Origin: a virus
IMG/VR virus record: IMGVR_UViG_3300027736_000026
Span: 55,675 to 119,674 of that record
Length of the DNA stretch: 64,000 nt
Strand: one strand, 5' to 3'
Both the position numbers and the translations under genes were made by a program. Numbering within the stretch: position 1 is the stretch's first letter; each line of letters starts with the position of its first letter. Shown here piece after piece: positions 1 through 64,000 of the stretch. The notes below the pieces were generated by a model. It was not told where the DNA came from and ran no database searches. It saw nothing but the letters and a program-made list of their open reading frames with translations.

Positions 1-136
1 TTCTTAAAAAGTCGTAATTAGAAGTCTGAGCAACTAATTTAAGTCTAGTCTTGTGTCTTTGGTCAATTTCAAAGACAGGCATTCTAAGTCCGTGAAGGCC
101 AAGTTCGTATTTTTGAAAGTCTTTTGAAAAGTTCAT
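1..136 (-). CDS. dnaE: DNA polymerase III alpha (DnaE-like) catalytic core, N-terminal part only; gene runs off the window
   Basis: Manual translation from ATG at 136: MNFSKDFQKYELGLHGLRMPVFEIDQRHKTRLKLVAQTSNYDFLR, open to the edge. It resembles the post-PHP 'LP.F' linker of DnaE. ATGA overlap with the upstream exonuclease, and a stand-alone PHP gene lies two genes upstream. Confidence 0.6.
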   Translation of the reverse strand, partial: MNFSKDFQKYELGLHGLRMPVFEIDQRHKTRLKLVAQTSNYDFLR

Positions 137-771
137 ACTGCGATTTGGAATTTCAGTCTGTTCCATACTTTAATGTTTAAATGTAAATCGTTAAGTGCGT
201 CGTGAAGAGTCTCGTAATCGTGTTCTATGCTATATTCTTTTCCAAGGCTTGTAAGGTTAGTTTTCACTCCTTTTCTTCTTTCGTTCAGTACTCTATACTG
301 GTACTCAATTAAGCTCATTTCTTGAGAGTAAGGGATTTCATATTTAACTCCCTTCGCTAGACAATTAGTATCTATAACTTTACTCACTAAGTGCTTCCAT
401 TCTTTCCCATACATTTCGTAATAATCTTTAATGAGATACATATCAAAGTTTAAGATATTGTGCCCGATTATATAATCACAATTTTCTAACCAATGTGCTA
501 TAGTTTTAATAGCTTCGCTAGAATGGATAGCAATTTTATTATATTTGTACTGATCGAAACGAGTAATTTGGGCAGCTTCTTTGCTAACATTAATAGGCTT
601 ATCCCATTTAATATAAATATCAGAAGTTTCTAAGACCTCATTTCCTTTAACTTTGATCATGCCGCATTGCCAAGGGCGATTATTTATAAAGCTAAGGCAT
701 AAATTCTCGGTCTCTAAGTCTATAAAAGTATAGACTTTATCTTTATCATAACGAAGAAGATTTTCCATCAT
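133..771 (-). CDS. DEDDh 3'-5' exonuclease (DnaQ/Pol III epsilon-like)
   Basis: ExoI IDLETE, ExoII GHNILNFD, VIDT, ExoIII LHDALND. Confidence 0.9.
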   Translation of the reverse strand: MMENLLRYDKDKVYTFIDLETENLCLSFINNRPWQCGMIKVKGNEVLETSDIYIKWDKPINVSKEAAQITRFDQYKYNKIAIHSSEAIKTIAHWLENCDYIIGHNILNFDMYLIKDYYEMYGKEWKHLVSKVIDTNCLAKGVKYEIPYSQEMSLIEYQYRVLNERRKGVKTNLTSLGKEYSIEHDYETLHDALNDLHLNIKVWNRLKFQIAV

Positions 772-1529
772 ATAGAATTAACCTCCTTCCAGCTTTCGAA
801 ACTAAATTCAGCGCTGCACATGTGTTCTAAATTCGGCTTGTTAAGGGTAGTTCTGTTATTAATGCATCTAAAAGTCATGTAGGCTTTAAAGTCTTCTCTT
901 GTCTCGTAATAAATACTTTTGCTGGCAACTGTCTCATATTGATCAGCGCAGAATTTGATTACTTTTTGCCTTACTATCTGATCAAATGGAAGATCATTAT
1001 CTTCAGTAAAAAAAGTAGGCTTTGTGAACTTCAACTCTGGGCAGCACAAGGAGTAAGACATTGTATTTTTGAATAAAAAAGAGTCATAGAATGGGACGCA
1101 TAATTTTAGGCTAGCTTCATCCCACTCTTGTGTCAAGGTCTTTTCGTCTATTCTTGGTGTATAATAAAAACCATCTGTCGCGGCGATACTAAATATCTTA
1201 ATGAGTTTCTTGTATCCATTGCCATTTTTAGCGAAGATGATAATTTTACTGGACTTTTTCAAAGACTCGTCAGTCTTTTCATTGATATCAGGGCATAGCT
1301 CTAATCTAAGTCCGTAATAGAATGGAACCTTAATAGAGTTAAAGTTTTTAAAAGCGTCAAGAAAAGAACTCATATTCTCTTCTACAAGGAAAACTTGGTC
1401 CAGTTTGTTTTCTTTAACGATGTCTACGATAGAAGAGGAGCCTTCTTTAGAAGAAGATCCGGCCTTATCTAGGGTTAATATTGATTTGCCGATGCTATAA
1501 TGGCTTTTAAAAAGAGGTAATATTTTCAT
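768..1529 (-). CDS. Stand-alone PHP domain of DNA polymerase III alpha, probably catalytically inactive
   Basis: KSHYSIGKS start, YYGLRLEL, IIIFAKNGNGYKKLIKI, GFYYTPRID all match the DnaE PHP domain; metal-binding His/Asp positions are substituted. Confidence 0.85.
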   Translation of the reverse strand: MKILPLFKSHYSIGKSILTLDKAGSSSKEGSSSIVDIVKENKLDQVFLVEENMSSFLDAFKNFNSIKVPFYYGLRLELCPDINEKTDESLKKSSKIIIFAKNGNGYKKLIKIFSIAATDGFYYTPRIDEKTLTQEWDEASLKLCVPFYDSFLFKNTMSYSLCCPELKFTKPTFFTEDNDLPFDQIVRQKVIKFCADQYETVASKSIYYETREDFKAYMTFRCINNRTTLNKPNLEHMCSAEFSFESWKEVNSI

Positions 1530-1538
1530 AAATAAGAG

Positions 1539-2465
1539 TTATTTCCATCTGGGGCAACCTTCATACTTAAATTTTTTGATCACTTGAAAATCGTCTTTCT
1601 TTGCTGCTTTTGCTTCTTCTGCTGTGAAAAAGCTTTTTACAAATTTGTCGTTCTTGTCGTAAATAGAATAAAACCACATCTCATTCTTAAAGGGACAAAC
1701 CCAAGTAGCTCCTGCCTGACATAGCCATCTGCTCTTTAAGTCATCTGCGGCAAAGTTTTGTTTTGCATCTTGTTCAGAGAAGTTGCTGACTTTACCGTAA
1801 ACATGCTTAAGGTAAACCTCAAATCCTGACAATTCATCATCTGTAAATTTTACCGGCTGCACTGGTGCTTTAGGAAATCTGAGAAATATAAACTCTACTT
1901 CTGGCTCGTACTCAGGCCAATAAATTTTAGAAGCGATAGAATATAGCATCGCCTGTACATTGGCTGTCAACTCTTCTCCCTTGAATTTTGCTTTGCTAGA
2001 CTTGTAATCTCTAATCTTACTCTTCTTTTCTTCCTTATAAAGAATTGGGAGATCAATAAATCCTCTGGCCTTATAGCCGTCTCTTTCGATTTTGAATTCG
2101 AACTCTGGGTTTTGAATGTCGCCGCCCTTTGGAAAGAAGTCGCTCTTAAGGCCGACAAGAATCATTTTATTGATTAACGCTATGTCTTCAAGATTGTTGA
2201 TCCCTTCTCTCGTAGCGTGTTTTATTACTAACCTGCCTACTGGAGCGCAAGAGAGAGGATCGCCAGAGGCAATGATTTCCTCATAAAGCTCTTTATGGCG
2301 AGGGTTAAGAAGCAACTCAAATACTAAGTGACAAATTGTACCGCGCTTTGCTCCTGAATTAGACTTCTCGGGAATGTTTAAATGATACTTACAATAATAA
2401 GACCATGAACAAGTTTCAAGAGCTTTAATTCTGGACGCAGATAGGTAGACTTCTTTCTTATCCAT
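1539..2465 (-). CDS. PD-(D/E)XK exonuclease, Cas4/RecB/AddB-like
   Basis: LSASRI..CSWSYY, GTICH, E..F, GFIDL, IRDYKSS, QAMLY, C-terminal Cys residues. Confidence 0.85.
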   Translation of the reverse strand: MDKKEVYLSASRIKALETCSWSYYCKYHLNIPEKSNSGAKRGTICHLVFELLLNPRHKELYEEIIASGDPLSCAPVGRLVIKHATREGINNLEDIALINKMILVGLKSDFFPKGGDIQNPEFEFKIERDGYKARGFIDLPILYKEEKKSKIRDYKSSKAKFKGEELTANVQAMLYSIASKIYWPEYEPEVEFIFLRFPKAPVQPVKFTDDELSGFEVYLKHVYGKVSNFSEQDAKQNFAADDLKSRWLCQAGATWVCPFKNEMWFYSIYDKNDKFVKSFFTAEEAKAAKKDDFQVIKKFKYEGCPRWK

Positions 2466-3375
2466 TGAATTCCTTCATATATAAGTCTATCTCATTTTTG
2501 CCCATTAATCCAAAGTCTTTTTTAGTAGGGAGCTTTATCTTCACTTGGTTTTCGTCAAAGAACATTAATAGCTTAGAACGAGCTTTTTTGGCAGCTTCGT
2601 TGCCAGCAGAATTATTAAAAGAATCATTATTAAATGCGACAACCACTCGTTGGACAGAGTTTTCTAAAAGAAATTTTATTATTTTGGGAGAGATTGCCAA
2701 TCCAAAAGTGACAATGACATTCTTGTAACCAGCTTGCCATAAAGCCAGCATGTCTCCAATGCTTTCAATTAGGAATATCGTCTTGCTTTCAGAGATAGAA
2801 TCCTTCCCAAAGAGCGCTGGGTAAACCCACTCTTTTTTTGCTCCAAGATGTTTCCATTTTATGAAATCAGATCTATTTGAATCAATAAGCGATCTGCCGC
2901 TAAATCCTACAATTTTGCCAGAAGGATTGTAGATAGGAAAGACATAACGATTAATCATGTTTCCTTTCTTAGCTGTTCCTCCTTTGAACTCAGCTATGGT
3001 TTCTTCTTTGATTCCTCTTTTGAACCAATAAGAGTGATCTTTTACAAGACCATCGAGCATTGACTCATTATAAATCTTTACTTGACTGATAATTGTTTTG
3101 TCTGGATTAGATACAATTCCTGTGAAATTGAACTTCTCAGCAAGCATCTTATCTGCATGAGATAGATCGTTTAGATTAAGCGTGATTTGAACTAATTCAC
3201 TTAACCTACCCCCTTTGCATAATTTGTAGTCATACCAGTAACCAGTGTTTTTATTTATGGCTAAGACGGTATCATTATCAGAGCTTCTATAAATTGGACG
3301 AGTTCTATACCAACTGCCAAAATCTTTAAGGTTTTGATAACCGATGTTGTTAAGTATTTCTTTTATATCGCTCAT
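2458..3375 (-). CDS. dnaG: DNA primase (DnaG-like TOPRIM)
   Basis: RYVFPIYNPSGKIVGFSGR, LIESIGDMLAL, FNND, KDFG; adjacent to the helicase. Confidence 0.85.
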   Translation of the reverse strand: MSDIKEILNNIGYQNLKDFGSWYRTRPIYRSSDNDTVLAINKNTGYWYDYKLCKGGRLSELVQITLNLNDLSHADKMLAEKFNFTGIVSNPDKTIISQVKIYNESMLDGLVKDHSYWFKRGIKEETIAEFKGGTAKKGNMINRYVFPIYNPSGKIVGFSGRSLIDSNRSDFIKWKHLGAKKEWVYPALFGKDSISESKTIFLIESIGDMLALWQAGYKNVIVTFGLAISPKIIKFLLENSVQRVVVAFNNDSFNNSAGNEAAKKARSKLLMFFDENQVKIKLPTKKDFGLMGKNEIDLYMKEFNG

Positions 3376-4856
3376 AACAAAGAACCATCATTGGGATTGG
3401 CATCATTCAATAAAAATGTCTGGCGCTCTCTCTCAATAATGTTAGCCAAGGAACCCCTCTCTTCTACGCTGAAATTACTAATCTGAAAGTTGATAAAGTT
3501 TTGAACATATTTTTCATCGCCATGATCATTTCTCCTTCTCATAAGATCCTGATGTCCAGCAGCATCTTTGCCTTGGAAGCGGCTCTTTAAAGTTATCAAT
3601 TTATGTGTGCCGAAGTCTGGCGTATCGCGCTCTATTTCGTCAAGAGTTTTTCTTCGGAAAATCGCAACATAGCTGGCAAACCATTGAAGCCGATCAGACA
3701 AGGCGATTGCGGAACTATCATCGGTTACGTCTCCAGCATTTCTATTGAAATTTTCACCAGATCTATTCATTTGCATTGCAGTGAATAGAGGGGCATTAAT
3801 TTCTTCTGAAATCTTTTTAAGTTTATCTATCTTTTCGCCAATGGCTTGATGCTCTGCCCAGTTTTGGCCGACCTTTTCTCCGGTAAGTTTGACGTAGTCA
3901 TAACAAATAAGAGCAGGATTCCCTCTTCCAACTTTACTGTAATACCATCTACGGATAAAAGATATAATTTCGTCAATTCCTTTATTGCCAACACAATGAT
4001 GAGTATAGTTATATTTGCTAAACTCTTTTAAGAAAGCTCTGATTTTGAAAACCATCTCAGGATCTTTACGCCAGTTTCCCGTGTCAATATACCAGAAAGG
4101 TACTCCAGTTTTCGCTGCTGCAATACGGAGTTTCACATCTTGTGAAAACATTTCTGTATCAAGGTAAAGGACGCTAACCTTTTTATTCTTTAAATAAGCT
4201 CCAAGAGACATCTCAACCAAGAACGAGCTTTTGCCTTGACCGGGGCGACTGACGATTGCATAAACATTCCCATTTCTCAAGCCTCCATAAAGCCTTGCGA
4301 ACTCTGGATAGTGCAAATCTATGCCTGATTCTTCTTGAGGATTATTACCTTTTTCTTCTATAAATGCCTCTATGTCATCAAAGATATTTCTAATCTCTTC
4401 AGTAGCATCAAAAGAATTAATCTTTTCGCCATATATAGAGTCTACTTCAGCTATGATTTGATTGGCGTTTTTCTCAGGATTGGTAGAAACAGTTTCTATT
4501 ATTCTTTGCGCCATGCCTTTTATATCACGACGAATAGAAAACTGCTTTAACTCTTGAGCATATTTAATAGCAGAATCTTTATTTGAAACTATTAAAGAAA
4601 GACAATCGATATAATCATATATGTCAAGATCCTCTTGGAAAGAAATGCCAAGATTCTGAATTTTCTGAGCCAGAATGACTTTATCTATTTTTTCTTTAGC
4701 GTTGCATATCTGGCGAATTATCGAATATATTGTTCCGTTTACATCGTTTGTAAAATCAATCTCTGATATAAAGTGATCTATATCGTAGAATGATTCTGAG
4801 TTTTTAATGAGCGAACCAAGCAAGGATTGCTCTACCTTAATAGAGGAAAGTTTCAT
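3372..4856 (-). CDS. dnaB: Replicative DNA helicase DnaB-like
   Basis: N-terminal EQSLLGSL, Walker A SRPGQGKS, LDTEM, YDYVKL, AMQMNR, KSRF. Confidence 0.92.
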   Translation of the reverse strand: MKLSSIKVEQSLLGSLIKNSESFYDIDHFISEIDFTNDVNGTIYSIIRQICNAKEKIDKVILAQKIQNLGISFQEDLDIYDYIDCLSLIVSNKDSAIKYAQELKQFSIRRDIKGMAQRIIETVSTNPEKNANQIIAEVDSIYGEKINSFDATEEIRNIFDDIEAFIEEKGNNPQEESGIDLHYPEFARLYGGLRNGNVYAIVSRPGQGKSSFLVEMSLGAYLKNKKVSVLYLDTEMFSQDVKLRIAAAKTGVPFWYIDTGNWRKDPEMVFKIRAFLKEFSKYNYTHHCVGNKGIDEIISFIRRWYYSKVGRGNPALICYDYVKLTGEKVGQNWAEHQAIGEKIDKLKKISEEINAPLFTAMQMNRSGENFNRNAGDVTDDSSAIALSDRLQWFASYVAIFRRKTLDEIERDTPDFGTHKLITLKSRFQGKDAAGHQDLMRRRNDHGDEKYVQNFINFQISNFSVEERGSLANIIERERQTFLLNDANPNDGSLL

Positions 4857-4872
4857 TTAACTAAAAAAAGAG

Positions 4873-5157
4873 TTACTTACTAGCAGGACCGTCTTCATTA
4901 TCATCGTCTTCATCATCTTCTTTATCAGCAGCGATAATGTTATGGATCGTGTTTTCTAAATTGATTTGTTCAACAGCACTAAGCCAATTATTAATATAAT
5001 AATGCATAGCCATTGCGTTCTGTGCATTATCGAATTTAGATCTCACTTCTGGCATTCCTTTTTTATCAAAGGTGAATAATAAAAACCCTCCTTGAGAGCA
5101 TTCATCTATTTGAGATAGAATACTGTCTGGAAACTGGAATTCTTTATTTTTTGCCAC
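4873..5157 (-). CDS. Hypothetical protein with acidic C-terminal tail
   Basis: Fills the gap in the replication operon; GTG start; DKEDDEDDDNED tail. Confidence 0.7.
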   Translation of the reverse strand: MAKNKEFQFPDSILSQIDECSQGGFLLFTFDKKGMPEVRSKFDNAQNAMAMHYYINNWLSAVEQINLENTIHNIIAADKEDDEDDDNEDGPASK

Positions 5158-5165
5158 AGCTTATA

Positions 5166-5585
5166 TTACACCAGTGATATCTTGAATGTATGATATATAT
5201 AATCGTAGCTTAATTTATTTAAATCAGATGTCTCTAACTCTAATAGTTGAAAACCGTTCTTCTCTAACCATACAGATTTCTTATAGTCTCTTTTTATAGA
5301 GTTAAGATAATTCAATCTAGAATTGTTATGAAAGAATTTATTAAAAGAAGAATGCTGATCTCCATTAACTTCTATCGCTATTTTGCGGGAAATATTAATA
5401 AAGTCTACTTTCATTCTGCTTCCGAATACCGGGAACTCTTCATAACAGACATGAGTTTTCCAAAATGGCTTAAGAAACTGTTTAACTTGGAACTGAATCT
5501 TAGAGCGAGACTGTTTGTCCCAATCTATTAAAAATTGAGAAACATTTTTGTTAATTATCCTGCCGGTTACAGAATATAACTTCAT
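5166..5585 (-). CDS. Vsr/DUF559-like PD-(D/E)XK endonuclease
   Basis: EEFPV..MKVDF..IAIEVNGDQH..RDYKKSVWLEKNG. Confidence 0.75.
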   Translation of the reverse strand: MKLYSVTGRIINKNVSQFLIDWDKQSRSKIQFQVKQFLKPFWKTHVCYEEFPVFGSRMKVDFINISRKIAIEVNGDQHSSFNKFFHNNSRLNYLNSIKRDYKKSVWLEKNGFQLLELETSDLNKLSYDYIYHTFKISLV

Positions 5586-6733
5586 TTTGATTGGACAGCT
5601 TTTAGCTTGCCAAAAAGATACTTGGTAGCTTGTTCGTTTTCTTCAAGCCATTTTCTGAAATTCTCTCTTCCTTGGTGTTGCTTAGGCATTTCAATTCCAG
5701 CGTTCTTAAGCTCTTCGACTAAAGAATCGTCTACCGTAATCCAAGCCCCCTTTGCAACTACAAGATCCCACATGAGTAGGCAATCAAGAATCTCATACTC
5801 AACCCAGATGCCAGAAGGCTTTTTTCCAAATTTAATAGGATATTGGACGATGTTTTTGCGAGTAGCTTCGCTGGTAGATTTTTGGATCATTACTTTGGAA
5901 TACTTACCAATCGATTTAGTCTTGCCATCATTCATCTTCCCTGCTGGGTTGTCAAGAATATAGTCGCCCATCGCTGTCGTGCTATACTCTAGGATAAAGT
6001 CAGCCCAATGCAATAATGCATTTCCGCCGCTAAACATTCCTCCTCTTGGAGCATTTTTAGCATAGGGATCGATCTTAATTTCAGAAGTGATCTGGCTAAC
6101 TGCGATCATTAGATGACCATGCTTAAACATACCAATACTTAGTGATTGCAGGAGCTTCTTGCTGATGACTTGAGTTCCGGCGACCTTGCTCGCGTCTGCT
6201 GGGCTTGTGTCCTTATCTCTCTTTAAGATAAGACCGTCCATAGAATCAATAACAAAACAATAACGATTATCTTCTTCATTATTAAGGACAAGATCTTTAA
6301 TAACGTCAATTACTAAATCATAAACATTAGATTCAAGGATAAACACTGAGCCGTCAGTCCATTCTGATGCATCGGTGACGAACTTGATCCCGCAGCGTTC
6401 TCTGTTTTCCTTAGAGAGACGACCCTCTGCTAAGACCCAGACTACTCTACTTTTCGGGATTTCTAAAAGAAAATTTCTGCAAATTTCTATCGCTTGGGGT
6501 GTTTTGCCTTCATTATTTGGTCCACAAAGACGGATAAGAGAAGGGGTGATGCCTCCACCTACCGCAGCATCTAAAAGCAAGCTCCCAGTAGAGATCTTCC
6601 AAGTCACTGCTTCTTCAAAATTAAAGTGATCATCTTTGTGATCTTTGTGATTAAGAATAGATTGGAGTCTGCTTGAAGCTCCAATGCTTGAGTTTTTTTC
6701 TTCAGGTTGCTGTTGTTTCGGGGGCTTTGCCAT
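5582..6733 (-). CDS. RecA/UvsX-like recombinase
   Basis: ISTGSLLLDAAVGGG, GPNNEGKT P-loop, VIDSMDGL, VSQI, SGGNALLHWAD, KGAW. Confidence 0.88.
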   Translation of the reverse strand: MAKPPKQQQPEEKNSSIGASSRLQSILNHKDHKDDHFNFEEAVTWKISTGSLLLDAAVGGGITPSLIRLCGPNNEGKTPQAIEICRNFLLEIPKSRVVWVLAEGRLSKENRERCGIKFVTDASEWTDGSVFILESNVYDLVIDVIKDLVLNNEEDNRYCFVIDSMDGLILKRDKDTSPADASKVAGTQVISKKLLQSLSIGMFKHGHLMIAVSQITSEIKIDPYAKNAPRGGMFSGGNALLHWADFILEYSTTAMGDYILDNPAGKMNDGKTKSIGKYSKVMIQKSTSEATRKNIVQYPIKFGKKPSGIWVEYEILDCLLMWDLVVAKGAWITVDDSLVEELKNAGIEMPKQHQGRENFRKWLEENEQATKYLFGKLKAVQSK

Positions 6734-7094
6734 GATTAAGAAATTCTTTTAAAGTTCTGGGCTTTTTGACGATAGGAATGTCTTCGCCCACTTTGCTGTC
6801 CTCTTGATTATAGCTGGTCGCGACCTTTGAGTCAAAGCTTTCTTTCAGCTTTTCTTTCGACTCCTTGAGGTCTTTCCGTTGAAGGAAAAGGGAATATCTG
6901 TCTTTTAGTATTGTTAAGTTCTTTTTAGACCGAAAAAATCCAAGATTAGAAACTGTTGGGTGCGGCTCAAGCCATTCCCAAAACCCATGCTCAGGGAAAA
7001 TTTTTAAAAGCGCCGTAGCAGCCTTCATATCCCTAGCCCAGTTTCTTTCGTTTTCCCTGACAAATTTTTCTACAATTGTTTGTTGAATGGACAT
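6702..7094 (-). CDS. Hypothetical protein
   Basis: Co-oriented ORF coupled to its neighbours. Confidence 0.65.
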   Translation of the reverse strand: MSIQQTIVEKFVRENERNWARDMKAATALLKIFPEHGFWEWLEPHPTVSNLGFFRSKKNLTILKDRYSLFLQRKDLKESKEKLKESFDSKVATSYNQEDSKVGEDIPIVKKPRTLKEFLNHGKAPETTAT

Positions 7095-8146
7095 TAAGTT
7101 TGATTCAGATCAGAAATTACCATGTCTTTTACTAATTGATGAAAAGACCATTTTGGCCTCCATCCTAATTCTAGGCGAGCTTTGGAAGAGTCTCCAAGTA
7201 AAAGCTCTACCTCTGCTGGGCGAAAGAATTTTGGATCAATTTTAACCAGAACAGAGGAGTTGACTTCGTTCTTGATGGCGTATTCAGTCGAGAAGGAATA
7301 TTCTTCACTCGTCCCATGACCATGCCAAAACCCTTCTACACCAACTTCTTTAAATGCTAGCTCAACGAATTCTCTAATCGTATGAGCTTCATTACTAGAA
7401 AGGACATACTCATTTGGATGTTCTTGGTTAAGCATCTTCCATACTCCATCAACGAAATCAATAGCATGACTCCAGTCTCTTTTTGCGTCAACATTACCTA
7501 GATGAATAGGTTCGAAAGAATCTCCATTTTTAATAGCTTTAAATATCTTTGCTACTCCTTTAGTAATTTTTCGCGTAACAAATTCTTCTCCTCTTCTTGG
7601 GGATTCGTGATTAAAAAGTTGGCCTTGAATGGCAAACAAATTATATGATTCTCGATACACCTTCATAATGTGCCTTGCGGCGCATTTTGCTGCTCCATAA
7701 GGAGACCTTGGGGAAAGCGGATGCTTCTCGTCTTGAGGTATATACTTGACATCTCCAAACTCTTCTGAGCTTCCAGCGTTGTAAAATCTGCACTTAGGAG
7801 AGTGCTTTCGCACGGCCTCAAGACATCTTAGCACTCCCATTGCGTCAACGTCAAATGTTTGTTCAGGAATTTGCCAGCTTGAGCCAACAAAAGATTGAGC
7901 CGCGAAATTAATAAAGTAATCGGGCTTTACGTCCCTTACTACATTATCAATAGATTGAGAATCTGAGAGATCAATAGTGACAAGACTGAATCTTTTATTA
8001 TCTAAGTGATTAGAAAAATTAGAATAGTTTGGCTTAGAGAGTCTTCTCACTGCGCCAAAAATATTATAATTAGTATTCTCAAGTAAATAATCTGCCATGT
8101 AAGATCCATCTTGCCCAGAAATTCCTGTGATTATTACGTTTTTCAT
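7094..8146 (-). CDS. gmd: GDP-mannose 4,6-dehydratase
   Basis: ITGISGQDGSY, AAQSFV, GSSEEFG, PRSPYGAAK, FNHESPRRGEEFVTRKIT, RDWSHA, FRPAEV. Confidence 0.96.
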   Translation of the reverse strand: MKNVIITGISGQDGSYMADYLLENTNYNIFGAVRRLSKPNYSNFSNHLDNKRFSLVTIDLSDSQSIDNVVRDVKPDYFINFAAQSFVGSSWQIPEQTFDVDAMGVLRCLEAVRKHSPKCRFYNAGSSEEFGDVKYIPQDEKHPLSPRSPYGAAKCAARHIMKVYRESYNLFAIQGQLFNHESPRRGEEFVTRKITKGVAKIFKAIKNGDSFEPIHLGNVDAKRDWSHAIDFVDGVWKMLNQEHPNEYVLSSNEAHTIREFVELAFKEVGVEGFWHGHGTSEEYSFSTEYAIKNEVNSSVLVKIDPKFFRPAEVELLLGDSSKARLELGWRPKWSFHQLVKDMVISDLNQT

Positions 8147-8481
8147 GTTTTGAATTCGGTTATTCTATTAGAAAAAAATTTGTTTTGTAAATTAATCTTC
8201 ATTTGATACCTTACAAAATTAGTTTTATCTAATTCTTTTGATGTAATTTTATTATTTCTAGCAAGCTCAACAGCATCAAAAGTTTTTTTATTAGCATCGA
8301 CCATGTCTCTATACTCTTGCGAATTGATTATTAAAGCGAATAAATTGTTTGGTAATTGAGCTTTTAAATAATTAAAACAATTATGCCAACTTTGCATAGC
8401 TTGATCGGAGTGATTCTTTTTTATCTCAAGTATGCTTAAAAAATCAAAAGCATATGCTTCATCTACGCAAATATTAATCAT
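8143..8481 (-). CDS. Hypothetical protein of the glycosylation cluster
   Basis: DFLSILEIK...N..R..K..L pattern; likely start MINICVD at 8481. Confidence 0.6.
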   Translation of the reverse strand: MINICVDEAYAFDFLSILEIKKNHSDQAMQSWHNCFNYLKAQLPNNLFALIINSQEYRDMVDANKKTFDAVELARNNKITSKELDKTNFVRYQMKINLQNKFFSNRITEFKT

Positions 8482-8482
8482 T

Positions 8483-9271
8483 TTACTTTTGTAGCTTTTC
8501 CCAATCAATAAATGGTGGGATAAAAGGATTCACAACATGACAACTCAAAGAGCGTATAGGGGTCCAAAATTCTGTATTGAACTTTTGTTTTATTTCGTGA
8601 CAAAGAGAACAATCGGAATATCCAGTTTTCCAATATGGGTTAAAATCTCTCATGAAAAGATTAGCAGGAACGATGCTTGAAGTTAAACAATTAGGGACAC
8701 TTCTCCAATGGCAGTAAGAACTTAATCTTATCTTGGAAGTTAAGTTTTTATACATTCCTAGATTAGTTCCATACTCGTCTATGGTTTCTTTTTCATCGAT
8801 AAAATAATATTTATCTCCATAATCGCATAAACAAACCCAAAAATTATCATGACCGATATAGTTTATAATGTAGTCTAATGCAATTTCAGTCCAATTGGGA
8901 ACATGCAAAAAATCGTCATCTACAATATAAACTAAATCTGTTGAAGATAAATTGTCATTATAAATGACTTCCGCTGCGGCAGCAATACTCCTACTCCAAG
9001 CTATGTCTTCATTTGTCTTTCCAATCCACCTTTCCCTATCTGTGTCTATAAATTTAACCTTAAAAGGGTATTGGGTTTCATATTTTTTTATAAAATAAGA
9101 ATCATAATCTTCTTCTTTTTCAAAAATAACTGTCAGGTCACAGTATTTAAAATTAGTTGTTTTTAAAAGATTAACAAAACAGTTTTCATAAGAGAACCAA
9201 TTTGGCCTTAAGTTGTTTTTTTTGTTTCTGCTAAAATGACGGTTGTATATTTTAATTTTATTATATCTCAT
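8483..9271 (-). CDS. Putative GT-A fold glycosyltransferase
   Basis: LVYIVDDDFLH DxD-like motif; cluster context. Confidence 0.55.
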   Translation of the reverse strand: MRYNKIKIYNRHFSRNKKNNLRPNWFSYENCFVNLLKTTNFKYCDLTVIFEKEEDYDSYFIKKYETQYPFKVKFIDTDRERWIGKTNEDIAWSRSIAAAAEVIYNDNLSSTDLVYIVDDDFLHVPNWTEIALDYIINYIGHDNFWVCLCDYGDKYYFIDEKETIDEYGTNLGMYKNLTSKIRLSSYCHWRSVPNCLTSSIVPANLFMRDFNPYWKTGYSDCSLCHEIKQKFNTEFWTPIRSLSCHVVNPFIPPFIDWEKLQK

Positions 9272-10077
9272 ACTGTTTGTTTAGTGATCCCGTTAAAATA
9301 GTGAAACCCAAAACTAGTTTTATTATTATAGTCCTTTTCGTCTAAAGGATCAATTGAAAATATCTTTGCTTCTTCTACGGATGGGCTATTAAAAAAATGA
9401 TTAGCTATAGTAGCAAAAAATAAATCTTCTGGAGGTTTTTTGTTTTCAGTATGCCTTTCTCTAAGGTGAAATTTAGAAAACCGTTTTGATGCTTCTCTGC
9501 AAAAATCAGTGTTTCTATAACTGAATCCGCCATTGCCTATTCTTGTATTTTTAAAAAACGGGAGCCACTCATTATTTGAATTTAAGATATCAATAGATGG
9601 AGAATGTAGCCAAGGCGAGCCAATATAAGCAAATTTTTTATTTAGCACATACTTTTCGTAACCTCCCTTCATAAGCATACCGTCTGAATGGATGGTAATA
9701 ATATGTTTAATGTTCTCAGGGATTAAAAAATACAGATCTTTAATGCTAAAATCAGAATACTCATCATGCGAAAGTACTGGAATCTTTTTTATTATTATAT
9801 TATATTTTTTAATTAGATCTTCTTCGCCATTTAAAAAATTGTTTGTATTGTTGACAAAAACGTATATCGGATAAGAGTACTCAGAAAATACATGAAAAGA
9901 ATGAAAAGAAGCAAAGTCTTCTAAAGTGTTAATTTCTCTATTCCTTCCATCAACAAAAACTCCAGCAAACTCGGTGCTTTTATCGGCATCAGGCTTATCT
10001 TTTTTCAATATATCATAACAAACATATTTTATAAAATCAATATCCTGACTACTCCTTTTATTGTGCAGTAAGTCCAT
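9268..10077 (-). CDS. DUF5672-like protein (putative glycosyltransferase)
   Basis: IHSDG, YIGSPW, IGNGGFSYR, PEDLFF, AKIFS, FGFH. Confidence 0.75.
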   Translation of the reverse strand: MDLLHNKRSSQDIDFIKYVCYDILKKDKPDADKSTEFAGVFVDGRNREINTLEDFASFHSFHVFSEYSYPIYVFVNNTNNFLNGEEDLIKKYNIIIKKIPVLSHDEYSDFSIKDLYFLIPENIKHIITIHSDGMLMKGGYEKYVLNKKFAYIGSPWLHSPSIDILNSNNEWLPFFKNTRIGNGGFSYRNTDFCREASKRFSKFHLRERHTENKKPPEDLFFATIANHFFNSPSVEEAKIFSIDPLDEKDYNNKTSFGFHYFNGITKQTV

Positions 10078-10101
10078 TAGTTTTAAAATTAATTAAAATT
10101 G

Positions 10102-10611
10102 TTACAAGTCTTTAAGTTTTCCAAGAATAACATTTGCTTGTACGATTTCAAATAGCTTTATTCCCATTTTATCGCAAGCTTCTGAAACTCCATATCTAGT
10201 ATGACAACCCTCAGAGTCATGAAATAAGAAGATGGTTTCTGGCTTGGCGCATCCATAAATTATTAATTTTTGAATATCAGAAAAAACATGCGAGTACCAA
10301 TGCGATCCATCAACGAGGATAACGTCGTTTCTATTATCATGAAAGTTTTGAAAAAGATTATCGTCTTTAGTAGTATCTCCAATCCTTAAATCCCAAAACT
10401 TTTTGTCATATTTATTTAATACTTCTAACCCGTCTTTAGGCGGACTCATGTCTATCGCAGTATATTTTCCTTTCTGTTTCTCTGTTAAATATTTTAGACA
10501 TACATCAGCAGTCCATCCGGGGCCAAGTCCTATTTCTAATATGTGATTCGCATCTGTTTGCCTAATAATGCCTTCTGCGATATATTTATATGAGATAAAA
10601 TTTTCTTTCAT
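10102..10611 (-). CDS. Class I SAM-dependent methyltransferase (Methyltransf_24-like)
   Basis: ILEIGLGPG, VDGSHWY, LFHD. Confidence 0.8.
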   Translation of the reverse strand: MKENFISYKYIAEGIIRQTDANHILEIGLGPGWTADVCLKYLTEKQKGKYTAIDMSPPKDGLEVLNKYDKKFWDLRIGDTTKDDNLFQNFHDNRNDVILVDGSHWYSHVFSDIQKLIIYGCAKPETIFLFHDSEGCHTRYGVSEACDKMGIKLFEIVQANVILGKLKDL

Positions 10612-10637
10612 AAGTTGTTGTGGATTAATTTTTTTGA

Positions 10638-11249
10638 TTAAATATTTTTATATAAAAGCCAAGAAGCATTTACTTGGTAAACTTTTTCAATTTTATTTTT
10701 TGAACGAAATTCTTTTAAAGCTTTTTGAACGCCTTCACCAATCAAGTCGTGTCCGGCAAAAATTCCTCCAGATTTAACTTTTGGATACCAAGCGTTTAAA
10801 TCTTTAAGAACTGATTCGTAAGAATGCCCTGCATCTATAAAAACAAAAGAGCAACTATTATCTTTAAATTGATCGGCTGCACTCCAAGAATAAGACTGTA
10901 TCGCTTTCGTTAAATTGCGACCACCGGGACAATATTTAATATTATCCATGAAGTAATTATAAAACGCTGCCTCTCCAAGTCTTTTACTAAAGTCTATGTA
11001 TTTTTCTCCCCAAGGCATTTCTGCTGTAACGTGAAATTGGTCATCTTTTGTCAAGTCCCAAGTGTCTACGGCATAAAATTGTAATTTTTTATTAGACTTT
11101 TCTATTTCGTCTAGAATGTAACTCGTAGACTTTCCTAAAAAACAACCAACTTCTACTAGAATGTCATTTTCTTGAGCTTTGTTTACTACTTCAGTATAGA
11201 TATCTTGAAAATCAAACCATCCAGCGATATGTTCGTAATATTTTGACAT
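10638..11249 (-). CDS. Class I SAM-dependent methyltransferase (Methyltransf_24-like)
   Basis: VEVGCFLGKS, VDTW, FIDAGHSYESV..D..AWYPKVKSGGIFAGHD; start set at MSKYY. Confidence 0.88.
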   Translation of the reverse strand: MSKYYEHIAGWFDFQDIYTEVVNKAQENDILVEVGCFLGKSTSYILDEIEKSNKKLQFYAVDTWDLTKDDQFHVTAEMPWGEKYIDFSKRLGEAAFYNYFMDNIKYCPGGRNLTKAIQSYSWSAADQFKDNSCSFVFIDAGHSYESVLKDLNAWYPKVKSGGIFAGHDLIGEGVQKALKEFRSKNKIEKVYQVNASWLLYKNI

Positions 11250-11255
11250 TACTAT

Positions 11256-11284
11256 ATGATACAATATTAGCGTATAAAAATCAA
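11256..11284 (-). promoter_or_regulatory. Sigma70-type promoter TTGATT-N17-TATCAT, 6 nt before ATG (leaderless)
   Basis: Read directly from the reverse complement. Confidence 0.5.
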
Positions 11285-11285
11285 A

Positions 11286-12050
11286 TCACTTTTCCCTATT
11301 GATTGCAGGTTTTTCTAGATTATTTTTAATATAGAAATCTTCATTAAATTCTAATTGTTTTTTTCCATAGTCCCACAAGTATCCGCAATGCCCAAAATGC
11401 TTGATTTGATATTCATATTTTAATTTTCCATTTTCATGCAGCCAAGTTAAATGCTTGATGTGAGCGACTTCTTTTGGGATAGTTAAATTATTTAATGATT
11501 TATAATTAAAAGCTTTATGGTTTATGTCTTCATATACTAGATCATTGTCCCAATAAAATTTATCTACATTAAGCACATCTGATTTTACCCTAAATATCCT
11601 TGGCGGACAGAAACCATCAATCCACTGTTTGCCATCGAAGATATAATTTTTAAAATTAATACTGTACCAATAGTAATTTGAATTATTATTGATGAAATTT
11701 ATTATATTTTTAATGTCTTCTGCGGAATAAAATTCGTCTCCATCCACCATCCAAATAGCATCGCAATTTGCATTTTTTAAATATTGCAAACAGAGATCTC
11801 TAGCCTTGTGTTCTTGAATATGGGTAGGCTCAGTAAAAACTTTGTCTATTGATTTTTCTTCGCTCAAACTAATTAAAAAATCTGTAGTCTCATCTTTAGT
11901 TTGATTTAAATCAGAATATTCTGCAAAGGGTATTGATACAGATGAAATTTTACTTATGAGACCATTTTGTTTAGCTTCTATAAATGCAGATAAGCTATCT
12001 CTTACATAAGAAAAACAATTATACGCACAGTATATAATACCAATTTTCAT
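11286..12050 (-). CDS. Glycosyltransferase family 2-like
   Basis: IIYCAYN start, WMVDGDEFY, PRIF, IKHL. Confidence 0.7.
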   Translation of the reverse strand: MKIGIIYCAYNCFSYVRDSLSAFIEAKQNGLISKISSVSIPFAEYSDLNQTKDETTDFLISLSEEKSIDKVFTEPTHIQEHKARDLCLQYLKNANCDAIWMVDGDEFYSAEDIKNIINFINNNSNYYWYSINFKNYIFDGKQWIDGFCPPRIFRVKSDVLNVDKFYWDNDLVYEDINHKAFNYKSLNNLTIPKEVAHIKHLTWLHENGKLKYEYQIKHFGHCGYLWDYGKKQLEFNEDFYIKNNLEKPAINREK

Positions 12051-12053
12051 AAA

Positions 12054-13007
12054 TTAATCGTTTTTTATGTTGAATTGTTTATTGTATTTTAAGATAGTCC
12101 CTTGATAATTTTTCAGGAAACCTGATCCTCCAGCCAGATAGTCTTTAAAAGAAAATGTATATCTTAATTGGCTTCCGTCTGGTTGATAGTTAACTACTTC
12201 TTTCATGAAATCTTGACCTAAAACTTCTATTTGAAATAATTCGCTTAATCTAAATTCAAGTTCGACCATCTCTACAAAATATTGATCTGGGGTAACTTCT
12301 TTGTCTTTAATTTTCATCATGTACTTTACCATATCGTCCAAAGTAGATATGTCTAAATTAAGATTATTCTTGCAATACGCTTGAAATTTTCTTCTAAGAG
12401 TTTCATGATGATTTACGACTTCTTGACCGTATTTTGCGTAGACCAATTGGATGTCATTGCCTAAAGGATAACAAAGATAATATTTCGTTCCATTTATTGA
12501 GCCAAAGAATTTAGGGGTTTCTTTTCTCCTGTTGATAATATATTTATCTTTATCTGGTATAGTTACTATTTGGCCTTCTACATTTTTTAATCCCCAATGA
12601 ACTGCTCCGACAAATTCCATGTGTGGATTGTATTTAAACACATAAGGTCTATCGTCCCAATAAAGTGCCCCGATCCCTTTTTCCTCAAACGAATGCAAAA
12701 GAACTGGTAGTTCTTGTATAAATTTATCCGTCATCGATTCTGGAGAATCTAAATAAACACAATATTGCCCATCTTTAATACCTCCATAGCAAAGTAAATG
12801 ATTCATTAGGAATCCATGATTAGGAGTCCAATTTTGAGTTATTACTTTTCCATTACCTTTATTCGCTTCTAGCAACTCTATCGTTCCATCGTTAGACGGC
12901 AAGTTAACCAATGCTATTACTCCATCAAAAGTTGGATAAATATTTTTTAACATCAAAGAGATATGCTCTTTGCGTTCTTGGGTCATCGTTAGTAGCAAAG
13001 GTTTCAT
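12054..13007 (-). CDS. Divergent GT2-like glycosyltransferase
   Basis: SNDGTIELL, YLDSPE, GAVHWGL. Confidence 0.55.
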   Translation of the reverse strand: MKPLLLTMTQERKEHISLMLKNIYPTFDGVIALVNLPSNDGTIELLEANKGNGKVITQNWTPNHGFLMNHLLCYGGIKDGQYCVYLDSPESMTDKFIQELPVLLHSFEEKGIGALYWDDRPYVFKYNPHMEFVGAVHWGLKNVEGQIVTIPDKDKYIINRRKETPKFFGSINGTKYYLCYPLGNDIQLVYAKYGQEVVNHHETLRRKFQAYCKNNLNLDISTLDDMVKYMMKIKDKEVTPDQYFVEMVELEFRLSELFQIEVLGQDFMKEVVNYQPDGSQLRYTFSFKDYLAGGSGFLKNYQGTILKYNKQFNIKND

Positions 13008-13879
13008 GATTTATTTTTTTTATATATATCGACTATACTTTGAGCGACAGTGGTTTTATTCATTAACAATTTGTATTTTTCTGCGTATTCTAATGAAATT
13101 TTTTGAAATTTTGTATAGTCTTTATTGATTTCAATCAGTTTAGCCATAAAGGATTTTGGATCTGGGTCGCATATAAACTCTTGAGGGCATAACTCTACTG
13201 CGGTCAAATTATCTCTGCAAGTAATTGGAATTGACCCAGCGATCATAGCTTCTATCATTGGCAGTCCTAAGCCTTCAAAACTAGATGGGAGCAATAAAAA
13301 CTTAAAAGTGTTATAAGCTAAATTTAAATCTTCATCAGATAAAATCCCAGCATACACGCCAAATTTTGGATCTTCAGACCCGCAAATCATTAATCCTTTA
13401 TGAAGTTCTTGATAATTTTTAAAAGATTCTTTAATAAGAGAAAATCTTTTTCTGGGATCATTTGCTCTGCCGACATAAAGGAACGGCATACTTTTCGCAA
13501 TTTTTGGATCATGAGCTACATCTTTCGTGGGATTGTAGATCACTGTTGAGTTTAAATTTAACTCATTTTTAATTTGTTCTTGTACAGTTCTTGAAATACA
13601 AGTAATTGCGTCGGCTTGAGATAGTTGCTCTTTTACTTTGTTTAAATTGTATGTTTGATTTCCAATCTGTAAATCTAAAACGTTTAGGATAATAAAAGGT
13701 TTCTTCTTTTGATTTTTAGAGTAGTTTAGAATATCGTCATACATATCGTTATTTGAATAAACAATATCCGGCGATTCTTCAACAAAAAAACACCCAATAG
13801 CTTTCAATCCTTGATCTATCCTTGATATCTGATCTAATGTTTGATTTCTCCAACCAAAAGTTTTAATTGTAAGATTCAT
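13004..13879 (-). CDS. GT-B glycosyltransferase (GT4-like)
   Basis: FLYVGRANDPRKR, PSSFEGLGLPMIEAMIAG. Confidence 0.88.
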   Translation of the reverse strand: MNLTIKTFGWRNQTLDQISRIDQGLKAIGCFFVEESPDIVYSNNDMYDDILNYSKNQKKKPFIILNVLDLQIGNQTYNLNKVKEQLSQADAITCISRTVQEQIKNELNLNSTVIYNPTKDVAHDPKIAKSMPFLYVGRANDPRKRFSLIKESFKNYQELHKGLMICGSEDPKFGVYAGILSDEDLNLAYNTFKFLLLPSSFEGLGLPMIEAMIAGSIPITCRDNLTAVELCPQEFICDPDPKSFMAKLIEINKDYTKFQKISLEYAEKYKLLMNKTTVAQSIVDIYKKNKS

Positions 13880-14697
13880 TATTTCAACAATTTATAAATT
13901 GAGTCTTTTATTAGCTCAAAATTTATATCTTTTATATTATAATGTTCCAAAGCAATTGCATTTGGATTTCTAGGAGTTCGGTTAATCAGTGGGGCGTAAA
14001 CAGGATAAGATAGACAAGAGTATAATGAAAGGACTTTTGCCTGATATCCAGACATAATATAATTCATTCCTGTATCTGCTGTCAATAAAAATTTGCAAGA
14101 TAGAGCAATTTTAATATCATCAAAAATTTCTCCTCCCAATGGCTCATAAGTCGTATTCAATCTTGGATGTTTTTTTAAACCTAGCTGAATAGTTTTAAGC
14201 CCCAAGGAGTGGATATATTCTATAATTTTATTTGTAAAATCCATAGGTATATCTCTTATGGCTCCAGCGCTAGAAAATGATGTGATTGCTACGCAATCTT
14301 TATACTTCTCGTCCAAATCAAACCATTTATTTAAATTAATTTGAAGATTTTTAGGAGGAGTTAAATTATGCATCAAACACACTGCTTCGGTATGATGATA
14401 CTTTAAATACCAATCTTGGTATTTATGTTCTGGCATTGGATTGAAAATAACATCAAACTGTTTTAATTCTAAGTATTTTCTATCATTTTCACTCGGCCAA
14501 TTGTCGTAGTTCTCCCAAATTTTAAAATCATCAATTAATTCATTGTATTTAAAAATTGGAAGTATTGATTCGTATTTTTTATTTATTCCAAATGTTAAAT
14601 GAGAATCTGGGAACTTCTCTTTAAAAGCCCTGCAAGCAATTAAATTGATTACAAGATCGCCTATCTGACCTTGGTTAAACCCAATTGCTTTTATCAT
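13879..14697 (-). CDS. GT9 (heptosyltransferase)-like glycosyltransferase
   Basis: GQIGDLV N-terminal motif, LTADTGMNY. Confidence 0.7.
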   Translation of the reverse strand: MIKAIGFNQGQIGDLVINLIACRAFKEKFPDSHLTFGINKKYESILPIFKYNELIDDFKIWENYDNWPSENDRKYLELKQFDVIFNPMPEHKYQDWYLKYHHTEAVCLMHNLTPPKNLQINLNKWFDLDEKYKDCVAITSFSSAGAIRDIPMDFTNKIIEYIHSLGLKTIQLGLKKHPRLNTTYEPLGGEIFDDIKIALSCKFLLTADTGMNYIMSGYQAKVLSLYSCLSYPVYAPLINRTPRNPNAIALEHYNIKDINFELIKDSIYKLLK

Positions 14698-14698
14698 A

Positions 14699-15937
14699 TT
14701 AAATTATAGTAATTTCTGGCAGTGGGAATAAAAATTTAACCCCTCTTTTAATTGTATCTGCTTCTCTTTTAAGAATCTCTTCTTTAAAATGATATGGCCC
14801 AACAAGATAAACATCAACTGTTTTCCTGCTTTCCTTTTCTGAAACCATAGGAATTCCGCTTATGGTTTTCGCTCCATATTTTTCTGGAGTTCTTTCGGCG
14901 GCACATTCAATAAGATCAGGGCCAATGCCGCAGTAATTTAAAATCGTGTTTAATTTCGTTGACATCCCGTAGATGTGAACTTTCTTATTTTGAGTTTTTA
15001 GATCTTTAATAAGATTTGTTAAATCAGTCTTATGATCTAGAATCCTTTGTCTAAAAGAAGAATAGGTAGACGAATCCTCTAAAGCCATTTGAAATTCTTT
15101 AATTTTTAAGTTTATTAGAGAGTCTTTAAATGCTTCACTGCTAAACAAATTGTTTTCCGACTTCACAACCCACAACTGCAATGATCCTCCATTCGTGTCA
15201 TTCTCTTCAGCTTTCAAAATCTTTAAGCCACATCTTTGGATGATGTTCTCAAAGGTAGCTATTGAGTATAGACATAAATGTTCATGAACCATTCCGTCAT
15301 ACGAAAGATTATTAAAAACGAAAGGTAAGTAAGCGAATTCTACAATCCAAATTCCATCATTATTTAAGTGATGTTTAATTTTATGGCAGAAACTTGTTGG
15401 ATCTTCTATATCATAAAAACAAGCTATTGAAGATATGATATCAAATTTTTCATTAGTAAGACTTGGAGTTGGAAAACAATCATTAATTGTAAAAATTCCA
15501 TCTTTTTCAACTTCGTTGATAATGTTACTGGGATCAATGCCTACTCTTTTAATATGCTTTGGATATTGTTTTAAAGTAAACAAATCGTTTGCACCGATAT
15601 CTAGGACGCTATTTAAACTAACACCTTTGTGGCTAAAAAAATCTAATACATCATTAATTATTTTAGATAAGTGGTCCCTCATTGTTTGAGACACAGAGCT
15701 TCTGTATCCATAATTAGAATATAAAATTTCTGGAGAAATAGATACCAAGTTTTGAACTAATCCGCATCCTCCAGTTTTGATGTCACAAATAACTATCGTT
15801 GAATCAATCGCTCTAGTTGGAGGAGTAGGTCTATTTGGATATACAAAAGATCCTTGAATAGTTTGCTGCCCTAAGTTTAAGATTTGCTCAAGCTTGAAAT
15901 GTCCACAAGACCGGCAGGAATTTCTATACTTTAGCAT
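14699..15937 (-). CDS. NDP-hexose C3-methyltransferase (TcaB9/TylCIII-like)
   Basis: N-terminal CRSC...C..CGLVQ zinc motif, YGYRSS, LDIGAND, YD..HEH, NGGSL, YGMSTKLNTILNYC, K.G....GIP. Confidence 0.88.
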   Translation of the reverse strand: MLKYRNSCRSCGHFKLEQILNLGQQTIQGSFVYPNRPTPPTRAIDSTIVICDIKTGGCGLVQNLVSISPEILYSNYGYRSSVSQTMRDHLSKIINDVLDFFSHKGVSLNSVLDIGANDLFTLKQYPKHIKRVGIDPSNIINEVEKDGIFTINDCFPTPSLTNEKFDIISSIACFYDIEDPTSFCHKIKHHLNNDGIWIVEFAYLPFVFNNLSYDGMVHEHLCLYSIATFENIIQRCGLKILKAEENDTNGGSLQLWVVKSENNLFSSEAFKDSLINLKIKEFQMALEDSSTYSSFRQRILDHKTDLTNLIKDLKTQNKKVHIYGMSTKLNTILNYCGIGPDLIECAAERTPEKYGAKTISGIPMVSEKESRKTVDVYLVGPYHFKEEILKREADTIKRGVKFLFPLPEITII

Positions 15938-15938
15938 A

Positions 15939-16568
15939 TTATTGTTTTGGGTGTAGGGCCAGAAATCCTTGAGCAATAGTAATTACTTGAGCGGTATGCG
16001 TATCTTTAAACATTTCAATAGATCTGTTTAAAATTTTTCTATACTCATCAGGAACAGCGTCTTTACCTAATCTACTAACGCTATCTTCGTATCTATCTAA
16101 TTCATCGTACAACATGGCATCATCTAACAAAATAAAGTCTTTCGCACCTTTATCTGTTCTTAATTCTTTGATGATCTTTAATTCGTTTAATGCGGGGAGC
16201 CTTACGTCTGGGTCTCCATCTGAATGTTTTGTTAAAGGTTTGTGACCTAGATTGTAATCACTATTTGCGAAATGACTATCTAACCAAAAGAATATTGGAG
16301 AGTCAAGAGGAATTCTCGGAAGCAGTCCGCGAAGCAATGTCGGCCCTTCTTCATTAAAAATATTAACTCTAGTGTCAAAAGAAAAAGTCCTAGCAGAGTG
16401 TTCGGCTAAATCTTTATCGATGTCACAAGAGATAAGGAGGTTTTGCCCATATTCCGGCTGAATCATCCTCATCAATCCAGAACCAAGGCCGGTGCCCGTT
16501 TCAAAGAAAATTCTTGTGTTGTATTTAAAAATCCAAGGAATTGTTTGGATGTCTCTTAATGCGCTCAT
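15939..16568 (-). CDS. Methyltransferase-like protein
   Basis: FFETGTGLG, FWLDSH, ELK.I, ILLDD. Confidence 0.65.
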   Translation of the reverse strand: MSALRDIQTIPWIFKYNTRIFFETGTGLGSGLMRMIQPEYGQNLLISCDIDKDLAEHSARTFSFDTRVNIFNEEGPTLLRGLLPRIPLDSPIFFWLDSHFANSDYNLGHKPLTKHSDGDPDVRLPALNELKIIKELRTDKGAKDFILLDDAMLYDELDRYEDSVSRLGKDAVPDEYRKILNRSIEMFKDTHTAQVITIAQGFLALHPKQ

Positions 16569-16598
16569 CTTTTTATTATAATGTGTTTATAGTAAATA

Positions 16599-17189
16599 TC
16601 AATTTTTTTCTACAGTTTCGACCATCATTCTCGCTTTGATTTGATCTCTTTTGTATAAAGCCATTTTGTGCCCAATTGGTGAAGGCCAAGTCATTTCAAG
16701 ATGATTGGGATATTTTTGAGAAAGGATTGTCCCTTTCGAAGAAAAATCATCAACGAATACTACCGAATTATTCAAATTCATTTTTTCAAAACATTTTATA
16801 GTAAGGATTGGATCATCGGAAACGTCTAAATAAATTAAACTGGTAGATTCATTATGATACATTTTTGCATCTAACACTTTTAATGCATCTCCAATTAGAA
16901 AATTAAGTTTTGGTTTAAGTTCGTTGAATTTTGGATGGGTTGAGAGCATGGTAACACAGTTTTCTACATTTTCTTTAACAAGATCTATCGTAGTAAATGA
17001 ACCGCCATATTTGCTAATGTATTCAAGAAAATGAAAAGACGACCATCCGTCTCCCAGTCTTGCTCCAAAATGTCTAGCGCAACCAAGCTCTAATATATTT
17101 ATTGGCTGTCTGTTAAAAAGACTTAATGCATAATTGAAGTAAGCATCTCGATTTGATTGTTGATTTTTAAATTGTTCGTAAAAATTCAT
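16599..17189 (-). CDS. Class I SAM-dependent methyltransferase-like protein
   Basis: ILELGCAR..DGWSS, TIDL, GDAL, IYLD, VDD..KG. Confidence 0.7.
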   Translation of the reverse strand: MNFYEQFKNQQSNRDAYFNYALSLFNRQPINILELGCARHFGARLGDGWSSFHFLEYISKYGGSFTTIDLVKENVENCVTMLSTHPKFNELKPKLNFLIGDALKVLDAKMYHNESTSLIYLDVSDDPILTIKCFEKMNLNNSVVFVDDFSSKGTILSQKYPNHLEMTWPSPIGHKMALYKRDQIKARMMVETVEKN

Positions 17190-17201
17190 TATAGTATAAT
17201 A

Positions 17202-18014
17202 TTAAAAATAATTTAATGCATCCATAAAATCTTTTATTAAATGGTATTTAACCCTGCAATTTTCATATTTCCACATTTCTGGTTTATACGCATAATTATC
17301 AAATAATAAACCATTACTGTAACCGAAGGAAGGGACTAGCACATGGCAAAACGCTCCAGAAGCAATGGCTGCGTGGGTTAGTCCGCTCTCTATTCCCAAG
17401 AATTTTCCACAAGCCCTCATAATAGCGCACTGTCGTCTAATGGGAAAATCTAAACATTGAACAGTGTTATCAATTGGATAGTTATTGTTTTTAATTCCAA
17501 AACATAGTACTGTATATTTTTTTAATAGTTCTTTTAACATTATGTTCCACGTTTCTATCGTAGGCATTCTTCCTAGCGCATTTGGGCAATTTTTATAATA
17601 CCCACCAGCAAATGGACAAAGAGCTATCGCCGGTTTGTCAAATTGAGCGCAAAATTTTAAACCCCAATCAAGCTCTTCATCATTAAGTTTTATATAGGGA
17701 ATATAATCATCAGAAGATACTCCCGCCATATCTAGAATGTTAAATGCCGAATGGTGTCTTGGGAATCTTGACTCATACCAAGTATAATCATTCCATTTAT
17801 ACTCATTAATTTCTTCTATGGTAGCAATCTCATTGAAAACGGAAGCAATGTTGTAAGCATTAGGATTTGTTTTAACTGGATTAATTACAATATTTGGATT
17901 TATTTTGCACAAAGTGGTGTAATAAAATGTTTCAGCCAAGCCAAGACCATCCAATGGGATACAAATTCTTCTATTGTTGTCTATCTTTTTTTCTGATTGA
18001 GGAATAAATTTCAT
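17202..18014 (-). CDS. GT9-like glycosyltransferase
   Basis: GLGLAET, FLGIESGLTHAAIASG. Confidence 0.65.
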   Translation of the reverse strand: MKFIPQSEKKIDNNRRICIPLDGLGLAETFYYTTLCKINPNIVINPVKTNPNAYNIASVFNEIATIEEINEYKWNDYTWYESRFPRHHSAFNILDMAGVSSDDYIPYIKLNDEELDWGLKFCAQFDKPAIALCPFAGGYYKNCPNALGRMPTIETWNIMLKELLKKYTVLCFGIKNNNYPIDNTVQCLDFPIRRQCAIMRACGKFLGIESGLTHAAIASGAFCHVLVPSFGYSNGLLFDNYAYKPEMWKYENCRVKYHLIKDFMDALNYF

Positions 18015-18694
18015 GCTTCAAATGGGATTTTGTAGTTTGGAGTTTTAATTATATGATTTTTTAATTCATTAAAAATTTCATATCTAGAATCATTAGATCT
18101 TCCCGCTAAATGTATTACAAAATCTCCGTGTTGATAGTTGTCTTTTGGATGCCATGAATGATAATAAGAATTAAAAAATCTTAAAGGTACTATTTTTATA
18201 TGTTTTTTTGCTTCTTCAACGTGAGTAATGTTTATATAATCAATTACAGCTTGTTGACACGGCCAAGGATTGGAAGATGTTTTGGCTACAGAGTTAATAT
18301 GGTTTAAAAAATTTTTTGACCACTCTGATCTTTTTATCAACATCGACCCATCATTTATTTCTATCAAACCTTCCGTGCGTGTTTTTGCAATAATTAAATC
18401 ATAATTATCGTCTATTAAATTTTCTATTCTAATAGTTTGATTCATTATCATTGTGTCTGTATCTAAATACCAGATCCAATCATAGTTATCTATTTCATTT
18501 ATTAAAATATTTACTCTCTCTGTCCTGTATACCCAAGAAGGATCGAAATCTTTATCTTTTAAAGAAAAATCATACCCATGAATTTTGCAATATTCCTCTT
18601 TGGATTGTCTTGACAATTCTCCAATTACTTTGAAAGTGGGGCCATAATGAGAGTTTTCATCATGATACGAAAAGACTAAAATTTTTTTTTCCAT
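18011..18694 (-). CDS. GT34 (MNN10/GMA12)-like glycosyltransferase
   Basis: YCKIHGY, YDWIWYLDTDTMIMN, INDGSMLI, FNSY, GDFVIHLAG. Confidence 0.8.
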   Translation of the reverse strand: MEKKILVFSYHDENSHYGPTFKVIGELSRQSKEEYCKIHGYDFSLKDKDFDPSWVYRTERVNILINEIDNYDWIWYLDTDTMIMNQTIRIENLIDDNYDLIIAKTRTEGLIEINDGSMLIKRSEWSKNFLNHINSVAKTSSNPWPCQQAVIDYINITHVEEAKKHIKIVPLRFFNSYYHSWHPKDNYQHGDFVIHLAGRSNDSRYEIFNELKNHIIKTPNYKIPFEA

Positions 18695-18695
18695 T

Positions 18696-19595
18696 TTAAA
18701 ATTTATGAAGTAAAATATGCTTCCAAAAAATGTTTTTGTTTTTGATTTGGTTTAGTACTATCTTTCTATCCATTAATAGGGTTTCTGGATTCTTTATATT
18801 TTCAACTATTAAATTAGATATATTAAGATAGTTTTCATTTATATCAATGCATTCTTCGTAGTCTTCTTTCCATCTAGTCATCCATAACAACTTATTAAAC
18901 TGGGGGTCTAAAATTAACCTTGGAATTCCAATTTGATAGGCTATATGACTTGGGCCATTGCAGGTGAAAATTCCATACTTAGACTTTAATAAGATATCTA
19001 AAGACTCTTCAAATTTTGGATCTTCATGAATGTAAACGTTTTTAGGAAACTCAATATTAAAATTTCCCATGTTTACTTCTCTGTCCCAAGATTTAATATT
19101 TGGAAAATAAATTTGATAATCAGGAAGAGACGTAGCTAAAGCGATTAAAAGATTTTGTATGTCTTTGTATAGATATCCTGAAGTTGATGTGGCTAATCCA
19201 CAATAGACAATTTTTTCTTTCTTTACATTGCTATCTATGAAAGCCCTATGCTTCTTTATTAGAGCAGTGTTTAAATCATATTTTTCACAATCTAAAGCTA
19301 AAGGATGGTGAAATAATAAATCAGGTACATTATAAGTTATTTCAGAACACTCATAAGAAGTTTTTAATTCTTCTTGTAAATTAGTATTTAAAACGATGTT
19401 GTTATCGTGAGAATATTTTTCATCTACATGGTGAATGGTAAGCTTATTTCCAAAAACATGGTTTAAAGGATTGAAAACTTGCTTCCTAGTAGAGAGGCAG
19501 TTTACATGAGGTATATTTTTTTGGGTTAGTAATGAAGAGATCTGCAAAGACAGAATGCAGTCTCCTAGCCCATGTCCTCCTAAATTTAGCAACAT
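18696..19595 (-). CDS. GT9-like glycosyltransferase
   Basis: GHGLGDCIL, CNGPSHIAYQIGIP. Confidence 0.65.
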   Translation of the reverse strand: MLLNLGGHGLGDCILSLQISSLLTQKNIPHVNCLSTRKQVFNPLNHVFGNKLTIHHVDEKYSHDNNIVLNTNLQEELKTSYECSEITYNVPDLLFHHPLALDCEKYDLNTALIKKHRAFIDSNVKKEKIVYCGLATSTSGYLYKDIQNLLIALATSLPDYQIYFPNIKSWDREVNMGNFNIEFPKNVYIHEDPKFEESLDILLKSKYGIFTCNGPSHIAYQIGIPRLILDPQFNKLLWMTRWKEDYEECIDINENYLNISNLIVENIKNPETLLMDRKIVLNQIKNKNIFWKHILLHKF

Positions 19596-19602
19596 AATAG
19601 AG

Positions 19603-19887
19603 CTACTTACTTCGCTCTATAATATTATCTAACTTTACTTCCAGTTTATCAAATCTAGCGTTAATGTTCTCTGAGAATTTATTAAGATCTTCTTTATTGA
19701 CGTACTCTTTAGGAAGCGCTATTTCAATCCCATAGATTTTCTTTTCAAGATCTGATACTTTGTTTTCTTGTTTGTCTATCATTTGGAAGTTCCTTTTGAA
19801 AATCCAAGCAGCTAAGAAGCTGAGAATAGACAATGCTATATTAAATAAAGTTTGCCAATCCATAGTCGCTCCTGTTGCTGGTGTCAT
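19603..19887 (-). CDS. Small membrane protein with coiled coil (holin/XhlA-like candidate)
   Basis: One N-terminal hydrophobic helix (LFNIALSILSFLAAWIF), then LPKEYVNKED...RFDKLEVKLD. Confidence 0.6.
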   Translation of the reverse strand: MTPATGATMDWQTLFNIALSILSFLAAWIFKRNFQMIDKQENKVSDLEKKIYGIEIALPKEYVNKEDLNKFSENINARFDKLEVKLDNIIERSK

Positions 19888-19937
19888 ATTAGTTATTAAA
19901 TATAAGTTTCAATAGCGATTTTTACATTTTTAAGGCG

Positions 19938-20063
19938 TTAAGACAAGAAAAGAGCGACTCTCTGAAATAGAAAGTCGCTATAGTTTAGCTCAATACGTTT
20001 TTCGTGTCCGTATTGCTTTTTTAATGCTTTAATTTCGTTGGAAAAACCAACAGTAAAGTTCAT
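19938..20063 (-). CDS. Possible 41-aa small ORF, not in the ORF track
   Basis: MNFTVGFSNEIKALKKQYGHEKRIELNYSDFLFQRVALFLS*, preceded by a GTGTAG variant of the recurrent upstream motif. Confidence 0.3.
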   Translation of the reverse strand: MNFTVGFSNEIKALKKQYGHEKRIELNYSDFLFQRVALFLS

Positions 20064-20114
20064 ATATTACTCTACACGCTAGAAGCACCATATGAATAAA
20101 AAAGACACAAAAGT

Positions 20115-22082
20115 TTACAAACTAACTGGCTCGCATTTCCCTCCAGCGCAAGCAGCTTCTTGAGTATGACTTGTCTCGTCTTCATCCTCAATAAGTTTGG
20201 TGAAATCAACCTGTGACCATTCTGCCTGAAGCTTATTGAACTTTTCTTCGTCTTCAGGGGTTATGACGGCTTCCATTGGAGCTTGTTGATAAATTTTATC
20301 TCCAGAGTAAGGCAGTAATGAAACAGCAGTAAAGTATTCTTGATTCTTGTAAAGGTATTCTGTAACAGTTTTCCATTCGTCATCTTTAACGATAACTGTG
20401 CAACTAACTGAATGATTTAATGGCTTCTTGTTGGCTTCGGTTGTCCCGCAATTTACCCAGTTGGTTTGGGTCAACTTAATAAGGTCTAGATGTTCAATGG
20501 CATTAAGTCCAGACTTAATCTTGACATTCTCATCTACTTCAATAGGGAATGTAATAACATCATCTACCTTGTTTGCGCTCCAAACGCTCTCTTCGCAAGC
20601 ATACTCATTAAACATCTTGAAAAACTTATAGACGTTATCTTCCTTGTTGACTTGAATTCGGCGGAAGTATTTGCGAGCGTGATGAGGGTGAATTCCAGAA
20701 GCAGCAGACAATACAATTGAATTCGTTCCTTCTGGCTTAATACAAGTTACTCTAGAGGCTTGATTGACTCCAATCTTCTTGGCCCATTCAATATTAGTAT
20801 TAACAGATACCTTGGCAGCTTCTCTTTGATATTCTGGATTAAAAAGAATATCTGGATTATCCATCATTCCAGTAATAGAAACCCCAAGCAAGGCTTCTTG
20901 TTCAGTTAATTCTTCTGATGTATGACCAAGATAAGGGAAAGATGTATACGCTGCTTGTAATGTGCCTATCAATGAAGCCGCCCAAGAAGCGTTTTTAAAA
21001 TCTTCTAGAGACTTAACTTTAGCGCCATTAATAGAAGTGAGGTTACAGAACTGGAATCCACAACGTCCATCTTTAGTAATAGGAATAAATGAGATTTCAA
21101 AACAAGGATTTAAAAGCTGATCCTCGTCAACAACATATAGGAATCCCGGCTCACCAAACTCTTTAGTCTTATTAATGAGAGCTTCAAACTCTGCATAAGA
21201 AGTCTTGCCGCGAATAATAATTGCTGAATTATTTGACCTAGCTCTCTGGGGGTTGTCAAGGAACCAGTCGCCAGTCTTGGCGTTCATCATGTCCTTGTCT
21301 TGAGCATCAAAAATAACACTGCAAGCAGAACGGCGAATGCCTCCTGACAGGACTGCGTCAGCGCAATGCATTAAAATATCATAGGCATTGACGGTCTTAA
21401 GGCGAGTTTGATTGCTGTCTTCAATAATAGTGTCAAGCAAGAGCTTAACCTTGAAATGGCAGTTCTTGAGCCCCTTGTAACCGGGAGCTTTTCCGCCGCC
21501 AGTCTTGAGCTTTGCGCCCTTTGGGCGAATTTTACTATAATCAAAAACAATCTTGCGCCCAGAATAAGCAGTGTTCTTGAAATAACAATTTAATAGAGCT
21601 TCAATAGAGTCGCCCCAACCTTCAATATTATCAGTTACAGTATAAGTGATTACCGCTCCTGTCTTATCTTTAGCGTTAACGAGATCAGGGAGCCGATTGA
21701 GGAGCTTATCAGTGATGCCAAATCCAACACCAGTACCACAAAGAAGAGTATAAAAGGACTCAGCAAAAGAACGGATAGAATCAATATGGCGCACAGCACA
21801 GTTAAAGATTCTTCCATTATGCGCTTCAACAGCCTTGCCGCCGAATTGCATACTACGCATTGAAGGAGTGACTTTCCTTTCTCTAACCAACTCAAAAGCT
21901 TTTGAGATTTCATATTTGTCTTCTTTTGGTAGGTATTTGAATTTCTTCAAGTGCATGGTCTCGACTCTTGTAACAGTCTCGTCCCATGTTTCTCTACGCT
22001 TCTTCTTTTCATCGTATTTTGCGTATTTTGTAACAAACGTAAAGTTCGCCATTTCATCTAGGAAGTTAATAGCCTTGCTCAT
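20115..22082 (-). CDS. nrdJ: Class II (adenosylcobalamin-dependent) ribonucleotide reductase
   Basis: RETWDETVTRV, PSMR, IFNCA, GTGVGF, GGIRRSA, NPCFEI, FCNL, CIKPEGT, C-terminal CAGGKC. Confidence 0.93.
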   Translation of the reverse strand: MSKAINFLDEMANFTFVTKYAKYDEKKKRRETWDETVTRVETMHLKKFKYLPKEDKYEISKAFELVRERKVTPSMRSMQFGGKAVEAHNGRIFNCAVRHIDSIRSFAESFYTLLCGTGVGFGITDKLLNRLPDLVNAKDKTGAVITYTVTDNIEGWGDSIEALLNCYFKNTAYSGRKIVFDYSKIRPKGAKLKTGGGKAPGYKGLKNCHFKVKLLLDTIIEDSNQTRLKTVNAYDILMHCADAVLSGGIRRSACSVIFDAQDKDMMNAKTGDWFLDNPQRARSNNSAIIIRGKTSYAEFEALINKTKEFGEPGFLYVVDEDQLLNPCFEISFIPITKDGRCGFQFCNLTSINGAKVKSLEDFKNASWAASLIGTLQAAYTSFPYLGHTSEELTEQEALLGVSITGMMDNPDILFNPEYQREAAKVSVNTNIEWAKKIGVNQASRVTCIKPEGTNSIVLSAASGIHPHHARKYFRRIQVNKEDNVYKFFKMFNEYACEESVWSANKVDDVITFPIEVDENVKIKSGLNAIEHLDLIKLTQTNWVNCGTTEANKKPLNHSVSCTVIVKDDEWKTVTEYLYKNQEYFTAVSLLPYSGDKIYQQAPMEAVITPEDEEKFNKLQAEWSQVDFTKLIEDEDETSHTQEAACAGGKCEPVSL

Positions 22083-22135
22083 ATAGGGATAATAAATTAC
22101 ACTGACAATAAACTGCTTTGGGAAATCAAAAAAAA

Positions 22136-22480
22136 TTAGAGTACGACTCTATTCGTATGCTTTGCGCCACGACGTTTCTTGGAATATTCTTTTAGAGACT
22201 TCTCTTTAACAGGGTCTACTCCACGTTCTTTTTCTCTCTTTTCAGAAAGATCTTTCGAAGCATCCCACATGTCACCAAGATTATAATTCTTTCTCTTAGT
22301 TTTTTCAACAAAATCTTGCTCAGAGTTTGCATCTATCTGAGTATCTACACTTACATTAGGAGATAGGAAAACTCTTTGCCATTTTATCTCGCCTTCGCTG
22401 TAGACCTTCTCTGAGTCAATCGAAAGAAAAATTTCTTTGTACTCTTTTGTCTTGGGATTTTGAAAAATGTAAACGGGCAT
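22136..22480 (-). CDS. FmdB-like regulatory protein lacking the Zn cysteines
   Basis: MPVYIF start, WQRVFLSP. Confidence 0.5.
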   Translation of the reverse strand: MPVYIFQNPKTKEYKEIFLSIDSEKVYSEGEIKWQRVFLSPNVSVDTQIDANSEQDFVEKTKRKNYNLGDMWDASKDLSEKREKERGVDPVKEKSLKEYSKKRRGAKHTNRVVL

Positions 22481-22481
22481 A

Positions 22482-23561
22482 TTAAAAGAGAGACAAAATT
22501 TGTTCCGTGGTCTTTTTGACGGTGAACTGCTCCTGAAGCTTCAAACCTTCTTGATTTACTTTGCTTCGCTTGACTCTGGCGATAGCTTTTTCGCAGCCTT
22601 CAATGAAAGCATCTTCAGACCATTCAAAAATATTTCCTTGATTGAACTCTTGTCCTTCATGGAAAAACATATTGTCATAAGCGGGAGTCTTCCCAGATGC
22701 TTGCAACATAACAGAGTTCTTGTCGTTTGCCCAAGCAGTATATGCGTGAGCATTAACAATTACGGAATGCTTGCCGATTGCAACAGATTGGAACTCTGGT
22801 AAAGCCCATCCTTCACCGCCAGAAGCTCCAAGGATGACATCTGCTGAATTTAGAAATTCATTGTAAAGATTGGTCTGAGCCATGTGGCCGAAGAAACTAA
22901 CATTAAAGAATTTCTTTCCTTCCACCGCCATGTTGATCAGCTTGGTGTTATCTTCTTGAGAAATGAAGTTGTTATAAAGAGCGCATTGCAAAGAATAATT
23001 ACTATTGTTTGCATACTTATTGACCCATGCACGAATAGCTTTTACATGATGTTTGCGCTTTTCAAACTTACCACAGAGATTAAACGTAACCCTTCCGTCA
23101 TTAAAATACGTTTTGTTTGTGGCTTTAAAATTCTTTGCATCAAAGAACAGGGGTAGATAAGAAGTGTTACCTACCCCATGCTCGTTGAATACCTTCACAG
23201 AATAAGGAGAGGAAACTAATACCTTGTCATTATTTTTTAAGATATTAATTTCAGACTGAGTGAGGGCATCAAGTTCGTGGAACGTAAGGAGAAATTGCCT
23301 GTCACTATAAGACTCAAGTGAACCATTAATATGCCATAATTTAAAAATTGGATCTTTTCTTGAATGATATCGAAGACCTTTCTTCAAACAAGAATTAAAC
23401 CAGTTCTTAAAATCTTCCGTAATCTCTTCCTGCCCGAAGTCAGGAGCGCCAATCATAAATAATGACGGCTCCAACTTCAAAGAATAGATCTCTTTAAGAA
23501 GCTGAATAGAAACCTGACCAAAGCTGGTCGAATTTACTGGAAGATGCAAGGCAAATTTCAT
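22482..23561 (-). CDS. GT-B glycosyltransferase (GT4-like)
   Basis: TSFGQVS, CGKFEKRK, SGGEGWALPEFQSVAIGK. Confidence 0.8.
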   Translation of the reverse strand: MKFALHLPVNSTSFGQVSIQLLKEIYSLKLEPSLFMIGAPDFGQEEITEDFKNWFNSCLKKGLRYHSRKDPIFKLWHINGSLESYSDRQFLLTFHELDALTQSEINILKNNDKVLVSSPYSVKVFNEHGVGNTSYLPLFFDAKNFKATNKTYFNDGRVTFNLCGKFEKRKHHVKAIRAWVNKYANNSNYSLQCALYNNFISQEDNTKLINMAVEGKKFFNVSFFGHMAQTNLYNEFLNSADVILGASGGEGWALPEFQSVAIGKHSVIVNAHAYTAWANDKNSVMLQASGKTPAYDNMFFHEGQEFNQGNIFEWSEDAFIEGCEKAIARVKRSKVNQEGLKLQEQFTVKKTTEQILSLF

Positions 23562-23562
23562 A

Positions 23563-23928
23563 TTAGATCAAATCATCATCTGCGCTAACTTGATTAACCG
23601 GAGACTTAACTAAAGTTTTAACCCCTGCTGGGCGAGGGGCAGTATTTGTCGTCGGGGCGGCAACAGGAGCAACCTGAGTTCCTGTCAAGGTTTCGTATTG
23701 AGCCTTCTCCATAAAGATCTGAAAGTCAGGAGAGCCGTCGCTCTTCTTCTTGTTATTTGGGAAAACAATAATCTTAACTTCATCAAAGTTATCCTTGATG
23801 TCCTTAAGGCGGAATTTCCCGGTTAGATACTCAGAACCACTAGAGCCTTTACGGCTCCAAAGTGCGCCAAGTTCTCGTCGAATTGTATTGCTTTCAGTAT
23901 TGCTAGTATTAGGAGTAGGAGTAGGCAT
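23563..23928 (-). CDS. DUF736-like protein, candidate ssDNA-binding protein
   Basis: LGALWSRK..SEYLTG...VFPN.KK.DGSPDF, Pro/Ala linker, acidic DDDLI C-terminus. Confidence 0.55.
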   Translation of the reverse strand: MPTPTPNTSNTESNTIRRELGALWSRKGSSGSEYLTGKFRLKDIKDNFDEVKIIVFPNNKKKSDGSPDFQIFMEKAQYETLTGTQVAPVAAPTTNTAPRPAGVKTLVKSPVNQVSADDDLI

Positions 23929-23978
23929 AATTTATGCAAATAAATACTAGCTACTCGCGAAGGAAAAGTAAAGACAAT

Positions 23979-24566
23979 TTATACAAAATCTTGCATCTCT
24001 TTGCTCTCAATTTTAGTCTTTAAAAATTCAAGAGCTTTTTTGTGCAAAGTGATTGCTGTCTGATATGTGACTCCAAGTTCTTTTGATATATTCTTCCATT
24101 TGCGGGAGGACTTGTCTCCGTAATATCTTAACAGTATTATTTTTTCAAGTCTTTTGTCTTTCATTTGACAAAGTAGATTAAAGATGTAATCTTTCTTCTC
24201 TTCAAAATCATTTGACTGTTGACAGAGATTTGCTGCTAATGTCTTTTGATTTTCATCATCAAGAGAAATTGTCCATTTGTGTTTTGTAATGTTTGTTAAA
24301 CATTTGTATTTAACATGATTAGCCAGCCAAGTCGAAAACTTACTGTTCTGATTTTCATCAAAATTAAGAGTACATTTATAAATAATGTAATCTTTTTCAT
24401 TGACAAGATCTTCTGGGCTTATTCCTCTTTCTTGAAGAATTTTATTGTACTTCTTAAAAATGTCAAAACAAAGAGGAGAATGCCTTTCTATAAGAGTTTT
24501 TAATGATTGGTTGCATTGATGAAGTTTTACCTTCGTTACAAGTTCGTTGTCAGTTGAGTCTATCAT
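23979..24566 (-). CDS. RNA polymerase sigma-70 family factor (phage-encoded)
   Basis: Region 2 (LIERH...FDENQNSKFSTWL), ISLD, region 4 HTH (IILLRY..WKNISKELGVTYQTAITLHKKALEFLK). Confidence 0.82.
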   Translation of the reverse strand: MIDSTDNELVTKVKLHQCNQSLKTLIERHSPLCFDIFKKYNKILQERGISPEDLVNEKDYIIYKCTLNFDENQNSKFSTWLANHVKYKCLTNITKHKWTISLDDENQKTLAANLCQQSNDFEEKKDYIFNLLCQMKDKRLEKIILLRYYGDKSSRKWKNISKELGVTYQTAITLHKKALEFLKTKIESKEMQDFV

Positions 24567-25182
24567 GTGTATAAAGCTTACCTTCTTTTATAAAAATGTC
24601 AAGGGTTTTTTTGACTAAATCTTTTAAATATTTTTCAGGCCATCCATGCCTCCAACAAAGAGAATAATCAGCATTTTTTCTAAGAAAAGGATCATTTCTT
24701 CTCTCATCATCGTTTGCAGGAGCGCAAACTGAACCGTCTTCAAAAAATTTTTCAACATAAATTAAAAACCCTTTATTTTCTCCCTTTAACCAGACGACTT
24801 CATCACTAGGATATTCGAAGTGTCTAATATCAGTTACACAAAAGATATCTGACTGTTTAAAATTTTCAGATCTTTTATAAGCTTCGATTTCAGACTGAAG
24901 CTTTTCTATCCAATACCTACCTTTAGTATTTTGCCGCATTGTCCTTGCGTGATTTACTAACTCATGTCTTACTTTGTTTTTGTCTTCAGTAGAACAATTA
25001 AAAATATCAACATTGTATTTTTCTAAGATAAAAGAAAACAAGTCTTTTTTTAAAGAATCTGCCAAAGCAAATCTAATTACGTTTACTCCAAAGTCTTCTA
25101 AGCAAATTTCTTTTAGTAATTTATAGTAAGTATCCTTACCGACAGTAGCAGCACCTGCAATACCTAGAAACTGGTTAGACAT
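24550..25182 (-). CDS. Deoxynucleoside monophosphate kinase
   Basis: GIAGAATVGKDT, FALADSLK, R..L, YWI, VTDIRH..E. Confidence 0.8.
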   Translation of the reverse strand: MSNQFLGIAGAATVGKDTYYKLLKEICLEDFGVNVIRFALADSLKKDLFSFILEKYNVDIFNCSTEDKNKVRHELVNHARTMRQNTKGRYWIEKLQSEIEAYKRSENFKQSDIFCVTDIRHFEYPSDEVVWLKGENKGFLIYVEKFFEDGSVCAPANDDERRNDPFLRKNADYSLCWRHGWPEKYLKDLVKKTLDIFIKEGKLYTHDRLN

Positions 25183-25189
25183 AGTAAAG

Positions 25190-25650
25190 TATAGTATTTA
25201 AGAAAGGCTGGTTTGTAAAAGGAACTGCCAGCTTTATGATTTTTCTTTGAGTTAAAATAGGAAAGGCTTGTCATCTCTAAATTAAAATAGAGATTTCAAA
25301 ATAATCAAGAGTTACCCATTTCAATCCTTCGCAGTCTGTTTATCAGATTTTCGGCCCTCTCAAGAGAGCCTAGCTAATGACTAACTCTTTGTTTAAGTTC
25401 TTTACCTTTGCGGGTGGGATTTCTCTTAGGACGGAACTGCCAGCTTTTTCTTTTGAGAAAAATGAGGTTGCAGCTTTTTCAAAGTCTTCTCCTTGCGGAA
25501 CGTCGCCTTTTCCCGAAATGGCGTTGGATTTCTTAGATCCAGTTGACTAGGGTCTTTTTACGGGCCTGATGTCTCTGATGCGTTTGAACTGGGATATCCC
25601 CAGTAGGCTGTTCACCCAGATAAAGAACTACCTCATCCTAGTCATGAGGT
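25190..25650 (-). ncRNA. Candidate large structured non-coding RNA of unknown class
   Basis: The longest ORF-free gap in the window; many hairpins, two long-range helices, G-U pairs and a GCAA tetraloop that form only on the minus strand (see findings). Confidence 0.6.
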
Positions 25651-26058
25651 CTTGGTTTTGTCAAAAGTTTTTTCGCGCAAGCCGTTGAAAATTACCAGAA
25701 GGTTCTTGATGTCCTTCTCGCTGATCGAAATTGGGTTGCATCTTTCAGATTCATTTTCAATCAGAGAGCAGTAAGAATTGATTACTTCCGAGATGACGAA
25801 AGAAGTTTTGGGAGAGATGGTCACGCTTTGTTCGTATGCGTCAAACTTCTTAGAGAGAATCCAATAATTATTATTTTTAAAACTAGCCTTTTTTACGATC
25901 CCGTTCTTCTCAAATTCCTCAAGCGCACACAACACGCAAGCCCTTTCAGATTCTGGGTTTTCTGAAATGGTAAGCAGTTTAGTGAAATCGTTCTCACAGA
26001 AACTATCATTCTGAAAGTACCATTGATATAATTTTGTAGACGCATCTGAAATTGTCAT
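25642..26058 (-). CDS. Hypothetical protein
   Basis: Likely start MTISDAST at 26058; the longer track ORF overlaps the divergent gene. Confidence 0.65.
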   Translation of the reverse strand: MTISDASTKLYQWYFQNDSFCENDFTKLLTISENPESERACVLCALEEFEKNGIVKKASFKNNNYWILSKKFDAYEQSVTISPKTSFVISEVINSYCSLIENESERCNPISISEKDIKNLLVIFNGLREKTFDKTKTS

Positions 26059-26099
26059 ATTTAATAATAGAAGAATGCCAGAAAAAGCTCCAAATAAAC

Positions 26100-26128
26100 T
26101 TGACTTTTCTTTCCCGATGTGTGACAAT
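26100..26128 (+). promoter_or_regulatory. Sigma70-type promoter TTGACT-N17-GACAAT, 7 nt before ATG
   Basis: Lies in the divergent gap at the strand switch. Confidence 0.45.
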
Positions 26129-26135
26129 ATTATCC

Positions 26136-26594
26136 ATGAGACTTTCTTGGCATGAATATGGTTGCATGATGGCTCTTGCTGCTTCATCTAGAAGCGAAGA
26201 CCCTCACACCAAAGTCGGAGCTTGCATTTTAAACAAAGAGGGAAGAGTTCTTTCAACCGGCTACAACGGATTGAAAAAAGGGTTCGCTGTCAAAGAGTGG
26301 ATGAAGAAGGAAGAGAATCGTCCAAAGAAGCGAGAGATAATGATCCATGCGGAGACTAACGCCTTGTCATTAATAAGGAAAGGAGAGGCAGAGAGCATAT
26401 GCTTGACAATTTCTCCTTGCTTTGCTTGCGCCAAGGACATAGTCGCTCATGAGATACAAAGAGTATTTTATATCAAAGAATACGAGCAATGCAATAAATT
26501 CAAAGAGGTATTTGATTTTTATAAAATCCATTACCAAGAGTTAAAAGAAGAAAACATCTCCAAGATCAAATCTCATTTACAATCATGGCTATAG
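26136..26594 (+). CDS. dCMP deaminase
   Basis: SWHEY, RSEDPHTKVGACI, TGYNG, HAETNAL, SPCFACAK; start at MRLSW. Confidence 0.92.
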   Translation: MRLSWHEYGCMMALAASSRSEDPHTKVGACILNKEGRVLSTGYNGLKKGFAVKEWMKKEENRPKKREIMIHAETNALSLIRKGEAESICLTISPCFACAKDIVAHEIQRVFYIKEYEQCNKFKEVFDFYKIHYQELKEENISKIKSHLQSWL

Positions 26595-27070
26595 AATCAA
26601 TAGTTCCTGTTAAATTCGTAAAGCTAAATAATCTAGCGATTACTCCAACTCGTCAAAAGACTGGAGACGCAGGTTACGACCTTTACGCAACTGAAAACGT
26701 TAGGGTCAAACCGATGAGTCGCGCTCTCGTTAGCACTGGCCTTTCAATCGAAGTGCCCGAAGGATACTACGCGAGAATTGCTCCTCGCAGTGGCCTAGCA
26801 GTTAAGAATGGTATTGATGTCCTTGCTGGAGTTGTAGATTCTAGTTATCGTGGAGAAGTTAAAGTTGTATTAATGAATCTAAGCATTGACCTTGCAAGTA
26901 TGATGGGGCTTACTCCAAATATTGCTGGTTCAAATTTTGATTTCAATATCAAAGCTGGAGATCGAATTGCTCAGTTAATTATTGAAAAGTGTCACGCTAT
27001 TGATTGGCAGCAAGTTGAATCCTTGTCTACAACCGAAAGAACGGGCGGATTTGGAAGTACAGGAGTGTAA
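26585..27070 (+). CDS. dut: Trimeric dUTPase
   Basis: AGYDL, IAPRSGLA, GVVDSSYRGEV, GDRIAQL, RTGGFGSTG. Confidence 0.96.
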   Translation: MAIESIVPVKFVKLNNLAITPTRQKTGDAGYDLYATENVRVKPMSRALVSTGLSIEVPEGYYARIAPRSGLAVKNGIDVLAGVVDSSYRGEVKVVLMNLSIDLASMMGLTPNIAGSNFDFNIKAGDRIAQLIIEKCHAIDWQQVESLSTTERTGGFGSTGV

Positions 27071-27140
27071 CTCTGTCACTGTGACAGCCAATTTTGTCTC
27101 AGAATGTCTCAAATAAGCAGTAAAAATGCTCTTTTTAAGA

Positions 27141-27157
27141 TTGGCACGGTTCTTGCT
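27141..27157 (+). promoter_or_regulatory. Sigma-54 (-24/-12) promoter
   Basis: TTGGCACGGTTCTTGCT matches the TGGCACG-N4-TTGCW consensus exactly, 14 nt before the hsp20 ATG. Confidence 0.8.
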
Positions 27158-27171
27158 AGAAGAAATCGCTT

Positions 27172-27510
27172 ATGATATATTATATTCAAACAAGTAATGG
27201 TCAAACTCAAAAACTAGATCTTTATAACAAAGATTCATTCTCGCTAGATAAAATGAGCGGCGAATATGTTTCTGAAATTGAAGTGCCGGGTTTTTGTAAA
27301 GAAGATTTAGACATTACAGTGAAGAGGCTAGAGCTTGGTGATTCTGTTACAATTAAAGCCTCCAATACGAAGAGAAAAGCTGAAGCTTCGCTATGGATTC
27401 CTTCCGCAGCGGACGCTTCTCTTTTGAGGGCTTCTGCTGAAAACGGACTACTTACATTGTCGGTTCCTGTTAAGGGAGCTTATCAGCCGAAGAAAGTTAA
27501 AGTAACTTAA
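27172..27510 (+). CDS. Small heat-shock protein (Hsp20/alpha-crystallin domain)
   Basis: EIEVPGFCKEDLDITV, ASAENGLLTLSVP, terminal KKVKV (IxI-like). Confidence 0.8.
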   Translation: MIYYIQTSNGQTQKLDLYNKDSFSLDKMSGEYVSEIEVPGFCKEDLDITVKRLELGDSVTIKASNTKRKAEASLWIPSAADASLLRASAENGLLTLSVPVKGAYQPKKVKVT

Positions 27511-27516
27511 GTTACT

Positions 27517-27543
27517 CCCCGCCTTTGGGCGGGGTTTGTTTTT
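27517..27543 (+). terminator. Rho-independent terminator
   Basis: CCCCGCC-TTTG-GGCGGGG followed by TTTGTTTTT. Confidence 0.85.
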
Positions 27544-28203
27544 ATGCCTTACCTAAGCGCCTCAATTCCAACTCAAACAGCATACTTAGACACTTCATTT
27601 CTTGAAGATTCTCCGCCAAGACAAACGGGGAAATGGATTGCTGTTGAAATATTTTCTATAGTTTCAATAACAAGGAGATGCTTGTTATTTAATGTAATGA
27701 GCGAATGCGGGGCGCAATTTGCTAGAGTCCCAATTCATTATTTATCAAAGATTCCAGACCCAAAAACAAACTTTGAACTGCACTGGCTTCAATTGTGGGA
27801 TAGTTTTAGTTACTATTTTACTATTCAAAGATTTGACTATCTTAAAAATGCTTCAGCTTATATGTTGCTTAAAGATAAGACTAAACATGTAGCTAAGTAT
27901 ATTTTCACAATTGATTGGTGTAATGGAGAGGATTATAATTTAGGATACTCTGAAATCTCAAACGGACACAAGTGCGCTCATATTTTTTGGGGAGAAGGCG
28001 GGCAGATGTTCGCTCAACCAAATAATAGAATAGTTTGGCGCGATTCAGGAGCTTTCATTGGGTCATCGTTACCTCCAGAGTCAAAAACATGGAGACCTTT
28101 CAGCCAAGAATTCTCTTGCGAAGGGCTAGCTCACAAGTGGACTGCTGGCGATGAAGAGCTTGTGTATTATGAGTTCGAGGTTGAGCCAGAACTAGCCAAA
28201 TAA
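27544..28203 (+). CDS. Hypothetical phage protein
   Basis: 219-aa ORF; GAQFARVPIH, LQLWD, FTIDW, HKCAH, AQPNNRI look like conserved motifs. Confidence 0.75.
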   Translation: MPYLSASIPTQTAYLDTSFLEDSPPRQTGKWIAVEIFSIVSITRRCLLFNVMSECGAQFARVPIHYLSKIPDPKTNFELHWLQLWDSFSYYFTIQRFDYLKNASAYMLLKDKTKHVAKYIFTIDWCNGEDYNLGYSEISNGHKCAHIFWGEGGQMFAQPNNRIVWRDSGAFIGSSLPPESKTWRPFSQEFSCEGLAHKWTAGDEELVYYEFEVEPELAK

Positions 28204-28243
28204 ACATGATAAAATAGAATGTGTAATATAATATATAGCTGAG

Positions 28244-28507
28244 ATGACTGCTGAAGAAAATAAGATTTTTGAAGATGCTCTTTTACTTCAGGAAACTACT
28301 GCTTGGTGGATTAATAAGACCGCTGAAGTTCTCGATGAAATAGATAGAGTTGAACGAAAAGGATTTTCTTTAGCAAGAGAAAAAAAGTTGGAATCTCTTT
28401 ATAAAAATCTTGAAGTCTTTTTGGCTAGAAAAAGGATAGAGGAAGACAAGATTACCGAAATTTTGTCTAGGATTGATAAAATAAAGGATAAAAAATGCCA
28501 AAACTAA
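28244..28507 (+). CDS. Hypothetical helical protein
   Basis: ORF track; preceded by the GTGTAA motif. Confidence 0.6.
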   Translation: MTAEENKIFEDALLLQETTAWWINKTAEVLDEIDRVERKGFSLAREKKLESLYKNLEVFLARKRIEEDKITEILSRIDKIKDKKCQN

Positions 28508-28656
28508 AAAGAGAAAAATTCTACATGATAATCTCAAACAAAAACAATTACACATATGGAGCTTTTCCATATACTAAAGAAGGAAAGATAGCAGCTAAAG
28601 ATTACATTCAAGAAAAATCAAACAAAAATTTGCAGTTAAAAATTAAAATCAAATAA
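28495..28656 (+). CDS. Small basic hypothetical protein (53 aa, not in track)
   Basis: MPKLKREKFYMIISNKNNYTYGAFPYTKEGKIAAKDYIQEK...; fills the gap. Confidence 0.55.
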   Translation: MPKLKREKFYMIISNKNNYTYGAFPYTKEGKIAAKDYIQEKSNKNLQLKIKIK

Positions 28657-28657
28657 T

Positions 28658-28804
28658 ATGCCCGTACCAAACAAACGCAAGAACGAAGACGCAAAGAAAT
28701 TCATGGAGCGTTGCATGAGCGAACTTCCAAAGAGCGAATTTCCAAACCCAAAGCAGCGTGTCGCCGTCTGCCTAAATCAAGAAAAGAAGAAGCCGAAGAA
28801 GTGA
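28658..28804 (+). CDS. Small phage protein (48 aa, not in track)
   Basis: MPVPNKRKNEDAKKFMERCMSELPKSEFPNPKQRVAVCLNQ; MP.P....E....F..RCM...EFP...QR.AVC pattern seen in phage proteins. Confidence 0.7.
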   Translation: MPVPNKRKNEDAKKFMERCMSELPKSEFPNPKQRVAVCLNQEKKKPKK

Positions 28805-28811
28805 TTATTTT

Positions 28812-29477
28812 ATGAAGTTAGTTATTTGTATGCCCGGAAACAGTTTTTCCGGGTCTTTTTTTGACTCATTCATTGAATTTTACCATTGGTGCCTCCACAA
28901 TGGAATTACCGTCTTCCTGTCAAGGAAAGAATCATGTAATATTTACTACGTTAGGAACATGTGCGTCGGCGGCAACGTCCAAGCTGGCAAGCAGCAAAAG
29001 CCTTGGGGCGGAAAGCTCGATTATGATTACATGTTATGGATAGACTCTGATATCATCTTCAAACCTGAAGACTTTATTAAACTTCTTCAGATGGAGGTTG
29101 ATATTGCGTCTGGATTATACTTAATGGCAGACGGCTCAAGAGAACCCAAAAAGTTTGCGACTGTTGTGGATTGGGACGAAAAGTTTTTTGAAAAAAATGG
29201 TTACTTTAAGTTCGTTGAGAGAGAAGATATAGTAGGCGAAACAAAACCCTTCGTAGCTGACTACACTGGTTTTGGTTTTATGCTAATTAAGAAAGGCGTA
29301 TTTGAGAGTTTGGATTATCCTTGGTTCCAGCCGATCTTCTTTAATATTGGTAACGCTCACGACTTCTGCATGGAAGACGTTGGCTTCTGTTTGAAAGCAA
29401 AAGAAAAAGGTCACAAAGTATGGATAAATCCACAAGTAATAGTGAAACACGAAAAGAAGATCCTTCTGAGTACATGA
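28812..29477 (+). CDS. GT-A fold glycosyltransferase-like protein
   Basis: YDYMLWIDSDIIF, YTGFGFMLIKKGVFE, PWF, EDVGFC, V.H.K. Confidence 0.8.
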   Translation: MKLVICMPGNSFSGSFFDSFIEFYHWCLHNGITVFLSRKESCNIYYVRNMCVGGNVQAGKQQKPWGGKLDYDYMLWIDSDIIFKPEDFIKLLQMEVDIASGLYLMADGSREPKKFATVVDWDEKFFEKNGYFKFVEREDIVGETKPFVADYTGFGFMLIKKGVFESLDYPWFQPIFFNIGNAHDFCMEDVGFCLKAKEKGHKVWINPQVIVKHEKKILLST

Positions 29478-29773
29478 GAGGTCTAAAGGTTGATCGACTT
29501 TGCTTAGTAGAGAAATTCTTTAACACAAAACTGGAACTGCTGGTCGAAATTTGGAAAGGCGAAACAGAAGATCAGTATTTTACTCTTGATTTTGCTTATA
29601 ATTATACTTCTTGCGCCGTTATGGGCTCCATAAGCGACAGAGAATCTACTCTAGGGGACTACAAAGAAGTTCTTTGGGCGAAAGATGAATTATTTGATAT
29701 AATGGCTTTAGAAAAGTATCTTAAATGGGACACCTCAGAAGCAATAATTGAAGACCTATCTGAAAGAACATGA
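29474..29773 (+). CDS. Hypothetical protein
   Basis: Likely start MRGLKV overlapping the upstream stop. Confidence 0.55.
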   Translation: MRGLKVDRLCLVEKFFNTKLELLVEIWKGETEDQYFTLDFAYNYTSCAVMGSISDRESTLGDYKEVLWAKDELFDIMALEKYLKWDTSEAIIEDLSERT

Positions 29774-30222
29774 ATGTAAAGCTAGAAAATTATCTTTGTA
29801 AACGTTTCTCTTCGTTTTTCGAAGGCAAAGGCCACTCGTTTGACTGTTCTGACGGCTGGTTTTTTATCTTAAATTGGGTGTTTTTGAGAGTTGAACGTTC
29901 TTTAAAATACATAAATGAAGAGAAGGCTCCAGAAGACAAGGACTCTTTCATCGTTTTGCAAACCAAAGAAAAGTTTGGGACTCTTCGCCTCTACTACGCA
30001 GGGACACACAGCGAAGAAATTCGCACCATTGTCAACAACGCAGAGTCTTTGAGTGGTTTTGTTTGCGAAGAGACCGGAGTTTTTAACGAAACTGTAGGGA
30101 GCAATTCCAAGGGGTGGATTAAAACTCTTGCTAAAGATCAAGCCGGTTTTAATACTGGATGGACTAGTCAATATGATGATGATTTACTAGCCATCTTAGA
30201 AGAAATAAAATTAACCAAATGA
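29770..30222 (+). CDS. Hypothetical phage protein
   Basis: DGWF, QTKEKFGTLRLY, S..CE..G, GWIKTL motif family. Confidence 0.7.
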   Translation: MNVKLENYLCKRFSSFFEGKGHSFDCSDGWFFILNWVFLRVERSLKYINEEKAPEDKDSFIVLQTKEKFGTLRLYYAGTHSEEIRTIVNNAESLSGFVCEETGVFNETVGSNSKGWIKTLAKDQAGFNTGWTSQYDDDLLAILEEIKLTK

Positions 30223-30446
30223 CTGAAAAAGAAGCCAAGCAGCAATGCTTAATGATTAAGAAAACTTCTATTTGGCTAAAGAAGGAAATCGCAGCGACGA
30301 TGAAACTCGTCAGAGAGTCTAAAAGCGGGGAAGAAACTCTTCTTCATTTAAATCATCTCATTTGTTTGAAGAACAAGGCTGGAGCAGAGGTCAGCCGAAT
30401 CGACAAGCTAATGGAGAGGATGGGAGAAGAAGATTCTGAATTTTGA
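30219..30446 (+). CDS. Hypothetical protein
   Basis: ATGA-coupled ORF. Confidence 0.55.
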   Translation: MTEKEAKQQCLMIKKTSIWLKKEIAATMKLVRESKSGEETLLHLNHLICLKNKAGAEVSRIDKLMERMGEEDSEF

Positions 30447-30482
30447 CCTTGCTTTTCCCTTGGAGCCAGCTAAAGTGAGGGC

Positions 30483-31394
30483 GTGATAAATTATGGACTT
30501 TGCTGTATTTCCCTTGTTTTGTCCGAAAAAGGGGAGAAATTCCAAACGCTGACCTACACAAGATTCAAGGCCCTTGGCAGAGAGGAAGGGATGAAAGTCC
30601 TCTCTAACAGAATACTAAATAATTTCAATGTTACTCTTAAAACGATTTCTCATTGCGCTCAAAGCGGAATTGGATCTTACAGACTTTCTAGCGAGATTAC
30701 TCCTCTTCTCAGTCATCCTGACCTTGATATTGATCTCACTGAACTTGACCATGCGAAAGAAATTTTTGACATCATTGATGAGACTAAGAAAGAGATAAAA
30801 AGATCAGGATTAAGGATATCTTCCCATCCTCCTGAGTTCGTTAGCTTTACTTCCCAGAAAGAACAAGTCATTAACAACTCAATTAGAGATCTAGATGAAC
30901 ACGCTATGCTCTTCGATCTCTATGACTGTCCTAAAGATTATCGCTCGCCCCTAAATATTCACATTAGACAAGACGGCGACCCAGAAGAATTGTCTCAAAG
31001 ATTTATGTCGGTTTACAATCGCCTCAAGCCAAATGTAAAAGATAGACTGGTGCTTGAAGTTAACGACAACAAGAATGGCACTTGGTCAGTCAAGAACTTA
31101 ATTAAGTATTTTTATGAGCGTCACGGTATTCCTATAACCTTTGACTCCTTGCATCAATCTCTCTTGCATGGTGATCAATCTGACGAAGAAGCTTTCAATG
31201 ACGCTTACCGCACTTGGCCCACCAAGCCTCTGTTCCATTATTCTGAAGGAGTAGATGGCACTCGCAAACACGCAGACATGCCAATAAATCATCCAAAAAA
31301 CTTTGGACAAGTTGTTGACTTTGACATAGAATTGAAGAGTAAAGATTTAGCGATCTTTAAATTGCAGGAATTTGCTAAAACAACTTGTAATTAA
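30483..31394 (+). CDS. uvsE: UV-damage endonuclease
   Basis: GLCCI, YRLSS, RISSHP, NIH, RLVLEVND, PITFDSLH, FHYSE, HAD, DIELKSKDLA. Confidence 0.92.
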   Translation: MINYGLCCISLVLSEKGEKFQTLTYTRFKALGREEGMKVLSNRILNNFNVTLKTISHCAQSGIGSYRLSSEITPLLSHPDLDIDLTELDHAKEIFDIIDETKKEIKRSGLRISSHPPEFVSFTSQKEQVINNSIRDLDEHAMLFDLYDCPKDYRSPLNIHIRQDGDPEELSQRFMSVYNRLKPNVKDRLVLEVNDNKNGTWSVKNLIKYFYERHGIPITFDSLHQSLLHGDQSDEEAFNDAYRTWPTKPLFHYSEGVDGTRKHADMPINHPKNFGQVVDFDIELKSKDLAIFKLQEFAKTTCN

Positions 31395-31400
31395 TTCGTC

Positions 31401-31472
31401 GCCAAAATAGCTCAACGGTAGAGCGCCGTTTTTGTAAAGCGGGGGTTGCTGGTTCAAATCCAGTTTTTGGCT
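31401..31472 (+). tRNA. tRNA-Thr(UGU)
   Basis: Acceptor GCCAAAA/TTTTGGC, D arm GCTC/GAGC, anticodon loop TTTGTAA, T loop TTCAAAT; no encoded CCA. Confidence 0.9.
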
Positions 31473-31513
31473 CGAATCTTTCTAGCGGCTCCATTTTGAG
31501 TGTAAAATATAAT

Positions 31514-32185
31514 ATGACAGTAACTAAAACTCAGTGCGAGCATTGTAAAAACGAATTCAATAAAAGCATTTCTGAATACAACAGATCTTTAAGATTAAAT
31601 CTTAAGCATTTTTGCTCGCGTTCTTGTTCTGCTAAACACAATGTAGCATTGCAGAGGCAAAAGGTTGATAAACAAAGTCAAGACTATTATCTCAATCCTA
31701 ATAGATGCAAGAGTTGTGATAAACCAATCTCATATAAAAATAAAAATAATAATAAATTTTGCGGGCATTCATGCTCTGCAATATTTAATAATATAAAGAG
31801 ACCGAAGAAACGAACTTGTATTTTTTGCGGGAAAGGAACTAGTAATCAAAGATTTTGTAACAAACGATGTTTTAGCGATCACAAGATGGAGTCTACTAAA
31901 AAATTAATAGAACAAGGCAAAAAAGTAGGACCCAATAGTTTTAAAAGACATCTAATTGAAAAAAATGGACACAAATGTCAAATGTGCGGTATAATTGAAT
32001 GGGGAGGCAAGCCCGTTCTTCTAATACTAGACCATGTAAATGGTAATTCTGGAGATTGTTCTCTCGGTAATTTGAGATTAATTTGCAGTAATTGCGACAC
32101 ATTGACTCCAACTTACAAAGGAAGAAATAAAGGAAATGGAAGGCATCTAAGAAAACAAAGGTATTCAGAAGGCAAAAGTTTTTAA
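31514..32185 (+). CDS. HNH endonuclease with multiple Cys-rich zinc-finger repeats
   Basis: Repeated CxxC...FCSxxC; C-terminal CQMC...LILDHVNGN...NLRLICSNCD. Confidence 0.85.
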   Translation: MTVTKTQCEHCKNEFNKSISEYNRSLRLNLKHFCSRSCSAKHNVALQRQKVDKQSQDYYLNPNRCKSCDKPISYKNKNNNKFCGHSCSAIFNNIKRPKKRTCIFCGKGTSNQRFCNKRCFSDHKMESTKKLIEQGKKVGPNSFKRHLIEKNGHKCQMCGIIEWGGKPVLLILDHVNGNSGDCSLGNLRLICSNCDTLTPTYKGRNKGNGRHLRKQRYSEGKSF

Positions 32186-32932
32186 ATGACAATTTCAAGC
32201 ACAGATAAGAAAATATTAATCATTTCAGATATCCACAACAACGTGGATAAACTGGATAAAATTATCAAAGCAGAGAGCGCAGATATTAATCTGGTTCTTG
32301 GCGATTGGTTTGATAGTTTTGAATATGACGAAACTCATCATTATGCAAAAACTGCTGAGTATTTAATGGGCTATTTATCTTCTCCAAATAATCACACATT
32401 GTTTGGTAATCATGATCTCCATTACATGTATTATAATTCTTATTTGATGTGTGGCGGGTACGAGCAAAGGAAGCAAAGTGCTATAAATCAAGTATTCGGC
32501 GAAAATCGTCTTAGTATTTGTAAAAAATTTGATTGGTTTGCATGGGTAGACGGTTACCTATGCACTCACGCAGGGCTATTCCCTGACTTTATTGATCCAA
32601 CAGCAAAAGACAGTTCTGACATTAATCTTTTTCTAATTAAAGAAAGAGAACGAGCAAATGTTAAATTAATTAGTGGCGATGACCATTGGTTTTATGCTGC
32701 TGGCAGAGCTAGAGGAGGTCATTGGAATAAAGGAGGGCTTGTTTGGTTGGACTTTGATCGGGAATTTGCGCCTATTAAAGGACTTAATCAAATTGTCGGC
32801 CACACTCCTCGCAGAGACAGCAAGATCGCAAAATATGCAAAAACTGAAAACTATTGCATTGACACTCATTTAAATCAATGGTTGACTTTCACTAATGACA
32901 AGATTGAGGTTAAAACTTATAAAGATCTATGA
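32186..32932 (+). CDS. Calcineurin-like metallophosphoesterase
   Basis: SDIH, GDWFD, GNHD, THAG, QIVGHT, IDT. Confidence 0.9.
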   Translation: MTISSTDKKILIISDIHNNVDKLDKIIKAESADINLVLGDWFDSFEYDETHHYAKTAEYLMGYLSSPNNHTLFGNHDLHYMYYNSYLMCGGYEQRKQSAINQVFGENRLSICKKFDWFAWVDGYLCTHAGLFPDFIDPTAKDSSDINLFLIKERERANVKLISGDDHWFYAAGRARGGHWNKGGLVWLDFDREFAPIKGLNQIVGHTPRRDSKIAKYAKTENYCIDTHLNQWLTFTNDKIEVKTYKDL

Positions 32933-33312
32933 GTTATTATCTGTTTATTGATGACATTCGTTATCCAAGCGACGTTACTTGGGTGAATATTCCTAATTAC
33001 GAGTGGATAATTGCCCGTGACTTTTTCCAATTTAGGGATATAATAAAGATAAAGGGGATTCCATCTTTTGTCTGTTATGATCATGACCTTGGGGCGCAAC
33101 ATTATCGTGATCTTAAAACAATCCTAGAAACCAATAAAATTGACTATGCTAAGTATAAAGAAAAGACTGGCTACGATTGCGCTAAGTATTTGGTTGAGGT
33201 TTGTCAAGATCAAAAAGTCTCTCACCCAGCATACGAAGTCCATTCTATGAATCCAGTAGGTGCTGAAAACATTAAAAAATATATAGACAACTACAATGCA
33301 AAAGGAATTTGA
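32929..33312 (+). CDS. Cyclic-phosphate-processing receiver-like domain protein
   Basis: LFIDDIR, YDHDLG, TGYDCAKYL, VHSMNPVG. Confidence 0.78.
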   Translation: MSYYLFIDDIRYPSDVTWVNIPNYEWIIARDFFQFRDIIKIKGIPSFVCYDHDLGAQHYRDLKTILETNKIDYAKYKEKTGYDCAKYLVEVCQDQKVSHPAYEVHSMNPVGAENIKKYIDNYNAKGI

Positions 33313-33946
33313 TTTCAGGACACCAGAAGAAGTCGCTGAACATAAAAAGATAGCCGAAGAAAACGAAAAAGCTTTTGATCTTATGTTTAATTCTGATGAA
33401 CCAGTTTATAATAAGTATGTAGATTTTTTACTTGACCTTGTTCCTTTTAGGTTGGGTTGGAAAGCTAGGTATTGGCCTAATGAAATTCGTTGGTGGGCGA
33501 AATGCAAGTATCAGAAGATTCGTTATGGGGTTTCTGATGATGAGGTGTATTCTTTGGGATACAATATTGCTCTTTTCATCCTGCCTCGACTTAAATATTT
33601 TAAGAAAAAGGGCAAAACTGGAATCTCTTGTTGTTTCCTGCCAGACAACTTCCATCTGCTTGAAGGCAAACAGCAGACAGCCGCTGAAGAAAAAGGCATA
33701 GAAGAAATGAATTTTGCGCTTGACGAAATGATTTTCGCTTTTGAGTATATTATTGATGGAGATAAGTTTTGCGAATTGCCAGAGAGTCTTTCTTTTAAAA
33801 CAAAAGGTCTTAATCTCAACTCTGAAAAGACTATTGAAGAAAAACAAGCTTGGGGAGAGTACATGGAAAAGGCTAATAAGCTTAATGAGAGAAAAGAAAA
33901 CGGCTTAATGCTTTTCGCGAAGTATTATGACATTCTTTGGATATAA
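33296..33946 (+). CDS. Hypothetical phage protein
   Basis: IALFILPRLKYF, LDEMIFAF, GLMLFAKYY..LW pattern. Confidence 0.7.
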   Translation: MQKEFDFRTPEEVAEHKKIAEENEKAFDLMFNSDEPVYNKYVDFLLDLVPFRLGWKARYWPNEIRWWAKCKYQKIRYGVSDDEVYSLGYNIALFILPRLKYFKKKGKTGISCCFLPDNFHLLEGKQQTAAEEKGIEEMNFALDEMIFAFEYIIDGDKFCELPESLSFKTKGLNLNSEKTIEEKQAWGEYMEKANKLNERKENGLMLFAKYYDILWI

Positions 33947-34284
33947 TGAAATTATTTTTAGGAATTTTATTGCTTAGTATAGTTTATATAATTGGGTGGT
34001 ATCAAATTCATGGGCAATTTATATCAGAATGGTTTAATAAATACCAATACTATTTGATATGGATAAGCGTCCCCACTACATTAATAACTATTAAAGCTAT
34101 TAAATTAATTAATGAATATTTCAATGGTTTAATTTGGCCTAATCGAATCCTTACTTTTGGGATAGGAATTATACTATTTACGATTTTAACTTCTTTTCAT
34201 TTTAACGAAAAGATAAATGCAAAAACTTTAACCTTATTATTACTCTGCGGTATGGTAGTCGCAATTCAAGCGCTTTGGATATGA
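33946..34284 (+). CDS. Small four-TM membrane protein (SMR/DMT-like)
   Basis: Four hydrophobic segments; FNEKIN turn before the last helix. Confidence 0.6.
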   Translation: MKLFLGILLLSIVYIIGWYQIHGQFISEWFNKYQYYLIWISVPTTLITIKAIKLINEYFNGLIWPNRILTFGIGIILFTILTSFHFNEKINAKTLTLLLLCGMVVAIQALWI

Positions 34285-34478
34285 AATTTACAACTCAACA
34301 GCGAGAACTAATTAAAGACACTCGCAATAAAATTAATAAACTAAAAATCGAGCAAAATGATTTATATAGCAATTTGCTTTCTCAATTAAACATGTCCGAA
34401 AGAGCAGAGGATTGGATCTTTGATTATGTTTATAACAATTACGGGACGATAAAGAAAATAGAATCTTTTCTTAAGTAA
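34281..34478 (+). CDS. Hypothetical protein
   Basis: ATGA-coupled ORF. Confidence 0.55.
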   Translation: MKFTTQQRELIKDTRNKINKLKIEQNDLYSNLLSQLNMSERAEDWIFDYVYNNYGTIKKIESFLK

Positions 34479-34479
34479 C

Positions 34480-34830
34480 ATGTCAAAACTGCATTTTGTG
34501 CCCAAAGGCTGGGGATATGAGAAGTGGATTGTTAATAATGAAAAGTATTGCGGAAAAATTCTTTTCGTCGTTAAAGATCGCAAGTGTAGTCTTCATTACC
34601 ACAAGATTAAAGATGAGACTTTCTATATCCAAAGCGGAAAAATTGTCTTGCATTACGGTATGGACGAAAAAACCGCAAGGAACTACTGGACTACTTTGGG
34701 TCGAGGCGATACCTTCCATATCCCAGTAGGGATGATCCATCAATTCTCTGCCCTAAAAGATAGTGAAATCATTGAAATCAGCACCCAGCACTTCGACGAA
34801 GACAGTTACAGAATCGAAAAAGGAGACTAA
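34480..34830 (+). CDS. Cupin protein (mannose-6-phosphate isomerase C-terminal-like)
   Basis: PKGWGYE, SLHYHKIKDETF, HQF, EISTQHFDEDSYR. Confidence 0.85.
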   Translation: MSKLHFVPKGWGYEKWIVNNEKYCGKILFVVKDRKCSLHYHKIKDETFYIQSGKIVLHYGMDEKTARNYWTTLGRGDTFHIPVGMIHQFSALKDSEIIEISTQHFDEDSYRIEKGD

Positions 34831-35000
34831 ATTCTTGCAAAACAAAAAACTCTTAAACGAACTGGCGCAAAGTATCAAAAATGTTGATGCCAGCGAAGAA
34901 CCAAATCGTATAGTTAAGGATATTGATAAGATTATTCAGAGCTATTATACTAAATTTTACGACACCGTTGACGGCAGGAAACAGATGACTCAACAAAAGA

Positions 35001-35186
35001 ATGGACACTGATGCTAAGGTCTCAACCCCTTGCATCAGACTTTGTAAATTAAAAGACGGTTTCTGCACAGGTTGCGGAAGGTCTTGGCAGCAGATCGCTG
35101 ACTGGACCCAGTATTCTGAGAAAACTAGACTAGAAATAATGGCCTCTCTGTTGATAAACGAAAAACATGAACGGAAAAGGAAGTAA
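35001..35186 (+). CDS. DUF1289-like small Cys-rich protein
   Basis: STPCIRLC...FCTGCGRS..QI.DW. Confidence 0.8.
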   Translation: MDTDAKVSTPCIRLCKLKDGFCTGCGRSWQQIADWTQYSEKTRLEIMASLLINEKHERKRK

Positions 35187-35331
35187 ACCTAGAAATTGTT
35201 TTAGCAAACGATTCAAAACCAATTATGATGAAATTAGCTGGAATAAGCCAGCGCATCATGAACAGACCAATAAACATCATAGAACTCAAAGAAAAAGAAC
35301 TTCCAAAGTATCACCAACCAAAAATGGGTGA
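35167..35331 (+). CDS. Small basic phage protein (54 aa, not in track)
   Basis: MNGKGSKPRNCFSKRFKTNYDEISW; GKGSKPR...NYD.I pattern. Confidence 0.5.
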   Translation: MNGKGSKPRNCFSKRFKTNYDEISWNKPAHHEQTNKHHRTQRKRTSKVSPTKNG

Positions 35332-35461
35332 CAACTTTCAAGCAGGAGACCTCCTACATCTAGTCGAAAACGAATATGTAGTGATCTCCAAAGAAAGCAA
35401 TCTCTTAAAGCAGATAATTACTAAATACAATAAAGTATACAGAAAAAATGGAAAAAGATAA
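35258..35461 (+). CDS. Hypothetical protein
   Basis: ORF track, likely start MNRPIN. Confidence 0.5.
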   Translation: MNRPINIIELKEKELPKYHQPKMGDNFQAGDLLHLVENEYVVISKESNLLKQIITKYNKVYRKNGKR

Positions 35462-35954
35462 AGACGGCTATCTCTTGGTCCCAAAAGAATTCACTTATAA
35501 ACACTACTTATTTAAGTTCATAAATGAGCTTGAAGGAGGCTGGATGATTTATGAGAAAATGAAAGAAGCTACTAAAACCAAAAAATACGAATTGGTTAAG
35601 CCTAAGAGGCAAGATCAATTTGTACTTCATGGCAATATTATTGAGGCTAAGTGGGTCTATCCTCACAGTAATTCTTTTGGCAGGATTGGTTTTGACTGCA
35701 TTTCTCTGGATGTCGCCATTAACAGGCATAAAGAAATGTTAGCCGACAAGCAAGAACAAGTCGAGACTACTCAAGTGGAGTTAAAGATTCCAAATGGAGA
35801 ATTCACCATGAAGGATCTACTTGTTACAAATAAAATTCCTTATCCTAAACTTTATCTTAAAGTTAAAGAAATGGTCATCGGCAATACTATTAAAAAAGTG
35901 GGTGAAAAGAAAAATGGTAGAGGAAAACACAGTAATATTTTTAAATTAGTGTAA
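35448..35954 (+). CDS. Hypothetical protein with C-terminal winged-helix-like segment
   Basis: YPHSNSFG; FTMKDL...KVGEKKNGRGK. Confidence 0.6.
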   Translation: MEKDKDGYLLVPKEFTYKHYLFKFINELEGGWMIYEKMKEATKTKKYELVKPKRQDQFVLHGNIIEAKWVYPHSNSFGRIGFDCISLDVAINRHKEMLADKQEQVETTQVELKIPNGEFTMKDLLVTNKIPYPKLYLKVKEMVIGNTIKKVGEKKNGRGKHSNIFKLV

Positions 35955-35964
35955 TAAATAATCT

Positions 35965-36216
35965 ATGGAAGAATACATGGGAAATATTAAACTATTCGCA
36001 GGAACTTTTTATCCAAAAGACTATATGTACTGCGATGGTCAAACTTTATCAATTCAGCAATACACTGCATTGTTTTCTATTGTAGGCACTCAATATGGAG
36101 GAGATGGAAGAATTACATTCTGCCTTCCTAATTTAAATAAAACCCCGATAGTAGAGGGAACAAATTTAAAATATATAATTTGTACCCAAGGTTTATACCC
36201 TACTAGGCCAGATTAA
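35965..36216 (+). CDS. Stand-alone phage tail-collar domain protein
   Basis: YMGNIKLFAGTFYPKDYMYCDGQTLSIQQYTALFSIVGTQYGGDGRITFCLPNL...YIICTQGLYPTR. Confidence 0.88.
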   Translation: MEEYMGNIKLFAGTFYPKDYMYCDGQTLSIQQYTALFSIVGTQYGGDGRITFCLPNLNKTPIVEGTNLKYIICTQGLYPTRPD

Positions 36217-36227
36217 AAAACGTTCAC

Positions 36228-36250
36228 GCCGCCGAAAGGCGGCTTTTTTG
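36228..36250 (+). terminator. Rho-independent terminator
   Basis: GCCGCC-GAAA-GGCGGC followed by TTTTTT. Confidence 0.85.
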
Positions 36251-36263
36251 TGTAATCATAGGC

Positions 36264-37220
36264 ATGAAGAAGTTTCTGTTCCTGCCTTTCGTCCTGTTAA
36301 TACTAACTGGGTGCTTCTCTACAATTAAGCCTTCTAAGCAGATAGATGACAATCAAAAGATCATTGCCAAAGAAGAGAAGAAAGTAGATAACACTCTTGT
36401 AGATATAGAGAAGAACGACAAAGGCAAAAAAATTCAAACCTCTGCATTGGCGCAAGGTATCCAGTATTCTCTTAATCAAGTAACCAATCCGCCAATTCAA
36501 GTAGATACAGCAAAGTCTTTAAACGAAAGAGTGGTCTCTATTGTTGGCTCGCCCCACATAGACGAGATAAATAGAATCAAAGCAACAGTCGATTTATTAA
36601 ATTCCGCAGTAGAAGAAGAACGTAAGAAAGGGCAAGAATTACTCCTTAAAAGAGACGAGCTAATCAATAAATTACAAAAAGAAAAAGTAGAGCTAAACGA
36701 ACAATACGACGATCAACTCTGGCAGTTAACCGACAAAGCTAAAGAGGTCGCCAAAGAAGCAGATCAAAATAAAGCAGTGCTAGATTCAATGAGCGGGATG
36801 TTCGGCCTTAATGCTGTATTTTGGGGATTAAAAAAGTTTTTCATGAGTGCAATCACAATTATTATTATTTTTGGAGTTATTTTTCTTGTGTTGAGAGTCC
36901 TCGCTATGGTAAACCCAGTTGCTGCCGCTGCATTTTCTATCTTTGATATGATTGGATCTGCATTTGTTGCTTTAATAAAAGTGTTGACTCCCAAAGCTTT
37001 TGATATTGCAAAGTTCACTCATAAAGATAATGTTGACGAATACAAATCTCCCTTGGTTAAAATTGTTGATGTCATCCAAGAATTCAAAGTCAAGCAAAAA
37101 GAAACGCCAAACAAAGTTTATTCTTTAAATCAAATTTTAGATAAATTTGAAAAAGACTTAGACAAACAAGAAAAAGATCTAATAGACGAGCTTTTGAAAG
37201 AATTAAAGTGGACCAAGTAA
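36264..37220 (+). CDS. Lipoprotein with coiled coil and internal TM region (spanin-like topology)
   Basis: MKK + hydrophobic + LTGC lipobox; long coiled coil; hydrophobic segment AITIIIIFGVIFLVL. Confidence 0.65.
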   Translation: MKKFLFLPFVLLILTGCFSTIKPSKQIDDNQKIIAKEEKKVDNTLVDIEKNDKGKKIQTSALAQGIQYSLNQVTNPPIQVDTAKSLNERVVSIVGSPHIDEINRIKATVDLLNSAVEEERKKGQELLLKRDELINKLQKEKVELNEQYDDQLWQLTDKAKEVAKEADQNKAVLDSMSGMFGLNAVFWGLKKFFMSAITIIIIFGVIFLVLRVLAMVNPVAAAAFSIFDMIGSAFVALIKVLTPKAFDIAKFTHKDNVDEYKSPLVKIVDVIQEFKVKQKETPNKVYSLNQILDKFEKDLDKQEKDLIDELLKELKWTK

Positions 37221-37266
37221 AAAAAAGTTGACAACTCCTAATTTTGCCCGATAATATTTCAAATAT

Positions 37267-37440
37267 ATGGAAAACTCTCTAAAACTAGTCCAGCAGTTGA
37301 TCGAAGCCAGTTATGAGAAAGATCGTCAAGATAAGATTAACGACCCTTCTAAGATTGGAGAATCATTTTTTACTCATTATTTGAAATTACTTAAGCAGTG
37401 TATCGAAGAAGACTATGTCAAAATCAAAAAAGATTCATAA
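37267..37440 (+). CDS. Small hypothetical protein (not in track)
   Basis: MENSLKLVQQLIEASYEKDR...; follows TTGACA-N16-GATAAT at 37228-37255. Confidence 0.5.
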   Translation: MENSLKLVQQLIEASYEKDRQDKINDPSKIGESFFTHYLKLLKQCIEEDYVKIKKDS

Positions 37441-37594
37441 CGAATACTCTAAAGCTTGGGACGAACTTTACAAAGAGCTTCCCAAATGGAAGAAAGACAT
37501 GATCGACGAGATGAAAATCTCTAAGAAAGAAGACGCTTTTTACGTTTCCTTCATAAAAGAAGTCATAAAAAAAGCAGAGAATAAAAGTTTGTGA
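37415..37594 (+). CDS. Small hypothetical protein (not in track)
   Basis: MSKSKKIHNEYSKAWDELYKELPKWKKDMIDEMK...; fills the gap. Confidence 0.5.
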   Translation: MSKSKKIHNEYSKAWDELYKELPKWKKDMIDEMKISKKEDAFYVSFIKEVIKKAENKSL

Positions 37595-37596
37595 AA

Positions 37597-38013
37597 ATGG
37601 CGAATTTGGAAAAGTGCATTAGCCTCACCAAGGCTTTGCACGAACTTGATTCTGACTTGAAATGCCAACACTTTTCATTCATCTTTCACAAGAATCGTAT
37701 AATTACTATTGGCAAGAACTCTAAAAAAAGCAATCCTACCAATCGCAGAAACCCCAAAACAGGCACCAACGGAGAGCAGATATCGGACAAATATACTTGC
37801 TCTGAGTTAAACGCTTTCATAAAATTCAAGAATCTCACTAACATTGACTTCTCTAAGACAAATTTAGTAACCACAAGGATAGACCGAAACGGAGAGATTA
37901 GAAATTCTAAACCTTGTACTTCTTGTCAAAATCTGATTAAATTTTTAAATCCCAAGAAAATATTTTACTCCATTGATTCAAACGGAGAGAATACATTCGA
38001 AGAGTATAAATAA
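37597..38013 (+). CDS. Cytidine/CMP deaminase-like zinc protein
   Basis: HFSFI..IITIGKN, CSELNA, SKPCTSC, IFYS. Confidence 0.72.
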   Translation: MANLEKCISLTKALHELDSDLKCQHFSFIFHKNRIITIGKNSKKSNPTNRRNPKTGTNGEQISDKYTCSELNAFIKFKNLTNIDFSKTNLVTTRIDRNGEIRNSKPCTSCQNLIKFLNPKKIFYSIDSNGENTFEEYK

Positions 38014-38016
38014 ATT

Positions 38017-38619
38017 ATGTTTGCCATTGAAAATCTAACCTGTCTAAAATTAAACAAAAATTGGATGGGCATTGGAACTGAAGGCATTGAAACCGCTATC
38101 AGTAAAGTATTCAAAGGCACATACTCTGCTATGGACGTTAATTATCCTTTAGTGGATGGAGAATATGATTTTGAAAGCCCAGATTACAGGCCAGTTTCGT
38201 GGGAAGTTTGGGAGACTTTGCCAGTTCGGTCTTTCGATTATTCAATCTCCTCTCCTTATCAGACGTTTAGAATTCCCACAGTCGTTATCAGCAAGAACTT
38301 CTCGAAAGTTCCAATCTACCATACTAAATTAACCAAAAGAGCAATCCTTGAAAGAGACAACTGGACCTGCCAGTATACAGGCCGAAGATTGTCGAAGGAC
38401 GAGGCAAATATAGATCACCTGATACCTGTCTCAAGGAACGGCAAGAACACTTGGGAAAACATGGTAGCTTGCGATATCAAAATCAATAGTTTAAAATCTA
38501 ATAAAACTCTTGAAGAATTTGAAATGGCGTTAATTAAAAAACCCAAGAAACCCAATTCTCATCCATTTATCATTAATATAGAGAGCAAGCACAGAGATTG
38601 GCAGTGGTTCCTTTACTAA
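38017..38619 (+). CDS. HNH endonuclease (McrA-like)
   Basis: IPTVV, AILERDNWTCQYTG, NIDHLIPVSRNGKNTWENMVACD..N..K. Confidence 0.88.
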   Translation: MFAIENLTCLKLNKNWMGIGTEGIETAISKVFKGTYSAMDVNYPLVDGEYDFESPDYRPVSWEVWETLPVRSFDYSISSPYQTFRIPTVVISKNFSKVPIYHTKLTKRAILERDNWTCQYTGRRLSKDEANIDHLIPVSRNGKNTWENMVACDIKINSLKSNKTLEEFEMALIKKPKKPNSHPFIINIESKHRDWQWFLY

Positions 38620-38620
38620 T

Positions 38621-38848
38621 ATGTTACAAAAAATTCAACAATCCATTCAAGAAGCTCAAAGCAGAGGATACAAACTCGGCGAGTATTTTAATGCTGTAAT
38701 TATTCCTTCTCATCTTCTTGAAGAATTTGAGAAAGACTTGGAGGCTCATTTAGTAAACAATACTAATGATAGCAGGACCACGATCTTTGGCTTGGAGGTC
38801 TTGATCTGCGGGAAAAACGAGCAGATAAGATTTGGAAAGATTTTCTAA
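38621..38848 (+). CDS. Hypothetical protein
   Basis: ORF track. Confidence 0.55.
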   Translation: MLQKIQQSIQEAQSRGYKLGEYFNAVIIPSHLLEEFEKDLEAHLVNNTNDSRTTIFGLEVLICGKNEQIRFGKIF

Positions 38849-38857
38849 ATCTACCCC

Positions 38858-38886
38858 TTGACCTTTCGGAACTCTTGATCTAGTCT
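38858..38886 (+). promoter_or_regulatory. Sigma70-type promoter TTGACC-N17-TAGTCT, 8 nt before ATG
   Basis: Read directly from the sequence. Confidence 0.55.
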
Positions 38887-38894
38887 GTCCGCCG

Positions 38895-39134
38895 ATGAGT
38901 GAACTCTTGAAGACCAGAGGCCGTCCTACTGGCGGCAAAAACCTTGTATTCGTTAGCATTTTGCAGCTTCGCGAGAAGATGACCGATGCTGCGAAAATCC
39001 CAATCAGCGTCAAGTTCGCCAAACAGGTGAACCTGATCGACGAGGAAGAAAACCTACCTCAAACCACAAGTTCTCCCAAGCAGCAGAACCCTGCAAAGCC
39101 AGTCGTTTCTTTCTCAATCTCAGAAGAATTTTAA
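38895..39134 (+). CDS. Small protein with AT-hook-like RGRP motif
   Basis: KTRGRPTGGKN. Confidence 0.6.
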   Translation: MSELLKTRGRPTGGKNLVFVSILQLREKMTDAAKIPISVKFAKQVNLIDEEENLPQTTSSPKQQNPAKPVVSFSISEEF

Positions 39135-39135
39135 T

Positions 39136-40098
39136 ATGAACAATCGTTTTGATTCAATCATTGGTCAGGAAGCAGTTAAGAATAAGTTAGATTTTTATCT
39201 TGATATTTACGACAAGAGTCAGATTTCCCCTAATTTCCTTTTTGTCGCTCCGCGAGGATCTGGCAAGACTACAATTGCAAAGCAGTATGCTAGAAACCTA
39301 CTTAAGGCAGATAAGTCTAAGTGCAAGCCTCTTATTGAAATTAATTGTGCAACTATTGGTTCATCTGAAAGTTTCTTTAATGATATTTATGTTCCTGCGA
39401 TAGCGAATAAAGAAGTCACTATCCTTTTTGATGAAGCTAGTGAACTTCCCAAGACTCTTCAGATCAATTTCTTGAGTCTATTTAATCCTAATCCGGTTAA
39501 TAAGAATACGCTCAATCTTCCTGACTATTCTGTTGACTTTGACTTCTCTGTCCAAAGCTTCTTATTTTGCACAACTGAGCCTCAATTAATTTTCCATGCT
39601 CTCCTTGATCGTCTTGAGAGAGTTGAGCTTCAAGAGTATTCTCACAATGACCTTTCTCAAATAATAAAGAAAAGCGTGAATTGTGATTTTGATGAAGAAT
39701 CTTTACATGACATCTCTTCTTGTCTGAGAGGCAATGCCCGACAGGCGCAAGTCATGGCTAACAAGATTGATTCTTATCTCAAAACCAAGCAAGAAAGAAT
39801 CTTTACTAATGAAGACTGGCAGCTTCTAAAAGATAAGCTTACTATCTTACCTCTGGGACTCAATCAAATTGAATTGAGAATCTTGCAAACTCTCAAGATC
39901 AAACCAGAGATGACTCTCACCAATCTCTCTGCGATTATCGGAATGACTCGCTCCAGTCTGCAAAAAGATTTTGAAACTTGGTTATTGAGGAATAATCTGA
40001 TACAAATTGCAGAAAAGGGTAGAATGCTTACAGGTAAAGGCCAAGATTACCTGAAGCGTTATGAAGAAAAAGAAGCAGAATCAAATCAACCTTTTTGA
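39136..40098 (+). CDS. ruvB: RuvB-like Holliday-junction branch-migration AAA+ ATPase
   Basis: FDSIIGQEAVK, APRGSGKTT, LFDEA, CTTE, ALLDRL, RGNARQA, LGL, E.WL....I....GR. Confidence 0.82.
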   Translation: MNNRFDSIIGQEAVKNKLDFYLDIYDKSQISPNFLFVAPRGSGKTTIAKQYARNLLKADKSKCKPLIEINCATIGSSESFFNDIYVPAIANKEVTILFDEASELPKTLQINFLSLFNPNPVNKNTLNLPDYSVDFDFSVQSFLFCTTEPQLIFHALLDRLERVELQEYSHNDLSQIIKKSVNCDFDEESLHDISSCLRGNARQAQVMANKIDSYLKTKQERIFTNEDWQLLKDKLTILPLGLNQIELRILQTLKIKPEMTLTNLSAIIGMTRSSLQKDFETWLLRNNLIQIAEKGRMLTGKGQDYLKRYEEKEAESNQPF

Positions 40099-40345
40099 CT
40101 TTTGTAAAGTATTAGATACTGATTACGCTGAATACGGGGGGAAAATAACAAGGGCAGATGGCAATTATCGCTATCTTGATTGTAGTGTCGGCTGCAAGCA
40201 TTTTATTCCCCTGTATGACGAAGTAAGTAAAGACTTAAATTTAGACTATGGAGTCTGCACTAATCTTCGCAGCAAGAGGTGCGGACTCCTTACTTTTGAG
40301 CATCAAGCAGGGTTTGGTTGTTTTGAGATGGAAGGGTACGAATAA
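40061..40345 (+). CDS. Cys-rich hypothetical protein
   Basis: DCSVGCKHFIPL...DYGVCTN..S.RCGLLTFEHQ..GC.FE. Confidence 0.65.
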   Translation: MKKKKQNQINLFDFCKVLDTDYAEYGGKITRADGNYRYLDCSVGCKHFIPLYDEVSKDLNLDYGVCTNLRSKRCGLLTFEHQAGFGCFEMEGYE

Positions 40346-40386
40346 ACTTTTGATAAAGCTTGATCCCTCGCATAAAATAAGGTGTT

Positions 40387-41082
40387 ATGAAAAGAATTCT
40401 AACGTTATTGTCGTTGATCGCCTCACTATTCGCAACTAAGGCTTCTGCCGAAAATCTAAAAGCGAGTACAGAGGCTGGTTATACCACTCACTACATCGTA
40501 AACGGCGTTGCTCGTACCGAAGCTCAAGCTTTTGGCGGAGTAAATATTGGCGCAACTTATTTAGGAGTTGACGCTTACCTTGGAGCAACTATTATCCCGG
40601 CCTCTGCTGTCCTTGACGAGTCTCACTGGCTCGCTGGCGTAGGTAAGGGGTTTAAGATTATGGATGGCTTGACAGTCCGTTTGGATGGACAAGCTTTTCG
40701 CCACCAGACTGCAATCCCCGGTGCGCCAAACTCAACCGAAGTAGCAGCAATTGTTGCTCTTGAAAACGTCGCCGTTACTCCTTATGTTAAGGCGACTCAC
40801 GATCTAGATCTTGATCAGACTGGCTACATTATTGGTTTGAAGCGTCCTACTGATGTGTTTGGTTGGTTTACTATCACTCCTCTCGTTGAGTATGGTAAGT
40901 TCACTGATTATGATTTCAAGACTGCGAAGGTGACCGTTTCAAAGGTCCTCTTCAATCATCTTGAGCCTTTTGCTGAAATTGGTTATTATGATAATAATTT
41001 CGGTGTAACCAAGTATAATTTCGCAATCAAGGAGTTGAATAATTCTGTAGTTGCGCTTGGCGGCATTAGATGGAATTTCTGA
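40387..41082 (+). CDS. Outer-membrane beta-barrel (porin-like) protein
   Basis: Sec signal peptide ending ASA; alternating amphipathic strands; C-terminal GGIRWNF; preceded by TTGATA-N17-TAAAAT. Confidence 0.75.
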   Translation: MKRILTLLSLIASLFATKASAENLKASTEAGYTTHYIVNGVARTEAQAFGGVNIGATYLGVDAYLGATIIPASAVLDESHWLAGVGKGFKIMDGLTVRLDGQAFRHQTAIPGAPNSTEVAAIVALENVAVTPYVKATHDLDLDQTGYIIGLKRPTDVFGWFTITPLVEYGKFTDYDFKTAKVTVSKVLFNHLEPFAEIGYYDNNFGVTKYNFAIKELNNSVVALGGIRWNF

Positions 41083-41159
41083 AATAGGAACAAAGGTTTG
41101 CGGTCAACCTTAAAACCGCTTTATTGGGATATTAGTTTATTAGTAAAACGTTTTCTAAT

Positions 41160-41230
41160 GCGAGTATAGCTTAATGGTAAAGCGCGATTTTTCCAAATTC
41201 GACATGGATGTTCGATTCAACCTACTCGCT
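41160..41230 (+). tRNA. tRNA-Gly(UCC) with stem mismatches
   Basis: Acceptor GCGAGTA/TACTCGC, discriminator T, anticodon loop TTTCCAA, T loop TTCGATT; U-U mismatch in the anticodon stem and A-A in the T stem. Confidence 0.75.
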
Positions 41231-41241
41231 CCCTAATTTTT

Positions 41242-41580
41242 ATGATAGAAAAAATAAATGCCTTCTTATTTCGTGGCAAAGTGGACGAAAATGACACAAA
41301 AATCTGCGTCTGTCTACGAAAAAATGACGCATGGGACGAAAACTCTACGTTTTACATCTCTGGCGAATTTAAAGACGCTGAAGATTATTTGAGTGAAAAT
41401 TATTTTAATGTAATGTTCGCCAATTACGAAGAGAATTCAGAGGGAGATTTCACGATAGAGCAATTTAATCCCTTGACTTTAGAAGACAAGGGCAAGACAG
41501 TAGAAGGTCTTTACCTTCAGAAGAACTTTTTCTCGACAGTCGAAGACGGTTACCAAAAATTACTAACAATTAATAATTGA
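41242..41580 (+). CDS. Acidic hypothetical protein
   Basis: ORF track. Confidence 0.6.
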   Translation: MIEKINAFLFRGKVDENDTKICVCLRKNDAWDENSTFYISGEFKDAEDYLSENYFNVMFANYEENSEGDFTIEQFNPLTLEDKGKTVEGLYLQKNFFSTVEDGYQKLLTINN

Positions 41581-41581
41581 C

Positions 41582-41782
41582 ATGGCCCACTTAATCAAGC
41601 TCCACTTGCTCGATCTTACTCACGACAACAAAAAAGATTATATTCCTGCTCTCATTAACTTGGACGCAGTGGTCTCCATTGAACCTAGCAAGGTCCATAG
41701 CATAATCTATACCAAGAGCAACTCTCAAGGCATAAGAGTCAAAGAAAGCCTTGACCAGATACTTGCCTTGTCGGAGAAATAA
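41582..41782 (+). CDS. FlbD/SwrD-like small domain protein
   Basis: LIKL...INLDAVVSIE...VKESLDQI. Confidence 0.55.
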   Translation: MAHLIKLHLLDLTHDNKKDYIPALINLDAVVSIEPSKVHSIIYTKSNSQGIRVKESLDQILALSEK

Positions 41783-41798
41783 ATTTTCGAAAAATCCC

Positions 41799-41827
41799 TT
41801 GCGCTTCGTTTTTGCCTAGTCTAAGGT
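41799..41827 (+). promoter_or_regulatory. Sigma70-type promoter TTGCGC-N17-TAAGGT upstream of rIIA
   Basis: Read directly from the sequence. Confidence 0.45.
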
Positions 41828-41861
41828 ATCCCTGTCGGTAGGAACCAAACACTTGTAAATC

Positions 41862-44069
41862 ATGCAAATTGCTCCGAAAAACGAGAATTCTGTGATGCTG
41901 TCGGACAACTTCAAGTCCGTATCTTTCGGCATCAAGCAGGACGGTCTAGCCCATATCTTTGGGGTTTTACGCAACCAACTCTATTCTGACAAGATCCTTG
42001 CGGTCGTCAGAGAGTATTCCGCAAATGCTGTCGATGCCAACGTCGAGGCTGGCAAAGAAGACCAAGCAATCGTCATCACCGTCCCAAATTCTTTTGACCC
42101 TACTTTCAGGGTACGGGACTTTGGCAATGGCCTGAACGAAGAAGAGATTCGCGACATTTATGCGAACTACGGCGAATCTACCAAACGCAAGTCTAATAAG
42201 TTAATCGGGCAACTTGGCCTTGGCTCCAAGTCTGCTTTTGCTTATGGCGACAACTTCGTCATCGACTCTTACGTTAACGGTAAGAAGTTCACTTACAATG
42301 CTTACATTGATCCTTCTCAGATTGGCATGATCGCTAAGATGAACGAGGAAGAGACTAGTGAGCCTAATGGCGTTGAGATTTGCGTTCCTGTTAAGTATGC
42401 AGACATTTATGATTTTACTGAGAAGATCAAGAATTTCTTCAAGTTCTGGAGCAGCAAAGTAGAGGTCAGAGGGATTGACGCTTCTGAAATCTCTCTTGGC
42501 AATGCTACTATTGAAGGCACCAACTGGAAGTATTTCTCTCATAAGCAGTATTCCGCTACCTCATTCCCATCAGTCGTTGTTATGGGCAATGTCGCTTATC
42601 CCTTCAATAGCAGTATAATGTCTCAAGAGATTAAGAATTTATTCTCTGAAAAGGTTGGTAGAGATTGCTACGCACCGTCTCTGGCTTATAATTTCATCTT
42701 TTATGTTGATATTGGCACTGTTGAAGTCTCTGCTTCTAGAGAAGACCTTCAATACACTGACTTCACCAAGAAGAATCTTGTTCAATTGCTTGATGGTTTC
42801 TTCTCTGAGTTAATTGAAAAGATCAATGGCAAGATCGAAAACGCTGCAAGTATCTTTGAGGCTAAAAGACTTTTCCAAGAGACTTTTTGTAATCTATTCA
42901 GTCACGGTAATGCTTTTAGCTTCCTTGGTAAAAAATGTAACTGGAAAGGGCTTGATGTCTCTGAACCTGATGTAGATTTTCATTTTTCTCAAGACGAGAA
43001 CCTGCCTGACGGGCATGAACCCGCCGTCATCAAGCACTATTTTACGGGGCGACGTTCTAGGAAAGGAGTGAACTTCTATTTGGAGACTAAGTTGTCTTCA
43101 GGCGAAGATCACCTGAATGTCATTGATGATTGCGACAGTAAATATCTCAAGAAGAGGATGATCGATGTTATAGTAAACAAAAAGTCTTATAAAATTGTTA
43201 ATGTTATTACTGTCCGAGATCAAAAGCTTTGGGAAAAAGCTTTAGCTAAGAGAGGTCTTGACGGTTATACTTTCAAGAAGCTTTCTGAGATTGAGGTTTC
43301 TGTGCCTGTTAGACTTGTTAATCACAGCGCTAAGACTCCTTCTATTAGGAACAAGAAACATCTTAAGCATACTTTTACTTTAGATTTAACCAAGAATATT
43401 AAATGCAATACTAATTCTAGCCATTGGAATCCTGTAGTTGTTGACCTTAATAACGATACCGGCGTTTGGATGAAGATTCACCGATTTGAATACGTCTCTG
43501 ACCCGCCTGTTGGGCTTGATCGTTTAATTATAAGTTTAAATGATATATGTAGTTTCGCTAATGTCTCTGCAAACTTTATCGGCTTTAAAGAAGTTCCTAA
43601 GAAGATCAATAACAACATTAATCTTATCGAACTAAAAGATTGGATTATTAAGACGGTAGCTGACGGCCTAAAGGCTAAAGGGCAGTTAGATGATTTCATT
43701 AATTACATAATAACTAATCGCAGTGAGACATCTTGTTGTCAAAGAGGAGCGGTAGCATTATTTCGCCGCCAGAAGGACTCTCAAACAGTTATTAACAGTC
43801 AAGACATTCAAGACTTCCTAAAACAATACGAAAAGATAATAAGCATCAAAAAGCAAACAACATTCATTAATATTCATGAAGCTCTCAATAGTCTTCATTG
43901 CGTTAATTTATTTCTGTTAGCTTATTCTTCCGGTACGCAAGTTAATCTATTTGACAATTTAAACAATTTCTTTAATAAATATCCGTTACTTTCGCTCGTC
44001 GATACTAGCTTCTTTGACTGGGCAAATAAACCTGAAACAGACAAAACCATCCTGTCAATCTTCAACTAA
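41862..44069 (+). CDS. rIIA: rIIA-like protein (N-terminal GHKL ATPase)
   Basis: LYSDKILAVVREYSANAVDA, VRDFGNGL, YGESTK..SN..IGQLGLGSKSAFAY, VVMGNVAYP, ASREDL; followed by rIIB. Confidence 0.88.
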   Translation: MQIAPKNENSVMLSDNFKSVSFGIKQDGLAHIFGVLRNQLYSDKILAVVREYSANAVDANVEAGKEDQAIVITVPNSFDPTFRVRDFGNGLNEEEIRDIYANYGESTKRKSNKLIGQLGLGSKSAFAYGDNFVIDSYVNGKKFTYNAYIDPSQIGMIAKMNEEETSEPNGVEICVPVKYADIYDFTEKIKNFFKFWSSKVEVRGIDASEISLGNATIEGTNWKYFSHKQYSATSFPSVVVMGNVAYPFNSSIMSQEIKNLFSEKVGRDCYAPSLAYNFIFYVDIGTVEVSASREDLQYTDFTKKNLVQLLDGFFSELIEKINGKIENAASIFEAKRLFQETFCNLFSHGNAFSFLGKKCNWKGLDVSEPDVDFHFSQDENLPDGHEPAVIKHYFTGRRSRKGVNFYLETKLSSGEDHLNVIDDCDSKYLKKRMIDVIVNKKSYKIVNVITVRDQKLWEKALAKRGLDGYTFKKLSEIEVSVPVRLVNHSAKTPSIRNKKHLKHTFTLDLTKNIKCNTNSSHWNPVVVDLNNDTGVWMKIHRFEYVSDPPVGLDRLIISLNDICSFANVSANFIGFKEVPKKINNNINLIELKDWIIKTVADGLKAKGQLDDFINYIITNRSETSCCQRGAVALFRRQKDSQTVINSQDIQDFLKQYEKIISIKKQTTFINIHEALNSLHCVNLFLLAYSSGTQVNLFDNLNNFFNKYPLLSLVDTSFFDWANKPETDKTILSIFN

Positions 44070-44076
44070 CAATAAA

Positions 44077-44961
44077 ATGAACATCCCATACATTATCACT
44101 AACAATTCTATTACCGTCGTTTTCGACGGGATTAGCCATACCTTGAACGATGGGCATCCTAACTATGCCGCCATCAAACAAGCCATAATAGACAGACAGT
44201 TCGACAAGATCCCCGCTCTTGTCGATATCCCTAAAGCGATCAACAAGTATTCTCATGGCAACATTGAGATTAAAAATGGTGCGATTAAGTATGCTGGGCA
44301 ACCAGTTCATAACTATGTCTGCGATAAGATCTTTTCTTTTATGAAGGAGGGCTTGCCTTTTGAGCCTGTAGTCGCCTTCTTGGATAAGCTTATGAAGAAC
44401 CCTTCTAAGAGGGCAGTGAATGAACTTTATTCATTCCTTGAGCATAAGGCTATGCCTATCACTCCCAATGGTAACTTCTTGGCTTATAAGTCAGTCAATT
44501 CTAATTGGAGAGACCACCATACTGATACTTTTGATAACGGTGTTGGTAATACTCTTGAGATGGTTCGCAATGCTGTTTGCGATGATGCTGATGTCGGTTG
44601 CTCTTCTGGCTTCCATGCTGGATCTCTGGAATATGCCAGATCTTTTGGAGGCGGCGCAAGTCGTCTTCTAATTGTTGAAATTGACCCTTCTGATGTTGTT
44701 AGTATTCCAAAGGATTCTGATTGCCAGAAGCTTCGCACCTGTAAGTACAAAGTAGTAGCCGAGTACGCTCAGAAGCTTCCTGATCATTATACTGAAGAGT
44801 ATAGCGAAAAAGAAGAGTTTGATAGCTACACTGAGCCTTGTTATTGCGATGAGTGCCCCGCAGAAGAGGAAGAGGAAGCTGAAAGCCATTCGGTGCTTGT
44901 CTCTTTCCATAATGTAAGAGATGAATTAGGGCGCTTTAAAGGTAAAGTAAAAGCCCAATGA
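44077..44961 (+). CDS. rIIB: rIIB-like protein
   Basis: NPSKRAVNELYSFL, ITPNGNFLAYK, CSSGFHAGSLEYA, IDPSDVVSIP.D...KLRTCKYKVV. Confidence 0.9.
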   Translation: MNIPYIITNNSITVVFDGISHTLNDGHPNYAAIKQAIIDRQFDKIPALVDIPKAINKYSHGNIEIKNGAIKYAGQPVHNYVCDKIFSFMKEGLPFEPVVAFLDKLMKNPSKRAVNELYSFLEHKAMPITPNGNFLAYKSVNSNWRDHHTDTFDNGVGNTLEMVRNAVCDDADVGCSSGFHAGSLEYARSFGGGASRLLIVEIDPSDVVSIPKDSDCQKLRTCKYKVVAEYAQKLPDHYTEEYSEKEEFDSYTEPCYCDECPAEEEEEAESHSVLVSFHNVRDELGRFKGKVKAQ

Positions 44962-45030
44962 TGATTACTTTATTTATCATTTTGGTATATATAGGATATC
45001 TTAGAGAAAAAAATAAGTTAAAGTAAATAA

Positions 45031-45070
45031 AGGGTAGCGGGGCTAAAATCCTGCTACCTTTTTTGTTTTT
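45031..45070 (+). terminator. Rho-independent terminator after rIIB
   Basis: GGTAGCGGG/TCCTGCTACC stem followed by a T run. Confidence 0.75.
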
Positions 45071-45086
45071 TAATGTATAATAATTC

Positions 45087-46502
45087 GTGGAGGCAATTAA
45101 TTATAAAAATGTTTTGTATATCAGTCCATCAGGAGATTCTGATTTGGCGATGTGCGCCAAGAGACACATCTATAAGTTAATAAATGACAAAGTCAATATC
45201 CTATGGAAGACTTATAAAATAGATAACTCTATAGATGCAGACAACAAATTCAACAAACTTCTTTCTCAGCATAAGCAAAGATTGTTATCTTATTCAGAAG
45301 CAATAATAGATGCAGATCCACAAAATTGGGATCACATAATTGATCAATTCAAAGTAAAAACAGAAAACAGGATAATCGTAGGAAGAACTTATGATAATCT
45401 TGACACTGTCCCAGATGAACTTGTCGCAAAGATTAATAATAGTTTAGTAAATGTAGTAAGTGTTTCTAGCGAATACAATAAACAGACTCTAATTGAATTC
45501 GGAATCAATAAACCTATTATAGTAGACCAATGCCCAGAAGTGGATTTATGGACCTTTGGAGTAGATTCAAAAAATGAAGGCGTATCGGCAGAAGCATATT
45601 TAAACAGGAGCATCTTTAACCAAGGGCAAGATGTAAAAATACTAAATCTTCCTTATGATAAAGAAAATTTCTTCTTCAATCCCTGCATATTCTCAAGAAA
45701 CGAAAATCATTATTTAATGGCGAGGCATGCAAAAATTACTAATGATAAGCCTCTTGAATTCAATAATACTCTTAAACTATATCAATTAGATTCAAATTTT
45801 GAAATTAGACAAGAAATTCCTTTAAAAATAAAAGATGAACTCCAGAACGAGCAATACGAAGACCCTAGAGTCATATTTTTTAAAAATAAATACTATATAG
45901 GATGTGCCAATTATGTTAAAGATAGGGGAGGGTACATTCATCAAAAAGTTTTAGTATTTGATGAGTATTTTAATCATATAGATAATCTGCATATTAATTA
46001 TGATGGCAATGGATCTTTTATAACGAGCAATACAAATCATCAAAAAAACTGGACATGGTTTATCTATGATGATAAACTAATGCTAGAATACAGAATGAAC
46101 CCTCATGTAGTTCTGGAAATAGATCACATAAAAGGACAAGTCGTCGCAGAATACAAGCACTTTCAAGATGTAAGCAAGTTATGGAAATTTGGCGAATGTA
46201 GGATGGGGAATAATCCTATTTTAAAAGATGGGCATTATAATGGCTTTTTCCACAGCAGCTTACCTTGGAAAGGATCGAAAAGGAGATACTTCATGGGGTA
46301 TTACAAATTTGAATCTAAACCACCTTTTAAAATAACCGAAATTTCTGAAAAACCAATATTATATGGAAACGAAACGGACCAAAGACTATTACCAGACAAC
46401 AGCCCTTTGGTAGTTTTTCCATGCGGAGCTATAGGAAAAGATGGTAAATTTATTGTTAGTTTTGGATTGAATGATGAAAGAACAGGAATTATAAAAATAT
46501 GA
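45087..46502 (+). CDS. Fusion: GT-B N-terminal-like domain + GH130-like beta-propeller glycosidase/phosphorylase
   Basis: N-part SVSSEYNKQTL..GI.KPI; C-part FFNPCIF, YEDPRV, QKNW, FFHS, YFMG, VVFPCG, SFGLND. Confidence 0.7.
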   Translation: MEAINYKNVLYISPSGDSDLAMCAKRHIYKLINDKVNILWKTYKIDNSIDADNKFNKLLSQHKQRLLSYSEAIIDADPQNWDHIIDQFKVKTENRIIVGRTYDNLDTVPDELVAKINNSLVNVVSVSSEYNKQTLIEFGINKPIIVDQCPEVDLWTFGVDSKNEGVSAEAYLNRSIFNQGQDVKILNLPYDKENFFFNPCIFSRNENHYLMARHAKITNDKPLEFNNTLKLYQLDSNFEIRQEIPLKIKDELQNEQYEDPRVIFFKNKYYIGCANYVKDRGGYIHQKVLVFDEYFNHIDNLHINYDGNGSFITSNTNHQKNWTWFIYDDKLMLEYRMNPHVVLEIDHIKGQVVAEYKHFQDVSKLWKFGECRMGNNPILKDGHYNGFFHSSLPWKGSKRRYFMGYYKFESKPPFKITEISEKPILYGNETDQRLLPDNSPLVVFPCGAIGKDGKFIVSFGLNDERTGIIKI

Positions 46503-47089
46503 GATCTAGAGAATTTGTGATTGCAAAATATGTTCGTTCAACAGAATGGACGAATCAATTAAAAGGAAATGTTATAATTTATAACAAATTAAAAAATAAT
46601 TTATTGCCAGATGAAATTTTAATAGAACCTAATCTGGGAAGATGTCTTCATACATATCTTACTCATATTTTAAGAAATTATGACAATTTAGCAGATGAAA
46701 TTTTTTTTGCACAAGATAGTCCATTTGAACATGTTCCTGATTATATTAATGTTGTTAATAATATTAATAAAGTTGAAAAGTTTATTTGTTTAACTTCATA
46801 TTGTAGTCAAGCACCTAAAATAATTGTAGGAGAAAAATTTGGAGTAGACATTGAAATTCCTGATTTTTGGAATTTTTTGTTTTTATCAAAATGCCCTGAA
46901 ATGTGTAATTTTTGCATAGCTACCCATTTTGCTGTAGATAAAGACGCAATCTTAATAAGAACCAAAAATTTTTACAAAAAACTATTATACATATTGGAAA
47001 CTAGAAATGAAGCTCCGTGGGAAATGGAACGCATCTTGCCATATTGGTTTGACATAGAAATGGTAGAAAGAAAATTTATAAAATATTAA
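46499..47089 (+). CDS. DUF3431-like protein
   Basis: FVIAKY..W, IYNK, NLGR..HTYL.HI..NYD.L, FAQD.PF.H, MERI. Confidence 0.75.
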   Translation: MRSREFVIAKYVRSTEWTNQLKGNVIIYNKLKNNLLPDEILIEPNLGRCLHTYLTHILRNYDNLADEIFFAQDSPFEHVPDYINVVNNINKVEKFICLTSYCSQAPKIIVGEKFGVDIEIPDFWNFLFLSKCPEMCNFCIATHFAVDKDAILIRTKNFYKKLLYILETRNEAPWEMERILPYWFDIEMVERKFIKY

Positions 47090-47093
47090 TTAC

Positions 47094-47804
47094 ATGAAAA
47101 CATCTGATCTGATCGTATTATCGCACACAGTTAATGATAAAATTTTTGAATTTCAGCAAGAAATGTTGAAAAGTTTTTTAAAAAACACTCCGTCTGAATG
47201 TAAAATGTTTGTTTTAGAAAATAATTCCACAACTGAACAACACAGCAAGTGGAAGAATTTGGTATTAGAATCAAATCAAACATTTTATTATTGTAATGAA
47301 TCATTTAATATGAATTATTATTATAATATAGCAACGAAAATGACCAGTAATGAGTATATTTTTTATTGTAATTCTGATTTAATTTTTTATGAAAATTGGT
47401 ATGTAAATTTGCTTGGATGGTTTGATAAAATTCCGAACTTATTTACAATATCACCATTTACCAAAGCGTTCGATTGGGACCCAAACCCGCAGGGAGTATA
47501 TCAAATTAATACTGATTTAAGAGATGTTTTTTTTGAAACAGAATCATTACCGGGATGGATAAATTGTATACCTAGAAAACATAATTTCATATGGGATGAA
47601 CAGTTTGTCGGTCATCATCAAGATTGTGATTTTTGTTACACTTTAGCAGACATGAGAAAAAAAAACCTATTAATAAAAAGTGGCATTGCGTATAACAGCA
47701 GAGTAGATCATATGGGTGGACAGACTGCTAAAAACTGCGTAGCTAATTATGGTAATGACGGATATGAAAAATTAAAAAAGAAATGGTTTAATTTAAATAT
47801 ATGA
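47094..47804 (+). CDS. GT2-like glycosyltransferase (paralog A)
   Basis: VLENNS, FNMN..YN, YIFYCNSDLIF, WDEQF...QD.D, VDH. Confidence 0.75.
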   Translation: MKTSDLIVLSHTVNDKIFEFQQEMLKSFLKNTPSECKMFVLENNSTTEQHSKWKNLVLESNQTFYYCNESFNMNYYYNIATKMTSNEYIFYCNSDLIFYENWYVNLLGWFDKIPNLFTISPFTKAFDWDPNPQGVYQINTDLRDVFFETESLPGWINCIPRKHNFIWDEQFVGHHQDCDFCYTLADMRKKNLLIKSGIAYNSRVDHMGGQTAKNCVANYGNDGYEKLKKKWFNLNI

Positions 47805-48526
47805 AAACATCAAATATAATTGTTTTGTGTTCAACAAAAAATGAAAAAATTGAACAATTCCAAATAGAAATGATTGATTCCTTTGTTAGGAATACTCCAA
47901 ATGAAGCGTCTATGTTGGTTATAGAAAATAACTCAACATATGAATCTCATAAACGGTGGAAAGATTATGTAGAATCAAAAAATCAACAATTTTTATATGT
48001 AAATGGTGAATTTAACATGAATAGATTTTATAATATTGGTACAGCTATAACTCAAAAAGAATATATTATGTATTGTAGTTCTGATATCCTATTTTATCCA
48101 CAGTGGCATGAAAATTTATTATCATGGTATGATAAAATTGATAATTTATTTGTTACAACACCATTTGCAAAAGTTGTTAATAATGAAGAATGGATTGAAG
48201 TACAAAACGAGTATTCTGTTTATAGAAAAAATATAGATTATGTTGATAGATTTATAAATACAATACATATTGGAGGATGGTTTAGTTGTTTCCCAAGAAA
48301 ATTTAATTGGATATGGGATGAAAAATTTAAAGCTCATTATCAAGATGCTGATATGGTGCTTACAATAGAAAAAATGCGTAAGAAAGATCCAACCTTAATT
48401 ACGGGATGCGCGTACAATAGTAGAGTTGATCATTTAGTAGGAGCTACCGCAGTAAATTCACCTAATGCAGATTATTATACTTTATCTGGTAGAGAAGAAA
48501 TGATTAAAAAATGGGGCAGATGGTAA
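47801..48526 (+). CDS. GT2-like glycosyltransferase (paralog B)
   Basis: Co-linear similarity to 47094-47804 (MKTS, ENNST, FNMN, WDE.F, AYNSRVDH, KKW). Confidence 0.75.
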   Translation: MKTSNIIVLCSTKNEKIEQFQIEMIDSFVRNTPNEASMLVIENNSTYESHKRWKDYVESKNQQFLYVNGEFNMNRFYNIGTAITQKEYIMYCSSDILFYPQWHENLLSWYDKIDNLFVTTPFAKVVNNEEWIEVQNEYSVYRKNIDYVDRFINTIHIGGWFSCFPRKFNWIWDEKFKAHYQDADMVLTIEKMRKKDPTLITGCAYNSRVDHLVGATAVNSPNADYYTLSGREEMIKKWGRW

Positions 48527-48529
48527 AAT

Positions 48530-49198
48530 ATGAAGAATTTGCCAAAAATCTTTTGTTTGACATTAAAAGATACTCCTAAGAGACGAGAATATGCGGAACG
48601 GCATTTTAAACAACATGATTTAGAAGTTGAATTTTTTGAAGGAATTCATGCTAAGAATTTCGGTCTTTCAACAAGGATTCCCTATACGGATGACACACCT
48701 AATTGGGGTCCAGATTTTGGAACGCCTCATTTTATAAGCCAAGGACACGTTGGATGTATTTTGTCTCATTATATTTTATGGAAAGTGATGGAGTACCTCC
48801 CGTTTGGAGAATATATAATTTTTGAAGATGATGTAGTGCTATGTGATAATTTTAAAGAGGAACTGATTCATTATAAATCTCAACTCCCAGAAGACTGGCA
48901 GTATGCATTTATAGGTCACTGCTGTCTATGCTCAGAAGAAGGAAGGTTCCATGTGAGTGAAAACGTTATACAGACTATTGATCCTCCAATGTGTACCCAT
49001 GCCTACATGATAAAAAAATCCGCTTTGCCAGTTCTAATAGAGACAAATAGCCTAGCTTGGTCTCATATTGACATACAAATTAAAAAGAGAAGTCTTCCAA
49101 AATTAAAATACTATGTTATGATGCCTCCTCTTGCAGATCAAATATCGATAAACAATCCAATAGATGTATCATTTAAATCGCTAACCCAAAATGGATAA
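48530..49198 (+). CDS. GT25 glycosyltransferase
   Basis: CLTL...RR, FFEGI, GCILSHY.LW, IFEDDV, THAYMI, HID. Confidence 0.85.
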   Translation: MKNLPKIFCLTLKDTPKRREYAERHFKQHDLEVEFFEGIHAKNFGLSTRIPYTDDTPNWGPDFGTPHFISQGHVGCILSHYILWKVMEYLPFGEYIIFEDDVVLCDNFKEELIHYKSQLPEDWQYAFIGHCCLCSEEGRFHVSENVIQTIDPPMCTHAYMIKKSALPVLIETNSLAWSHIDIQIKKRSLPKLKYYVMMPPLADQISINNPIDVSFKSLTQNG

Positions 49199-49979
49199 GA
49201 TATATCATTTTATATTTGGGCTATCAGAAGATTTTAACAAAAAACCTTTTGAGTATTTTCATTATCTGTCTATCAAAAGCTGTTATTTAACACAAGAAAA
49301 CCCTAAGATATATATGCATTATCTTTATGAGCCTAAAGATAATCAATGGTGGGAAAAGGCGAAGCAGTTTGTTGAATTGATTAAATATGATTCTCTCCCA
49401 GATATTGTTTACTATTGCAATAAAAAGAAAGTATGGAGAGTAGAACATCAATCCGATATCTTTAGATTACTAGTGTTGAAAGAATATGGTGGAGTCTATG
49501 CTGACGTAGATACGCTTTTTTATAAACCATTTTTTCCTAACTTAGATAAAGATTTTGTATTAGGAACAGAAGCTATATTCCACATGGATTCTAATCAGTG
49601 GCAAATAAATGGTCTTTGTAACGCTTTAATAATTAGTAAAAGAGATTCAAAATTCCTAGACCTATGGTTTGAAGCTTATCTATCTGACTATGATGACTAT
49701 GATTGGAACAAAATGTCAGTAAGAAAGCCTTTTGAACTTGCTAAAGAGAACCCAAGTCTAATACATATAGAACCAGTAGAGGCTTTTCACAAGTACGATT
49801 GGAACTTAGACTTTTATTATGAAGACAGAGAAGGAGGAGATAGCGGAATTTATAGCAAGCACATGGCTGAATCTAAGGTTTACCATGTCTTAAAAATAAT
49901 ATCAAGACGTTCTCTTCTGTCTCAAAATTCGCTGTTTTCTAGGATGTGCAAAAACATTAAAGGTTTATTAAATGAATAG
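49191..49979 (+). CDS. GT32 (DxD sugar-binding) glycosyltransferase
   Basis: IYHFIF, HQSDIFRL..L..YGGVYADVD, CNALI. Confidence 0.85.
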   Translation: MDKIYHFIFGLSEDFNKKPFEYFHYLSIKSCYLTQENPKIYMHYLYEPKDNQWWEKAKQFVELIKYDSLPDIVYYCNKKKVWRVEHQSDIFRLLVLKEYGGVYADVDTLFYKPFFPNLDKDFVLGTEAIFHMDSNQWQINGLCNALIISKRDSKFLDLWFEAYLSDYDDYDWNKMSVRKPFELAKENPSLIHIEPVEAFHKYDWNLDFYYEDREGGDSGIYSKHMAESKVYHVLKIISRRSLLSQNSLFSRMCKNIKGLLNE

Positions 49980-50585
49980 CCTTTCATAGAGGTTCTTCAT
50001 TAAGAATTTTCTTTCTAGATTATTTAACACACAATAGTGGTAAAAAAAAGTATTTTCTTTAATATCTTCGACACGGCAATCAAGGATGGTATTGTCAGGA
50101 AACGTAGATACATTTAAGTTAAAATGATGGAATAGAGCTTTCAAACAGTTCTGCTCCCACTTCATACCGTAACCTTTACCAAAAAAATCATTGTCCTTAA
50201 CGTCTTTTAAGAACAAAAGAGTGTCTAATAGCTTATTGTTATATTCATTATTTTTGATATAAAAATGACTTGTACAAATCCCATTCCAATCCGAATTGCA
50301 CAAGAAAGGAGTTTCTTTATTTATATCCGCTATATCTAAAAAAGATTTTTTATTATTTAAGAATAAAGTATCTATATCGCTCCATAAAACATAATCATAT
50401 TTTAAAAAACAATTTTTTACGGCAAGCAGTTTATTCCAAGCAGGATGAATACTTTTATCAAGCACTTGATCATAGATTTGAATTTCAAAATTATTGTACT
50501 CACAAAATTTTTCAAAAGATTTTATAGCTAATGGAGCAAAACTTTTAAAATTATCAGTATATAATGTCGTCAGGCAAACTTTCAC
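49968..50585 (-). CDS. GT34 (MNN10)-like glycosyltransferase, inverted
   Basis: HPAWNKL, YDYVLWSDIDTLF, WEQN. Confidence 0.75.
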   Translation of the reverse strand: MKVCLTTLYTDNFKSFAPLAIKSFEKFCEYNNFEIQIYDQVLDKSIHPAWNKLLAVKNCFLKYDYVLWSDIDTLFLNNKKSFLDIADINKETPFLCNSDWNGICTSHFYIKNNEYNNKLLDTLLFLKDVKDNDFFGKGYGMKWEQNCLKALFHHFNLNVSTFPDNTILDCRVEDIKENTFFYHYCVLNNLERKFLMKNLYERLFI

Positions 50586-50623
50586 AATTAATTATATTCC
50601 GATGTGTAAAATAAGTTAACAAT

Positions 50624-51229
50624 ATGATAAAATACAGATCAGGACTATCTTCCTTGTTTCAAGAAAAAAACTTTCTAGGAAAAGGCGTAGAAATAGGAGT
50701 CAGCAAAGGAGAACACGCTAAAATAATACTCTCTAAGTATTTCGGTCATTTGTATTTAGTAGACCCTTGGGCGATGCAAGATCCACAAGAATACGAAGAC
50801 ATAGCGAACTCTGAAGATCATATGTCTAATCTTTATGATTGCGCCACTAACCTGTCAGAATATCAAGCTCGCTATACAATAGTAAGGAAAAAATCCCCAC
50901 TTGCCGCAAATGATTTTGAAAATGAATCTTTAGATTTTGTTTATCTTGACGCTAACCTTAAGTATAGTTTCGTTAAAGCAGATATAGAAGCTTGGTTTCC
51001 AAAAGTGAGGACAGGAGGAATTGTATCTGGGCATGATTATTTTAATAATTGGGAGGATATTTCTGATATTGCTTCAAACGGAATAGATAAATATGTTTTT
51101 AACGCAGAAGGCATTAAATTAGCAGCATTTGGAGTTAACCCAGCAGTAAATGAATTTTGCGCTCAAAACAATTATAATTTACAAACTACTCGCTATGAGT
51201 GGTTCGCTTCATGGTATTTTATCAAATGA
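50624..51229 (+). CDS. Class I SAM-dependent methyltransferase (Methyltransf_24-like)
   Basis: GVEIGVSKG, VDPW, DFVYLDA..Y..V..D..AWFPKVRTGGIVSGHDY, GV..AV.EF. Confidence 0.88.
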   Translation: MIKYRSGLSSLFQEKNFLGKGVEIGVSKGEHAKIILSKYFGHLYLVDPWAMQDPQEYEDIANSEDHMSNLYDCATNLSEYQARYTIVRKKSPLAANDFENESLDFVYLDANLKYSFVKADIEAWFPKVRTGGIVSGHDYFNNWEDISDIASNGIDKYVFNAEGIKLAAFGVNPAVNEFCAQNNYNLQTTRYEWFASWYFIK

Positions 51230-52251
51230 CTAAATTAAGCGTCTCTACATTTTTTGATTTTGAATCAGGGTATAATACCTTGGTAGAATGCATATTAGAA
51301 GAACTTCCAAAGTATAATTGTTTAATAAAACCAAGGTCATTTTCTAATGATGCTGGCAGATTTGAAAAGTATTTTGAGAATCTCCCTGTCTTTAAAGAAG
51401 ATCTTGATTTATTAGTTTTACCGCCTTGTAACGAATTAAATTTTTCAAACTTTATCTTTTTTTTAAATCCTAGAAAAGATAGAGTAATGCTGACAATGTG
51501 GGAAAGCACAAGGATCAACGAGATATTCATTGAGCAGATGAATAACATGAAAGCAATCATCGTCCCAAACAAGTGGAACAAGGCTAATTTTGAAGCTCAA
51601 GGATGCGAAGTTCCTATTCATGTCGTTAATCTCTTCGTTGATACCGAAATATTTAATTATCAGCCACCTGTTGCTAAAGATCACTTCGTATTTGGAACCG
51701 CGAATAAAGACCCTCGCAAAAGACTAGGAGACGTAGTAAGCTGCTTCAATAAAGCTTTCTCAGATAAAAAAGACGTTAAACTCAAAATCAAAATATCTCC
51801 CAAAGAAAGTTACGATAAAATATTTACTGGCAGTAAGATAGAAATCTGCAAAGATTCTTTTACAAGAAATCAATTGAAAGACTGGTATTCTGATAATGAT
51901 TGTTTTGTTTCTTGTGTAAGCGCTGAAGGCTGGGGGTTGATGCAACATGAGAGCATGGCTTGTGGGAGGCCAGTGATTGCTGCTAAGTATGCTGGATTAT
52001 CTGAGTTCATGACAGAAGAGAATTCATTTTGTCTTAATTATAAAGAAGTACCAGCAGAGGGGTACTGGAAAGCTCCAGCCTCAAAATGGTCAAAATACGA
52101 TGAAGAACATTTGATAGAAACCATGCGCTTCGCCTATAATAATCCAAGCACTGTAGTGGAGAAGGGGCGGCTGGCAAGTGTAGACGCTTGCAAGCTAGAT
52201 AAAAGACTTTTTGTAACGACGCTACTTGATGTCATTTCCAAGTATAAATAA
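51226..52251 (+). CDS. GT-B glycosyltransferase (GT4-like)
   Basis: SGY, TMWEST, IVPNKWN, DPRK, AEGWGLMQHESMACGRPVIA. Confidence 0.85.
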   Translation: MTKLSVSTFFDFESGYNTLVECILEELPKYNCLIKPRSFSNDAGRFEKYFENLPVFKEDLDLLVLPPCNELNFSNFIFFLNPRKDRVMLTMWESTRINEIFIEQMNNMKAIIVPNKWNKANFEAQGCEVPIHVVNLFVDTEIFNYQPPVAKDHFVFGTANKDPRKRLGDVVSCFNKAFSDKKDVKLKIKISPKESYDKIFTGSKIEICKDSFTRNQLKDWYSDNDCFVSCVSAEGWGLMQHESMACGRPVIAAKYAGLSEFMTEENSFCLNYKEVPAEGYWKAPASKWSKYDEEHLIETMRFAYNNPSTVVEKGRLASVDACKLDKRLFVTTLLDVISKYK

Positions 52252-52307
52252 AAAAGTTTCTTATTTGTCGCAAAAATTCAGTTCATAAGTGTTATAATAT
52301 ATTAACG

Positions 52308-52604
52308 ATGAGATTTTTTTTACAGAAATTAATAAACCTTTTCTCTTGTGAGGATAGGCAATTTAAAGAAGTCTTAGAAAATCAAGCATCGTTACAACAA
52401 CAAATAAACAAAATTATGTCATCACTAAATAACCTACAAGAAGCCATTACTCGCCTATCTTCAATCACTGATGAAGCTGTAAAGGTACTAAACACTCCAC
52501 ATCCTACTGAAGAGGCTATTCAAGCAGCCGTAGATGTAATCAATGCTCAAGCAGATCGTTTGCAAGCTGCTTCTGACAATGATTCAAGCACAATCGCTGA
52601 ATAA
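52308..52604 (+). CDS. Hypothetical coiled-coil protein
   Basis: ORF track; heptad-rich. Confidence 0.6.
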   Translation: MRFFLQKLINLFSCEDRQFKEVLENQASLQQQINKIMSSLNNLQEAITRLSSITDEAVKVLNTPHPTEEAIQAAVDVINAQADRLQAASDNDSSTIAE

Positions 52605-52622
52605 TTATTAGTATAAACAAGT

Positions 52623-52652
52623 AACCCACAGATTTAACTCTGTGGGTTTTTT
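52623..52652. terminator. Terminator between convergent genes
   Basis: AACCCACAGA-TTTAAC-TCTGTGGGTT followed by a T run. Confidence 0.75.
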
Positions 52653-52653
52653 G

Positions 52654-52917
52654 TCAGTCTTTTTTGTGAGGAGGTGGCCCCTTTGGTCCTCTGCGAGGTG
52701 GGCCTATCTTTTTCTTATCCTCTGAAGAAATTTTAGACCTTTCTTCTCTGTCGAGCTTACCATCTTTATTGAGATCGTACTTTTTCAACATCTCTTTATG
52801 AATTTCCTTGCTAAATTCTGGAGGCTTGCGATGATTTCCCCCTTGACCGGGAGGATGCTCTGGTTTACCTTGGGCATTAACTGCGAGCGTGAGTAGAATG
52901 AGTAATAAATATTTCAT
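52654..52917 (-). CDS. Secreted single EF-hand protein
   Basis: Signal peptide MKYLLLILLTLAVNA; EF-hand loop DLNKDGKLDREE; Pro/Gly/Lys-rich flanks. Confidence 0.75.
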   Translation of the reverse strand: MKYLLLILLTLAVNAQGKPEHPPGQGGNHRKPPEFSKEIHKEMLKKYDLNKDGKLDREERSKISSEDKKKIGPPRRGPKGPPPHKKD

Positions 52918-52978
52918 ACCAATAATAATGACACCTGAGAGTCAATATGGTTAAATCTTTTACATTAACTTTACAAAA

Positions 52979-53500
52979 ATGAAAGCAAATCCACTCCCTG
53001 ATTTAAATTATTTAAAAGAATATGTTGAATTAGATCCTTCTATCCCTCACGGTCTTAGACGGAAGAACAGCAATATCCAATTTGCTGGAAAACCTTGTGG
53101 TGGTAAAGATGGATGGAAAAGCAGCCAATATTATCATTTTAGATTAAATGGAAAAAAATATTATAATCACAGAGTTATTTACGCTATTCATCATAATATT
53201 TCTGATTTTGAAGGCAAGTTCGTCGATCATATTGATGGCGACAAATTTAATAACAATATTAATAATTTAAGACTTGCCACTACTTCTGAAAACAAATTAA
53301 ACGCTGGGAGACAGAAGAACAACACAAGCGGGTATAAAAATATTAGTATTCATAAAAACAATAAATCAAAACCTTATCTTTGCGAATTTGATTTTCAAAG
53401 CAAGAGGATACGTATTGGAACTTTCGCCACTATAGAAGAAGCTGTAGAAGCTAGAGACTGTTGTATAAAAAAACTAGCAAAAGATTTTTTTAAAGTATGA
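52979..53500 (+). CDS. HNH-AP2 homing endonuclease
   Basis: HRVIY, VDHIDGDKFNNNINNLR, NNTSGYKNI, IGTF.T.EEA..AR. Confidence 0.9.
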   Translation: MKANPLPDLNYLKEYVELDPSIPHGLRRKNSNIQFAGKPCGGKDGWKSSQYYHFRLNGKKYYNHRVIYAIHHNISDFEGKFVDHIDGDKFNNNINNLRLATTSENKLNAGRQKNNTSGYKNISIHKNNKSKPYLCEFDFQSKRIRIGTFATIEEAVEARDCCIKKLAKDFFKV

Positions 53501-53718
53501 AAGCAACATTAGAATTCAATCTTCCTGAAGAGGAAAGAGAATACAGAATAGCAAATCAATCTGCTGATATGTATGCAGTGATTTGTCATCTTGCTGAAAG
53601 ATTAAGAAGCTATCGTAAGCACGGTAATGATTTCAAAAATGCGAGCGAAGCTCTTGACACCATTCATACAATTTTGTATGATGAACTTAACGCTCGACAC
53701 ATAGATATCCATGACTGA
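53497..53718 (+). CDS. Hypothetical phage protein
   Basis: MKATLEFNLPEE start motif. Confidence 0.7.
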   Translation: MKATLEFNLPEEEREYRIANQSADMYAVICHLAERLRSYRKHGNDFKNASEALDTIHTILYDELNARHIDIHD

Positions 53719-54208
53719 TATCATAGAAATCACTCCAACGCCTTCTCAGCTTGTCTTTGCTAAAGAAGAAGCTAAGAAAATTGGAGTTCTTAACAACTCT
53801 ATCCTTGAAGGCAAAGGTAATGCTCATGGTATCCTTGGAGAGATAATTGTCGCTGATTATATTAATGCAGATAGGGCTAATACTTATGATTACGATTTGG
53901 TAAGGAATGGCAGGACTATAGATGTCAAAACGAAACAATGCACAAGCAAGCCAGACCCTAGTTATTACTGCTCTGTGGCGAATTACAACACTTCACAAGA
54001 CTGCGAGGTATATGGTTTCGTTAGGATACTAAAAGATTTTAGTAAATGCTGGATTTTGGGAGGAATAAAGAGAGAAGACTTCTATGATAAAGCTAAGTTC
54101 TACAAAGAAGGGGAACTGGACCCATCTTCAAACTGCGGATTTAGATTTAAAGCTGATTGTTTTAATTTAGAAATTAAACATTTAAAGCCTTTTAAGCTAA
54201 AGAGATAA
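53711..54208 (+). CDS. Restriction-fold (PD-(D/E)XK) nuclease-like protein
   Basis: GILGE, YDYDL...IDVKTK, Y.FV, WILG. Confidence 0.6.
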   Translation: MTDIIEITPTPSQLVFAKEEAKKIGVLNNSILEGKGNAHGILGEIIVADYINADRANTYDYDLVRNGRTIDVKTKQCTSKPDPSYYCSVANYNTSQDCEVYGFVRILKDFSKCWILGGIKREDFYDKAKFYKEGELDPSSNCGFRFKADCFNLEIKHLKPFKLKR

Positions 54209-54249
54209 ATATTTTCTTTGATTTATAGGATTAAGAGATAAAATACAGT

Positions 54250-54474
54250 ATGAGTTCTCCATCTGTTACTGTCTCTGTTAATTTAAAAATAAAAGATCAA
54301 GAAATTACCCTATCAATGGAAGAAGCGAGTGACCTCTATTCTCAACTCAAAGGGATTTTAGGTTATAATCATCAACCGTATACTGTACCTTATTCTTGGG
54401 GCAGCCCTAGCCCTTATTGTACTTATACTATTAATTGCTCTGACGGTACTAATTCTAACTGGAAAACCCCTTAA
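54250..54474 (+). CDS. Hypothetical protein
   Basis: ITLSMEEA..LY..L, Pro/Tyr-rich tail. Confidence 0.55.
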   Translation: MSSPSVTVSVNLKIKDQEITLSMEEASDLYSQLKGILGYNHQPYTVPYSWGSPSPYCTYTINCSDGTNSNWKTP

Positions 54475-54479
54475 AAAAC

Positions 54480-54508
54480 TTGCTGAACAAGAAGAAGCTC
54501 TATATAAT
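54480..54508 (+). promoter_or_regulatory. Sigma70-type promoter TTGCTG-N17-TATAAT, 6 nt before ATG 54515
   Basis: Read directly from the sequence. Confidence 0.55.
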
Positions 54509-54514
54509 ATGAGT

Positions 54515-54901
54515 ATGAATCGCAAAGGTTTTTTCAAGACTCTATTCGGAGGCTTTGTCGCTGCTTCTGCCGCGCCATCTCTAATCAAAGCAGAAGAGAC
54601 TCCTCAACCGCCAAAAGATTTATCACTCAGTAGAGAAGTTCTAAGAATTGATGAACATGGCAATCTTGGCATTGGAGGATCAAGCAACATTGGATTAGGA
54701 ACTAGCACACCTAGGAATAAACTCCACGTTGAAGGTATCGTTTTTCATGTTAATGATCGAATGCTAGAAATGGCAGGAGATGAGAATGGTGATTTTAAAA
54801 TACACTGGTTAGATACGAAAGAAAATGAATTCGCTAGTAGCGTTATAATCAAAAAACCAAAGGATGATCTGTGGAAGACAAATTCGATTGCGATTTATTA
54901 A
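54515..54901 (+). CDS. Tat-like signal peptide fused to a tail-fibre-type repeat
   Basis: MNRKGFFKTLFGGFVAASAAPSLIKA; LRIDEHGNLGIG..NIGLGTSTPRNKLHVEG. Confidence 0.65.
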   Translation: MNRKGFFKTLFGGFVAASAAPSLIKAEETPQPPKDLSLSREVLRIDEHGNLGIGGSSNIGLGTSTPRNKLHVEGIVFHVNDRMLEMAGDENGDFKIHWLDTKENEFASSVIIKKPKDDLWKTNSIAIY

Positions 54902-55050
54902 GTCCTGAAGAGATAAGTATAGGCTGGCATTATTGCCGCAATTGGGAATGGGTATTAATTGGCCCCGGTAATTTAAAGATGGATAGTTGTAATTGTAAAA
55001 TTAACAAAAAAATTCACGCAGAAATTAGAAAAACTCTTAAACATGATTAA
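54871..55050 (+). CDS. Small Cys/Trp-rich protein (59 aa, GTG start, not in track)
   Basis: ..LSPEEISIGWHYCRNWEWVLIGPGNLKMDSCNC..; fills the gap before thyX. Confidence 0.5.
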   Translation: MEDKFDCDLLSPEEISIGWHYCRNWEWVLIGPGNLKMDSCNCKINKKIHAEIRKTLKHD

Positions 55051-55738
55051 CGACAAGAATGATAACAAAGTGCAGCTACTTGGCTATTATGGCAGCGATC
55101 AAGTTCACGCTTGTTCAGCTTGGACTTCTACAAGCCGAGATTTAAATGAAGATAAAATTAATAGGATTCCTAAACTCCTTAAGATGCTTGCTGATGCGGG
55201 ACACCATACTCCTTTTGAGAAATCTTCTCTTCACTTTTTAGTTGATACTGATATTGCTAGTCACATTCATCTTCTAAAGCATAGGGTTGGCGTTTGTATT
55301 AATGGTGAATCTGCTAGGTACAAGGAGATAAAGGAAGACAAGTATCTTATCCCAGATGATTGGGAAGGTATTACGTCTAATTTTAATAGTGATAATAATT
55401 TAGGAGTACAAAACGATAAATGGACTACTATTCTTGAACATTATACTGAACTTGGCAATACTCTTTATCATCAATGCGTTAAAGACCTTGAGCCAACTTT
55501 AGGCCGCAAGCGAGCTAAGGAATCGGCTCGTTATTTCAAGAATTATAATTCTCAAATTCAAGCTGATGTTATGTTTAATTGGCGGTCTTTTTATCATTTC
55601 TTGAACTTGCGTAACAAGCCTGATGCACAAAAAGAAATTAGAGAAATTGCTGCTGAAATGTTAAGATTAGTTAAGTGTATCGAAGGCAACCCTTTCGAGC
55701 ATACTATCTCCGCATTCAAATTAACGAGTCACATATAA
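55043..55738 (+). CDS. thyX: Flavin-dependent thymidylate synthase
   Basis: GHHTPFE, HLLKHR..INGESARY, KESARY, FNWRSFYHFLNLR...AQKEIR. Confidence 0.92.
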   Translation: MINDKNDNKVQLLGYYGSDQVHACSAWTSTSRDLNEDKINRIPKLLKMLADAGHHTPFEKSSLHFLVDTDIASHIHLLKHRVGVCINGESARYKEIKEDKYLIPDDWEGITSNFNSDNNLGVQNDKWTTILEHYTELGNTLYHQCVKDLEPTLGRKRAKESARYFKNYNSQIQADVMFNWRSFYHFLNLRNKPDAQKEIREIAAEMLRLVKCIEGNPFEHTISAFKLTSHI

Positions 55739-55791
55739 AGCATTAAGTTTGATAGTGTTTCGTATGTGATTCTTTTCGGTCCATACTTATT

Positions 55792-56013
55792 ATGATTAAA
55801 GAAGTGATAATTAGGTTGCGTAATTTCAATGATTGGCGCACCGGCAAGAATGACCAGACAATGGAAGAAGCAGAAATCGTGCCAGCGCAATTAACTGCTG
55901 ACCTTTATTTCGTCTGCGACCATGCAGAGCAATCTGAAAAGACCATTAAAAAACTAAAATCTCAGATCCAAGAGTACGAGAAAAAGTTGAAAAAGTACAG
56001 AATCATGCCCTAG
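55792..56013 (+). CDS. Hypothetical protein
   Basis: FNDWRTG motif, coiled-coil tail. Confidence 0.6.
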   Translation: MIKEVIIRLRNFNDWRTGKNDQTMEEAEIVPAQLTADLYFVCDHAEQSEKTIKKLKSQIQEYEKKLKKYRIMP

Positions 56014-56016
56014 CCC

Positions 56017-56181
56017 ATGAAAGAGTCAAGGCTTTTATTTTGGATCGTAGGAACTTTTCTTTTTTCCTGCTTGACCTCCTACGTTCTCCACTTTAAGTTG
56101 GGGGTAGACATTGCGCCGCCTGTTTTGGCGATTGGGATACTTGCGGTTTTATTAATTGTAAATTGTTTTTGTGATGAATGA
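56017..56181 (+). CDS. Small two-TM membrane protein (54 aa, not in track)
   Basis: MKESRLLFWIVGTFLFSCLTSYVLHFKLGVDIAPPVLAIGILAVLLIVNCFCDE*. Confidence 0.5.
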   Translation: MKESRLLFWIVGTFLFSCLTSYVLHFKLGVDIAPPVLAIGILAVLLIVNCFCDE

Positions 56182-56389
56182 AATATTTTTGAGCTATGAA
56201 TTGGAACTTGACACTCATGCCAGCGTTCGTATCCTTCAGTTTCCTCACAATAGAGAGGGCTTCACCGAAGCGATGGATCTAATAGAGTCTATTCAAAAAG
56301 ATTTAATTTCTGCAAAAATTACCAGTACCAGAGACGGTGTAGTTTACAATTACAACGACACACAAGAAAATAAAACACTTAATTACTAA
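56174..56389 (+). CDS. Hypothetical protein
   Basis: ORF track. Confidence 0.55.
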   Translation: MNEIFLSYELELDTHASVRILQFPHNREGFTEAMDLIESIQKDLISAKITSTRDGVVYNYNDTQENKTLNY

Positions 56390-56403
56390 AAATACTTACT
56401 AAA

Positions 56404-56928
56404 ATGAACGATCAATACAAAGGAAGTATCAAACAGAGTTTCGCATGGTGGGATGTTGGCGGAACAGATATCCCGCAAGGAACTTTCACGATGATAAACG
56501 AAAAGTTCAAAGCATGGGAAAAACGTAGAGGTTTCGCAACTGAAACTAATTTTATTGGAAATCCTTTAAAGAATAACGAAAATAAACCTCAACCTGTCAA
56601 GCCACTTCGCGGGATTGCCCTTAAGAATCATCTTGCTAGACAGATCAAAGAAGAAAAGCTCGGCAAGGAAGCGGCGAAAATGGCGAAGAAAAAAGGCTTG
56701 AAAAAGAGCGAAAGCCCCACTAACTTTGCCCCGCCGATTGTCGGCAAGCATTATCACTCAGACAACAACGCTAAGAGAGCAATCAAGCACTTCATTGAAG
56801 TCCATTATCTAACTATCCCAGAAGATTATATATTTGGAGTAAATAAGATTGACTGGGGAGTCTACGAAATCACCGGAAGTCGCAAGCAAACCAAACAGCC
56901 CTCAAAGAAAAATGAAAATAGTAATTAA
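56404..56928 (+). CDS. Basic hypothetical protein
   Basis: ORF track. Confidence 0.6.
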   Translation: MNDQYKGSIKQSFAWWDVGGTDIPQGTFTMINEKFKAWEKRRGFATETNFIGNPLKNNENKPQPVKPLRGIALKNHLARQIKEEKLGKEAAKMAKKKGLKKSESPTNFAPPIVGKHYHSDNNAKRAIKHFIEVHYLTIPEDYIFGVNKIDWGVYEITGSRKQTKQPSKKNENSN

Positions 56929-57259
56929 TAAAAAATACGGCGGCTTTGGCCTTAGCGAAGAAGCTGTTTTATTATATGGTGATAAGAAAGGTCTTAACAT
57001 CATAGCTAAAGAAGATAAAAAAGTTAAAACCATTACTCATTACTTCTTAAATGAAGAGAAAGAAGAAAATGGATTCGGTGAGTGGGAGATCGAAAGGACC
57101 GATCCAGTCCTTGTAGAAGTTGTTGAGCAGCTTGGTGATTTAGCGAATGGACATTATTGTAAATTGAAGGTTGTTGAAGTGCCTGATGATGTTAAATGGT
57201 ATATTCACGATTATGATGGTATAGAAAGCGTATACGAAAAACACCGCATCTGGGATTAA
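56912..57259 (+). CDS. Hypothetical phage protein
   Basis: MKIVINKKYGGFGLSEEA, RTDPVLVEVVEQLG, LKVVEVPDD..W.I.DYDG.E. Confidence 0.8.
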   Translation: MKIVINKKYGGFGLSEEAVLLYGDKKGLNIIAKEDKKVKTITHYFLNEEKEENGFGEWEIERTDPVLVEVVEQLGDLANGHYCKLKVVEVPDDVKWYIHDYDGIESVYEKHRIWD

Positions 57260-57450
57260 TTATGAAAGAAATTAACAAACTATATGAAATATGTTTTGCT
57301 CAAAAACTAAAACTAAAGCTAAACTAGAAGATTGCGCTGTCTCTTGGAGCGGCGACACTCTTTCTGTTTGTGACAAATGTAGAATGAGTATTTGGGATTT
57401 TGATTATGATGATTTTCATTCCCAAGAGAAGATAAGCGAAGAAGAATAAT

Positions 57451-57627
57451 ATGGAAAAATTCGATAAATTTATCCACACCGACATCGTTGGCAGAAAATA
57501 CGAAGTGACATACACTGGAACTCGACGCGAAGTTAAAGGTTCTGGGTTTGAGTTTTTTGTAGATGATAAAGGAGATAGTTGTTTTTTTACTGATACAGAA
57601 GTGAAGAAGATGGAGAAGAAAGATTAA
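57451..57627 (+). CDS. Small hypothetical protein (58 aa, not in track)
   Basis: MEKFDKFIHTDIVGRKYEVTYTGTRREVKGSGFEFFVDDKG...; co-oriented with neighbours. Confidence 0.5.
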   Translation: MEKFDKFIHTDIVGRKYEVTYTGTRREVKGSGFEFFVDDKGDSCFFTDTEVKKMEKKD

Positions 57628-57628
57628 T

Positions 57629-58103
57629 ATGAAAATGACAGATGAAAATAAATTAAAAATTGTAACCTTAAGCCACAACATTAAAGCCTTGTGCTATATA
57701 CTTGACAAAAAAACATTCAGTGAACATTGTGTCACTAGTGGTACTTTTACTGAAATTGAATCTTTGTTTGAATTGACTAAGGAATTGAAAGAAATGAACA
57801 AAGAAGAATAAAAATAATATGTCCCCCGACATAGATTTAATCCATAAAATTCCCCAAGAAGTCAAGGATGCTGCCATCTTGCTTGGAAATTATTTTAAAA
57901 AACAAGGTCTTGACAGTTGGACATTGTATGACGTATCTTCGCGTCAGAATTTCAATGGAGCCTACAACCAAGGACTAGACACTGCAATCAGCCTCGTTAG
58001 TGAGGGCAGCGACATGGAAACTATCATTTGCGGATTAGAAAATAGTAAAAAACAATTCCCAAATGAATGCGGCGATGGTATTGATTATACAAAGAGTTTT
58101 TAA
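57629..58103 (+). CDS. Two consecutive small hypothetical proteins (57629-57811 and 57819-58103)
   Basis: ORF track, tightly packed. Confidence 0.55.
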
Positions 58104-58105
58104 AT

Positions 58106-58372
58106 ATGAAATACAAAGTAACATACTACGATTACGATAGCGATAACTATCTAACAAAAGAACTATATTGGATGGCATCTTACAGAGGATCATTTGATTT
58201 TGTTCCTGTTAGTGATGGGCCAAAGGAGAATTGGAAAGGTTTTTCTATAAGTGGTTCTGGAGTCAATGTATTTTACAACGATAAAGGCTTGAATATTACT
58301 GTGGATGGTTTTCAAGAAATGAAGAGCGGTGGCTATGGTAAAACTACGACTCTTATTCAGAGCGCGAATTAA
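58106..58372 (+). CDS. Hypothetical protein, paralog of 62933-63214
   Basis: Shared MK.KV.YYD.D.D.Y.TKE.Y.M..Y.G.F.F.PV ... G.Q.MK.GGY.KTTT. Confidence 0.7.
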   Translation: MKYKVTYYDYDSDNYLTKELYWMASYRGSFDFVPVSDGPKENWKGFSISGSGVNVFYNDKGLNITVDGFQEMKSGGYGKTTTLIQSAN

Positions 58373-58384
58373 CTGAATAATAAT

Positions 58385-58777
58385 ATGAAATACACTCCAG
58401 AAAATATCACGCATCTTGAACCAAATCAAATCTTTTGCTATGGAGCAAACGCCGCAGGAATCCACGGTGCAGGAGCCGCAAAATTAGCCTTGAAATGGGG
58501 CGCAAAAATGTACGAGTATGGTCTCAACGGTCAGACGTATGGCATCCCAACCAAGGATCGTCAAATTTATACTTTGCCCCTTGACAAAATTCAAGTTCAT
58601 GTTAATGATTTCCTCGCAACGGCATTCTCTCACCAAGAATATGAATTTTTAGTGACCAAAATCGGTTGCGGATTGGCGTTGTATCAACCAAAAGATATTG
58701 CCCCATTATTTAAGATAATTAAAACAGGAGTATTTGAAAACGTAATTTTACCAGAAGAGTTTTATAAATATATTTAA
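58385..58777 (+). CDS. Macrodomain-like phage protein (A1S_2505-type)
   Basis: TPENI..L..NQIF..G.N..GIHGAGAA..A, GQTYGIPT, FLVTKIGCGLA. Confidence 0.8.
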   Translation: MKYTPENITHLEPNQIFCYGANAAGIHGAGAAKLALKWGAKMYEYGLNGQTYGIPTKDRQIYTLPLDKIQVHVNDFLATAFSHQEYEFLVTKIGCGLALYQPKDIAPLFKIIKTGVFENVILPEEFYKYI

Positions 58778-58780
58778 TAT

Positions 58781-60491
58781 ATGAATACACAAGTTACAAT
58801 TATCGGGAAACAGCAGAGCGAAAAAACAAAAACTGCTATTAAATTTAGGTGTTTTTTGAATGATGTCGATCCAAAGAGCAACAAGACATTACACCTCGTA
58901 AGTGAAGAATATTTCCATCCACACTCATACAATTTCATCGAATTGATTTGCCGGGATTATATGCTTGGTTCTGATTTGATGTTTGCTTATAACGACCCGA
59001 ATGATCGTAGTGATGGGCGGTTATATATTGGCAACTTCAATGATGGAGTAGTAGAATAAATTATGAAAATTAGCCGAAAAAACCTCTTGACCGTGGGCTT
59101 GGCGGGACTTATAAGCGCGACTCTGCTGGCTGTTGGCCCTAAGCAGGGCTACGTTCATTGTCAACTCTCAATTTGGCTGATGAAATTTTCGATAATTTCT
59201 CTCGCTTTTTGGTTCTGTACCAGCGAGACTAGCAGCAATGAATAAGCTAGAGAAGGCTAGATGGCGTAACATCCTGCGAAAGGCGGCTAAAGCCAATCGC
59301 CTTTTCAAGAAGGGCTACCTCGTATTCGATCATCATGGCATTCGTTTTGAAGGATTTAAATTTGAAAATGGTCTGCTATATGAGGGCAGTGAAAATTACA
59401 GATCTATTTGGATTAGTAAAGACAAGCCGTGGAGTCAACATCTTCAGACTCCAATTAAAGAGTTTAATGCTAAACGCTTCGATAAATGGACAGCCGTGCA
59501 TCCCAAAGATATTAAAAAGATTTAAGTAATATGAAAGTTTATCTTGTTTATAATAATAGTGATCGAGATGGAGGCGTTAATGCTATTTTCGACACTGACC
59601 GCAAAGCACTTGATTTTGTGATAAAAGAGTATTATTCTGCTCCTTATTTTAAGAGTATGGATTCATATTCGCTAGATAAGCTTGCCCGTGAATATGTTGT
59701 AGAAATGAAAGTCCTTTAATATGACAATTTATCTTGTTTATGGTTTGGACAGAGATGAATGTTGCGAAGAGTCTTATGTTAAAAAGGCTTTTATTTGCGA
59801 AACAGAAGCAGAAAAATACTGCGAATCAAATTCCAAATCTCTTTATGATAGAGACTGGTATGTTGAGAAAATGAAACTAGAACGTCCCCCTAATTTAGAT
59901 TAATTATGAGAATACATACAAAAAATACAGCTTTTATCGCAATGTTTGTTTTAGTTATTATATGTGCTATTGCTTGGGGTCTTTATATCAGATCGACTAA
60001 CAACACCATTAAAGTAATAGATGGTTGCCAATATCTTAAGAACTACAATGGTCATGGATGGAATCTAACTCATAAAGGCAATTGCACGAACACAATACAT
60101 TATAAGAAATAATTTTTCGGTAAAAAAAATAAATAATATGACAGCTAAACAACAAAAACAATTCAAAAAAGAAATCAAAAACCATCTCGATTTAGAATAT
60201 GAAAACTTAAATCAAATTAGTAAAGTTACTGGACTATCGCGTTCTTTAAAACTAGATGCTGACTGCATGATGTTTGCTTATGCTTTGGGATTGGTGAGCA
60301 GACAGTATGAGTCAATATGGGAAAAAGTTACTAAAGCTCCGATTGATAATATTTTTGATGATAATTTGGCAGTAGAGCTACAAAGTCAAGTCTGTCTGAA
60401 TTGGGGAGAAGAAATAATGCACCGGCCAAATAAAACAATTAGAGATGCAGCCAAACAAGCTCATGAAGAATATTCTTCTAGTAAGAATTAA
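58781..60491 (+). CDS. Run of seven small hypothetical ORFs (58781-59059, 59063-59245, 59238-59525, 59531-59719, 59721-59903, 59906-60112, 60138-60491)
   Basis: Head-to-tail packing; 59531 and 59721 share an M..YLVY start; 59063 and 59906 carry hydrophobic helices. Confidence 0.6.
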
Positions 60492-60499
60492 GTAATGAT

Positions 60500-60871
60500 A
60501 TGAGCCGCGAATATAAATTCAGAATCTATTCTTTTGTTTCTAAGTATTTTATTTACTTTGATGTATACGAAGGCGTACCTCAAGGTATCGCTGGCGGCGT
60601 AAGTGAGCCGCAAGAATATACAGGATTACAAGACAAAGATGGCAAAGAAATTTATTGCGGCGACATAGTCGAGCTACATACAGCAGCAAATGATAAAGCC
60701 AAAGGTATTAAAGATAATCATTGTGGATTGTATGAAATATATTGGGACCGTTGCTATAAATTAAAAACTATAAAACCCAATTGGTTCTTTATACCAAACT
60801 TTGAAAGTCCAGCGGCTGATTATAATATTATGAAAGTCGTTAGTAATGTATTTGAACATAAAGAAGTATGA
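60500..60871 (+). CDS. YopX family protein
   Basis: MSREYKFR, QEYTGLQDKDGKEIYCGDIV, VVSNVFE. Confidence 0.85.
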   Translation: MSREYKFRIYSFVSKYFIYFDVYEGVPQGIAGGVSEPQEYTGLQDKDGKEIYCGDIVELHTAANDKAKGIKDNHCGLYEIYWDRCYKLKTIKPNWFFIPNFESPAADYNIMKVVSNVFEHKEV

Positions 60872-61290
60872 GAGAACTAAAATTTAGAATGTGGGATGAA
60901 AAATACGATTGTTGGGATAAATCATCTCTGCTTATATATCCAGATGAAGAGATTAAGAAACAAGGTAGAATCATTCAATGGTTCACTGGCTTAAAAGATA
61001 AGTACGGCAAAGAAATTTACGAAGGCGACGTTATTCGTGGAATATTTGATTTTGGCCCCGCTGGCTTTAAAGAAGAAATACTTCCTGTGCATTGGGATAA
61101 TGAAAGAGGTTATCAATGGGATTATTGGAGGTTGATGACTATTGAAGTTCTTGGTAACTTGCATGAGTGGCCTTGTCGTAAACCTAAGAGCTTTGATCAC
61201 AATGGTGAGTGCCTAACTTGTGACGCATGGGCCACAGATTGCCCATTTCTTAAATTTTGCCCTTCTCCTAAATTAATATTAAAACAATAA
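60868..61290 (+). CDS. YopX family protein with Cys-rich C-terminal extension
   Basis: MRELKFRMWD, QWFTGLKDKYGKEIYEGDVI, EVLGNLHE, then DHNGECLTCD...DC. Confidence 0.85.
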   Translation: MRELKFRMWDEKYDCWDKSSLLIYPDEEIKKQGRIIQWFTGLKDKYGKEIYEGDVIRGIFDFGPAGFKEEILPVHWDNERGYQWDYWRLMTIEVLGNLHEWPCRKPKSFDHNGECLTCDAWATDCPFLKFCPSPKLILKQ

Positions 61291-61444
61291 CCATTTGCAG
61301 CCCGAAGCGTCTGACGCTACGTTATGAAATCAAATAATAAAAAATACACAACACTTCAAAAGATAATGCTGGGGTTAATTACTTTTGTTTTTGTGGGATT
61401 TCCTATTGGTTTTTGGGCGTGGATAGTATACTATTTATACTAGC

Positions 61445-62305
61445 ATGAAAATAAATATCATAAACGACCAAAAGAATTTTAAATTTTTATTTATTGAACT
61501 GCATTTTCCAAGCTTAGGTAAAATCGACGCGTTTAATGAATGGACTGATGAATACTATTCAGGATTTAAAATGAGTTTCCCGACAGAAATTTACTATTTA
61601 AATGACCGAGAAGGTTATTGGCATTTTTCCTTGACTTTCTTGGGTTTCGGGGCGAAGATTGTGAATCAAAATGGATATTGACGCGACAAAAGCTCCAAGA
61701 ACACACGCAACTTGGAAAAAAGCTTATGACGTTAAAGAACTTGCGAAGCTCATGGCCGAGCTTTCTGTGCAACTTGAAGTTGAATTAAATACTGCAATAC
61801 TCAATGAAACATTTGCAGAAAATAAAGCATATATGCTTGAAAAAGAATTAAAACAAGCGCAAGATCGTATTAAGCGACTGGATGAAACTTTGGAGGGTAT
61901 TACTAATAAACTTGATGCTGCGTGGGGAATATATATGCAATTTAAGGAGCCTAAGCCGTGAAACAAGTACCAGATAAATGCCCGTTCTGTGAGTCTAGCA
62001 TTCTAGTTCATGGTGGAAACCCATTAAAGTCATCGGATGGCGGGTTCGCTACATACGAGTGTAAAACCGTTCAAGATATAATTTGGTCAGATGCTCAATT
62101 CAAACGCGCCGCACAATCCGAGGTATGTCGGAGGCGTGAGGTGATATTTCTGACTAGGAAGCTTGATGAAGCTAACAAGCGCATCAAACAACTAGAAGCT
62201 TTTGTTAATAGATTTTTAAATCCTGAAGATTTAGGATATTCTGTTAATCATTTCTTGCGTGATGATGCAAGAGAAGCTTTAGGAATGAAACGAGTGGAAT
62301 CATAA
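61445..62305 (+). CDS. Three small hypothetical ORFs (61445-61681, 61671-61961, 61958-62305)
   Basis: Overlapping stops and starts; the last has CPFC..C..C and a coiled coil. Confidence 0.6.
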
Positions 62306-62321
62306 ATAAAGATAATTGTAC

Positions 62322-62936
62322 ATGAGCAAAAAAACTTCTAAAAAAGAAAAAGACAACATCAATGTCGTCAACCTAACAGATACTCATTTATCTGTTATTA
62401 ATGCCGCGCTTGAGACTTATTATAGACTAAAGTCTGGGCAGATTGATATGGCACTTGACATTGCTTATAATTACAAAATAAAGCATGAACAGTCATCAGC
62501 TATTTCCACAATAATCAGATCTTTTGCGTTGCCTGAACTATCAGTTCGCGGCTCAAGTTATGGTTACAATGCGTTAGAAATTGGCGATGCTAAAATTGCT
62601 TATGAGATCAAAAAAACTTTTGAAGAAGTTCTTGCGGTGAAGAGAAACGGCGGCTATTATGGCAACACCGTTGATTTTCATGGTCCGCTGAAGTCGAGTG
62701 ACGAACCTTTACCAGAGGTTGTAGGTTTTGTCAATTATATAGATCACAAATTCACCGACAAAGAATCAGATATCATAAATGACTATTATCATTTAAAAAA
62801 CTTTGAAAAGATGTGGGAATATGCAGATTCTATTACTTCAAAATTACCCAAGGGAGAAAAGCGGGAGATAATACCTAGCTTTGCTGGCGTGACTATGAGA
62901 ATACATAAACCAAAAAAGCCCGGTGATTCAATATGA
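62322..62936 (+). CDS. Hypothetical protein
   Basis: ALETYYRL.SGQ motif; likely start MSKKT. Confidence 0.65.
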   Translation: MSKKTSKKEKDNINVVNLTDTHLSVINAALETYYRLKSGQIDMALDIAYNYKIKHEQSSAISTIIRSFALPELSVRGSSYGYNALEIGDAKIAYEIKKTFEEVLAVKRNGGYYGNTVDFHGPLKSSDEPLPEVVGFVNYIDHKFTDKESDIINDYYHLKNFEKMWEYADSITSKLPKGEKREIIPSFAGVTMRIHKPKKPGDSI

Positions 62937-63214
62937 AATTCAAAGTATCATATTACGATTTTGACACAGATAAATATGTAACAAAAGAGTGTTATCGTAT
63001 GAGTTTTTACGATGGGAAATTTGAATTTATGCCTGTAGACAATCCAATTAAAATTTATAAAAGCATAATCATAGATCATCCTATTCCGTCTGTGACCCAG
63101 AATAATACAGGATTTGTATCAATTTCTGTAGTAGGTTATCAATGGATGAAAAATGGTGGGTATGATAAAACTACAACTAAGATAGAAAATGTAAGGGAAA
63201 CTGCTCAATATTAA
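62933..63214 (+). CDS. Hypothetical protein, paralog of 58106-58372
   Basis: Visible co-linear similarity. Confidence 0.7.
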   Translation: MKFKVSYYDFDTDKYVTKECYRMSFYDGKFEFMPVDNPIKIYKSIIIDHPIPSVTQNNTGFVSISVVGYQWMKNGGYDKTTTKIENVRETAQY

Positions 63215-63226
63215 AATAATTAATAT

Positions 63227-63749
63227 ATGACAGACTCAAATATTATAGATAGATTAAACGCTTTATTAAAGAGTGGTAAGCCTAAAATTATTGCGGACAG
63301 ATTAAAAGATATATCTGAGTTAACAGAACAACAGGTTAGGCATTTCAAAAACGCAGAATATGTGTGGAATCTACATCCTAATAATAACGAAGGATCATAT
63401 AAAGGTATGCATCTAGGAGTATTGTTGGACGAAAAACTAAATTATGTTCATCTTGTATTTGTTTCTATTGATTTTATTAATCAAATAAATGAGGGAAAAG
63501 TATTAAAATGACTATTACATTAACATTAGGAATATGAATACAAAATATTTAAGTATATATCCGCAATGGCATTATAGAAATGGCGGCGGATTATTTTTAG
63601 GAATCAGACTTCAATTTCCAAAGATTATCTATGATATTGAAGCGATAGATAAACATACTTATGCCTGTTTACGCTTGACATTGGGGCTATTAATGTTTAG
63701 CATCAATGTAGATATAAAATACAATCGTATTAAAATGTTTCCCCAATGA
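63227..63749 (+). CDS. Two small hypothetical ORFs (63227-63511 and 63534-63749)
   Basis: ORF track. Confidence 0.5.
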
Positions 63750-64000
63750 AATATGTTAAACTAATTGCCAAGCCTGATACTTGGTTTAAGGCGGGAACAG
63801 AAGTATTTGATGATGACTGCTTTGGTAAAAGGTATACTTTAGAAGCTTATAATCGATGGCTTAAATCAGGTATTATCTTAGCAAGAGGTATCCGTGTATG
63901 CGAACACGACTATGAACTAAAGTTAGGATATGAATTAGGTGAAGAAAGACAAGATGGTGAATTATGCAATATCAATGAATTTGATATGACTATTGTGGAT
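63746..64000 (+). CDS. Hypothetical protein, truncated by the window end
   Basis: MKYVKLIAKPDTWFKAGTEVFDDDCFGKRY... open to the edge; ATGA overlap. Confidence 0.55.
   Translation, partial: MKYVKLIAKPDTWFKAGTEVFDDDCFGKRYTLEAYNRWLKSGIILARGIRVCEHDYELKLGYELGEERQDGELCNINEFDMTIVD

What the first reader, a model, noticed from the sequence alone, without database searches (positions are those of the whole stretch)
25190..25650. Unclassified ~460-nt multi-domain structured RNA between the dNMP kinase gene and the strand switch
Seen in sequence: this is the longest ORF-free gap in a window where genes usually abut. On the minus strand it shows (i) a long-range helix, AGUUCUUUAUCU-GGGUG (plus 25613-25629) with CACCC-gcaa-AGGUAAAGAACU (25396-25416), 12+5 bp closing a ~200-nt domain; (ii) hairpins inside that domain: ACUGGG/CCCAGU (25588-25604), UGGAU/AUCCA, CGCC..GGCG, UUCC-GCAA-GGAG (25489-25500, GNRA loop) and UUUUUCU/AGAAAAA; (iii) a 5' hairpin ACCUCAU/AUGAGGU (25630-25650) whose loop GACUAGG is complementary to CCUAGUC(A) at 25544-25551, a potential pseudoknot, with a second ACCUCAU near 25462-25468 offering an alternative pairing; (iv) a second domain closed by AAGAGUUA/UAACUCUU (25307-25314 with 25382-25389) containing GGCUCUCU/AGAGGGCC and UCUG/CAGA; (v) a further AUCUCUA/UAGAGAU hairpin (25273-25294). 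At least three helices contain G-U pairs on the minus strand that would be A-C mismatches on the plus strand, which argues for selection on an RNA of that polarity. Established knowledge: phages carry large ornate ncRNAs such as GOLLD and ROOL, but I see no RNase P, tmRNA, SRP or intron hallmarks here. Inference: a new large phage ncRNA (scaffold, ribozyme, anti-defence decoy or cis-switch) upstream of the kinase-sigma factor genes.
Basis: partly seen in the sequence, partly recalled or inferred. Interest (0 to 1): 0.85.

Follow-up and report, generated by a model that had tools for sequence, protein, structure and literature searches.

The report
New large knotted phage RNA gene
The gene-free gap is a real gene for a folded, pseudoknotted RNA of about 410 bases that makes no protein. 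Related uncultured water phages keep it, it matches no catalogued RNA family, and its job is unknown.

Summary
Window 25221-25629 (minus strand) encodes a ~410-nt structured RNA. It has its own sigma-70-type promoter (25635-25664), and its first base opens the closing helix. I found 44 distinct versions (38 full-length) in uncultured aquatic phage contigs. Some come from phages whose neighbouring kinase is only 33-47% identical. On 38 sequences, 46 tested pairs are 97.3% paired, against 26-48% when partners are slid. 30 of the 46 show changes on both sides, against 6-15 slid. Three long-range pairings tie three domains together. G-U pairs fix the polarity as minus.

No Rfam 15 family matches. 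Two core patterns found nothing in 185,579 cellular genomes.

Not confirmed:
- The 5' hairpin (25630-25650) and its proposed pseudoknot. That stretch holds the upstream gene's stop codon and the promoter spacer and -10 box.
- The size: about 410 nt, not 460.

The folding-energy z-score is weak (-1.52). Function is unknown. My best guess is a compact trans-acting early RNA with two identical binding modules.

Earlier agents of this scan reported the same family on other genomes. This window is a further member, not an independent discovery.

The parts
25635..25664 (-). Promoter P1 of the RNA gene: TTGACA, 18-nt spacer, TAGGAT. The -35 box lies inside the 3' end of the upstream ORF. The stop codon TGA (25642-25644) lies in the spacer.
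   Evidence: Consensus scan, 10 of 12 matches. The hexamers are kept while the spacer varies. A -35/-10 pair whose -10 ends 5-10 nt before helix P1 is found in 37 of 38 distinct homologues. The start site is predicted, not mapped.
25221..25629 (-). The ncRNA gene, about 409 nt. Predicted +1 is A25629 (or G25628). The 3' end is not mapped; I place it after the second Y module.
   Evidence: nhmmer and alignments. Covariation. Coordinates. In L192 a tRNA gene follows about 12 nt after the Y2 module. In L257 and L259 the Y2 module is itself a stem followed by a U-run.
25396..25629 (-). Domain 1, 234 nt. It is closed by P1 (25618-25629 with 25396-25407) and P2 (25613-25617 with 25412-25416), with a 4-nt bulge GCAA (25408-25411).
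   Evidence: MFE fold. P1 shows one compensatory pair and one G-U/A-U pair among 17 close relatives. P2 has 2 of 4 tested pairs with changes on both sides. P1 pairs with a different sequence in L199, L257 and L259, read by eye from the alignment.
25588..25604 (-). Hairpin P4 (ACUGGGG / UCCCAGU). It stacks on the short P3 (25605-25607 with 25565-25567).
   Evidence: P4: 5 of 6 pairs changed on both sides, 93.8% paired. P3: 100% paired with 1 compensatory pair.
25561..25564 (-). PKa 5' strand CCCG. It pairs with CGGG (25512-25515) in the loop of P8.
   Evidence: 38 of 38 paired. C-G becomes U-A in 2 sequences, L188 and L205 (pair 87/139).
25568..25571 (-). PKc 5' strand CAUC. It pairs with GAUG (25272-25275) at the start of domain 3.
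   Evidence: 97.4% paired. Three states occur: CAUC/GAUG, CCAC/GUGG and CAAC/GUUG. 2 of 4 pairs changed on both sides. RNAalifold predicts it independently. It overlaps the last 2 bp of hairpin P16.
25480..25548 (-). Central junction of domain 1. P6 is AGUC 25545-25548 with GACU 25483-25486. P7 is the hairpin 25525-25541 with the conserved loop CUAAGAA. P8 is 25499-25525. P9 is the GCAA-loop hairpin 25489-25500.
   Evidence: P7: 4 of 4 pairs covary. P8 (AACG/CGUU register): 3 of 4 covary. P6: 6 of 6 pairs covary, 99% paired, in the 21 distant sequences. The window's own P6 and P9 are invariant, so they are inferred by homology and by folding only.
25445..25462 (-). Hairpin P12 (UUUUUCU CAAA AGAAAAA).
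   Evidence: The inner pairs covary with CCUC/GAGG and CCCC/GGGG in distant lineages.
25433..25446 (-). Y1 module AAGCUGGCAGUUCC. Part of it pairs with AGCUG (25471-25475) as helix P10.
   Evidence: Exact repeat of Y2. P10 partners differ by lineage: GCUAG/UAAGC, GUUAG/CUGAC, AACUU/AAGUU, GGCCAG/CUGGUU. These were read by eye.
25417..25421 (-). PKb 5' strand AAUCC. It pairs with GGAUU (25323-25327) in domain 2.
   Evidence: 100% paired in 38 of 38. 3 of 5 pairs changed on both sides (AAUCC/GGAUU, AGUCC/GGACU, AGUUC/GAACU).
25307..25389 (-). Domain 2. P13 is 25382-25389 with 25307-25314, plus UCAUU 25376-25380 with AAUGG 25316-25320. P14 is the hairpin 25353-25370. P15 is the hairpin 25335-25347. 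The PKb 3' strand also lies here.
   Evidence: P13: 8 of 8 pairs changed on both sides. P14 outer 4 pairs: 100% paired. P13b pairs 300/360 and 301/359 covary. P15 covaries within close relatives and is deleted in distant ones.
25274..25293 (-). Variable hairpin P16 (UCUCUA / UAGAGA).
   Evidence: 95.1% paired in 17 close relatives, with 5 of 17 shifted by a mismatch. Other lineages have a hairpin of different sequence and length at this place (L192, L257).
25221..25275 (-). Domain 3. It holds the PKc 3' strand GAUG, then GAC, the X2 stretch (25254-25269), a weak A/U hairpin (25240-25253) and the Y2 module AAGCUGGCAGUUCC (25221-25234).
   Evidence: Invariant from 25221 to about 25263 in 17 of 17 close relatives. 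The module layout repeats that of P10-P12-Y1 in every lineage.
25191..25219 (-). Promoter-like site P2 of the kinase gene: TTTACA, 17-nt spacer, TACTAT. It is not part of the folded RNA. The -10 box ends 8 nt before the ATG at 25182.
   Evidence: The hexamers are kept while the spacer varies.

Best explanation
The gap is a separate gene for a non-coding RNA of about 410 nt, from a family kept by a clade of uncultured aquatic phages.

Shown:
- The sequence and its fold are conserved.
- A sigma-70-type promoter always sits 5-10 nt in front of the first helix.

Inferred:
- Host RNA polymerase transcribes it early in infection.
- The chain folds into three domains. D1 is closed by P1/P2 and has a multi-way junction locked by PKa. 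D2 is a three-branch domain. D3 is a partial duplicate of the P10-P12-Y part of D1.
- D2 docks on D1 through PKb, and D3 docks on D1 through PKc. The result is one compact particle.

Most likely function (inferred, about 45%):
- The particle acts in trans as a stable scaffold or decoy.
- It presents invariant single-stranded A-rich joiners and two identical Y elements to a partner.
- The partner could be a protein dimer, two copies of a host or phage factor, or further copies of the RNA itself, as in RNA-only assemblies.

I put about 0.93 on 'real structured RNA gene of an uncatalogued family'. The confidence figure below is for the whole statement, function included.
For: - Conservation beyond the flanks: 25483-25582 is 100% identical to L003 and L007 and 94% to L010. 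Flanking coding windows are mostly 70-90%, and the kinase protein is 73-78% identical.
- Homologues in distant phages: nhmmer E-values run from 2e-26 to 4e-6, always just upstream of a kinase 33-47% identical. There are 44 distinct versions.
- Covariation in 17 close relatives: 95 pairs, 99.3% paired, 7 pairs changed on both sides against at most 1 when slid.
- Covariation in 38 sequences: 46 pairs, 97.3% paired against 26-48% slid. 30 pairs changed on both sides against 6-15. Covariation score 0.485 against at most 0.134. None of 500 shuffles reach it.
- RNAalifold predicts 48 pairs, 28 of them with compensatory change.
- All three long-range helices covary.
- A promoter is present in 37 of 38 homologues.
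- The downstream gene has its own promoter-like site. In L192 a tRNA gene lies between the RNA and that promoter.
- Single-base indels inside the gap among close relatives argue against coding.
- Y1 and Y2 are the same within a lineage but differ between lineages in at least 7 lineages.
- Contigs from 4 of 4 RNA libraries laid cover parts of the RNA.
Against: - No experiment or raw-read map shows a discrete stable transcript. The laid data are contigs, which cannot show ends, strand or level.
- One contig (X1, 25359-26057) bridges the upstream ORF and the RNA. That fits read-through or DNA carried in the library.
- No terminator is evident after Y2 in the window's lineage.
- MFE z is only -1.52.
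- Nothing identifies a partner. The upstream 138-aa protein has no confident fold match. The kinase has an ordinary NMP-kinase fold.
- The Y1 = Y2 identity could equally reflect DNA-level operators or gene conversion.
- 51 of 80 kinase loci lack the RNA, so it is not essential to that gene module.
Confidence: 0.45

Rival explanations
1. Cis-acting leader or attenuator. Transcription from P1 reads through into the kinase and sigma-factor genes. The duplicated X/Y modules form alternative pairings that set how much read-through or translation occurs.
For: The RNA always heads the conserved block of kinase, a ~200-aa gene (a sigma factor in the window), then ~100-aa and ~360-aa genes. No terminator is seen after Y2 in the window's lineage. 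Repeated short motifs allow alternative pairings: Y resembles the 5' strand of P13 in L199, L200 and L188. An earlier agent's note e1-6045179 raised this idea.
Against: A promoter-like site with conserved hexamers lies between the RNA and the ATG in most lineages. In L192 a tRNA gene and a TTGACA-N18-TATTAT site separate them. In L257 and L259 the RNA ends in a stem followed by a U-run. Three-domain pseudoknotted RNAs of 410 nt are far larger than known leaders (from my own knowledge).
Confidence: 0.17
2. Origin-associated transcript. The RNA primes or activates replication at a bidirectional origin next to the strand switch, as RNA II does for ColE1 or the R-loop transcripts do at T4 oriF and oriG (comparison from my own knowledge).
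For: The gene sits one ORF away from the divergent-transcription point, in the window and in distant loci. The cumulative GC skew of 22-29 kb has its minimum at about 25.0-25.2 kb. Nucleotide-metabolism genes surround it: ribonucleotide reductase, dUTPase and the kinase.
Against: The GC-skew minimum coincides with the gene-strand switch and may only reflect it. Invariant single-stranded joiners and three covarying long-range helices point to a compact folded particle, not an RNA that must hybridise to DNA. No AT-rich unwinding element or iteron array was seen; there are only two Y copies.
Confidence: 0.1
3. A new ribozyme, either self-processing or acting on another RNA, whose pseudoknotted core forms an active site.
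For: About 170 columns of the core are invariant among 17 relatives whose flanks differ by 10-25%. Multiple pseudoknots are present. One lineage has a tRNA directly downstream with no promoter between, so some 3' processing must occur there.
Against: No Rfam ribozyme model matches, even at E up to 10. No conserved cleavage-site signature was found. tRNA adjacency occurs in only 1 of 29 RNA-bearing loci scanned, and host RNase P would explain that processing.
Confidence: 0.08
4. The RNA fold is real, but the twin Y elements work mainly at the DNA level. They would be two operators, 212 bp apart, for a phage regulator such as the upstream 138-aa protein. That protein's specificity would co-evolve with them and control P2.
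For: Y1 equals Y2 within each lineage but differs between lineages. That is the pattern of repressor-operator co-evolution. Y2 abuts the -35 box of P2 in the window. 212 bp is about 20 helical turns. The upstream protein gives weak winged-helix leads only.
Against: The fold matches are not significant: best Foldseek E is 0.4 and Atlas scores are below 0.9. Y is not a palindrome in most lineages. Y2 lies 20-45 nt from P2 in distant lineages. The repeated unit includes an RNA hairpin, and Y1 takes part in the covarying helix P10.
Confidence: 0.1

Closest known systems
GOLLD, ROOL, OLE and raiA: the large 'ornate' orphan RNAs of bacteria and phages (Rfam families; cryo-EM paper 10.1101/2024.12.08.627333 / PMC12286853, of which I saw only the search listing and the start of the abstract)
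   Same: It is a large, multi-domain, pseudoknotted non-coding RNA. It is carried by phages, has its own transcription unit and no known function. In one lineage it sits next to a tRNA gene.
   Different: No sequence or covariance-model similarity. It is smaller, about 410 nt against roughly 580-800 nt for ROOL and GOLLD (sizes from my own knowledge). tRNA adjacency occurs in only 1 of 29 loci. It was not found in cellular genomes. Whether it forms multimers is untested.
tmRNA
   Same: Similar size. Several pseudoknots. The 5' and 3' parts of one domain pair with each other.
   Different: ARAGORN finds none. No Rfam tmRNA model matches. There is no T-arm or acceptor-like end and no tag reading frame. 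Two further domains lie outside the closing helix.
Bacterial RNase P RNA
   Same: An A-rich strand (GAAAUCC or GAAAAGUCC) next to the 3' strand of P2 forms a long-range helix. This loosely recalls the CR-I/P4 region (comparison from my own knowledge).
   Different: Here the partner strand lies outside the P1/P2 enclosure, in domain 2. No RNase P model matches at E up to 10.
ColE1 RNA II and phage origin transcripts
   Same: A promoter-driven, structured RNA of several hundred nt next to a probable origin or strand-switch region.
   Different: Nothing was found here pointing to a hybrid-forming stretch or a processing site. The fold is compact and knotted rather than a row of stem-loops.
Candidate structured RNAs of IMG/VR viruses (PMC10690425; I read passages of the main text)
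   Same: Same data source and same kind of evidence: covariation in intergenic regions of uncultured phages.
   Different: Those candidates are 29-151 nt long, with a mean of 67. At most, fragments of this RNA could be among them.

Membership tests
Any Rfam 15 family | A match to the family's covariance model at or above its gathering score. | tested here: not met
   In the whole window only 2 tRNAs reach gathering score. In 25000-25900 at E up to 10 there are 6 weak rows; the best is 16.7 bits against a cut-off of 70. In 6 distant homologous loci only a tRNA matches.
tmRNA | A tRNA-like domain formed by the two ends, plus a tag reading frame, detectable by ARAGORN or Rfam. | tested here: not met
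   ARAGORN finds 2 tRNAs and no tmRNA. No Rfam tmRNA match.
Group I intron | It interrupts a host gene whose exons flank it, and it matches the group I core model. | tested here: not met
   The gap lies between a complete ORF ending at its stop codon (25642) and a kinase ORF that starts with its P-loop. No RF00028 match at E up to 10.
RNase P RNA | The conserved CR-I to CR-V core, with the P4 pseudoknot inside the P1/P2 enclosure. | tested here: not met
   No RNase P model matches. The long-range helix PKb joins domain 1 to a strand outside P1.
6S RNA | A rod-like, largely double-stranded RNA with a central open-promoter-like bubble. | tested here: not met
   The covariation-supported fold is multi-branched, with three domains. 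No Rfam 6S match.
GOLLD / ROOL | A match to the family model. | tested here: not met
   No match.
GOLLD / ROOL | Frequent placement next to tRNA genes (feature from my own knowledge). | tested here: not met
   A tRNA lies directly beside the RNA in 1 of 29 RNA-bearing loci scanned. The window's own tRNAs are 6 and 16 kb away.
GOLLD / ROOL | RNA-only multimeric assembly. | not testable with these tools
   This needs cryo-EM, SEC-MALS or native gels.
Riboswitch or 5' leader of the downstream gene | It lies within the 5' UTR of the regulated mRNA, with no promoter in between. | tested here: inconclusive
   Promoter-like sites with conserved hexamers lie between the RNA and the ATG in most lineages. 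A tRNA gene lies there in L192. However, promoters are predicted only, and read-through is not excluded.
The uncatalogued phage RNA family reported earlier in this scan (e1-5645226, e1-5684857, e1-5684861, e1-6045179) | Shared sequence, and the same position at the head of the kinase and sigma-factor genes. | tested here: met
   The look-up by sequence shares 43-44 of 116 words with those stretches. I rebuilt the family independently from the window.

The most novel reading that the evidence does not exclude
The RNA would be a new kind of phage-encoded RNA machine. Its three pseudoknot-locked domains and its pair of identical, lineage-specific Y modules would let it do one of three things. It could assemble into an RNA-only multimer. 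It could switch between two strand-swapped conformations. Or it could clamp two copies of a host factor, such as RNA polymerase or a defence protein, during the first minutes of infection. An unrelated RNA takes the same job, in the same genomic slot, in sister phages.
Probability: 0.15. Interest if true: 0.9.

Novelty: new variant of a known kind. Interest (0 to 1): 0.7.

Why it matters
- Large RNAs with intricate conserved tertiary structure are rare. In the past they have turned out to be ribozymes, RNP cores or RNA-only assemblies.
- This one is phage-specific, probably expressed early, and sits at the head of a phage's kinase and sigma-factor genes. It may therefore reveal an RNA-based step of host takeover or of replication control.
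- The family offers ready material for structure work. There are 38 full-length natural variants with clear covariation.
- A second, unrelated RNA occupies the same slot in sister phages. That gives a natural test of functional equivalence.
- Its value is limited for now. No cultured phage or host is known, and there is no direct transcript map.

Tried and rejected
- Known phages: blastn of the gap against 50,697 phage records found no match. tblastn of the 359-aa neighbour found no match. The reductase gave only hits of 42% identity or less, so no cultured relative is known.
- Own genome: none is held for this window.
- A 14-mer of the Y motif in viral contigs returned 118+ stretches. Nearly all were single chance matches. 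That scan was wasted, though the loci later served as negatives for nhmmer (no hit below E 0.08).
- The metagenome scan with a 21-mer found 18 stretches, all from the close group at 85% identity or more.
- Cellular genomes: two core patterns gave 0 matches.
- Mutual information over 26 de-duplicated sequences was dominated by the split between the two groups. It found no further helix.
- A fourth pseudoknot, claimed in an earlier agent's note, did not emerge. I found three.
- Partner for the variable part of Y: duplex scans gave lineage-specific hits. These were the P3 5' strand, the P13 3' strand in L199, L200, L188 and L259, and the PKb 3' strand. None was consistent across all lineages, so I rejected each as a family-wide helix.
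- The reverse complement of Y is absent from the window.
- Upstream 138-aa protein: no Pfam, PHROG or NCBIfam family. The AF2 model has pLDDT 62.8. No Foldseek hit at E of 0.001 or better. Atlas scores are below 0.9.
- Kinase: no PDB sequence relative. Its fold is a generic NMP-kinase, with nothing RNA-specific.
- RNA libraries: parts of the stretch without contig cover (24888-25180 in all four runs) say nothing. Contig ends at 25180-25191 in three runs may be assembly breaks at a variable stretch. I did not lay a DNA run beside them.
- Small word shares in runs X3-X18 were not used as evidence of habitat or expression.
- Literature: searches for GOLLD/ROOL/phage/structured RNA and for R-scape/phage/large structured/metagenom/CMfinder listed no paper describing this RNA. 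I read passages of PMC10690425. Its supplements are closed and may list fragments.
Full report
**Where it lies.** The stretch 25183-25641 is free of credible ORFs. It lies between two minus-strand genes.
- Upstream is an ORF ending with TGA at 25642-25644. It is listed as 181 aa. Alignment with relatives points to a start at M44, giving 138 aa.
- Downstream is a 210-aa P-loop kinase starting at 25182. PHROG names it a dNMP kinase at E 3.5e-9. Its predicted fold is that of an NMP kinase.
- After the kinase come a sigma-70-family factor, a 121-aa ORF, a 359-aa ORF and a 114-aa ORF.
- The strand switch lies one gene upstream of the gap, at about 26188-26584.

**Is it known?**
- Rfam 15 at gathering score finds only two tRNAs in the 64 kb.
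- With E up to 10 on 25000-25900, six weak rows appear. The best is 16.7 bits against a cut-off of 70.
- ARAGORN finds no tmRNA.
- blastn against 50,697 phage records finds nothing.

**Folding energy.** The minus strand folds to -114.1 kcal/mol with z = -1.52; 7 of 100 shuffles fold as well. The plus strand gives z = -0.49. Energy alone does not set the stretch apart.

**Relatives.**
- A search of viral contigs with the kinase gave 12 loci. In 10 of them the gap is 87-99% identical, although the kinase protein is only 73-78% identical in eight of them.
- Along 6.6 kb, the 100-nt window 25483-25582 is the best-conserved piece: 100% against L003 and L007, and 94% against L010. Most coding windows are 70-90%.
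- A kinase alignment reached 80 loci. A profile of the gap then found homologues upstream of kinases only 33-47% identical, with E from 2e-26 to 4e-6.
- A two-block core pattern added further contigs.
- In all there were 96 hits and 44 distinct versions, 38 of them full length.
- 29 of the 80 kinase loci carry the RNA.
- Random viral loci fetched gave no hit below E 0.08.
- Two core patterns have no match in one genome each of 185,579 bacterial and archaeal species.

**Structure.**
- Among 17 close relatives, a 95-pair model is 99.3% paired. It has 7 pairs changed on both sides, against at most 1 when the partners are slid.
- On all 38 sequences I tested 46 pairs in 11 helices that are alignable across the family.
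  - 97.3% of cells pair, against 26-48% slid.
  - 30 pairs carry changes on both sides, against 6-15 slid.
  - The covariation score is 0.485, against at most 0.134 slid.
  - None of 500 shuffles reach the observed values for paired cells, cells changed on both sides, or the covariation score.
- RNAalifold predicts 48 pairs on its own, 28 of them with compensatory change. These include the long-range helix that I call PKc.
- Helix P6 was tested apart on the 21 distant sequences. It is 99% paired, and all 6 pairs covary.
- The 38 rows are related. Much of the signal comes from the split into a close and a distant group, so cell counts overstate the number of independent events. Several helices nonetheless show three or more pair types (P4, P7, P8, P13, PKb, PKc).

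**The model in window coordinates.**
- Domain 1 (25396-25629) is closed by P1 and P2. It holds P3/P4, a junction of P6-P9, and P10-P12 with the Y1 element.
- Domain 2 (25307-25389) holds P13-P15.
- A variable hairpin P16 follows (25274-25293).
- Domain 3 (25221-25275) ends in Y2.
- Three long-range helices tie these together:
  - PKa: CCCG 25561-25564 with CGGG 25512-25515, in the loop of P8.
  - PKb: AAUCC 25417-25421 with GGAUU 25323-25327.
  - PKc: CAUC 25568-25571 with GAUG 25272-25275.
- PKc overlaps two base pairs of P16, so those two cannot both be complete.
- Many G-U pairs would be A-C on the other strand. This fixes the polarity as the window's minus strand.
- Single-base indels among close relatives, and the lack of any ORF shared with distant relatives, argue against coding.

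- The hairpin at 25630-25650 holds the upstream stop codon and the spacer and -10 box of a promoter, TTGACA-N18-TAGGAT at 25664-25635.
- In relatives the two hexamers stay and the spacer varies. The hairpin is not kept.
- The loop proposed to pair with CCUAGUC varies, while its target is invariant.
- The target aligns with the 5' strand of P6, which covaries with a downstream strand in distant relatives.
- The second ACCUCAU and the alternative pairing could not be tested, because that stretch is invariant.

**An independent gene.**
- In 37 of 38 homologues a -35/-10 pair sits with its -10 ending 5-10 nt before the first base of P1. The RNA would therefore start exactly at its closing helix. 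This start is predicted, not mapped.
- Between the RNA and the kinase ATG lies a second promoter-like site. In the window it is TTTACA-N17-TACTAT at 25219-25191, with conserved hexamers and a variable spacer.
- In L192 a tRNA-Gly gene begins about 12 nt after Y2 and before that second promoter.
- In L257 and L259, Y2 forms a stem followed by a U-run.
- Together these make a plain 5' leader unlikely. In the window's own lineage, however, I see no terminator.

**Expression.**
- Eighteen listed runs on record as RNA libraries hold part of a 1.4-kb stretch around the gap.
- I laid four of them. Contigs cover 25189-25341 and 25314-25610 (X2), 25180-25508 (X3), 25191-25352 (X5) and 25359-26057 (X1).
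- Contigs cannot show strand, ends or level, and DNA can be present in such libraries. This is weak support only.
- The X1 contig, which bridges the upstream ORF and the RNA, fits read-through or DNA.

**The twin Y modules.**
- AAGCTGGCAGTTC occurs twice in the window, only in this gap, 212 nt apart.
- The repeat is really a module: an X strand, a small hairpin, an A-rich linker and a Y strand. It is present once in domain 1 and once as domain 3.
- In at least seven lineages the two Y copies are the same as each other but differ from lineage to lineage. Variants include GCUGGCAG, GGAUAAGCAG, GGCAAGCAG, GGUAAGCAG, GGCUGACAG, GAAGUUAAA and GGAAGGCUGG.
- Y1 pairs with its own X1 as helix P10, with a different sequence in each lineage. 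I read this by eye.
- Y2 pairs with X2 in some lineages but not in L192.
- Cis pairing alone does not explain why both copies stay identical. A common partner, strand swapping, DNA-level operators and gene conversion all remain open. Duplex scans gave no family-wide partner.

**Context.**
- The order 'strand switch, ~135-185-aa ORF, RNA, kinase, ~200-aa ORF, ~100-aa ORF, ~360-aa ORF' is kept in distant loci. The RNA-kinase neighbourhood is therefore conserved synteny of one phage group, not proof of a functional link.
- 51 of 80 kinase loci lack the RNA.
- I examined 47 of those 51. I left out four (L220, L221, L224, L236) where the kinase lies too near the locus end.
- Of the 47, 41 have less than 250 nt upstream of the kinase.
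- The other six (L184, L207, L210, L201, L187, L179) have 255-631 nt there. They hold a different conserved sequence with its own terminator-like hairpin and no Rfam match.

**Function.** Nothing computed here fixes it.
- I favour (about 45%) a compact trans-acting early RNA that serves as a scaffold or decoy and presents two identical Y sites.
- A cis-acting control of the kinase and sigma-factor genes gets about 17%.
- An origin-linked transcript gets about 10%.
- A DNA-level role of the Y boxes gets about 10%.
- A ribozyme gets about 8%.
- The evidence for and against each is given in the fields above.

**Novelty.**
- The RNA matches no Rfam 15 family.
- Two literature searches listed no paper that describes it. 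The one large catalogue of viral candidate RNAs that I read in part reports elements of 29-151 nt only.
- Earlier agents of this same scan described the same family from other genomes. This window adds another member and an independent rebuild of the evidence, not a first sighting.
- In kind it resembles the large orphan 'ornate' RNAs. In sequence and architecture it is its own family.

Noticed in passing
L184:1870-2500, L207:1923-2500, L210:2017-2500, L201:2042-2500 (same contig as L011), L187:2135-2500, L179:2246-2500: Six kinase loci that lack this RNA have a 255-631 nt gap in the same slot. The gaps hold a different conserved sequence: shared blocks, and a C-run/G-run hairpin followed by GUGUCUU. 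No Rfam match. This looks like a second, unrelated ncRNA class in the same genomic position.
   Followed up: partly
window 25182-25219; L188, L205, L192, L222 just upstream of the kinase ATG: The kinase's promoter-like -10 box ends only 5-13 nt before the ATG in most lineages, and no Shine-Dalgarno sequence is seen in the window. This suggests leaderless or nearly leaderless mRNAs, which may hint at the host group.
   Followed up: partly
L192:2367-2442: A tRNA-Gly(GCC) gene begins about 12 nt after the RNA's Y2 element, with no promoter between. The two are probably co-transcribed and separated by processing. This was seen in 1 of 29 RNA-bearing loci scanned.
   Followed up: yes
window 25642-26058 (minus strand): The upstream ORF is conserved (32-33% identity in distant phages) and probably starts at M44, giving 138 aa. 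It belongs to no family. The low-confidence model shows a helix followed by a beta-hairpin, with weak, non-significant likeness to winged-helix regulators. The -35 box of the RNA promoter lies in its last codons.
   Followed up: partly
L218:2414-2440 and the same place in most of the main distant clade: A GC-rich hairpin (GAAAGCC, 3-6 nt, GGCUUUC) is inserted in domain 3 of the main distant clade. It is absent in the window group and in L188, L205, L192 and L200. It is an optional expansion segment rather than a terminator, because no U-run follows.
   Followed up: no
window 24483-24582 and 23783-23882: Two 100-nt coding windows, at the kinase/sigma-factor junction and inside the 121-aa ORF, are 88-95% identical to relatives. 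Their surroundings are mostly 69-89%. The cause was not examined.
   Followed up: no
window 22000-29000: The cumulative GC skew has its minimum at about 25.0-25.2 kb, next to the RNA gene and the strand switch. It may mark a replication origin or may only reflect gene orientation.
   Followed up: no
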